Positions 1-33,162 of a stretch of DNA of 33,162 bases are shown in pieces; the stretch's first letter is position 1, and each line of letters starts with the position of its first letter. A program made the position numbers and the translations under genes. Below the pieces are notes generated by a model. It saw nothing but the letters and a program-made list of their open reading frames with translations. It was not told where the DNA came from and did not search any database. The stretch is from Campylobacteraceae bacterium (GTDB lineage Bacteria; Campylobacterota; Campylobacteria; Campylobacterales; Sulfurovaceae), in assembly GCA_026986085.1 (NCBI GenBank), contig JALSPE010000111.1, forward strand, positions 1 through 33,162, in the 5' to 3' direction.

Positions 1-226
1 TATTTGTATCAATTATAGATAATTGCTTACTAGCACCATAATAAGTATTTAAGTATAAAAGTTAAATTTATACGCTAGATAATAAAAGTAATTTCAAACA
101 TACGGATACGAGAATTTATTCGCGTCTATTTGAGATAAAAAGTTAAATTAATCTATTGTCTCGAATAAATTTGAGGGTCCAAAAAGAAGAGCTATAAACT
201 TTACTTTAAAAGCTCTTATTTATTAG
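1..226 (+). repeat. Intergenic repeat family, copy A (R half; truncated by window start)
   Basis: Aligns by hand with 32685-32913 in the same orientation. The core 101-214 vs 32787-32900 is 98/114 identical. Contains hairpin 105-126 (GATACGAGAATTTATTCGCGTC) and hairpin 160-175 (CTCGAATAAATTTGAG). No ORF. Lies directly 3' of the ABC-F gene. Confidence 0.85.
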
Positions 227-265
227 CTAATACAAAAGAAAAATCAAAGAGATATTTTCAAAAAA

Positions 266-2209
266 CTACTCCCCCTCTAGCTCCTCTTGTAACTCTAATA
301 TATCCAAATATCTTTCACTCAATTGCGCATACTCTTCTTCTAGTTTTGCCAATTTAGAGCTTACCTCAACCAAGCCTATTTCGTTATAGCATTCAGGGTT
401 GGCCAAACAGTTATTTAACTCTTCTATTTTTGCCTCTAACTCCTCTATTTTAGGAGGCAGTAACTCTAAATCTCTTTTGTCGTTATAACTGAGTTTTGTC
501 TGTTTTTTTACCTTTTTTGGCTCTATATCTCTACTTTGCCTATTCAGCTCTTTTTCATAAACTTCTAAATCTAGAATCTCTTTTTCTATATCTAGATATT
601 CGCTATAAGTTTGATATGAAATCTCTATATCTCCATTACCCTTAAAGATAAAGAGCTTTTGGGCTAATTTATCTACAAAGTATCTATCATGGCTAACAAA
701 AAGCAAAGCACCCTCAAAACTTAGTAGTTTATCTTCTAAAATATTGATTGTTTGAATATCTAAATCATTTGTTGGTTCATCTAATATTAAACAGTCATAC
801 TTTTTTGTAAATAGAAGAGCTAGAGCCACCCTATTTTTCTCTCCTCCACTAAGTTGAAAAATCTTTTTATCGAGATACTCTTTAGGAAATAGAAAATTCT
901 TTAAATATCCATAAACATGCATATTTTTACCCTCTACTAAAACTCTGTCTCCACCATCTGGGCAAAAAGTTTCTATCAAGGTTGCATCCTCTTTTAGCAT
1001 CTCTCTGTGTTGGTCAAAATAACCAATAGAGAGGTCTCCTTTTTTTATAACCCCGCTATTGGCTTTTAATCTGCCAAGCATAATTTTAAGAAGTGTAGAT
1101 TTACCACTTCCGTTTGGTCCAACTATTGCTATCTTATCTCTTTGTAAAATACGGGTAGTAAACTCTTTTATTAAAAGTTTGTTAGCAATAAAAAAGGTTA
1201 AATTTTCTATATCAAATAGCATCTTCTTCTTTGCAACTATTTTATCGCCACGCCAACTCTTTTTTTCTCTCTCAAGCTCTACTTTCATCTTTCTTATTAG
1301 TGTGGGATTCTTTTGCGCTTGTTCTCTTAACTCAAATACTCTTCTTTTTCTGCCTTGATTTCGTGTTTCTCTAGCTCTTACTCCCTTTGCTAACCACTCT
1401 TCTTCGCGTTTTAAAAATTTAAGTAAATTACTATACTCTTTTTCCAAAGAGTTAATTCTTTGCTCTTTTTGCACTAAATAACTAGCATATCCACCCTTAT
1501 AGTTTACCAATTTAAAATCCTCTACCTCTACTACTCTTGTTGCAATTTTATCTATAAAGTATCTATCATGCGAAATTAGAAGCAGGGTAAAATTCTCTTT
1601 TAATAAAATCTCTTCTAAATACTCTACCATATATACATCAAGGTGGTTGGTTGGTTCATCCAAAATCAGTAAATCTGGCTTTTTTAGTATTAAAGATGCA
1701 AGTGCAACGCGGCGTTGTTCTCCTCCTGAGAGTGTAACTACTAGTCTATTTTCATACTCTTTTAATTTAAACTCTTGCATAGCTCTTTCTATTTTTGAAC
1801 TTAAATCCCAAGCGTTATGTTGGTCTAGATATGTTGCAATCTCCTCTTGTTCTTTTAATATTGCACTGTTATTTGAGTCATTACTCATTAGCAAACTAAG
1901 TTCTTGATACCTCTCTTGGGCTCTTTTTATATCACCTAATTCGCTCTCTATTGCCTCTTTTACAGTTGCACCCTCTTTAAATTTTGGCGTTTGACTTAAC
2001 ATTCCAATTTCGATAGAGCTATCTATTATAATCTTGCCATCATCTGGCTCTTCAATTCCTGTTATTAGCTTTAAAAGAGTAGATTTACCACACCCGTTTT
2101 GTCCAATAATTGCTACTCTTTCACCCTCTTGCAAATGAAATTCCAAAGAGTCAAAAATCTGCTTAACATCATATTTTTTCTTAATATCATACATATCTAC
2201 AAATGCCAT
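266..2209 (-). CDS. ABC-F family ATPase (Uup/YheS-like, two ABC domains plus C-terminal coiled coil)
   Basis: Two Walker A motifs (GQNGCGKST, GPNGSGKST), two signature motifs (LSGGEQ, LSGGEK), no TM domain, Glu/Lys-rich coiled-coil tail. The ORF track starts at TTG 2215. I prefer ATG 2209, which has GAGG 7 nt upstream. Confidence 0.9.
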   Translation of the reverse strand: MAFVDMYDIKKKYDVKQIFDSLEFHLQEGERVAIIGQNGCGKSTLLKLITGIEEPDDGKIIIDSSIEIGMLSQTPKFKEGATVKEAIESELGDIKRAQERYQELSLLMSNDSNNSAILKEQEEIATYLDQHNAWDLSSKIERAMQEFKLKEYENRLVVTLSGGEQRRVALASLILKKPDLLILDEPTNHLDVYMVEYLEEILLKENFTLLLISHDRYFIDKIATRVVEVEDFKLVNYKGGYASYLVQKEQRINSLEKEYSNLLKFLKREEEWLAKGVRARETRNQGRKRRVFELREQAQKNPTLIRKMKVELEREKKSWRGDKIVAKKKMLFDIENLTFFIANKLLIKEFTTRILQRDKIAIVGPNGSGKSTLLKIMLGRLKANSGVIKKGDLSIGYFDQHREMLKEDATLIETFCPDGGDRVLVEGKNMHVYGYLKNFLFPKEYLDKKIFQLSGGEKNRVALALLFTKKYDCLILDEPTNDLDIQTINILEDKLLSFEGALLFVSHDRYFVDKLAQKLFIFKGNGDIEISYQTYSEYLDIEKEILDLEVYEKELNRQSRDIEPKKVKKQTKLSYNDKRDLELLPPKIEELEAKIEELNNCLANPECYNEIGLVEVSSKLAKLEEEYAQLSERYLDILELQEELEGE

Positions 2210-2291
2210 AATCAAACCTCAATAAAAATTATCGATATTTTACCTAAAATTAAGCACATTTTGATATATTCTCAAACAAAAAGGTAATAGA

Positions 2292-3530
2292 ATGTTACAA
2301 ATTTTAATAATAGCTTTTACACTATACACTTTAATCAAAATATATGTTAGCGTTATGCAAATAGGTTACATAAGTGATGCAAAGAGAGAGGATGCAGTGC
2401 TATTGAGTCCTGCAAAATATGTAATTGCAGGAAATTATGCAATAAAAAAAGAGAGAATTACAATAGCTGAGAGTTTTGTAGAGTATTTTCTCTTTCTCTT
2501 TTGGGTATATAAAGGCTTCTCTTGGCTTCAAAATTTAACAGGCTTTAGTGGTATTTGGGCAAATTTACTCTTTATTTTTGGCTATTTGGCAATTAACTTT
2601 ATTGTAACTTTGCCTTTTGATATCTACAAAACATTTAAATTAGATAAATCTTTTCATTTTAGTAAAACAACTCCAAAATTATATTTAATAGATACCCTAA
2701 AATCGATGCTTTTAACAGTAGTTATTGGTGGTATTGTATTTAGCCTAATTATCTATGTTATTGAAAACTTTAGCAATTGGTGGATATGGACATTTATAAT
2801 CTTATTTGGTTTTATAGTTGTTACAAATATGCTATATCCAACAGTAATAGCACCACTGTTTAACAAATTTAAACCAATAGAAGATGAAGAGTTAAAGAGT
2901 GATATAGAGAGAATTATGAAGAGTGTTGGTTTAGATAGTGATGGAATATTTAGCATTGATGCAAGTAAGAGAGATAGCCGTTTAAATGCCTATTTTGGTG
3001 GGCTTGGCAAGAGTAAAAGAGTGGTCCTTTTTGATACTTTGCTAGAGAAGTTAAACAAAGATGAGATTATAGCAATTTTAGGGCATGAGTTAGGACACTA
3101 CAGCCATAAAGATATCTTTAAAAATATAGCAACAATTGGTATATTTTTATTTGTAGTATTAGCTATTATTGGAAACTTGCCAACAGAGCTTTTTACACAA
3201 ATGGGAGTTGTAGCAACTTCTGGTGCAAAAGTGGCACTTATTATGCTTTTAATGCCAATATTTAGCTTTGTGTATATGCCTATAATGGGGCTAATTAGCC
3301 GACATAATGAGTATGAAGCAGATAAATTTGGTGCAAAGATAGGTGGTAAAAATTATCTTATAAGTGCGCTGCTAAAGTTGGTAAATGAAAATAAGGCATT
3401 TCCAAAATCGCATCCAACATATATATTTTTCTACTACACTCACCCACCAGTAATAGAGAGACTTAAAGCATTAGGATATGATGATACGCAAAAAAATGAC
3501 GATAGTGTTATTTTAGGCTTTTTAAAGTAA
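2292..3530 (+). CDS. M48 family zinc metallopeptidase (Ste24/HtpX-like, multi-pass membrane)
   Basis: HELGH zinc motif followed by NEYEAD, several N-terminal hydrophobic helices, ~410 aa Ste24-type architecture. Confidence 0.85.
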   Translation: MLQILIIAFTLYTLIKIYVSVMQIGYISDAKREDAVLLSPAKYVIAGNYAIKKERITIAESFVEYFLFLFWVYKGFSWLQNLTGFSGIWANLLFIFGYLAINFIVTLPFDIYKTFKLDKSFHFSKTTPKLYLIDTLKSMLLTVVIGGIVFSLIIYVIENFSNWWIWTFIILFGFIVVTNMLYPTVIAPLFNKFKPIEDEELKSDIERIMKSVGLDSDGIFSIDASKRDSRLNAYFGGLGKSKRVVLFDTLLEKLNKDEIIAILGHELGHYSHKDIFKNIATIGIFLFVVLAIIGNLPTELFTQMGVVATSGAKVALIMLLMPIFSFVYMPIMGLISRHNEYEADKFGAKIGGKNYLISALLKLVNENKAFPKSHPTYIFFYYTHPPVIERLKALGYDDTQKNDDSVILGFLK

Positions 3531-4339
3531 TGTTAATAACAAAAGCCCTGCTTTGGGGGCAAAAAGAGTTAAAAGATATAGTTGAGCGCCCAAGATTAGA
3601 GGTTGAGATACTACTATCTTTTATGCTAAATTGTCGTCGCGAAGATTTAATATTAAAACAGATTGAAGATATCGATTTTGATATATTTAAAGAGTTAATT
3701 AATAGACGAAAAAATCTTGAGCCAATAGAGTATATTACCAATAGCGTAAGTTTTTATAAGTATAATTTTTTTATAAACAAAGGTGCTTTGATACCTCGCC
3801 CAGAGAGTGAAATATTGGTAGAGAAGGCAATTGGATTAATAAAAAAGCACAATATCAAAAGTGTAGCAGAGATAGGTGTAGGAAGTGGAGTTTTAAGCAT
3901 ATCTATTGCTAAAGAGTGTGATGTTGAAATAGAGGCTAGTGATATATCCAAAGAGGCGATAGAGGTTGCCAAAAAAAATATAGAAAAATTTAAATTAGAA
4001 GATAAAATAGTTATAAAAAATTGCTCAATGCTTGATTGCTTAGATACTCCAGAGCTTTTAATTAGCAATCCTCCATATATTGACCCAGAGTTTAAATTAG
4101 AAAAAAATATTTTAGATTACGAACCCCATTGCGCACTATTTGCACCAAAGGGTGGTGTTGAGATTTTACATAATATTTTAGATATTATTAAAGAAAAGAG
4201 AATAAAATACGCTGTATGCGAAATGGGGTATGACCAAAGAGAGTCTATTAAAGAGTATATTTTAAAAATTAATTTAGATAGAGAGATTAGTTTTTATAAA
4301 GATATATCAGGGCATGATAGAGGTTTTGTGTTACATTAG
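3530..4339 (+). CDS. prmC: Peptide chain release factor N5-glutamine methyltransferase
   Basis: NPPY catalytic motif (ISNPPYI), SAM-binding EIGVGSG motif, HemK-type N-terminal helical domain. Its ATG overlaps the stop of the upstream gene. Confidence 0.88.
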   Translation: MLITKALLWGQKELKDIVERPRLEVEILLSFMLNCRREDLILKQIEDIDFDIFKELINRRKNLEPIEYITNSVSFYKYNFFINKGALIPRPESEILVEKAIGLIKKHNIKSVAEIGVGSGVLSISIAKECDVEIEASDISKEAIEVAKKNIEKFKLEDKIVIKNCSMLDCLDTPELLISNPPYIDPEFKLEKNILDYEPHCALFAPKGGVEILHNILDIIKEKRIKYAVCEMGYDQRESIKEYILKINLDREISFYKDISGHDRGFVLH

Positions 4340-4373
4340 ACCTCTTTAATATTAAACAAAAAGGATTTACACA

Positions 4374-4850
4374 ATGAAAACAAATAGATATTTTACAATA
4401 GTTTATCTTCTAATTTTAGGTGTAGTTTTAGGGGCTACAATTTATGCTGGGGCTGTTGTGGCACCTGTTACTTTTCACTCTGAAAAGTGGCTTGGAGAGG
4501 AGCTTTTAAGTCGCTTTCAAGAGGGTCTTATAATGAGTGAAAACTTTATTCGCTTAGGCTACTTTATAATGCTTGGGGTTTTAGCAATTGTGTTTTATGA
4601 GGGGTATCAGTATAAAAGATTTAATAGAGATTTAGTTAAGACTCTATGTGCTCTTGGTGCTATTGGTTCGGCGATGCTATTTAAATACTTTTATATGAGC
4701 TCCATTATAGATATGCAAAAGCAAGGCGAAAAGGTAGTTCAAAGTCATATATTTGAAAATATGCACAAAGGTAGTGAAATTGCTTTAACACTATTTATGA
4801 TTTTTATAATTGTGCTATTTGTTAAAACTCTTATAAAGGAGCTTAAATAG
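4374..4850 (+). CDS. Small integral membrane protein (DUF4149/TMEM205-like)
   Basis: 158 aa with four predicted hydrophobic helices. The AVVAP..F motif after the first helix is typical of DUF4149 proteins. SD-like AAAGGA lies upstream. Confidence 0.55.
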   Translation: MKTNRYFTIVYLLILGVVLGATIYAGAVVAPVTFHSEKWLGEELLSRFQEGLIMSENFIRLGYFIMLGVLAIVFYEGYQYKRFNRDLVKTLCALGAIGSAMLFKYFYMSSIIDMQKQGEKVVQSHIFENMHKGSEIALTLFMIFIIVLFVKTLIKELK

Positions 4851-5332
4851 TGGTAAAACACCCATTTGGGCCAATTATTTTTAAAGATAGCAAGATATTG
4901 ATTTTGGGCTCTTTTCCTAGTTTAAAGTCGTTTGAGAATAGCTTTTACTATGCACATCCAAAAAACCAATTTTGGAAAATATTAGCTGAAATTAGTGCTT
5001 ATCCTGTAAATAACAGAGATCAAAAGATATGGCTTTTAAAAGAGTTAAAAATAGCTCTTTGGGATATAGTAGCAAGTTGCAATAGAGAGAATTCAAGCGA
5101 TAGTAATCTAAAAGATATTGTGCCAAATGATATAGAGAGACTTTTGCAAGATTATCCATCTATAAAAACTATTGCATTTACTAGCAAATTGGCACAAAAG
5201 GTTTACAATAAGCACTTTAAAGAGTTAAATATAGAGACAATATATCTACCTTCTCCATCTCCAGCTTATGCGGCTATGAGTTTGGAAGAGAAGGTAGTAA
5301 AATATAGAGAGCTTTTAGGGGATATTTTATGA
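4850..5332 (+). CDS. Uracil-DNA glycosylase superfamily protein, likely DNA-deoxyinosine (hypoxanthine) glycosylase
   Basis: 160 aa with an N-terminal ILILGSFPS motif and size typical of the UDG family 6-like group. GTG start overlaps the upstream stop (taGTG), with AAGGAG 10 nt upstream. Confidence 0.6.
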   Translation: MVKHPFGPIIFKDSKILILGSFPSLKSFENSFYYAHPKNQFWKILAEISAYPVNNRDQKIWLLKELKIALWDIVASCNRENSSDSNLKDIVPNDIERLLQDYPSIKTIAFTSKLAQKVYNKHFKELNIETIYLPSPSPAYAAMSLEEKVVKYRELLGDIL

Positions 5333-6147
5333 CTTGGGCAATAGGCGATATACAAGGCTGTTTTGATAACTTTCAAAACCTTTTAACCAAGATAAACTTT
5401 GACCCAAATAGAGACAGGTTATGGCTTGTGGGTGATTTAGTAAATAGAGGCAACAAATCTTTAGAGGTTTTAGAGTATGTTTATGAGCATAGAGAGTCAA
5501 TAGATATAGTGCTTGGAAATCATGATATTAGTTTAATTGCTGCATATTTTGGATTAAAAAAGAGTAATCCAACTATAGAGCCAATTTTAAATTCTGCTAA
5601 GGCTGAGAGTTTGATAAATTGGCTTAGAAGTCAGCCATTTTTACATATTGATTACAATTTGGGTTATGCAATGGCTCATGCTGGAATTGCTCCAAATTTT
5701 CAATTAGGAGCTGCAAAGCACTATAATGATATTTTACAACAAAGATTAAACTCAAAAGAGGTAAAAGAGTGGTTAAAAATTATGCTTAGCAAAGAGACAG
5801 ATCATTTTGAGCCACATGGGCAAAATAGTGATATAGAGAGATATGCACTAAATAGCTTTATTAGAATGAGATATTGCTATAAAAATGGGTATTTAGATTT
5901 TAAACAAAAAGGCTCTCCTTATACTCTAAAAAGAGATGATTTATACCCTTGGTTTGATTGCCCTATAAAAGAGAAGAAAGAGTTAAAAATAGTTTTTGGT
6001 CACTGGTCCACTCTTGGGTTTTTAGATAGAGATGATATATTAGCATTAGATACGGGCTGTCTATGGGGTAGAGAATTGAGTGCTTATAATTTAGAAAGTA
6101 GAGAAAGAGTTTTTGTTAAATGTAAAGGGATAGATATTATAAAATAA
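5329..6147 (+). CDS. apaH: Bis(5'-nucleosyl)-tetraphosphatase, symmetrical
   Basis: Calcineurin-like metallophosphatase motifs GDIQGC, GDLVNRG, GNHD and GH..; ~270 aa ApaH architecture. 4-nt ATGA overlap with the upstream gene. Confidence 0.88.
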   Translation: MTWAIGDIQGCFDNFQNLLTKINFDPNRDRLWLVGDLVNRGNKSLEVLEYVYEHRESIDIVLGNHDISLIAAYFGLKKSNPTIEPILNSAKAESLINWLRSQPFLHIDYNLGYAMAHAGIAPNFQLGAAKHYNDILQQRLNSKEVKEWLKIMLSKETDHFEPHGQNSDIERYALNSFIRMRYCYKNGYLDFKQKGSPYTLKRDDLYPWFDCPIKEKKELKIVFGHWSTLGFLDRDDILALDTGCLWGRELSAYNLESRERVFVKCKGIDIIK

Positions 6148-6171
6148 CTTTTGCACTTAAATCATCTATAT

Positions 6172-6560
6172 AAGTTAGAGTTTTAAAAGTAAAGTATATT
6201 ACTCTTCTTTTTGGACACTCGAATTTATTCCTACCAATAAGCTTGAAATTAACTTTTTTGTTTAAATAGACGCTAATGAATTCGCCTGTCCATATTATTT
6301 GAAATTTGTTTTGTTACTTAGCATATAAATTTAACTTTACACTTAAAATATTATTTTATGATGCTAGTAAGCTACTATCTATATTTAATACAAAAATTAT
6401 CATGGCTCTTGACATTGTATATTTAAATTTTTAAATAATCTATTTATGGGATTTTAAAAAGTGAATAGTTTTTGTCAAGATATATGACAATTTTACATCA
6501 GATGCCACAATAGCACTGTTTAGTTTAAAATTTTAGTTAAAACTAGGTGTGAAAGTTAAG
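6172..6560 (-). repeat. Intergenic repeat family, copy B (full R+L, reverse orientation, most diverged)
   Basis: The reverse complement aligns with 32551-32913. The R half (6172-6395) directly follows the apaH stop. The L half (6395-6560) contains TTGACA 6409-6414 and the palindrome TTGTCA-N7-TGACAA 6472-6490. Both hairpins are partly degraded here (6269-6290, 6216-6235). Confidence 0.85.
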
Positions 6561-6595
6561 ATTATAAAATAGTAGAGTTTTTGCAAAAACTTGCA

Positions 6596-6619
6596 AAAGA
6601 GAGTTTTAAAACTCTCTTT
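6596..6619 (-). terminator. Rho-independent terminator candidate for slyD
   Basis: 10-bp stem AAAGAGAGTT/AACTCTCTTT with a TTAA loop, 9 nt past the slyD stop. On the minus strand it is followed by TGCAAGTTTTT. A further 14-nt palindrome GTTTTTGCAAAAAC lies at 6577-6590. Confidence 0.6.
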
Positions 6620-6627
6620 AAATAAAG

Positions 6628-7134
6628 TTAGTGGCTACAACCACAACTTCCACCTTCGCATCCACCGTTATCTACTTGACCTGTAGCTGCTTCTTGCTCA
6701 GTTGCATCTCTTTCGCTAACAACTGTTACATTAAACATTAAATCTTTTCCAGCTAATGGGTGATTGAAATCTACTTTTACTGTATCGTCATTAAAATCTA
6801 CAACAGTAACTTGAACAGTTTCACCATTTTGACCTTGACCATATAGAGACATTCCCTTCTCTAAATCAATACCTTCAAATTGATCTCTTGGTATCTCTTG
6901 AATTGCCTCTTCATCTTTTAATCCATACGCTTCTTCAGCTTTTACTAAAATATCTGCACTCTCTCCAGCACTCATACCTACTAATTGCTTCTCTAAACCA
7001 GGAATTAATTGACCTTTTCCAATAATAAACTCTAAAGGTGCTGAACCTTTGTTGCTATCTAAAACTTCACTTCCACCAGCCTCTTTTAACTCATACTCTA
7101 TAGCTACTACGCTATTTTCTTCTTTAATTGCCAT
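6628..7134 (-). CDS. slyD: FKBP-type peptidyl-prolyl cis-trans isomerase SlyD
   Basis: FKBP plus IF-insert pattern (PLEFIIGKGQLIPGLEKQLVGM..GE, NHPLAGK) and a short Cys/His-rich C-terminal tail (GGCEGGSCGCSH). Same position as slyD in the C. jejuni tol cluster. Confidence 0.9.
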   Translation of the reverse strand: MAIKEENSVVAIEYELKEAGGSEVLDSNKGSAPLEFIIGKGQLIPGLEKQLVGMSAGESADILVKAEEAYGLKDEEAIQEIPRDQFEGIDLEKGMSLYGQGQNGETVQVTVVDFNDDTVKVDFNHPLAGKDLMFNVTVVSERDATEQEAATGQVDNGGCEGGSCGCSH

Positions 7135-7198
7135 TGTAATCCTTTTAAAAATATTTACCGATTTTAACTAATTACACTTTATCATAGCTTATAAAGTG

Positions 7199-7948
7199 TT
7201 ATTTAAGATATTTTTTTGCCTCTTTTGCAGAGTTGGTATTGGGATAGCCATCTATTACAGCTTTTAAAAATACCTTTGCATCCGATACTTTTCCCTTTTT
7301 CTTTAACGATATAGCAGTATGCAGTAGCAATTTATCCATATAACTTGCATTCTCATTTAAAGATGCACTCTTTTGATAGTAACTAATTGCCTCTTTATAT
7401 CTACCTTTTTTATATGCAATTTCACCTAGATAGAAGTTTGTAGATGCTTTTTTATACCCTTTTTTAAGTAGTTTTTTAAATATATCTTGAGCAGAAGAGA
7501 GCTTAGATTTTGTAAAATTAAGCACCGCGTTTTTATATAACTCTTTAGATGTCATTTTTTTAGCAGTAGTTCCACTAGATACTGGAGCTTGAGTCTCTAC
7601 AGGAGTAATTGGTGCAGTAGCAGCCTCTTTTACTACCTCTTTTGGTCTAGATTCAAGCGCTGCAACTCTTTGTGATAGTTGGTTTATTATTTTAGTTAAA
7701 TTATCACTTGCATTAGCTTTTAGTCTTAATTGCTCTATTTGGTTATTTTGTCCGTTAATAATAGTTTTAAGACCTTCAATACTCTCTTTTAATTGTGAAA
7801 TCTTTTGTTTTAATATAAATATCTCTCTACTATTCTTTTTTGCTACAACTTCTGGGTCGATAAAGTCTGTATCAGAATATACTGACTGCTCTGCATTAAC
7901 AACAGTTACTAAAATTACAATTAAAAAAATATTTTTAACTATGCTCAT
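7199..7948 (-). CDS. Tol-Pal system periplasmic TPR protein (YbgF/CpoB-like)
   Basis: Signal peptide, coiled-coil region (QLKESIEGLK..QIEQLRLK), C-terminal TPR-like repeats (YLGEIAYKKGRYKEAISYYQK). Follows tolB. I prefer ATG 7948 (AGGAG 5 nt upstream) over the track's TTG at 7963. Confidence 0.65.
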   Translation of the reverse strand: MSIVKNIFLIVILVTVVNAEQSVYSDTDFIDPEVVAKKNSREIFILKQKISQLKESIEGLKTIINGQNNQIEQLRLKANASDNLTKIINQLSQRVAALESRPKEVVKEAATAPITPVETQAPVSSGTTAKKMTSKELYKNAVLNFTKSKLSSAQDIFKKLLKKGYKKASTNFYLGEIAYKKGRYKEAISYYQKSASLNENASYMDKLLLHTAISLKKKGKVSDAKVFLKAVIDGYPNTNSAKEAKKYLK

Positions 7949-7956
7949 ACTATCTC

Positions 7957-9198
7957 CTACCAATCAATTGATTGAATTCTATTTATACCCATCTTAAAAA
8001 GCTCACTTCTATTGGCGCTTAAATTTAAAAAGCCTATAGAGTTACCACCACTTGTTCTTTTTATATACATTACAATATTACCATCTTGACTAAATCTAGG
8101 GAATTGATTTACTCCTCCACTTGTTAATGGTCTTGTTTGCATTCCATTTGTATCTGTTAAATATATATTAAAACTCTTTCTACCCTCTTTACTTGAGTAA
8201 ACTAACTCTTTGTCGTGTGCATCAACAGATGAGTTATTTGTCCCATGAAATACTACTTTAGATACATCTCCTCTTGTTAGTGGCATTTTAAATATATTTG
8301 GACTACCTAGCCTATTGGATACAAAAACTACACTACTCTCGCCATCTGCAAATTTACCACCAACATCTATACCACTAAATTTAGTTAATCTTTTTGCACT
8401 TCCACCACTAAAAAGATATATATCTGGTTGTGAGTTTGGTGCCATTGTAAGTAGAAGTTTTGAGCCATCACTACTAACATCTGAACATATCAACATACCT
8501 TGAGATTTAGTAATAAGACTCTTTTTCCAAGTATATATATTTAATTTATATAGATTTAAAACATCTCCTGCATAGTTACTGTAGTATAGAGATTTTTGCT
8601 CTTTATCTGCCCAAATAGGAAACATATTAAAACCATTCTTAACTATAACTTTTTGATATGTGAATGTATAATCTGCAAGTAGTATTTCTGTCTTTTTAGC
8701 TCCTGTATATCTTGAAATTACAACATATCTATTCATCCAATTAACAGGTGGGTATTTTTTTAAATCATTAATTTCACTAACAGCTTTATGGATTAAAAAT
8801 GGAGTTTTCTCTAATCTTGAAACATTATAATTTTTTCTAAATATAATTTTTTTAGGCGACCCTTCATAGAGTTTAATATCTAAACTTGCCCCATTTGTAT
8901 TGGTTTTTGAAAAGTTATAGAGTAGAGTTAATTTTGTTTTTGTATTTAAAGCAATAGGTAGTGTTGAGTAACTTATATTTGTTAGGTTATTATCTTTAAC
9001 CAAAAAGTGTCCTGTAATTGAAAAGTCTGATTTAAATAATCTATTTAACTCTTTTTTAAACTTTGGTGATACACTAGATGCTCCAACAATAGTTATAGAT
9101 TCACCCTGATCTACATTTTTATCAATTTTTATTACAGCATCAGGAGTTTTTGCAAAGAGTGCATATATAAATATAGATAAAAAGAGTAAATATTTCAT
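7957..9198 (-). CDS. tolB: Tol-Pal system beta-propeller protein TolB
   Basis: Signal peptide. The C-terminal half has repeated WD-like/PD40 blades (SSDGSKL, SQPDIYL, FADGESSVVFVSNR, SQDGNIVMY). Position after exbB-exbD-tonB-like genes matches Campylobacter. Confidence 0.85.
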   Translation of the reverse strand: MKYLLFLSIFIYALFAKTPDAVIKIDKNVDQGESITIVGASSVSPKFKKELNRLFKSDFSITGHFLVKDNNLTNISYSTLPIALNTKTKLTLLYNFSKTNTNGASLDIKLYEGSPKKIIFRKNYNVSRLEKTPFLIHKAVSEINDLKKYPPVNWMNRYVVISRYTGAKKTEILLADYTFTYQKVIVKNGFNMFPIWADKEQKSLYYSNYAGDVLNLYKLNIYTWKKSLITKSQGMLICSDVSSDGSKLLLTMAPNSQPDIYLFSGGSAKRLTKFSGIDVGGKFADGESSVVFVSNRLGSPNIFKMPLTRGDVSKVVFHGTNNSSVDAHDKELVYSSKEGRKSFNIYLTDTNGMQTRPLTSGGVNQFPRFSQDGNIVMYIKRTSGGNSIGFLNLSANRSELFKMGINRIQSIDW

Positions 9199-9318
9199 AT
9201 TGTGCCTTTTAATTTTTTTTATTGTAACAAAAAAAGAGTAAATATTATATTAAATAGTATTATTATAATATAATTTAAGCAATTATAGAAAAAAATCGCA
9301 GATAAAATGTGTAATAAT

Positions 9319-10092
9319 TTACCCATTTATATTATAGATAACTGTAAAATTTAGTGGTTTTGGGCTTGAGTGTGGTCCAAAACCTACACTTTTTAATCTA
9401 TCCAAATATGACTTTAATGATTTATTTAATTCAGGATTTAGAGAGTGAGATAGAATTTTATATTCAAATAGCCCTGTAGAGTAGATAATTAATTCTATTT
9501 TTATCTTCTCTCCTGCAAAGTTACTTTGTGCTTGCCAAGACCTCAAAATTGATGTAACTTTTGCTTTATACTTATCTACTAATCCTTTACCCTGATTAAC
9601 TTTTTTAATACTTTTACCAGATTTACCTGCTCTTTTGTTAATTGGTTTATCATCTTTTATACCTTTTGGTAATTTTTTAAATAGAGATGAAGCCTTTGTT
9701 GGCTTAGTTCTTTTATTAGTTTTTGTTGGTTTTTTGTGTGTTGGTTTTACTCTTTTAGTATGAGTTTTTATAGCTTTTTTTGTATGTTTTATTGGCTTAG
9801 ATGTTTTGCTTGTCTCTTTTATGTTTCTAACCTTTTTAACAACTTTTTTAGGCTCTTTTTTCTCTGTTTTTTTAGGCTCTTTTTTCTCATCTCTCTTTTG
9901 AGTTATCGATTTTGTTGATTTTGGCTTAACAGGTGAACCTAAAGAGACCTCAATTATATCAGATTTCTTCTCAACAAAATTTTTAGCTTTTTTCTCATCT
10001 GGGTCATATATTGCAATAGAGAAGATTGTAACAATTATAATTAGATATATCAATATAGATGAAGCTATCGCTTCTAACTGAACTCTTTTCAT
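9319..10092 (-). CDS. TonB/TolA family energy transducer (Lys/Pro-rich linker)
   Basis: N-terminal single TM anchor, long Lys/Pro/Thr-rich linker with KKEPKK repeats, C-terminal ~80-aa TonB/TolA-like domain. 4-nt overlap with the upstream exbD/tolR. Confidence 0.7.
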
Positions 10093-10472
10093 TCTGTAAT
10101 AAGTGAAACTTTGGTAAAACCTACATCTTTAACACTTTTTAGTAGATATATTACATCACCATATGCTAAATGTTTGTCTGCTCTAATAAAAACTGTAGTA
10201 TTTAGGTTAAAATTTTTAGATTTCATCATAAAAGTATCTCTAAAGTTATCTAAGCTAAATTGCTCTTTACCAAGATAGATTACCTTTTGAGCATCCATTC
10301 TAATTGTAACTTTAGACTCTTTATCGACCTCTTTACTCTGTGTGCCTTGAGGCAAGTCTATCTTCTCTTGATAGGTCATAGTAGGGGCTGTAACCATTAA
10401 TATTGCCATTAAAACCAACATAACATCAACAAATGGCGTAATATTTAAATCTGGTTCATCATCCCAATTCAC
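10089..10472 (-). CDS. ExbD/TolR family biopolymer transport protein
   Basis: 127 aa with an N-terminal [12 protein letters not shown]-type TM motif carrying the conserved Asp, and a periplasmic domain. GTG start overlaps the exbB/tolQ stop. Confidence 0.88.
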
Positions 10473-11038
10473 TATTCGCTCCTACTGACTAAAATCTCTG
10501 CAGCAGATTCAAGTGTAGAGTTTAACTCATAAACCTTTCTTTTAAGTAGTAAGTTAAAAGAGTAAGCAAAGATAGCAACAAATATACCAACAGCAGTTGC
10601 AATAAGTGCTTCACTAATTGCTGGTGCGACTACAGAGAGTGATGCACTCTTTAAATTACCCAATTTACTAAAAGCATCTAAGATACCAACAACTGTTCCA
10701 AATAGACCAATAAAAGGAGAGGTAGAAGCCATAATACTAAGTTGAGTCAAGCCCTTGGTTGATACACGAATTGTATCACTAATTGCAGCTTTAAAAATCT
10801 TATCTAAACTTCCATCAGACCTATTCATATAACTATAGAGAATTGAGCTTGGATCTGGATGAGTATCATTAGAAGTATATAGTTTAGATAGAGACTCTTG
10901 CTCTACTTTTAAACGCCTACTTATTGTTCGATATCTGTAGATAAAAATTGATAGAGTAGATATGAAATATAGTGAAAGTGTGCCTATAACTATATAAGTT
11001 ATAATGCCACTTTGTGCAAAGTAATCTGATATAGACAT
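10472..11038 (-). CDS. MotA/TolQ/ExbB family proton channel protein
   Basis: 188 aa, three TM segments, conserved [13 protein letters not shown] and [19 protein letters not shown] motifs. Confidence 0.88.
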
Positions 11039-11041
11039 ACT

Positions 11042-11422
11042 CTACTTCTTGATAGATTCTATTTTGCTAACAGCAGCAGCAATTGTTGTATCACTACTTT
11101 GCGCTTTTTTTAATAACTCTTTAGCTTTTGATAAATTTTCGCTTAATTCACCCTCTTCATCTGTAATAGCAACTGCACCATCTACAATACAGCTAACTTT
11201 ATTTTCAGAAACTTTTGCATAACCACCATTAATAGCTATTACAATCTCTTTATTATCATCTGTAGTTGCAGATATAACTCCTGCATCTAAAAGGCTTACT
11301 AAACTAGCATGTTGTGGTAAAACACCAAACTCACCATCTTTACCACAAAGAGTTACAACTTTTACATCGCCATCGTATATAACACCATGTGGTGTTACAA
11401 TTTCTAGCTTTAAATTGCTCAT
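11042..11422 (-). CDS. atpC: F0F1 ATP synthase subunit epsilon
   Basis: 126 aa with an epsilon beta-sandwich N-terminus (LKLEIVTP.G..YDG.V..V), last gene of the atp cluster. Confidence 0.92.
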   Translation of the reverse strand: MSNLKLEIVTPHGVIYDGDVKVVTLCGKDGEFGVLPQHASLVSLLDAGVISATTDDNKEIVIAINGGYAKVSENKVSCIVDGAVAITDEEGELSENLSKAKELLKKAQSSDTTIAAAVSKIESIKK

Positions 11423-11438
11423 GGGACTCCTTTAGTCT

Positions 11439-12854
<1,416 letters not shown>

Positions 12855-12868
12855 CTATTCTCCTTAAA

Positions 12869-13750
12869 TTATTTCATCGACTCAACGCCACTAATTATCT
12901 CGATTAACTCTGTTGTAATCGCCTCTTGTCTCGCTTTGTTATATGATACTGTTAAGCTATCAACCATATCTTTTGCATTATTAGTTGCAGCATCCATAGC
13001 CTGCATTCTAGCACTATGCTCAGCTGCTAAAGAGTCTATTAATGCGTAATATATTGTATATTCAATATATCTATTGATTAACTCATCTAATAAAGAGTCA
13101 TCATCTGGTTCCATCTCTAACTCTGAAGTAGATATAGAATCTGGCTTAAATTCATCAGGATTAAGTGGTAGAATATTATCTACTCTTACCTCTTGTGTAA
13201 TCATATTTACATATCCGTTGTGAACAATAATAACTTTATCAGTCTCTCCATCTAAATATGAATCTACAACAACTTTTATAAATTCTGCTGCTTTATCATA
13301 AGTTGGAGCAGAGCTTAAACCATCTACTGCACTCTCTAACTCTCTTTGTTGAAACTTATAGTAACCAATAGCTTTTTTACCAATTACTCTAAGTCTAACT
13401 TTAGCTCCTGCAGCTTCATACTCCTCTATAAAACTATTAGCCTGTTTAATAGTTTGAGAGTTAAATCCACCACAAAGACCTTTATCAGATGTAATTACAA
13501 CAATATCAACAACTTTTGGCTCTTTAGTGCTTTTAAAATATGGAGAGTCAATACTATCTTGAGATTTTGCAATATTAGCAGAAATCTCTTCTAGCATCTC
13601 TGTAATTTTAATAGCATAAGCCTTTGATGCTTTAGCAACTTGCTCAGCTCGTCTAAGTTTTGCAGAAGATACAAGCTTCATTGCTCTTGTAGTCTTTTGC
13701 GTCCCTTTAACGCTCTTTATCTTTCTTTTAATCTCTTTTAAGCTAGCCAT
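12869..13750 (-). CDS. atpG: F0F1 ATP synthase subunit gamma
   Basis: N-terminal LKEIKRKIKSVK.TQKTT.AMKLVS and C-terminal ITTELIEIISG motifs. Confidence 0.96.
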   Translation of the reverse strand: MASLKEIKRKIKSVKGTQKTTRAMKLVSSAKLRRAEQVAKASKAYAIKITEMLEEISANIAKSQDSIDSPYFKSTKEPKVVDIVVITSDKGLCGGFNSQTIKQANSFIEEYEAAGAKVRLRVIGKKAIGYYKFQQRELESAVDGLSSAPTYDKAAEFIKVVVDSYLDGETDKVIIVHNGYVNMITQEVRVDNILPLNPDEFKPDSISTSELEMEPDDDSLLDELINRYIEYTIYYALIDSLAAEHSARMQAMDAATNNAKDMVDSLTVSYNKARQEAITTELIEIISGVESMK

Positions 13751-13764
13751 TCTTCAGCCTTTAA

Positions 13765-15279
13765 TTAAGCGCTAAATTGAGATTTGAAATCCTCAATCGC
13801 TTTTTTAAGTTCCTCTTCATTCTCATCTGTAAGTTTTTTATTCTCTCTGATATCTTCTAAAATTTGTGGGTATTTACTCTCTACAAATAGTAAAAACTCT
13901 CTCTCAAATTTAGTAACTGCTTCTACTGGAATATCATCTAAGTAACCTTTTGTTCCAGCATAGATAGCTACAACTTGCTTCTCGATAGGAATTGGTGAGT
14001 ATGGAGGTTGCTTAAGAAGTTCAACCATTCTTTGCCCTCTCTCAAGTTGATTTCTACTTGATTCATCCAAGTCACTAGCAAATTGTGCAAATGCTTGAAG
14101 CTCTCTAAATGAAGCAAGGTCAAGTCTTAGTGTTCCTGCAACTTGTTTAATTGCTTTAATTTGAGCGGCACCACCAACACGAGATACAGATAAACCAACA
14201 TTAATAGCTGGACGAATACCAGAGTTAAATAAGTCAGTTTCTAGGAAAATTTGACCATCAGTGATAGAGATAACATTTGTTGGAATATATGCAGATACAT
14301 CTCCAGCTTGAGTTTCAATAATTGGGAATGCAGTAATTGAACCAGCACCCAACTCATCATTAAGTTTTGCTGCACGCTCTAGTAGTCTTGAGTGAAGGTA
14401 GAAAACATCACCAGGGTATGCTTCACGACCTGGAGGTCTTCTTAAAATTAGTGACATCTCTCTGTATGCAACTGCATGTTTAGATAGATCATCGTAGAAT
14501 ATAACAGCATGTTTACCGTTATCTCTAAAGTATTCAGCCATAGTTACACCACCATATGGTGCCAAGAATTGAAGTGCAGATGGGTCAGAAGCACCGGCAT
14601 TAACAACAATTGTATATTCCATTGCTCCAGCTTCTTCTAACTTTTGAACAAGTGAAGCAACAGTTGATTGTTTTTGACCAATAGCAACATAGATACATAT
14701 TACATCTTGACCTTTTTGGTTAATGATTGTATCAATAGCTAGAGTTGTTTTACCTGTTTGTCTATCACCAATAATAAGTTCTCTTTGTCCACGCCCAACA
14801 GGAACAAGTGCATCAATTGCTTTAATACCAGTTTGTAGAGGTTCATGAACAGATTTTCTATCCATAATTCCAGGAGCTTTCTCTTCAACAAATCTCATCT
14901 GCGTTGCTTCTATAGCACCTTTTCCATCTAGTGGCTCACCAAGTGGGCTAACAATACGACCTACAAGTGCCTCTCCTGTTGGAACTTTTAAAAGTTCTCC
15001 AACTCTCTTAACGCTCATACCCTCTCTAATAGATTCAAATTGCCCAAGAACAACGATACCAACACTTGACTCCTCAAGGTTAAGAACCATTCCCTTAATG
15101 CCATTTTCAAACTCGACCATCTCTCCAGCCATTACATTACTCAAGCCATATGCTTTAGCAACACCATCACCAATAGAGACAACTTTACCCACCTCATTAA
15201 TATCTACTTTAATTTCAAAATTTTCAATTCTCTCTTTTATTAAAGAGCTAATTTCATCTGCTTGCAGTTTCGTTGCCAC
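13765..15279 (-). CDS. atpA: F0F1 ATP synthase subunit alpha
   Basis: P-loop GDRQTGKT, conserved alpha-subunit sequence throughout. GTG start with AAGGAG upstream. Confidence 0.98.
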
Positions 15280-15303
15280 AAATTCTCCTTTTTGTAATAT
15301 AAC

Positions 15304-15837
15304 TTATAGTGCTTTTTGAATATGCTCTATAAGAGCTTTTTTAACACTCTCTTTAGAGAAGTTAAGCTCTAAACCTAAATCGCTTACTTCCACCTTGATA
15401 CCATCTAAATCACTTTTTATTGTCTCTAACTCAATATTTGCACCACTATAAGATGCTAATTTTTTCTCCAACTTCTCTTTTAGTGTTGAGTCTAACTCTT
15501 CATTACTCTCAACAACTCCTTTAAAGTTATTACTTTTTACCATAATCTCTTTTATTAAGATTTGATATAGTTCTGGAATTAGAGCTAATCTACCTTTTTG
15601 AGCCATCAACTCTAAAAGAGCAACAACTCTCTTATCTAATTTATCTTTTAAAGGTTCTACTAGAGCTTTAAATTTAACACTATTCTTAATTAATGGAGAG
15701 TTTAAAAAAGTAGATACTTTTTTATCTGAAGTTATAACTTCTGAGATAGCCCCAATTTGAGATGCTACCTCTTCTAATGAGATACCATCTAACTCTAAAA
15801 GAGCTTTTGCATATTTTTTAGCTATTAGTGTCTCCAT
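15304..15837 (-). CDS. atpH: F0F1 ATP synthase subunit delta
   Basis: 177 aa OSCP/delta-like (IAKKYAKAL start), located between atpF and atpA. Confidence 0.9.
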   Translation of the reverse strand: METLIAKKYAKALLELDGISLEEVASQIGAISEVITSDKKVSTFLNSPLIKNSVKFKALVEPLKDKLDKRVVALLELMAQKGRLALIPELYQILIKEIMVKSNNFKGVVESNEELDSTLKEKLEKKLASYSGANIELETIKSDLDGIKVEVSDLGLELNFSKESVKKALIEHIQKAL

Positions 15838-16385
15838 TATGCCACCTCTTTTGTTACAATATTAACAATTTTTTCTGCATCTAATGGAATATCATCACTG
15901 CTAATACTATCATTCAAGATATTAGCTGTAGTCTCTTTAACTACTTTTCTCTTCTCTATTTCCATCTTCTCTTTAGCAACTTTTTCAAGAGTAGCAATCT
16001 CTTGCTCAGCATTTTTGAGTATCTTCTCTTTTACTAGAGTTATCTCTGCTTTTGCATCTTCTACAATCTCTTTAGCTTTTGCTTTAGCCTCTTCTAGCTC
16101 CTCTTGAGCTTTAATTTTTGCATCTTTTGAAGCTTGTCTTCTCTTCTCAATTTCAGCTAATTGCTCAGCTATCGAAGAGGTTCTGTTTTTTAGAAACTCT
16201 TTGATAGGGTTAGCTAAAAGATAGTATAAAAGTGCAACTAAAAGAACAAAGTTAAAGAGCCTTGGAACAAAATCTGTTTCACGACCAGTAAGCTCTAAAT
16301 ATTGCTCAGCCATCTTATTATCACCACTTGCTAATAAAAGTGCAGGAATAGCTAGTAGTGCCATTAATTTCAAATATCTACTCAT
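15837..16385 (-). CDS. atpF: F0F1 ATP synthase subunit B
   Basis: One hydrophobic segment near the N-terminus (FNFVLLVALLYYLLANPI) followed by a long charged Ala/Glu/Lys helix. Position in the operon. Confidence 0.88.
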   Translation of the reverse strand: MSRYLKLMALLAIPALLLASGDNKMAEQYLELTGRETDFVPRLFNFVLLVALLYYLLANPIKEFLKNRTSSIAEQLAEIEKRRQASKDAKIKAQEELEEAKAKAKEIVEDAKAEITLVKEKILKNAEQEIATLEKVAKEKMEIEKRKVVKETTANILNDSISSDDIPLDAEKIVNIVTKEVA

Positions 16386-16394
16386 ACCTAATCC

Positions 16395-16820
16395 TTAAAA
16401 AGCTTGTGAAAATTTAGCTTTAAGAGACTCTTTAATAAGAGGAACTTGTGAAAGAAGACCATTTTTAAGTTCCTCTTTCTCCTCTTCTAATCTCTTAGTA
16501 AACTCTTCATAAGCTTTATCAAGCTCAACCTCTTTAGTAGCAATAAGTTTTTCAGCCTCGCTACTTGCTTCTTCTATTGCACTTTGACGCATTTTATTTG
16601 CCTCTTGCTTAGCTTTTTCAAGTATCTCATTTGCTTCTTGCAGTAACTCTTCTGCGCTACCAGAAAGCTCTTGAGACTCTTTAGAAGCTTTAGCAATAGT
16701 CATATCACGCTGATCCATAAAGTTAATAATTGGCTGATATAGTGCTTTATCTAAATAGACAATTAAGCCTATAAAGAGCAGAAGCACAATCAGCATCAAC
16801 GACGGTGACAGTGTTAGCAT
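16395..16820 (-). CDS. F0F1 ATP synthase subunit B'
   Basis: 141 aa with an N-terminal TM helix plus a charged coiled coil. First gene of the atpF'-F-H-A-G-D-C cluster, as in Campylobacterota. AGGAGG SD. Confidence 0.85.
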   Translation of the reverse strand: MLTLSPSLMLIVLLLFIGLIVYLDKALYQPIINFMDQRDMTIAKASKESQELSGSAEELLQEANEILEKAKQEANKMRQSAIEEASSEAEKLIATKEVELDKAYEEFTKRLEEEKEELKNGLLSQVPLIKESLKAKFSQAF

Positions 16821-16874
16821 TTGCCCTCCTATAAAAATATGCGTAATTTTATCTTATTAGATTTTAAATAGGGG

Positions 16875-17768
16875 TTAATTTTTGCTAGTCTCTTTAATAA
16901 AAGCTATAAATTTATCTAATTTATCATCTGAATCGAGTAGTATCTCTACACTTGATTTTTTTACTCTTATATCAAAAGGTATCAACTCTTTTAGTTGCTG
17001 AGTTTTATCTTTTGATATTTTAAAAGATTTGGATTTAATAATATCATCTACTCTTTTACTGCCATCTCTATCTTTTAATCTTTTAGCGATAGATTCTACC
17101 TCTCTAACACTAAGTTTTTGCCCTGCTATTGTATCTACTAAAACTTTTTGCTTATCTTTTGGCAAAGATACTAAAATTTTTGCATGACCTTGGGATATTT
17201 TATTAGATACAATTGCTTCTTGCGCATACTCATCTAAATTTAACAATCTTAATGTATTGGTTATTTGCGAGCGACTTTTATGGACAATATTAGATAACTC
17301 ATCGTGTGTAATATTATGAACTTCTATAAGCTCTTTATATGAGTTGGCTAACTCTATAGCATTAAGATTTTCTCTTTGGATATTCTCAATAAGGGCTAAC
17401 TCTCTTAATCTTAATTCATCTAATTCAATATCTGCAACTATTGCTTTAATAGTATCTAAATTAGCGAGTTTAGTAGCCCTAAGTCTTCTCTCACCAGCAA
17501 TTAATATATATCTATCTTCATGATTAATTACTACAATTGGCTGAAGAAGTCCATGCTCTTTTATTGAGTCTGATAACTCTTGAAGTCTATCTGGATCAAA
17601 GTTTTTTCTAGGTTGATATGGATTTGGCTCAATCGAATCTACATCTATCTCTGCAATTATATCTGAATTGCTATCTTTAACTGCTTCGTTATATTGAGAT
17701 TCGTAAGTAGAGCCTATCTCATCTAAAATAGCTCCTAAGCCTCTGCCTAAACCACTCTTTTTTGCCAT
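16875..17768 (-). CDS. parB: Chromosome partitioning protein ParB (Spo0J)
   Basis: ParB box GERRLRA, HTH region, N-terminal GLGRGLGAIL motif. Confidence 0.95.
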   Translation of the reverse strand: MAKKSGLGRGLGAILDEIGSTYESQYNEAVKDSNSDIIAEIDVDSIEPNPYQPRKNFDPDRLQELSDSIKEHGLLQPIVVINHEDRYILIAGERRLRATKLANLDTIKAIVADIELDELRLRELALIENIQRENLNAIELANSYKELIEVHNITHDELSNIVHKSRSQITNTLRLLNLDEYAQEAIVSNKISQGHAKILVSLPKDKQKVLVDTIAGQKLSVREVESIAKRLKDRDGSKRVDDIIKSKSFKISKDKTQQLKELIPFDIRVKKSSVEILLDSDDKLDKFIAFIKETSKN

Positions 17769-17770
17769 AA

Positions 17771-18553
17771 CTATCTGCTTTTTATTATTGCTGAGGCTAA
17801 TGCTCTATATGCTTGTGAACCTTTAGATTGTGCTGCATAAGTTATAACTGGTTCGCCAAAACTAGGGCTCTCGGCAATTTTTACATTTCTAGGAACAACA
17901 ATATAATCTTTTTTAAATTTAAATAGAGAATTCTTAAAGTGTCTCTCTAAATCGGCTAAAACCTGTTTAGATAGATTATTTTGTCCTGAATACATTGTTG
18001 GCAAAAAGCCTTTTATTTTAAGATTTGGATTTATAGATTTTTTAATTAATCCTATTGTATTCATTAGTTGAGCCAAACCCTCTAGTGCAAAATATTCACA
18101 CTGTATAGGAACAATAACAGAGTCTGAAGCACCGAGTGCATTGATTGTAATTGGTCCTAGGGCTGGAGGAGAGTCGATTATAATATAGTCGTAGCTATCT
18201 CTTATTTTAGCTATCTTCTTTTTTAAAATTAACTCTCTGTTTCTATTTTTTTTGTCATAAAACTCTCGCTCTATTCCAACTAAACCTATATTAGATGGAG
18301 CAAGGTCCAATTTTTTATACTCTGTGCTTATTATAATATCTTCTAACTCTTTGTTGCCTATTAGAACATGATATATGTTAAATTCATAATCTGTTCTTTG
18401 AAACCCTAGATTTGTTGTAGCATTTGCTTGTGGGTCTGCATCTATTAATAACACTCTTTTACCCTCTTTTGAAAGAGAGGCCGCAAGATTTACAGCTGTT
18501 GTTGTTTTTCCTACGCCACCTTTTTGGTTGGCTATACTTATTACTTCACTCAT
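17771..18553 (-). CDS. parA: Chromosome partitioning ATPase ParA/Soj
   Basis: Deviant Walker A KGGVGKTT, DADPQANAT, IIIDSPPALG motifs. Confidence 0.95.
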   Translation of the reverse strand: MSEVISIANQKGGVGKTTTAVNLAASLSKEGKRVLLIDADPQANATTNLGFQRTDYEFNIYHVLIGNKELEDIIISTEYKKLDLAPSNIGLVGIEREFYDKKNRNRELILKKKIAKIRDSYDYIIIDSPPALGPITINALGASDSVIVPIQCEYFALEGLAQLMNTIGLIKKSINPNLKIKGFLPTMYSGQNNLSKQVLADLERHFKNSLFKFKKDYIVVPRNVKIAESPSFGEPVITYAAQSKGSQAYRALASAIIKSR

Positions 18554-19185
18554 CTTAAGCTATATATCCTTTCATCATTTACCAATAATGCGCCATCATC
18601 GCATAGTTTTGCATTTTTTAAAGTTGTTTTTTTTCCTTTAATATGCACAGTTAAACTTTTATTATTTTCAAATTCTACCCTATATTTACTGAGAACTTCC
18701 TGCCAATTTTTACCTTTTTTTAATAGCATAAAATATGAATTTAACATTTTTTTAACATTTTTTACATCATTAAAATATGCATACTTTTCATCTTTGGGTG
18801 TTAAATTTATACCTATCCCCACTATTAAGGTGTTCTTTAAAATTTGAGTAACAACTCCACCTGCTTTTTTGTTTTTTATATAGATATCATTAGGCCACTT
18901 TAGCCAACAATTATTGTCATATTCATGTAAAATTTCTTTCATAAAATATGCAAAATATATTGAGGCTGAACTTATTAGTAAATCTTTGGGTAGTGACTCT
19001 TTTTTTACTACGAAAGAGAGTGTCAAATCCCCTCTATTAGCGATCCAACTATTGTTTCTACTGCCTATTCCACCATATTGCTCATTAGCTACTATTGCTA
19101 TCTCTTTATCTGTTTTGCCCTCTTTAATCAATTTAACAAGATATTTCTGAGTAGATTCTAATTTATCAAAATAGAGTATCTCCAA
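18550..19185 (-). CDS. birA: Biotin--[acetyl-CoA-carboxylase] ligase (group I, no HTH domain)
   Basis: 211 aa, ESTQ motif, Gly-rich biotin-binding loop (GGIGSRNNSW), KWPNDIY motif. TTG start is the only start after an in-frame TAA, with AAGGA upstream. Overlaps fmt by 20 nt. Confidence 0.8.
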   Translation of the reverse strand: MEILYFDKLESTQKYLVKLIKEGKTDKEIAIVANEQYGGIGSRNNSWIANRGDLTLSFVVKKESLPKDLLISSASIYFAYFMKEILHEYDNNCWLKWPNDIYIKNKKAGGVVTQILKNTLIVGIGINLTPKDEKYAYFNDVKNVKKMLNSYFMLLKKGKNWQEVLSKYRVEFENNKSLTVHIKGKKTTLKNAKLCDDGALLVNDERIYSLR

Positions 19186-20074
19186 TTGTTATCCTTTTAC
19201 CCATTATATAAGCTTTTGCACTCATTTTAGCTTTTGATGGTGGCTGAAGTGTCGCAACTTTTATCGCACCCAAAGTGCAACCTATGGTAACACTATCATC
19301 GAATATATCTAAAATCTCCCCAGCATTATTTGTTGTAACTGAATCAATTAACTCTATATCTAATAGTTTTAAACCACTCTCCAAAAAGACTCCTGGCCAC
19401 CCAAAAAATGCACAACTTTTAGCATAGAGTATATTTGCATCACTAAAATCTACTAATCCATCAGATTTTTTAATCTTTTTACACTTTGTAGATAGAGCAT
19501 CAAATTGAGGTATTGGTTCAATATTATCAAACTCTCTTAATATACTTAGGGTCAATTTTGCAGCTAAATTACTTAACATGTTTGTCATATCATAAAGATT
19601 TGGTGCTTGAGCTGTTTTAATAAACCTAAACCCAAGCATATCTCCACTATCTAACCCCTCTTCCATTAACATTGCAGTAACTCCACTATACTCATCTTGA
19701 TTTAATATTGCTTGTTGTATTGGAGATGCACCTCTATATTTTGGTAAAATTGATGCATGTAGGTTTATGCATGGAGCTATATCTAAAATCTCTTTTGGCA
19801 ATAGCTGCCCATATGCTGCTACAACAATAAAATCTGGATTTAAATCTCTTATTATTTTATAAAAAGTTTCATCTTTCAAACTCTCTGGCTGATAGATTTC
19901 TATATTATGCTTTAGAGAGAGCTCTTTTACCGGTGGTGGAGTTAGCACCTTTTTTCTGCCAAATGGGCGATCTGGCTGAGTAAATGTAGCCACTACGCCT
20001 ATATCTTCTGCTTTAATCAACTCATTTAAGATAACCTTTGCATAATCGGGTGTTCCCATAAAGATTACTCTCAT
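19166..20074 (-). CDS. fmt: Methionyl-tRNA formyltransferase
   Basis: [10 protein letters not shown] start, [15 protein letters not shown] catalytic motif, C-terminal Fmt domain. Confidence 0.95.
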
Positions 20075-20841
20075 ACCATCTCCTTCGTAAATAGTGTTCC
20101 ACCAATATGCTCTTTATTAAGTAGAAAACTCTCTATATCTTGTAGATTGAATCCACTTGCTAAAAATATGCTCTTGTCTCTATCGAGTAGAAATTTTGCA
20201 GCTTGAAGTTTTGTCACAATCCCACCAGTTGCAAACTCTCCATTTGGTGTGCATTTGGACTCTAACTCATCATTAGTTAAGTGAGTAACAACTTTTCGAG
20301 GTTTTGCACTGCTATTTTTGTTTGGGTCATCTGTATAGTATGCATCTATATCGCTTAATATTGCCAATATATCGGCATCAAAATAGTATGCAACATGGGC
20401 AGATAATCTATCGTTGTCTCCGAAAAGAAGCTCTTCTGTTGCAGTTACATCATTTTCATTAATAATTGGAACTATTCTATTTTCTAATAATTTTTCAATT
20501 GCACCTTTTGCAAATTTTGTTCTCTTTCTAGAGTCAAAGTCATCAGCAGTTAATAGAATTTGTGCAACTTCTATATTGTATCTATCAAATGCCTCTTGGT
20601 AGTGTTTTAGCAAGAGTGGCTGCCCAATTGCTGCTAGGGCTTGTTTCTCTTCTACTTTTGCTCTATTCATTGCAACTTTTGTAAAACCAGCTGCTACTGC
20701 ACCTGAACTTACTAAAATTACCTCTTTTTTACTGCCGTGTAACTTTGCAATTAAATCTACAAGGTTTTGCAATCTATCTAGTGCAATTTTTCCATCTTGT
20801 GTTAATACATGTGAACCAACTTTTATTACTACTCTTCTCAT
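20071..20841 (-). CDS. proB: Glutamate 5-kinase (short form lacking PUA domain)
   Basis: VIKVGS..L amino-acid kinase N-terminus, VSSGAVAAG motif, 256 aa. Confidence 0.92.
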
Positions 20842-21944
20842 TATTTCTCTTTTTTACTCTTTATTAATTTAAATAGTAGAAATTTAAGTGCATCAAGATT
20901 TACTCTTGAAACTGCCGAAATTGGCAAAAGAAAAATTGGCTGGTTATAATCTAAATCTTCCCAATCTTCTCTATCTTGAACATAACTTAATAGATTTTTT
21001 TCGGCTCCAAACTCTACTGCTTTGCTATTTGGCTCTAAACCTATATCTTTAAAAAACTCTTCTAATTTTTCATTTAAATCCTCTGCACTTAAAGCATCTA
21101 TTTTAGTAACAGCTATTGCAAATGCTCTATCTCCAAGAGAGCTGGAGTATCTATTTATCTCCTCTTTAAGGGCTTCTAGTTGATACTTCATCTCTCTATA
21201 GTTTGTAGCATCTATCATATAAAGAAGTGTTTTAGTTCTCTCAATATGTCTTAAAAACTCCAATCCAAGCCCTCTACCATCACTTGCTCCCTCGATGATT
21301 CCTGGAATATCAGCCATTAAAAACGATTCATACTCACTAATTTGAACAACACCAAGCTTTGGTGTAAGTGTTGTAAATTCATAGTTAGCAACTTCTGGTC
21401 TTGCATTTGACAAAGATGATATAAGTGTAGATTTACCAACATTAGGAAAGCCTACTAACCCCACATCTGCAATAGATTTTAGCTCCAATCTTATCTCTTT
21501 TGTCTCTCCAGGAAGTCCAGGTTGTGCATAGGTTGGTCTCTGATTTGTAGGACCTTTAAAGTGAACATTACCCAAACCCCCTTTTCCTCCTGCTAAAAAC
21601 TCTACTACTGCTTTATCTTCTGTTAAATCCAGTAAAACTTCTCCACTCTCAATATCTACAACTTGAGTTCCTGGAGGAACCGTTAAATAGAGATCTTCTC
21701 CCTTTTTCCCACTTCTTTTTCTCCCCTCTCCAGGGCGACCATTTTTAGCTTTAAGAATCCTCTTTCCACGATAGTAAGAGAGAGTGTCAGTATTGGCATC
21801 TACTTTAAAATATACAGAACCTCCTCTTCCTCCATCTCCTCCATCTGGACCACCTTTGGTTACAAACTTTTCTGTATGAAATGAAACACAACCTGCTCCA
21901 CCTTTACCTGAGCTAACAGTTAGCTCTACTTTGTCAATAAACAT
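20841..21944 (-). CDS. obg: GTPase Obg/CgtA
   Basis: Gly-rich Obg fold ([16 protein letters not shown]), G1 [10 protein letters not shown]3 [10 protein letters not shown]. Confidence 0.96.
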
Positions 21945-22061
21945 ATTTTATTCCTTATACTTCAAATATACCATTTAATCTTTACTTTGAAAAATTGTTA
22001 TAAAATTATATCTAAACTCATATTTCATATAGTTATTTTTTTTTACCTTAGCACCTAATCT

Positions 22062-22110
22062 TGATATAATATAGTTATTGGCAGATACCCTAATGCAGGT
22101 ATTTTGCCAA
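22062..22110 (+). promoter_or_regulatory. Candidate extended -10 promoter (TGATATAAT) plus adjacent inverted repeat upstream of the XRE-family gene
   Basis: TGaTATAAT at 22062-22070. The inverted repeat TTGGCAGATACC-N8-GGTATTTTGCCAA at 22078-22110 starts about where transcription would initiate, and the ATG is at 22136. Confidence 0.4.
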
Positions 22111-22135
22111 TTAATTAGATTATTTGGGATATTAG

Positions 22136-23569
22136 ATGAAAACTATAGATAACACAATAAACCATATCGGTTCAAAAATTAAATATTATAGATTACTTAA
22201 TAAAATTTCACTTTCAAAATTGGCTCAAGAGGCAAATATATCAAAATCTACTCTATTTGGTCTTGAAGAGGGTAGATCAAATCCAACTATCTCAACACTA
22301 ATAAATATAGCTACAACATTAAATATATCTTTAAATGAGTTAATTGGTAACAGTATAGATGAGGGTGAAGGTGGCTCAAACTTAACTCTTGTATCAACAC
22401 CAGATGATGAGTTATATAAGCTATACAAATTGACTCTGCTTCCAAATGAGTTATATAGTTTTAATGAGTTACAAGCTGCAAATATAGAAGTAGAGGTGAT
22501 TGATGGTGCTCTATCTCTTATAGATAAATCGGTAACTCTATATTCAGGAGAGAGTATTGTAGTCAATTGCAATCAATATTTTAAAGCGTTAAATAGTGGT
22601 GCTATTGCTATGCTAAAGGTTTACAGATTACAAGATAATATATATATTAAAGAGGATATATTTAACAAACAAGCTTCTAACTCTCTGTTAGATAAAATAA
22701 TAAAACATTCAAGAGATAGATTAATAAGCAGAGCTCTATTTACATCTATAATGCCTATCTCTCAAATAGAAAAAACAGCATATATGAATTATGTAGAGAT
22801 TTTAGCAAATAAGGAGAGTTACTACTATATTTTTAAAAGATATCAAGGTTTAATTGGCAGAATTAAAGAGTATTTATCATTTATAGATAATAAAAATTTA
22901 GATAATTTTAGTAAATTAGAGAGTTTTATAGATAGCGCTGTATATAAAAATAGTTTAAATAAAGAGAGTTACGATTTATTAGATAAAGGTGTAACAGAAG
23001 ATATAAAAGAGTTATTAATAGATGCGACCAAAAGAAGCAAAGAGAGTTTAGATGTAGTAAACTCTATATATAATGTTGAAAAAACAGAGAGTGAGTATAT
23101 ACTGCTAATAGATGATTTAGTAGATTCCCCAGAAAATATTGACAAATTAAGTTTAACAATAGGGCTATATAGAGCGTTAGAGGGGCTATATATTGTAGAT
23201 GATAATCTATTAGACAGTAACGAATTAAAGGTTTATAATATAATAATTAAGTATCTTCCCAAAGCCCTATATTTTGCATATAATGGGTATCTAAATTTAG
23301 CTATAGATACATTAAAGAGATTTAATATGGAGTTTGGAACTCTCAGATTAGAGAGCTTGGAGTCTATATTTATTAATAACTTTATATCTACTGCCGAAAT
23401 TATGAATATCTCATTAACCAATTATAATAGATGTAAATACTTAACTTCTGTAGATAGTGTTGAGTCTATCGCAAAAGATTTAGGCTTAATAGTAGAAGCT
23501 AAGGAGTTTATTTCTCCAGTATTGAGTAGAAGTGGATTGTATCTGTATCTATTTAAAAGAGAGAAATAG
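22136..23569 (+). CDS. XRE-family HTH transcriptional regulator with cupin-like middle region and ~300-aa uncharacterised C-terminal domain
   Basis: aa ~10-70 form a classic HTH_3 (IGSKIKYYRLLNKISLSKLAQEANISKSTLFGLEEGRSNPTISTLINIATTLNISLNELI). aa ~80-165 look beta-rich and cupin-like (VEVIDGALSLIDKSVTLYSGESIVV). The remaining ~310 aa look helical, are Asn/Ile/Leu/Lys/Asp/Glu-rich, and carry no motif I recognise. Confidence 0.75.
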   Translation: MKTIDNTINHIGSKIKYYRLLNKISLSKLAQEANISKSTLFGLEEGRSNPTISTLINIATTLNISLNELIGNSIDEGEGGSNLTLVSTPDDELYKLYKLTLLPNELYSFNELQAANIEVEVIDGALSLIDKSVTLYSGESIVVNCNQYFKALNSGAIAMLKVYRLQDNIYIKEDIFNKQASNSLLDKIIKHSRDRLISRALFTSIMPISQIEKTAYMNYVEILANKESYYYIFKRYQGLIGRIKEYLSFIDNKNLDNFSKLESFIDSAVYKNSLNKESYDLLDKGVTEDIKELLIDATKRSKESLDVVNSIYNVEKTESEYILLIDDLVDSPENIDKLSLTIGLYRALEGLYIVDDNLLDSNELKVYNIIIKYLPKALYFAYNGYLNLAIDTLKRFNMEFGTLRLESLESIFINNFISTAEIMNISLTNYNRCKYLTSVDSVESIAKDLGLIVEAKEFISPVLSRSGLYLYLFKREK

Positions 23570-23602
23570 TATAACCTTTCCCCCTAATTCTAAGTAGTAT
23601 TA

Positions 23603-23624
23603 ACCCAAATTATGCAATAGAAAT
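23603..23624 (+). repeat. Solo copy of the terminal 22 nt of the 25160-25323 palindromic element
   Basis: ACCCAAATTATGCAATAGAAAT is identical to 25160-25181. No partner arm is nearby. Confidence 0.8.
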
Positions 23625-23627
23625 GTA

Positions 23628-23663
23628 TCAGCAAAACACGAATAAATTCGCGTGTCTGTTTTT
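23628..23663. terminator. Bidirectional rho-independent terminator between the convergent XRE-family gene and the fumarase beta gene
   Basis: Hairpin ACACGAATAAATTCGCGTGT (23636-23655) flanked by AAAA on the left and TGTTTTT on the right, so either strand reads stem-loop plus U-tract. It shares the CGAATAAATTCG core with the repeat-family hairpins. Confidence 0.65.
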
Positions 23664-23719
23664 CCTAAAATTATTTTTTTGAATATTTGAGTTTAACTAT
23701 TGTATATCTTTTAAACCTA

Positions 23720-24277
23720 TTAATCTTTAACCTCAAATTGCTCTCTGCCTAGTTGATATAGGTCATTTCCGTAAGTGTCATTAACTACCACAACTGGAAA
23801 CTCTTCTACTGTTAGCTCTCTAACTGCTTCTGGTCCAAGTTCGGGGTATGCAATTACTTTTGCACTCTTTATTTGCTTTCCAAGTAGTGCTCCTGCACCT
23901 CCTGTTGCTCCAAAGTATATGCCACCATACTCTTTACATGCATCTTTTACCTCTTGACTTCTGCCACCTTTTCCAATCATTCCACGGCTTCCGTGTTTTA
24001 GCATTGTAGGAGAGTAGCTATCCATCCTGTAACTTGTTGTTGGTCCAGCACTTCCTATTGGATCACCTGGTTTTGGTGGTGTTGGTCCTACAAAATATAT
24101 TACACTTCCCTTTATTGGAAATGGAAACTCCTCTCCATTTTCTAATAGTTTAACTAATCTTGCATGTGCTGCATCTCTTGCTGTATATATTGTGCCATTT
24201 AAATAGACTACATCTCCAGCTTTTAATTTTCTTGTATCCTCTTCATTTAGAGGTGTATTTAAGTGATACTCTGCCAT
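23720..24277 (-). CDS. Class I (Fe-S) fumarate hydratase, beta subunit (C-terminal domain type)
   Basis: 185 aa Fe-S hydro-lyase beta region (GTIYTARDAAH, GPTTS.RMD, GKGG motifs), paired with the alpha subunit upstream and next to mdh and icd. A tartrate dehydratase role cannot be excluded from sequence alone. Confidence 0.85.
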   Translation of the reverse strand: MAEYHLNTPLNEEDTRKLKAGDVVYLNGTIYTARDAAHARLVKLLENGEEFPFPIKGSVIYFVGPTPPKPGDPIGSAGPTTSYRMDSYSPTMLKHGSRGMIGKGGRSQEVKDACKEYGGIYFGATGGAGALLGKQIKSAKVIAYPELGPEAVRELTVEEFPVVVVNDTYGNDLYQLGREQFEVKD

Positions 24278-24287
24278 TATCCTCTCC

Positions 24288-25139
24288 TTAAATTGTTATA
24301 TGAGTATGTCTTGAGCTATGACATTGAACATTTACAGAAACAGGAAGAGATGCAATATGGCATGGGTTTGCCTCAATATGCACACCAAGAGCTGTTTTTG
24401 TTCCACCCATTCCCATTGCACCAATTCCTAGCTTGTTAATCTCTTCTAATATAATCTCTTCTAACTCTGCCATCTCAGGGTCTGGATTTTTAGTCCCTAA
24501 ATCTCTAAATAGAGCGTGTTTAGAGCTAATACAAGCCTTTTCAAATGTTCCACCAATTCCAACACCTACCGTTATTGGAGGACATGGATTTCCACCTGCA
24601 TCACTGATTACCTCTTTAACATAGTTAATAATTCCCTCTTTACCAGCAGCTGGTGGGAATACTCTAGCGCGACTTACATTTTCGCTACCACCACCTTTTG
24701 CAGCATACTCTATCTCTATTTTATCACCCTCAACAATATCAAAGTGTATAATTGCAGGTAGGTTATAACCAACTGTATCTTTTAGATTAGCACGACTAAA
24801 TGGTTCACAAGTAGATGCTCTTAAGTAGGCATCTGTATAACCTTTTTCTGTGCCTTCATTAATTGCATCTTTCAACAATCCTCCAACTACTCTAACATCT
24901 GCACCAACACGCACAAAAAATACTGCCAAACCAGTATCTTGACAAAGCGGACGCTTCTCATCTCTTGCAATTTTTGCATTCTCTAAAAGTTGCGCAATTA
25001 CCTTTTTGCTAACTTCTGATTTCTCCTCTTTATAAGCTGTTTCTAAATACTCTAATGTATCTTCTGGAAGGTTGGTTGCTGTTGTCATAATCATATTTTT
25101 AACTGCTTCAACTATATCGTTATATTCCACTTCTCTCAT
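24288..25139 (-). CDS. Class I (Fe-S) fumarate hydratase, alpha subunit (N-terminal domain type)
   Basis: 283 aa with CQDTG and GGGSEN motifs and conserved Cys residues of the Fe-S hydro-lyase alpha region. Confidence 0.87.
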   Translation of the reverse strand: MREVEYNDIVEAVKNMIMTTATNLPEDTLEYLETAYKEEKSEVSKKVIAQLLENAKIARDEKRPLCQDTGLAVFFVRVGADVRVVGGLLKDAINEGTEKGYTDAYLRASTCEPFSRANLKDTVGYNLPAIIHFDIVEGDKIEIEYAAKGGGSENVSRARVFPPAAGKEGIINYVKEVISDAGGNPCPPITVGVGIGGTFEKACISSKHALFRDLGTKNPDPEMAELEEIILEEINKLGIGAMGMGGTKTALGVHIEANPCHIASLPVSVNVQCHSSRHTHITI

Positions 25140-25159
25140 ATTTTCTCCTAATTGATTTG

Positions 25160-25323
25160 ACCCAAATTATGCAATAGAAATCACCAAACTATCAATAGTC
25201 ATTGTGCCGTGGGCATTTACAAAAAATCATCGCCTAACCTTTGGGTTAAGCTCAAATTTTTTGCAAACACCCACAACACAAGCACTATCAATAATTTTGG
25301 CAATCCTATTGCATAATCTGGGT
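25160..25323 (-). repeat. ~165-nt imperfect palindrome (MITE/ERIC/Correia-like), predicted long RNA hairpin in the mdh-fumarase intergenic transcript
   Basis: Left arm 25160-25239 pairs with right arm 25244-25323. The outer 18 positions (25160-25177 with 25306-25323) are complementary except for one A/C mismatch. Across the arms, 12 A/C or C/A mismatches on the plus strand become G-U pairs on the minus strand, and there are none of the reverse type. Confidence 0.8.
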
Positions 25324-25364
25324 TTAAGGCTACAAGCTTTTTGCTTTTTTGCAATAAAAAATTT

Positions 25365-26321
25365 TTAATCAAAGAATTTTTTATCTTTAAGCACATCTAT
25401 CATCTCTCTTACTGATGAGACAGAGTGAGCAAATCTACTCTTTTGCTCATCATTTAGTGTCATTTCAAATAACTTCTCTACACCATTAGCTCCAAGTGCA
25501 ACAGGAACACCACTTACCACATCACTATATCCATAGTGTCCATCCAAATATACTGCACAAGGGTGAATTTGTTTTGTATCTTTTAGTATTGCTTCAACCA
25601 TAATTGCTGTAGATTTTGCTGGTGCATAGTATGCTGAGCCAGTCTTTAAATAACCAACAATTTCAGCACCGCCATTTTTTGTTCTCTCTACAATCTCTTC
25701 TATCTCATCTTTGCTTAAAATATCAGATAAAGGAACCCCAGCTACAGTAGAAAATTTTGGCAGTGGCACCATTGTATCACCATGACCACCCATAACACTA
25801 GCTCTTATTTGCCCAGCTCCATATCCAATTTTTTCATAGATAAAATGAGCCATTCTAGCACTATCTAAAATTCCTGCCATTCCAATTACTCTCTCTTTTG
25901 GAAAACCAGACTCTTTAAGTGCAACATATGTCATTACATCAAGTGGATTTGAAACCATTATAATTATAGATTCAGGTGCATATTTTTTAACATCTTGAAT
26001 AACCTCTTTTGTTATTTCAGCATTAATCATAAGAAGGTCATCTCTACTCATTCCCGGTTTTCTTGGGCTTCCTGCTGTAATTACTACAATATCACTATCT
26101 TTCATCTGCTCTGCTTCGTGTGCCACAGTTACAACTGTATGAGTTCTTGCCGCATTTGCAGCTTGAGACATATCTAAAGCCTTTCCCATAGAGATATCTG
26201 GATTTCTATCTCTTAAAACAACTTCGTGGCAAACACCCTTCATAGCTAAAGAGTATGCTACTGTAGCACCAACATTACCTGCACCAATAATTGTTACTTT
26301 TTTACCTCTTTTTCTTTCCAT
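25365..26321 (-). CDS. mdh: Malate dehydrogenase (LDH-like, NAD-dependent)
   Basis: GAGNVG Rossmann motif. [13 protein letters not shown] has Arg at the substrate-discriminating position, typical of MDH rather than LDH. Catalytic GGHGD. Confidence 0.92.
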
Positions 26322-26338
26322 CTATGCTCCTTTTTATT

Positions 26339-26419
26339 TGCACTCTAACCTAACAACAAGAGAGTTAAAAGCTCCATAAAGCTCTTAACTCTCTCTTCTT
26401 ATATGTAAGGTTAGAGTTG
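26339..26419 (-). promoter_or_regulatory. Two-tier ~80-nt hairpin in the mdh 5' leader
   Basis: Outer stem GCACTCTAACCT (26339-26350) pairs with AGGTTAGAGTTGC (26407-26419). Inner stem AGAGAGTTAAAAGCT (26358-26372) pairs with AGCTCTTAACTCTCT (26379-26393), 14/15 paired; the single A/C mismatch is G-U on the minus strand. The hairpin ends 7 nt upstream of the mdh AGGAG. Confidence 0.5.
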
Positions 26420-26441
26420 CTGTAGTTTATTTGAGATTATA

Positions 26442-26476
26442 AAATAGAGATAGATAACTATTATCTTTCTCTATTT
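26442..26476 (-). terminator. Rho-independent terminator candidate downstream of icd
   Basis: Stem AAATAGAGATAGATAA / TTATCTTTCTCTATTT with a CTA loop, 16 nt past the icd stop. T-tracts follow on both strands. Confidence 0.65.
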
Positions 26477-26491
26477 TTTCATAATTAATTG

Positions 26492-28672
26492 CTATATTGA
26501 ATCGATAATTTTATTTAGAGTTTCGCTTGGACGCATAGCTTTTTCTGCTTTTGCATCATCAAACATAAAGTATCCACCAGTATCTGCTGGATTACCCTCT
26601 ACTGCTAAAAGCTCTTTTATAATTTGCTCTTCATTATCTTTTAAAGCTTGTGCAACTGGTGCAAATTTAGCTGCTAAATCTTTATCTTCGCTATTAGCTA
26701 AAGCTTCTGCCCAATAGATTGCGTGATAGAAGTGAGATGCTTTATTATCTGGCTCTCCAACTTTTCTGCTAGGCGCTTTATTGTTATCCAAATAGCCCTC
26801 ATTTGCCTTATCTAATGCTTGTGTCATCGCTTCTATTTTTGCATCACTATTTTTATGTGCTTCCATTCTTAAAGATTCAGCTAGAGCTAAAAACTCTCCA
26901 AGAGAATCCCATCTTAAATGGCTCTCTTTTAAGAATTGATCAACATGTTTAGGTGCACTTCCTCCTGCACCAGTTTCAAATAGTCCACCACCAGCTAATA
27001 GAGGAACAATTGATAACATTTTAGCAGATGTTCCAAGTTCTAATATAGGATACATATCCGTTAAGTAATCTCTTAAAACATTACCTGTAACTGCGATAGT
27101 ATTTTTACCCTCTCTTACTCTTTTATTTGTAAATTTAGTAGCAGCTGCAACATCCATAATTTGAATATCTAAACCTTCTGTATCAAATTCTGGTAGATAC
27201 TTTTCTACTTTTTTAATCATTTCAGCATCGTGAGCTCTATTTTTATCTAACCAAAATATTGTTGGAACACCTTCTATTCTTGCTCTTTCAACTGCTAATC
27301 TAATCCAATCTTTTATTGGAATATCTTTAGCTCTACTCATTCTCCAGATATCACCTTTTTCACATTTGAAACTCATTAGCTCTGTTCCATCTTCAGCCGT
27401 AACAGTTACATCTCCAGCTTCTTCTAAAATAAAAGTAGTTGGGTGTGAACCATACTCTTCTGCTTTTTGAGCCATCAATCCAACATTTGCCACAGAACCC
27501 ATTGTAGATACATCAAACTGTCCATTTTCAACACAATCTTTCATCATCTCTTCATAAAATAGACCATAAGATGCATCTGGAATTACAGCAACACACTCTA
27601 GTGCATCACCATTTCTATCCCACTGTTTACCACCTTCTCTAATTACAACAGGCATAGATGCATCAATAATTACATCGTTAGATGCATTAAAGTTTGTTTG
27701 ACCCTTATCGCTATCTACCATTGCAATTTTTGGAGAGTCACTATCTACAACAGCTTGGAATGCAGCTTTTATCTCAGCCTCTTTTTCATGACCTGCTATC
27801 TTCTTCTCTAAATCACTCATTCCTAAGTTTGGATTAACACCAAGCTCTTTAAATGTATCTGCATACTTTTGGAATACATCTTTAAAGAATACCTCAAATG
27901 CGTGACCAAACATAACTGGATCACTAACTTTCATCATTGTAGCTTTAAGATGTATAGACCAAATTACACCCTTCTCTTTTGCCTCTTCTATAGTTTTGGC
28001 AATAAAATCTCTAAGTTTTGCAACCGACATAAAAGTTCCATCTAAAACTTCACCATCAAGTGCTTCTATAGTTGTAAGCTCTTTACCATTTAGTGCGATA
28101 GTTACCTTTTGAGCTTTATCCATAGTAATAGATTTTTCATGCTCATAAAAATCTCCATCACCATTCATATGAGCTACATAAGCTTTTGAGTCATCTGCAA
28201 ATGGCTTAAGTCTGTGTGGATTATTTTGTGCAAATTTTTTAACTGCCTTTGCTGCTCTTCTATCTGAGTTACCCTCTCTTAAAACTGGGTTTACAGCAGA
28301 CCCAAGGCAAACTGCATATTTTGCACGAATTGCTTTTTCTTCTTCATTTTGAGGATCTTCTGGAAAATTTGGTATATCATAACCCTTACCTTGAAGCTCT
28401 GCAATACAATCTTTAAGTTGTCCAACTGAAGCTGAGATATTTGGTAGTTTAATAATATTTGCTTCTGGCTTATTAACTAATTCACCCAATTTTGATAATT
28501 CATCATCTGCAAATCCAAATTGCGATAATACACGAGCTGCAAGTGATATATCACTTTGAGTAATATCTACTCCAGCCTCTTTAATAAAGTTTTTTACTAT
28601 TGGAAATAGTGAATATGTTGCTAATGCTGGAGCTTCGTCGATTTTACTCCATATAATTGTAGGTTTAGACAT
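26492..28672 (-). CDS. icd: Isocitrate dehydrogenase (NADP), monomeric type
   Basis: 726 aa single-chain IDH with the characteristic N-terminus (IIWSKIDEAPALATYSLFPIV) and length of the monomeric family. Confidence 0.95.
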   Translation of the reverse strand: MSKPTIIWSKIDEAPALATYSLFPIVKNFIKEAGVDITQSDISLAARVLSQFGFADDELSKLGELVNKPEANIIKLPNISASVGQLKDCIAELQGKGYDIPNFPEDPQNEEEKAIRAKYAVCLGSAVNPVLREGNSDRRAAKAVKKFAQNNPHRLKPFADDSKAYVAHMNGDGDFYEHEKSITMDKAQKVTIALNGKELTTIEALDGEVLDGTFMSVAKLRDFIAKTIEEAKEKGVIWSIHLKATMMKVSDPVMFGHAFEVFFKDVFQKYADTFKELGVNPNLGMSDLEKKIAGHEKEAEIKAAFQAVVDSDSPKIAMVDSDKGQTNFNASNDVIIDASMPVVIREGGKQWDRNGDALECVAVIPDASYGLFYEEMMKDCVENGQFDVSTMGSVANVGLMAQKAEEYGSHPTTFILEEAGDVTVTAEDGTELMSFKCEKGDIWRMSRAKDIPIKDWIRLAVERARIEGVPTIFWLDKNRAHDAEMIKKVEKYLPEFDTEGLDIQIMDVAAATKFTNKRVREGKNTIAVTGNVLRDYLTDMYPILELGTSAKMLSIVPLLAGGGLFETGAGGSAPKHVDQFLKESHLRWDSLGEFLALAESLRMEAHKNSDAKIEAMTQALDKANEGYLDNNKAPSRKVGEPDNKASHFYHAIYWAEALANSEDKDLAAKFAPVAQALKDNEEQIIKELLAVEGNPADTGGYFMFDDAKAEKAMRPSETLNKIIDSI

Positions 28673-28876
28673 TCTTGATGTTCCTCCGTTAAATTTATTG
28701 TAATTAGAGTTTAACAGCTATTGCCTAAAGTAGCAATTTAAGTAGGAATATTTAGGGTATTTAAAGTTTATATTGTTTCTCTTAGTTACATATTTATACT
28801 ATAAACTAAAAGTGTGTAGTTGAAATATGTTACCTTTTAACTCGAATTATTTTAGTAGCAGTATAGGAGATAATCT

Positions 28877-29278
28877 CTATACTGTATAGGTATTTAAAGG
28901 ATCTTGCAAGGCAACGGCATCAATCTCTACTTTTACTCCAAGAGGAAGAGTCTTAACGGCAACTGTGCTTCTTGCTGGTCTATGTTCTCCAAAATAGTCG
29001 GCATATATCTCATTTACAGTTTTAAAATCTTTCATATCAGAAAGATATATAGTTGTTTTAATCACCATATTCAAAGAGCTTCTAGCAGCTTCCAAAACAG
29101 CTGTTAAATTATTTAATACTTGCCTAGTTTGCCCCTCTATATCTTCACACTTAATTAAACCATCAGTGGTAAGTGCAATTTGACCAGAAGTATATACCAT
29201 CTCATTTGCAATAACTGCCTGAGAGTATGGTCCAATAGCTGCTGGTGCATTATTAGTAGAAACATATTTAATACTCAT
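28877..29278 (-). CDS. ridA: RidA family reactive-intermediate (enamine/imine) deaminase
   Basis: YjgF/RidA motifs (APAAIGPYSQA, VYTSGQI, RPARSTV.V..LP.G..VEIDA). Confidence 0.92.
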   Translation of the reverse strand: MSIKYVSTNNAPAAIGPYSQAVIANEMVYTSGQIALTTDGLIKCEDIEGQTRQVLNNLTAVLEAARSSLNMVIKTTIYLSDMKDFKTVNEIYADYFGEHRPARSTVAVKTLPLGVKVEIDAVALQDPLNTYTV

Positions 29279-29292
29279 TCTTAAATCTCCTT

Positions 29293-29628
29293 TTAATTAT
29301 TTTCATAGAATATATATTGTGTTGAGTAACTAGATACCTCAAAATAGACTTTCTTCTCTCCTGGGTCTTTTTTTAGGTTAAAGTTTTTATCATCATATCC
29401 ATAACCAAATCTGTATGGTCTAGGTTTTCCATCATCAGTTCCAAGTGCTGTTGAGAGCTTATCTATCTTAATAAATCTCTTTACCAATTTATCACCCATA
29501 TAGATATCTAAAACTCCATCTGTTCCAGTAAAGTTTTGGATAGATCGACTAATCTTGTTTTGACTCTCTTGTGTGCAACCTGCAAATATCAAAACACCAA
29601 CGCCTATAACAAAAAGTAACTTTTTCAC
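29293..29628 (-). CDS. Small lipoprotein of unknown function
   Basis: 111 aa with a lipobox (LIFAGC) after a hydrophobic signal peptide. GTG start with AGGAG 8 nt upstream. No recognisable domain. Confidence 0.6.
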   Translation of the reverse strand: MKKLLFVIGVGVLIFAGCTQESQNKISRSIQNFTGTDGVLDIYMGDKLVKRFIKIDKLSTALGTDDGKPRPYRFGYGYDDKNFNLKKDPGEKKVYFEVSSYSTQYIFYENN

Positions 29629-29630
29629 TC

Positions 29631-30296
29631 TTAATCTCCTAATTTAAATTTTTTTATCTCAAAATCACCTTCGCTATTATAGTATAAATAGTGCAAAATG
29701 TCGCTTTTAATTGGCAAATTTAGTAAAAATCTTAGTGCTAAATTTGCTTCAAACGATGCAACCTGCATAACCATAGGTGCGCTAATACCCTTTTGTTTTA
29801 CATCTTTTTTATTAAAAATTGAAAAAGAGCTATCTTTAAATAGACAAACCTGACCATTAAACTCTTCTACACTTCCATAAATCCATGCAATATTTAACTC
29901 TTTAGCGTAATTATCAATCTCTTCTCTAGTCTCTAAATTATCTGTTGCATCAATAATAAGGTCATATCTTGGGCTCTCTTTAATAAACTCATTAAATGGC
30001 ATAGTATATGATTTAGATTTTAAATTGTTATCTCTTCTTGCAATTTTATTCGATACAACTTCAGCTTTTAATCTGCCTATATCTTTTGTATCAAATAGTA
30101 TCTGTCTGTGGATATTGTGTATCTCTACTCTATCAAAATCTACAATATCAATCTCTCCTAATCCAACACCACTTAGAGCCAAAGCAACAGAGCAACCAAG
30201 CCCTCCACTACCAACAATTAGTATAGATTTATCACTTAAACTCTTTTGAGCCTCTTCTCCCCACAACATAATTTGCCTAGAGTAGTAATCTTTCAT
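29631..30296 (-). CDS. ThiF/MoeB/HesA family E1-like adenylyltransferase (short form)
   Basis: YSRQI start, GSGGLG nucleotide loop, DFD.VE..N.HRQ motif, 221 aa with no rhodanese or CxxC zinc module. Confidence 0.85.
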   Translation of the reverse strand: MKDYYSRQIMLWGEEAQKSLSDKSILIVGSGGLGCSVALALSGVGLGEIDIVDFDRVEIHNIHRQILFDTKDIGRLKAEVVSNKIARRDNNLKSKSYTMPFNEFIKESPRYDLIIDATDNLETREEIDNYAKELNIAWIYGSVEEFNGQVCLFKDSSFSIFNKKDVKQKGISAPMVMQVASFEANLALRFLLNLPIKSDILHYLYYNSEGDFEIKKFKLGD

Positions 30297-31102
30297 TAGA
30301 GTTCTCCTCTCTTTTTTAGAGTAGCACTAAAGCCCCAACCTCTTCTTGCATCTGCTAACTCATCTTTTGTTATTGGCTCAATTAGCATAGACTCTCTATC
30401 TTCAAGCTTCATCTCAATTTCGCCATCTGGAGTAACAAATAAAGAGTCTCCATAAAAATGCCATCTATGCGATTCATCCCTATAGTCACCAACTCTGTTT
30501 GCCCTTAAAATATAGCAGTTATTTAAAAAAGCTCTCATCTTTATTAGCTCTCTCCATCGTCTCTTAGATTCAAAGGTAGAAGATGTTGGCAAGAGAACCA
30601 AATCTACTCTCTTTCTTAAAATAGACTCCCACATCTTATCAAAGTGCAACTCAAATCCACCCATAATAGCAATTTTAAATCCATCTATAGTAAAAACCAT
30701 AGGCTCCTTCAAACTCTTTATAGGGTTGTTAAAAAACTTCTCTTCACTCCAGTGAGAGTAGTTTATTAATATCTGTTGTGTATAGTAGCTTGTAGATTTA
30801 GGTGATATTTTAACTATTTTTTTATAATATTTACCACCCTTAACCTCAATAATAGGGGCAACAAGAGTGATATCAAACTCTTTGCTAAACCTCTTTAACA
30901 AGTCGATATTAGACTCTGTCTGCTCTTTTATCATACTTTTTGGAAAACTCTCAAGCTCTTTAAAAAAAGGATTTAATACATACTCTCCAAAAAGAAGCAG
31001 TTTACAATTTCGCTCTTTAGCTTTTTTTAAATAGAATTCCAATCTTGTAGTATTTAAACCCAAAGTTGGCAGTTGCAAAAGCCCTACAACCAACTCTTTC
31101 AC
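30296..31102 (-). CDS. Carbon-nitrogen hydrolase (nitrilase superfamily) fold protein, apparently lacking the catalytic Lys and Cys
   Basis: Hand alignment to nitrilase-superfamily motifs. LLLFGEY matches the first Glu motif and EEKFF matches the second. YTQQILI sits where Y-R-K-I-H-L is expected, and IAIMGGFE sits where G-V-x-I-C-Y-D is expected. GTG start overlaps the xseB stop. Confidence 0.7.
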   Translation of the reverse strand: MKELVVGLLQLPTLGLNTTRLEFYLKKAKERNCKLLLFGEYVLNPFFKELESFPKSMIKEQTESNIDLLKRFSKEFDITLVAPIIEVKGGKYYKKIVKISPKSTSYYTQQILINYSHWSEEKFFNNPIKSLKEPMVFTIDGFKIAIMGGFELHFDKMWESILRKRVDLVLLPTSSTFESKRRWRELIKMRAFLNNCYILRANRVGDYRDESHRWHFYGDSLFVTPDGEIEMKLEDRESMLIEPITKDELADARRGWGFSATLKKRGEL

Positions 31103-31302
31103 GACGAAACTCCACTCTTTTCTTTGTTAATCTCTTCAACTTTCAACTTTGCACTCTCTAGCAAATTTTGTGCTTCAGTAATAACGCTTAGAGCCTTTTT
31201 ATATACATCAATACTCTCTTCTAGCGTAATATCTTGACTCATTAATTTATCTATATACTCTTTTGCTAATTCTAAATTCTCTTCAAAACTCTTCTGTTTC
31301 AT
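31099..31302 (-). CDS. xseB: Exodeoxyribonuclease VII small subunit
   Basis: 67 aa, FEENLELAKEYIDKL....L.LEESI..YKKA pattern typical of XseB. Confidence 0.88.
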   Translation of the reverse strand: MKQKSFEENLELAKEYIDKLMSQDITLEESIDVYKKALSVITEAQNLLESAKLKVEEINKEKSGVSS

Positions 31303-32396
31303 CTACTTAAAACCTCCGATACTATACTTTTAAATTTATCCAACTCAACTAAAAATGCATCATGCCCATAGTTGCTATCTATCTCATGATAAGTGTAACT
31401 TTGAGAGTTTCTATCTAACATTTTAGCCAAATGTTCCATCTCCCTTGGTAAAAATAACAAATCGCCACTAAAACTTATTAAATGGATATTTGCTTTTATT
31501 CTTAAAACTGCATCATACAACGACTCATAACCCCTAGATAGATTAAAAGTATTGATAGCTTTCACAATATAGAGATAGCTAAGCGGGTCAAATATTTTAG
31601 AAAAATTTCCTGTATTATACTCCATATATCTCTCTACCTCATACCTACCAAAGAGCTCAAACAAACCATCGTTAGATACATATCTCCTACCAAATTTATC
31701 ACCCATAGAGTCTGGAGAGAGGTAAGATATATGCCCTGCAATCCTACCAATTGCCAAACCATCACAACCAAGCTCTTTAAATTCATCTTTTGCGTAGTTT
31801 CCATTATTAAATCTGGGGTCTCTGCGTATTGCTTCTACTGCTACCTTGTTAAAGGCAATAGCCCAAGGCTGGGTTGCATAAGTTGTAGCCATAGCAATAA
31901 TATTTTTTGCAAAATTTGGATAATCTACAGCAAATTGAAGTGCTTGCATTCCACCCATAGAGCCCCCAATAATGGAGTGAACACCATAGATACCAAGAGA
32001 AGACAGAAGGTGCATCTGTGCTTTAACCATATCTTTAATAGTAACTACAGGAAACTTTAATCTATATGGCTCATTAGATGGATAGTTGCTACTCATAGGA
32101 CCAGTGCTACCAAAACAAGAGCCAATTGTATTAGTGCATATAACAAAATATTTAGTTGTATCTATTGCTTTTCCATCACCAATAAGCCCATCCCACCATC
32201 CAGGCTTTCTCTCACCCTCATAATATCCAGCAGCGTGGTGAGAACCACTTAGGGCATGACAAATTAATATAACATTATCTTTTGCTTTATTTAGTGTGCC
32301 ATATGTCTCGTATTTAATATCATAAGGCTCTAAAATACGCCCACTCTCAAGATACAAAGGCGATGTAAAGTGTGCAACTTTAGTAGTTATCTTCAT
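31299..32396 (-). CDS. metX: Homoserine O-acetyltransferase
   Basis: Alpha/beta hydrolase with nucleophile elbow GGSMGG, HALSG motif and a C-terminal GHDAFL catalytic His region. ~365 aa, MetX-type. Confidence 0.93.
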   Translation of the reverse strand: MKITTKVAHFTSPLYLESGRILEPYDIKYETYGTLNKAKDNVILICHALSGSHHAAGYYEGERKPGWWDGLIGDGKAIDTTKYFVICTNTIGSCFGSTGPMSSNYPSNEPYRLKFPVVTIKDMVKAQMHLLSSLGIYGVHSIIGGSMGGMQALQFAVDYPNFAKNIIAMATTYATQPWAIAFNKVAVEAIRRDPRFNNGNYAKDEFKELGCDGLAIGRIAGHISYLSPDSMGDKFGRRYVSNDGLFELFGRYEVERYMEYNTGNFSKIFDPLSYLYIVKAINTFNLSRGYESLYDAVLRIKANIHLISFSGDLLFLPREMEHLAKMLDRNSQSYTYHEIDSNYGHDAFLVELDKFKSIVSEVLSR

Positions 32397-32550
32397 TAAA
32401 CTCTTCTATATAAAATATTTAAATGTAATTTTAGCCAATTTTATTAAATTATAGAAGTATTATAGATATTTTACTTAATTTGTAAATATAAATCATTTAA
32501 AATATACCATGCTGTGTGTCTTTACCAGAAGCATTTAATTTATTTATTAC

Positions 32551-32913
32551 CTTAACTTTTGCGCCTAATTTTAACTAAAATTTCAAAGTAAACAGTGGTA
32601 TTGTAGTATCTTTAAAAAATTGTCATATATCTTGATAAGAACTATTTATTTTTCAATATGCAATGTCAAGAGTTGTGATAACTTTTGTATTAAATATAGA
32701 TAATAGCTTGTGCTAACACCACAATATAATGATTTAAGTTAAAAAGTTAAATTCATACACTAAACAATAAAGCATATATCAAATAATACGGACACGCGAA
32801 TTAATTCGCGTCTATTTAGGTTAAAAAGTTTATTTGAGCTATTGCCTCGAATAAATTCGAGGGTCCGATAAGAAGAGAAATAAACTTTACTTTAAAAGCT
32901 TTAGTTTACTAGC
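32551..32913 (+). repeat. Intergenic repeat family, copy D (full L+R)
   Basis: L half 32551-32690 carries TGTCAA (TTGACA on the minus strand) at 32664-32669 and TTGTCA-N7-TGATAA at 32620-32638. R half 32690-32913 carries the perfect 16-nt palindrome CGCGAATTAATTCGCG at 32795-32810 and the 7-bp hairpin CCTCGAA-TAAA-TTCGAGG at 32845-32862. Confidence 0.88.
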
Positions 32914-32929
32914 ATTATGAAATATCGAT

Positions 32930-33029
32930 GATTTAAGTTAAAAAGTTAAATTCATACACTAAACAATAAAACATATATCAAATAATACGGACACGCGAAT
33001 TAATTCGCGTCTATTTAGGTTAAAAAGTT
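32930..33029 (+). repeat. Partial tandem duplicate of the R-half hairpin-1 module
   Basis: 99/100 identical to 32731-32830 (single G-to-A difference, 32772 vs 32971), offset 199 nt. Ends 6 nt before the stop codon of the rlpA-like gene. Confidence 0.95.
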
Positions 33030-33035
33030 AATTTA

Positions 33036-33162
33036 CTACTTCTTATAAAAATTTTTTGTATCTTTAACAATATCAATTTTTACCTTGGCTACACCACTTT
33101 TTATGAGTCCAATTTTTTTAGCAGCTAAATATGAGAGGTCCAAGACTCTACCTTTAACATAA
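33036..33162 (-). CDS. RlpA-like (double-psi beta-barrel) lipoprotein, C-terminal fragment; gene continues beyond window
   Basis: The minus-strand frame reads ..YVKGRVLDLSYLAAKKIGLIKSGVAKVKIDIVKDTKNFYKK*, matching the conserved GR..DLS..AA..LG....G...V C-terminus of RlpA family proteins. Only 41 codons are visible, and it is absent from the ORF track because it is partial. Confidence 0.5.
   Translation of the reverse strand, partial: YVKGRVLDLSYLAAKKIGLIKSGVAKVKIDIVKDTKNFYKK

Follow-up and report, generated by a model that had tools for sequence, protein, structure and literature searches.

The 33,162-nucleotide stretch of Campylobacteraceae DNA analyzed here (the window) contains a long hairpin between two metabolic genes, and the question that it raises is why almost all of the imperfections in this hairpin would pair as G·U wobbles on one strand only. 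The genes of the region all lie on the minus strand, in the order monomeric isocitrate dehydrogenase, malate dehydrogenase, the hairpin, fumarate hydratase alpha subunit and fumarate hydratase beta subunit. The upstream neighbor, the malate dehydrogenase gene mdh (25365..26321; PF00056 and PF02866), and the downstream neighbor, fumA, which encodes the class I fumarate hydratase alpha subunit (24288..25139; PF05681, 1.8e-107), are co-directional and 225 nt apart in the window, and the hairpin is likely to sit within an mdh-to-fumA read-through transcript. The Shine-Dalgarno sequence of fumA (AGGAGA, 25145..25150, minus strand) lies outside the hairpin, at the distance of about 10 nt given in the first-pass annotation of this DNA. 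That annotation had read the asymmetry as a sign that RNA structure is selected in the direction in which mdh and the fumarase genes are transcribed.

A repeat finder returned an inverted repeat of 80 nt between positions 25160-25239 and 25244-25323, with 74% Watson-Crick pairing and 4 nt between the arms, confirming the arm pairing that had been made by hand. On the plus strand, each of the 12 pairs that had been listed as departures of the wobble type is A/C or C/A; the two claimed non-wobble mismatches are present as well, as C/C and A/G. Under RNA parameters, the region 25150-25335 has a folding energy of -98.4 kcal/mol on the minus strand (z -15.1) and of -59.7 kcal/mol on the plus strand (z -7.6); the two strands, which the first-pass annotation had proposed to compare, are thus not equivalent. 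G·U pairs account for 14 of the 74 pairs in the minus-strand MFE structure and for 1 of the 59 in the plus-strand MFE structure. DNA parameters shrink the gap between the strands (minus -45.0, plus -35.3 kcal/mol). The mismatch check and the folding z-scores establish that this is a genuine hairpin, with a genuine difference between its strands, at a level that chance would not produce. No Rfam covariance model matched the window at its gathering score, and we therefore rejected a known RNA family; relaxing the threshold added a single match, mir-581, at chance level (E = 0.37; 18.7 bits, where the gathering score is 100).

The ends of the hairpin point to its identity. The core is 162 bp long and runs from CCC to GGG (25161..25322, minus strand), with CCCARATTATGCAATAG at both ends; the minus strand is the wobble (W) strand, on which the core forms a hairpin of about 74 bp. 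The fumA-proximal terminal inverted repeat, CCCAAATTATGCAATAG, occupies 25161..25177 on the plus strand, and the mdh-proximal repeat, CCCAGATTATGCAATAG, identified in the repeat search, occupies 25306..25322 on the minus strand. The 16-mer ATTGCATAATYTGGGT, which forms the stem base on both arms, was found at a minimum of 119 loci in a scan of one genome per species. The extended 20-mer (C/T)TATTGCATAATYTGGGTT is present in 70 of the 119 matches listed, where fewer than one is expected by chance, and many of the listed loci have an inverted partner repeat 147-171 nt away. The hosts belong to the Campylobacterota, Flavobacteriia, Cytophagia, Chitinophagia, Calditrichota, Chitinivibrionales, Ignavibacteria and others. 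In a Helicobacter MAG (L036) and a Bacteroidales MAG (L090), two repeats lie about 1.4 kb apart around a single ORF, of 429 and 421 aa, respectively, and both ORFs are IS1380-family DDE transposases (NF033539, 7.6e-71 and 1.8e-71, above cutoff; PF13701). The inverted repeat of L036 is just 22 nt long (TTAAACCCAAATTATGCAATAG). Plasmid pACIB of Aliarcobacter cibarius (L243) matches the transposase in seven places, with a top identity of 78%, and one of its IS has the ends CCCGCATTATGCAATAG and CTATTGCATAATCTGGG with ATAAT flanking each side. The fumA-proximal repeat of the window flanks the transposase genes in L036 and L243, and the terminal repeats of the window element, 17-22 bp, are shared with full-length IS1380-family elements.

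The flanks of the element are those of an insertion. In mRNA sense, on the minus strand, the mdh side carries TTAAA (25323..25327) and the fumA side TCAAA (25156..25160), which is one mutation away from TTAAA and lies 5 nt above the fumA Shine-Dalgarno. With the element defined as CCC...GGG, identical 5-bp flanks were found in 57 of 93 metagenome copies, with the consensus TTWAA. Since several different flank sequences occur (TTAAA, TTTAA, TTTAT, ATTAT, TTCAA, TTAAT and others), these are duplications and not part of the repeat. Two relatives with FumA in the same 90%-identity cluster, L244 and L245, have an mdh-fumA spacer of 65 nt with a single TTAAA, which is the empty site. The window, L001 and L246 are filled at this same point, in the arrangement TTAAA-element-T(T/C)AAA; the flanks are TTAAA/TTAAA in the orthologous L246 copy and TTAAA/TCAAA in the window. 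The insertion point is 17 nt upstream of the fumA start, inside the TCA-cycle gene cluster. Because it combines IS ends, target-site duplications and site polymorphism, we identify the hairpin as a 162-bp MITE.

The window element has no transposase gene, the ORFs within its core are mechanical only, and no similarity to transposases or RAYTs was found within the window. The shared terminal repeats suggest that it would be mobilized in trans by an IS1380-family transposase encoded elsewhere. Copies are multiple and dispersed, with dozens of nearly identical ones at unrelated positions and with several loci inside single MAGs. The nearest copies at other loci (L210, L224 and L161) differ from the window copy by 4-6 nt, and this closeness shows that the element has been active recently in this population. 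A second, short and degenerate element of the family lies downstream of the fumarase beta gene (23604..23691, minus strand), with one exact terminal repeat and one degenerate repeat (CTCAAATATTCAA...) and the flanks TTAAA/TTAAT; it is absent from L244 and L245.

Every feature by which sequence can reveal a MITE is therefore present: like the MITEs of DDE insertion sequences (here IS1380; NF033539, PF13701), the element is small and gene-less, carries the terminal repeats of an autonomous element, is flanked by a 5-bp duplication, and shows dispersed copies and insertion presence/absence polymorphism. It differs from such MITEs in its interior and in its body. Compared with the subterminal parts of two full-length elements, the interior shows no similarity beyond the 18-22 nt of terminal repeat, and we therefore rejected the idea that it is a deletion derivative of the full-length IS examined. 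The palindromic body is nearly fixed in length (about 163-169 bp), with compensatory changes and a wobble bias on one strand. A plasmid origin of the element was rejected on an empty blastn search against plasmids. Literature searches on IS1380 MITEs, on Campylobacterota MITEs and on wobble-biased MITE hairpins yielded no account of this family, which is apparently without earlier description.

The wobble bias belongs to the family as a whole. A metagenome scan with a strand-specific interior pattern, which fixes 22 nt of one arm, detected at least 119 loci, with at least 93 distinct insertion sites that have both repeats, or at least 90 after stricter clustering; the further copies that the first-pass annotation had suggested looking for thus exist in number. 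In an alignment of 89 copies (A4), 96.0% of cells are standard pairs on the W strand, compared with 37-47% when the partners are slid by 1-3 columns. The alignment contains 880 G·U cells and 39 A·C cells, and therefore just 79.4% of cells would pair on the complementary strand. The bias persists outside the 22-nt search pattern (476 G·U against 37 A·C cells). Changes on both sides, that is, compensatory changes, occur at 30 of 57 pairs, and the covariation score is 0.376; slid partners score 0.06-0.08 and shuffles 0.172, and the observed value was reached in none of 500 shuffles. Between subfamilies, 17 pairs switch from G-C to A-T or back, and their intermediates on the W strand are G·T in 299 cells and A·C in 21.

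Copies recovered by other means are polarized in the same way. Six Campylobacterota copies, namely the window copy and five found via the strand-neutral terminal repeat, have their bias on the same intrinsic strand, with G·T:A·C counts of 14:0 (L120), 15:1 (L064), 11:2 (L027), 10:1 (L055), 10:1 (L098) and 12:1 (window). A Chitinivibrionales subfamily with a different interior is also polarized (L006, 12:3; L016, 11:1; L101, 9:0). In every recovered subfamily copy, the wobble asymmetry is on the same intrinsic strand. The 12 wobbles of the window copy are accordingly not 12 independent local events, the majority being found also in copies at other loci.

The distribution of changes over the copies indicates where the constraint acts. 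Changes seen in multiple copies comprise 235 cells of G·U type and 49 of A·C type, together with 37 compensatory double variants. Changes confined to one copy, which are the best proxy for post-insertion mutations, create G·U in 11 cases and A·C in 15. Since these single-copy mutations are unbiased, the constraint acts on the lineages that make new copies and not on the inserted copy in its host context. We conclude that one-strand foldability was selected during lineage propagation, neither after insertion nor by the mdh-fumA context. Taken together with the insertion evidence, it is very probable that the hairpin is a recently inserted copy of an IS1380-family MITE and that its wobble bias was inherited from the family rather than evolved for the flanking mRNAs.

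How such a bias could arise may be described as follows. The transposase would bind the two terminal repeats and insert the element by a 5-bp staggered cut. The long hairpin body and the G·U/G·T bias of one strand are heritable traits of the family: when subfamilies are compared, G-C pairs turn into A-U pairs by way of G·U, always on the same strand, and the route through A·C is hardly ever taken. In our preferred reading, a folded single strand takes part in propagation. An element of 160 bp is, as duplex DNA, about as long as one persistence length, and folding of single-stranded DNA into a hairpin would place its two ends side by side, for which REPINs are the precedent. A few wobbles on one strand would make further wobbles tolerable on that strand only, so that the element becomes polarized. 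Polarization would need no strand-specific machinery, provided that one strand is folded at a time and that activity falls off steeply as stability is lost; confining all wobbles to one strand would then serve an element better than dividing them between strands. We tentatively propose, as a possibility that is less than probable, that this IS1380-family MITE lineage, which is spread over several phyla, is selected to keep one specific strand foldable and that the folded strand is obligatory in propagation. As to the folded form under selection, our analysis leads us to slightly favor single-stranded DNA, with RNA nearly as likely.

This proposal would be a new one for the enzymes concerned. 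DDE transposases are generally taken to work on double-stranded DNA, and we know of no basis for a single-strand requirement in the IS1380 transposase family; to our knowledge, a requirement for a folded single strand is established for HUH/REPIN systems and for attC, and not for the IS1380/piggyBac transposase superfamily. The attC sites of integrons are imperfect palindromes that act through one particular strand in its folded form, and their structure is conserved over their sequence. A tyrosine integrase recombines them; they do not transpose and they lack target duplication, unlike the element described here, and attC serves as an analogy only. The piggyBac elements, which are eukaryotic relatives of IS1380, have the end sequence 5'-CCC...GGG-3', and the present family has the same ends and an AT-rich, TTAA-like target (TTWAA); it differs in that the duplication is 5 bp, not 4 bp, and the host is bacterial. 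This likeness of ends and target is an observed resemblance and is not put forward as homology. IS1380 transposases have been used as the outgroup for piggyBac (PMC10813416).

The explanation that survives best beside a folded DNA strand places the family-level selection on RNA, with the W-strand transcript being functional as an RNase III-processed hairpin, as a 3' stabilizer or terminator, or as a transposase regulator. We regard it as a possibility that falls well short of being probable. On this view, tolerance of G·U but not of A·C would be expected, and G·U makes up about 17% of cells. The strand gap is 39 kcal/mol with RNA parameters and 10 kcal/mol with DNA parameters. A tandem 5'-UG-3'/3'-GU-5' wobble also speaks for it. 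In the window, this motif is formed by the pairs 25269·25214 (U·G) and 25268·25215 (G·U), with its 5'-arm half at 25268..25269 and its 3'-arm half at 25214..25215, both on the minus strand. It is kept in 88 of 89 copies at alignment columns 58/115 and in 89 of 89 at columns 59/114, and in all six copies found by the terminal repeat alone, although either transition on the unconstrained 3' arm would turn a tandem-wobble pair into a Watson-Crick pair.

The apex of the hairpin is also suggestive of a function in RNA. The apical stem-loop, GCTTAACC-CAAA-GGTTAGGC followed by GATGATTTTTT (25232..25251, minus strand), is the best conserved interior segment of the subfamily; it was detected in a scan for terminator-like sequences, and the apex (25251-25232) with its T-run fits the pattern of an intrinsic terminator. 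Correia and ERIC elements, moreover, are known to function as RNA hairpins. Correia/NEMIS elements in Neisseria and ERIC elements in enterobacteria are palindromic MITE-like intergenic repeats of 100-160 bp, often co-transcribed with their neighbors, which form long RNA hairpins cleavable by RNase III or RNase E and can bear outward promoter elements. The likeness to ERIC and Correia noted in the first-pass annotation was apt, as those are MITEs and so is the hairpin, which is likewise palindromic and potentially transcribed. It nevertheless has no sequence similarity to them, and the hosts, the terminal repeats and the target (TA for Correia) differ; the orientation data of the present element oppose selection in host mRNA.

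These orientation data count against the RNA explanation as well. With gene orientation taken from a longest-ORF heuristic on short metagenome contigs, 59 of the 90 sites could be classified: the W strand has the sense of both neighboring ORFs at 11 of them, is antisense to both at 22, and lies between divergent genes at 16 and between convergent genes at 10; before stricter clustering, the numbers were 11, 23, 16 and 10. The mean W-strand dG is -82.7 kcal/mol for sense copies and -83.2 kcal/mol for antisense copies (p = 0.97), and wobble counts do not differ between the orientation classes. The unbiased post-insertion mutations argue in the same direction. A further difficulty is that a transcript across both arms must begin outside the element, because the sole good -10 boxes in the repeats point outwards. 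The top promoter-like match of the region, TTGATA-18 nt-CATAAT, a putative site that fits the consensus at 10 of 12 positions, lies within the fumA-proximal arm (25166..25195, minus strand) and is directed out of the element at fumA; the terminal repeat supplies its -10-like box, CATAAT, at a distance of about 26 nt from the fumA start on the upstream side.

It is improbable that the bias arose with no selection on folding at all, through strand-specific mutation (deamination, giving C to T and A to G, in one strand of an intermediate of transposition or replication) and shared ancestry. All changes that create a wobble on the W strand are by logic C-to-T or A-to-G on that strand, and many of the wobbles are inherited and not independent. 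The opposite changes, G-to-A and T-to-C on the W strand, have nevertheless spread to at least two copies at 19 of 26 positions where they restore a pair and at 8 of 57 positions where they break one (Fisher p = 2e-7), a contrast that assumes the consensus G·U to be ancestral, as the 19 "restoring" variants would be retained ancestral pairs if it were derived. The compensatory double variants and the slid-partner controls, over which covariation is about 5-fold higher, are independent of this polarity and also argue against mutation alone. In addition, copies occur in both orientations relative to host genes, and a bias of host replication or transcription should therefore average out. Pure mutation bias is thus disfavored by the contrast between restoring and breaking changes and by the slid-partner controls; it may account for part of the signal.

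We consider it very unlikely that the asymmetry was selected locally, with the hairpin serving as a processing site or stabilizer in the mdh-fumA mRNA, as the first-pass annotation would have it. The features in its favor are those of this one copy, which is sense-oriented between its closely spaced, co-directional neighbors, ends 10 nt above the fumA Shine-Dalgarno, and surpasses the other aligned copies in stability (-97.7 kcal/mol; the 89 copies have a mean of -84 and an sd of 8). This stability is compatible with a young copy and is not by itself proof of local selection. Against local selection, close relatives have no element at this site, the majority of the 12 wobbles recur in copies at unrelated loci, the nearest of which differ by 4-6 nt, and the asymmetry is on the same intrinsic strand in all recovered subfamily copies. 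The orthologous L246 copy is already weaker by about 10 kcal/mol (-85.9 against -96.0). The first-pass annotation had itself held that copies without an orientation bias relative to transcription would count against its reading, and the family has no bias towards the sense orientation. In-situ selection in sense-oriented copies is rejected on the equal stability and wobble counts across orientation classes, and conservation at the orthologous position is rejected on the empty sites and on the 119 terminal-repeat genome loci listed, none of which is an mdh-fumA locus. The hairpin thus lacks the marks of a locus-specific cis-regulatory RNA: its orthologous position is not conserved, and its stable strand is not tied to the direction of transcription. 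What stands of the first-pass reading is a stable, strand-asymmetric hairpin resembling transcribed repeats; the flanking mRNAs as the cause of the asymmetry do not. Given the rank of this copy in stability and its sense orientation, some local effect is possible.

The weakest alternative, that the hairpin is a REPIN made of two inverted REPs mobilized by a RAYT (a Y1/HUH transposase), is extremely improbable: RAYT genes are common in the same communities, the conserved ends and hairpin spacer are REPIN-like in architecture, and in L002 (MAG contig JBPMRN010000058.1), whose FumA is identical, part of a RAYT gene adjoins the hairpin loop, but the 5-bp target duplications indicate staggered integration of the DDE type, the terminal repeats match IS1380-family elements and not RAYT flanks, the RAYT flanks carry a different hairpin (GGGTYAGGT-N5-ACCTRACCC), and the RAYT gene in L161/L223 is merely interrupted by the MITE. 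HUH enzymes insert without target-site duplication, and we know of no target duplications for REPINs. In L002, the Y1/HUH transposase fragment (PF01797, 3.2e-16) is joined to the hairpin loop, which the fumA-side arm follows; full-length relatives of the fragment are about 200-270 aa long, of RAYT type, and bear a C-terminal extension. The best reading of L002 is that it is a chimera or a recombinant across two MITE copies, and it is not evidence for a REPIN. In L161/L223, the MITE splits the RAYT gene at about codon 117 with a TTTAA duplication of its own, and the hairpin that flanks this RAYT is GGGTTAGGT-TCATT-ACCTGACCC, which differs from that of the MITE.

The comparison with REPINs is instructive in another respect. 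REPINs have conserved ends, a hairpin spacer of fixed length and frequent compensatory changes (Bertels & Rainey 2011, PMC3116915). The family described here is alike in that its ends are conserved and its spacer is variable in sequence, with length and hairpin capacity constrained and compensatory changes present, which suggests a folded single-strand intermediate. It is unlike them in that REPINs are tied to a RAYT, whereas this element has 5-bp duplications and terminal repeats of DDE type, and the local RAYT has a REP hairpin that is not the one found in the MITE.

The consequences at the mdh-fumA locus would, on the preferred reading of a family-inherited bias, be by-products of insertion. 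Any RNA reading through from mdh would include the duplex, about 74 bp long and ending 10 nt above the fumA Shine-Dalgarno, which RNase III could plausibly cleave. The ribosome-binding site of fumA itself is not sequestered by the hairpin. Local effects on fumA expression are possible, and the insertion could change the coupling of mdh and fumarase expression.

For annotation, the locus illustrates that a perfect strand-specific wobble signature with covariation in a mobile repeat family is not evidence of a locus-specific regulatory RNA, as the signature travels along with the element. The family is very widespread across phyla, and what links it to the IS1380 family is a conserved terminal repeat; its ends are CCC...GGG and its target is TTWAA. 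It carries a strand-specific structural constraint at the level of the family, on a DDE-type MITE. The family evolves like a structured single-stranded nucleic acid, and it thus offers a testable handle on whether a folded strand participates in transposition in this superfamily. If the lineage is indeed selected to keep one specific strand foldable, a folded single strand, either single-stranded DNA or RNA, would be an obligatory player in the propagation of a DDE-type element.

The MITE, the 162-bp hairpin element between mdh and fumA, has the ends 5'-CCC...GGG-3', both in the window (ends with flanks at 25156-25163 and 25320-25327) and throughout its family, and the preferred target across the family is TTWAA, with a 5-bp duplication. 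These ends and this target recall piggyBac, the eukaryotic relatives of IS1380, which have CCC...GGG ends and a TTAA target.

Inspection of the window revealed a second member of the MITE's family, short (about 88 bp, 23604-23691, minus strand) and degenerate, which lies a short way downstream of the fumarase beta gene. One of its terminal repeats is exact (CTATTGCATAATTTGGG) and the other is degenerate (CTCAAATATTCAA...), and the flanks at 23692-23696 and 23599-23603 read TTAAA/TTAAT. Together with the element upstream of fumA, this places fumAB between two related elements. The short element is absent from L244 and L245, the relatives in which the mdh-fumA site is empty. A separate repeat family, unrelated to the MITE, is also present in the window, with units of roughly 100-200 nt that are repeated in tandem at the right end (32540-33112) and also occur as a single copy at the left end (1-230) and as an inverted copy at 6145-6570. 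These repeats contain small GC-rich palindromes, ACGCGAATTNATTCGCGT and CCTCGAATAAATTCGAGG. The former has four copies in the window, at 108, 23636, 32794 and 32993, the one at 23636 lying within the short MITE-family element.

A mini version of the element was observed in the Cytophagales MAG M037S2SP1A04QC (L054, 3074-3123; also L023, L029, L056, L093 and L105). It has just 18 nt between its two terminal repeats, whose 16-nt cores start 34 nt apart, and the resulting sequence, ACCCAGATTATGCAAT-GCTGACGGTACTGTCAGC-ATTGCATAATCTGGGT, forms a perfect 50-nt hairpin at several loci within this one genome. Among the matches listed, the extended 20-nt terminal repeat also occurs in MAGs assigned to archaea (Methanosarcinales, L020), Firmicutes (Clostridia, L019 and L022) and Verrucomicrobiota (Opitutales, L024), as well as in Ignavibacteria (L009 and L032). 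The archaeal, Firmicutes and Verrucomicrobiota occurrences could be mis-binned contigs, or could reflect horizontal spread of very broad range.

The same population carries, on related contigs outside the window, a family of RAYT-type Y1 transposase genes (L161 1-960, L223, L002 1-450 and L003) with its own flanking hairpin, GGGTYAGGT-N5-ACCTRACCC. In one RAYT copy, the MITE disrupts the gene at approximately codon 117, and a solo terminal repeat also takes the place of an internal segment. In L003, the RAYT 5' region is duplicated internally. In L002, a fragment of this RAYT gene is fused to the arm of the window's MITE that faces fumA, a junction that points to a chimeric assembly or to recombination among copies.

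Across 90 distinct metagenome insertion sites among the matches listed, with neighbour orientation taken from the longest ORF on short contigs, the wobble strand (that whose RNA folds more stably) showed a weak excess of antisense over sense placement relative to co-directional neighbours (22 versus 11, p ~0.08). Relative to genes that read into the element, the wobble strand was sense in 23 cases and antisense in 38. The antisense excess, if real, would suggest selection against a very stable RNA hairpin within transcripts.

Follow-up and report, generated by a model that had tools for sequence, protein, structure and literature searches.

The window, a stretch of 33,162 nucleotides (positions 1 to 33,162 of contig JALSPE010000111.1) from a Campylobacteraceae bacterium placed by GTDB in the Sulfurovaceae, holds similar sequences beside several unrelated genes, which raises the question of what these repeats are and by what means they were dispersed. 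An earlier note, made from the DNA alone, had described them as an ORF-less intergenic family of 360-390 bp with three copies and a partial tandem copy. It recognised no named repeat in them and offered a non-autonomous mobile element, a 3'UTR-derived sRNA family and a terminator/insulator cassette as candidates. The analysis presented here indicates that the repeats are probably BIME-like mosaics around a REP doublet (REPIN-type) of a REP-RAYT system in an uncultured Sulfurovaceae-like member of the Campylobacterota, which would place the family in a named kind after all, that of REP/REPIN/BIME sequences.

Repeat copies in the window

A degenerate 28-nt pattern of the repeat core matched the window four times, with 0.00 matches expected from shuffled sequences. 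A repeat finder returned the segments 43-227, 32729-32913 and 32928-33034 as direct families, all of them inverted relative to 6170-6568, and a five-way alignment of the copies showed clear homology. The three copies and the partial tandem copy claimed previously were all located, and the hand-counted identity of 98/114 between 101-214 and 32787-32900 was reproduced exactly. Window copies are 16-27% divergent from one another. They contain no ORF of at least 45 aa and no ORF common to the copies, the short ones differing from copy to copy. The adjoining genes are those named in the earlier note and encode an ABC-F protein (Uup/EttA-like), ApaH, a SlyD-type FKBP, MetX and the C-terminus of an RlpA-family protein. 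The features are listed below, where the REP doublet denotes a pair of palindromes (1 and 2), the T motif is a recurrent 17-nt sequence, and X, Y and L are further parts of the ~400-bp layout described in a later section.

1-265, minus strand: copy A, R unit only; left end degenerate, REP doublet present, internal T motif at 49-65, L module lacking
92-186, minus strand: core of copy A, REP doublet with palindrome 1 at 159-180 and palindrome 2 at 104-126
6136-6144: left flanking direct repeat of copy B, ATTATAAAA, which is the end of the apaH coding sequence
6145-6560, plus strand: copy B, full mosaic of ~416 bp with T-left end, X, REP doublet, Y, internal T motif, L module and T-right end
6208-6306, plus strand: core of copy B, REP doublet with palindrome 1 at 6213-6234 and palindrome 2 at 6269-6291
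6561-6569: right flanking direct repeat of copy B, ATTATAAAA
23635-23657, plus strand: solitary palindrome-2-like REP, AACACGAATAAATTCGCGTGTCT, between convergent genes
32542-32550: flanking direct repeat of D+C, reading GTAATAAAT on the minus strand, an 8/9 match to its partner
32551-33030, minus strand: D+C composite of 480 bp, the partial unit D (~32930-33030) followed by the full unit C (~32551-32950)
32552-32568, plus strand: T motif TTAACTTTyrCrCyTAA, 17 nt, at the right end of D+C
32775-32872, minus strand: core of copy C, REP doublet with palindrome 1 at 32845-32866 and palindrome 2 at 32790-32812
32989-33011, minus strand: palindrome 2 of partial unit D
33031-33039: flanking direct repeat of D+C, reading GTAGTAAAT on the minus strand and including the TAG stop (33036-33038) of the RlpA-family gene
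49-65 (minus), 6144-6160 (plus), 6543-6559 (minus), 32734-32750 (minus), 32933-32949 (minus) and 33015-33031 (minus): other T motifs

The bounds of these copies differ from those first proposed. Copy B spans 6145-6560, its first three bases being the apaH stop codon TAA, and the right-hand locus is a single D+C composite, so that an element drawn at 32551-32913 is too short on one side. Copy A had been regarded as truncated by the window. It is bounded by the ABC-F stop (266) and by napA, which lies beyond the window, and on a longer contig with the same locus (L002) the homology stops at about window position 1 and napA follows; copy A is not cut off by the window edge and has no L half. Unit D consists of a T motif, palindrome 2 and Y and stands in tandem to unit C with a 199-nt period. 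Its start is a T motif placed like the T motif of the doublet spacer, and D repeats a 199-nt sub-unit.

The conserved core and its distribution

Alignment of the metagenome matches described below reduced the part common to all copies to ~95 nt, not the whole ~400 bp. In the orientation of the upstream gene this core reads GGAC-CCTCGAATTTATTCGAGG - spacer - AAATA-GACGCGAATgAATTCGCGT-GTCC - GTATTGTTTGAAAT, in which palindrome 1 is CCTCGAATTTATTCGAGG after the GGAC head and palindrome 2 is GACGCGAATgAATTCGCGT before GTCC. Including their heads, the palindromes measure 22 nt and 23 nt, respectively, with stems of 7-8 bp and loops of 4 nt. The spacer between them is 31-36 nt long in 50 of the 54 cores and falls into at least three unrelated sequence types, and palindrome 1 is nearly invariant although it was absent from the search pattern. 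Since palindrome 2 and its GTCC tail, when reverse-complemented, match GGAC plus palindrome 1 at 17/22 positions, and since the core profile matches its own reverse strand, the core is an inverted doublet of two diverged palindromes with their heads facing outward. Some copies have GGAT in place of the GGAC head, and the GTAG that is canonical in classical REPs does not occur as a head. The unit of 360-390 bp is thereby superseded as the conserved entity: what is conserved and dispersed is the REP doublet, and the L half is a separate part found in either orientation.

Folding predictions give two alternatives, a pair of local hairpins closed by GGAC/GUCC and a single long doublet hairpin, the latter being predicted for copy B and for the transposase-bearing contig L012 described below. 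Intact copies fold with z = -2.4 to -4.4 against shuffled sequences. Within the window, copy C has the consensus palindrome 1 exactly, and its palindrome 2 is off at one variable loop base only. Copy B has changes at 5/22 positions of palindrome 1 and two changes in palindrome 2, and copy A carries stem-breaking substitutions in both palindromes and folds no better than shuffles (z = 0.07). What the stems of the 54 cores conserve is their sequence: almost every change breaks a pair, and one is compensatory. As read from the alignment, such a pattern agrees with a specific DNA sequence or hairpin being recognised and single copies decaying afterwards; an RNA maintained by selection on its structure does not fit it.

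We scanned metagenomes with palindrome 2 as the pattern, which returned 43 contigs: 41 real ones and two GC-rich chance matches. The 41 contigs are from AT-rich relatives, almost all in one JGI sample series (Ga0256833/40/41), and together with the window they hold the 54 distinct cores, none of which lies within a long ORF. With the core profile, nhmmer found ~65 strong copies in ~337 kb of these loci. The case of exclusively local copies, which the earlier note had entertained, does not apply to a core carried by 41 other contigs. A scan of species-representative genomes with the core pattern, the exact form of which was possibly too strict, gave one match, on a contig of a MAG labelled Nitratifractor. 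The palindrome-2 pattern had 0 matches in a viral contig collection, and BLAST of unit C found no match among plasmids and phages. The ApaH protein of the window shares 55-57% identity with the Sulfurovum and Nitratifractor proteins listed and at most 79% with the other proteins found. MAG GCA_054022415.1 and several further assemblies contain an identical apaH gene, on contigs of which many end within the repeat. The host is accordingly an uncultured, Sulfurovaceae-like member of the Campylobacterota.

Locations were counted on a simple ORF map. All window copies have the fixed orientation relative to the upstream gene that had been reported before; family-wide this rule is a tendency, with the upstream gene co-oriented with the core in 32/44 copies (binomial p = 0.004) and opposite in the other 12. 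For 28 copies two neighbours could be assigned: 17 pairs are convergent (3.7 expected from the loci's own intergenic spaces), 11 are tandem and none is divergent (p ~1e-12). A preference for unidirectional and convergent gene pairs is known for REPs (PMC3733652). The convergent and 3' bias corresponds to this distribution and is equally expected of purifying selection against promoter disruption.

A candidate transposase and the origin of the mosaics

A transposase gene was located by reading the ORFs that lie between pairs of cores. The 1.4-kb contig L012 contains a 170-aa ORF (192-704) with an HUH motif, MPNHIHILF (HIHIL), and a tyrosine motif, YNYIKYNA, which scores 46 bits against Pfam Y1_Tnp (cut-off 23). 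Its best NCBIfam match is the REP-associated tyrosine transposase (REP_Tyr_transpos) with 57 bits, followed by IS200 with 35 bits, the equivalog cut-off being 80. The ORF is bracketed on both sides by arrays of exactly the window palindromes in the order 2 - 1 - 2 - 1 - 2, with a 132-nt period. L012 stems from the same vent metagenome series, and its linkage to the window genome is putative.

The L012 transposase has 107 homologues at E <= 1e-5, including proteins of Lebetimonas and of three Sulfurimonas species. Their alignment shows the motifs FVTFRT, MPNHIHLLF, FW..YYDK.IRD and YNYIKNNP. The family consensus YIKNNP carries the class-2 'Y---NP' signature of RAYT-type enzymes (PMC6006769), compared with YIKYNA in L012, a change of NP to NA. 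When the family profile was run against solved structures, the best match was E. coli TnpA-REP (4ER8, 2.3e-8), only marginally ahead of IS200-type TnpA. At three homologous loci, one of them in the complete genome of Sulfurimonas hydrogeniphila, the transposase is flanked on both sides by palindrome arrays, again built from two unlike palindromes that are inverted to each other and have GGAAC or GGAAG heads on the outside; the S. hydrogeniphila locus has more than 20 further palindrome copies dispersed over 20 kb. The array architecture is constant across the transposase family and the palindrome sequence differs by locus. For each transposase to have its own palindrome within a shared architecture is a hallmark of REP-RAYT systems (PMC2817692, PMC3116915).

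By analogy with those systems, we infer that the repeats may be mobilised by a Y1 transposase acting on single-stranded DNA: an HUH/Y1 tyrosine enzyme would recognise the folded palindromes together with the head and disperse them. Copies would be retained at sites where they are nearly harmless, downstream of genes and most of all between convergent ones, and some, such as A and B, would then decay. In the window the doublet lies inside a larger mosaic of ~400 bp, in the order T motif, X, doublet, Y, T motif, L module and inverted T motif, and some copies of this mosaic appear to behave like single insertions, with inverted ends of 17 nt and direct repeats of 9 bp beside them. A tandem duplication of the 199-nt sub-unit gave rise to the partial tandem copy. 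Any role in forming transcript 3' ends or in stabilising mRNA, as is known for REPs, would be a secondary effect.

The mosaic itself was delineated by aligning the 12 most window-like copies. This added a part Z between the second T motif and the L module to the order given above, with an L module of ~250 bp and a T-like motif also within the doublet spacer. The T motif occurs seven times in the window (0.28 expected), always within the repeats, and lies near cores in other loci too. Inverted T motifs stand at the two ends of copy B, D+C and the units on L023, L025 and L030, with an arm identity of ~75-80%. Copy B is flanked by the exact 9-bp repeat ATTATAAAA on both sides (shared flank string 11 nt) and the L030 unit by the exact 9-bp repeat CTTAATAAG (shared flank string 12 nt); the flanks of D+C, GTAGTAAAT and GTAATAAAT, match at 8/9 positions. 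The null probability of a shared flank string of at least 9 nt is ~0.002. Such repeats are present in 3/6 units with both ends identified and absent from those on L023, L025 and L010. Removing copy B and one of its repeats restores an apaH gene that ends in ...AAA TAG, followed ~40 nt on by a hairpin shared with slyD. At least some mosaics appear to have inserted as discrete units. The modules also occur in other arrangements: other subfamilies have the L module on the opposite side of the core and in the opposite orientation, the assembly L059 has an L module bounded by the internal and right T motifs downstream of slyD and without a doublet, and copy B of L003 and L057 has another inverted-repeat element, 165 bp long, nested between its halves. 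The L module with its variable position and orientation, the R-only copy A, the doublet-free module of L059 and the nesting together identify the family as a BIME-like mosaic of modules.

We know of no target-site duplications made by RAYT/IS200-type chemistry, nor of a need for terminal inverted repeats in it. Because the inverted ends and 9-bp repeats are therefore not Y1 products, either a second mobilisation route, with a DDE transposase acting on the T-motif ends, or recombination between T motifs is needed in addition to the REP-RAYT system. The most serious alternative takes this further and regards the ~400-bp unit as an ordinary MITE: a DDE transposase supplied in trans would act on its 17-nt T-motif ends and leave 9-bp duplications, and the doublet would be cargo or a nested insertion. 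We consider this a real possibility, though one we would not bet on. The inverted ends of full units, the direct repeats at copy B, L030 and D+C with their low null probability, the precise removal of copy B that leaves an apaH ORF ending in TAG, the T-bounded module of L059 and the small inverted-repeat element nested in copy B of other strains all speak for this alternative. It does not account for a doublet core far more widespread than the 400-bp unit, for its three or more types of flank and spacer, for an L module that can face either way, or for T motifs that are also internal to the unit, even in the spacer between the palindromes. Half of the six units lack flanking repeats, and in the ~337 kb of loci no inward-facing pair of T motifs encloses a transposase ORF, as an autonomous IS with these ends would. 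A MITE would explain the window variant at most, not the family.

No pair of occupied and empty, otherwise identical sites was found. Relatives identified through ApaH at 73-79% identity (L050-L052) yielded no true empty site, the gene order downstream of apaH not being conserved; the repeat family is absent from their 35 kb, including the spacer downstream of ABC-F in L052. In exact-protein look-ups of metX and slyD the contigs of other samples diverge near or at module boundaries without a clean empty site, and that of ABC-F returned no record. Besides the lack of an occupied and empty pair and the units without flanking repeats, the REP-RAYT explanation has to accommodate a transposase on a separate contig of the vent series, its score below the NCBIfam cut-off (57 versus 80 bits) and NP to NA change, a GGAC head in place of GTAG, and the terminal inverted and direct repeats of the 400-bp unit, which point to the second route or to recombination. 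The REP-RAYT reading and the earlier note's first candidate, a non-autonomous mobile element, nevertheless agree with dozens of dispersed copies, a cognate-looking transposase flanked by the same palindromes, inverted ends and some direct repeats.

An unlikely alternative is a structured RNA family, that is, 3'UTR-derived sRNAs or bidirectional terminators and mRNA stabilisers kept by selection on RNA function and not by transposition. The strong bias to gene 3' ends and convergent intergenic regions, the stable hairpins predicted on both strands, the A-rich 5' and U-rich 3' flanks of palindrome 2 (GUAUUGUUUG) and the action of REPs on transcripts elsewhere (PMC3733652) would suit it. An Rfam search, proposed in the earlier note, matched no family: there were 0 matches at gathering threshold in the whole window, and permissive mode (E up to 10, both loci) produced only noise. 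A tRNA/tmRNA scan of the window found none. A terminator consensus scan found no terminator-like site within the elements, where palindrome 2 is followed by GTCCGTATTGTTTG and the T-rich tract begins 4-6 nt past the stem. Conservation of sequence and not covariation (one compensatory change in 54 cores), the degraded palindromes of copies A and B and the 12/44 copies opposite to their upstream gene further argue against RNA function, which on its own would leave the transposase-flanking arrays unexplained.

Promoter-like matches in the elements are not commoner than in shuffles, and a promoter-like site of metX, TTTACA-16-TATAAT, lies at 32486-32459, outside the element; the ~110 nt that hold it stay the same in a strain that has another neighbour upstream. 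Expression of metX can thus be explained without the L module, which was rejected as a promoter. The sRNA and terminator/insulator candidates accordingly gain no support as the primary identity of the family. A putative terminator upstream of the core (AGAGC...GCTCT plus a T-run) was also discarded, having a 4-5-bp AT-rich stem and a 17-nt loop and not being kept in copy C. Integron attC sites, dif/Xer sites and IS200/IS605 ends were considered from the sequence and dropped, since housekeeping genes surround the scattered loci, whose anatomy matches that of REP arrays. Finally, a recent segmental duplication confined to the 33-kb region, suggested by three loci within 33 kb and the tandem partial copy with its 199-nt period at 32930-33030, is refuted by the core on 41 other contigs and sits badly with 16-27% divergence and unrelated flanking genes.

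Comparison with known systems

The REP/REPIN-RAYT systems of Gammaproteobacteria, such as those of E. coli (TnpA-REP, 4ER8) and the REPINs of Pseudomonas fluorescens (Nunvar 2010, PMC2817692; Bertels & Rainey 2011, PMC3116915), resemble the window family in their short headed palindromes arranged as inverted doublets with a spacer, in their high copy number at extragenic sites mostly downstream of genes, and in an HUH/Y1 gene that is flanked by the same repeats and has its own palindrome in each homologue. They differ from it in the head, which here is GGAC (GGAAC/GGAAG in relatives) and not GTAG, in the two palindromes of the doublet, which here differ at 5/22 positions, and in the transposase, here a member of a clade of ~170-aa Campylobacterota proteins that score under the NCBIfam RAYT cut-off. 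It is chiefly in RAYT groups 2 and 3 of Gammaproteobacteria that a strong link to REPs has been documented (PMC5581495), and a Y1 subclass prevalent in Epsilonproteobacteria is listed without REPs (PMC6006769).

Enterobacterial BIMEs likewise alternate two REP types, use few recurring linkers, form tandem clusters of variable length and lie at gene 3' ends. Clustering of this kind is seen in the L012 array (132-nt period) and in D+C (199-nt period), with the T motif as a recurring linker. The linkers of the window family are much longer than those of BIMEs (L module ~250 bp), and some of its mosaics have inverted ends and direct repeats. In the latter respect they approach Correia/NEMIS and other MITEs, which are ORF-less, 100-500 bp long and gene-adjacent, have terminal inverted repeats between short duplications, can be nested and in some cases contain hairpins or promoter-like sequences. 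In contrast to these MITEs, the widely conserved part of the window family is an internal doublet tied to a Y1 transposase and not the ends, no matching autonomous IS was found in ~337 kb, and flanking duplications are present in half of the units.

Catalogues of REP-type repeats cover all proteobacterial divisions and include Sulfurovum sp. NBC37-1 (PMC3733652), and the CGTC-tagged repeats among them are reported to have no link to tyrosine transposase genes (Di Nocera et al. 2013, PMC3733652). Compared by description, the CGTC- and GTAG-tagged super-families are palindromic extragenic repeats with the same location bias, in a related genus; palindrome 2 of the window family starts with GACG, which is CGTC on the other strand. 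The two differ in that CGTC here overlaps the stem, palindrome 1 is without the tag, and the palindromes flank a Y1 transposase. A full-text literature search returned no paper combining RAYT or REPIN with Campylobacterota genera.

To our knowledge, work on REPIN-RAYT systems has been confined almost entirely to Gammaproteobacteria, in which they are discussed as intragenomic replicators that are long-lived and inherited vertically, and a dense system of similar structure in vent Campylobacterota would widen the taxonomic base for testing the persistence of such populations. The cultivable relative Sulfurimonas hydrogeniphila carries an analogous array-flanked transposase. Such a system would also make it possible to test how a Y1 transposase reads a pair of unlike palindromes, and whether these elements shape transcript 3' ends in AT-rich genomes with few canonical terminators. 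The repeats also fragment metagenome assemblies, many contigs ending within them, and are places where MAGs of this group are likely to hold chimeric joins or rearrangement breakpoints. More speculatively, and with the chances rather against it, deep-sea Campylobacterota (this lineage, Sulfurimonas, Lebetimonas and relatives) might harbour an undescribed REPIN-RAYT branch with a ~170-aa class-2 Y1 clade and dense populations of 'heterodimeric' REP doublets, in which the palindromes differ and the GGA(A)C heads face outward, fused in the present lineage with TIR-bounded modules into ~400-bp units that insert with 9-bp duplications; two different transposition chemistries would then operate on one mosaic. 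Set against the systems above, the window family follows the known logic of REPIN-RAYT and BIME elements, and what sets it apart is the GGAC head, the two unlike palindromes in each doublet, the small and apparently distinct transposase clade and the unusual embedding in TIR-bounded mosaics.

Copy B and an element nested within it

Insertion of copy B, the ~416-bp mosaic unit at 6145-6560 (+) between apaH and slyD, would have left the ApaH protein unchanged: the first three bases of the unit (6145-6147) form the TAA stop codon of apaH, and the reconstructed empty site would encode the same protein terminated by a TAG, which now lies at 6570-6572. A third small inverted-repeat element of ~165 bp with the ends GACTTCTT...AAGAAGTC was observed in four of the other contigs and loci compared with the window (indicated by L-numbers).

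Locations of the third inverted-repeat element
L003 4153-4317, third inverted-repeat element
L057 about 2250-2410, third inverted-repeat element
L028 13215-13359, third inverted-repeat element
L046 11737-11783, third inverted-repeat element

In other strains, copy B is interrupted by this element, with ...TTTAATA on one side of it and CAAAAATT on the other. The copy B of the window lacks the element, which is therefore an insertion polymorphism between strains.

Breakpoints at the repeats

Identical slyD genes in three assemblies are followed by three different downstream neighbours, namely apaH, a DnaJ-like gene and a 963-aa ORF (L057 2000-3030, L059 2000-3030), and homology 3' of slyD is lost at module boundaries of the repeat, i.e. 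at the internal T motif (a 17-nt motif also found at unit ends) or at the nested element. The differing neighbours may reflect true recombination at the repeats or chimeric contigs; in both cases, caution is due at these repeats in MAGs of this group. The stretch replacing apaH in L059 contains a short CACTAAT heptanucleotide microsatellite (about 2560-2600).

A further breakpoint is found ~50 nt past the right end of D+C, the composite of a partial and a full unit at 32551-33030 (-). When L056 1-400 (from another assembly, ERZ27262647) was compared with window positions 32500-33162, ~110 nt upstream of metX were identical, beyond which L056 changes to a different gene in divergent orientation. 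This switch is either a rearrangement beside the repeat or an assembly join.

In L049, the stretch CGAGGGTTCGAATCCCTCACTGTCCGCCA (about 4180-4215) resembles the 3' terminus of a tRNA gene; this putative tRNA end is directly followed by a T motif and the ~250-bp L module, and then by a core (REP doublet).

A second palindromic element

The window also contains a ~165-bp palindromic element unrelated to the REP-doublet family, with 80-nt arms (~74% complementary) and the ends ACCCAAATTATGCAATAGAAAT, which is flanked on both sides by genes on the - strand. Pieces of it are present at several further loci, and one end fragment adjoins the solitary REP at 23635-23657 (+).

Locations of the second palindromic element
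25155-25330, element in the window
23600-23624, fragment in the window
L026 255-420, near-full copy
L039 527-698, near-full copy

A related system in a cultivated species

A homologous Y1 transposase (an HUH enzyme) is encoded in the cultivated Sulfurimonas hydrogeniphila (CP035534, 1535209-1555718), where two palindromes with GGAAC/GGAAT heads occur in at least 20 copies, occupying nearly every intergenic space across 20 kb. The species would offer a tractable model of such systems.
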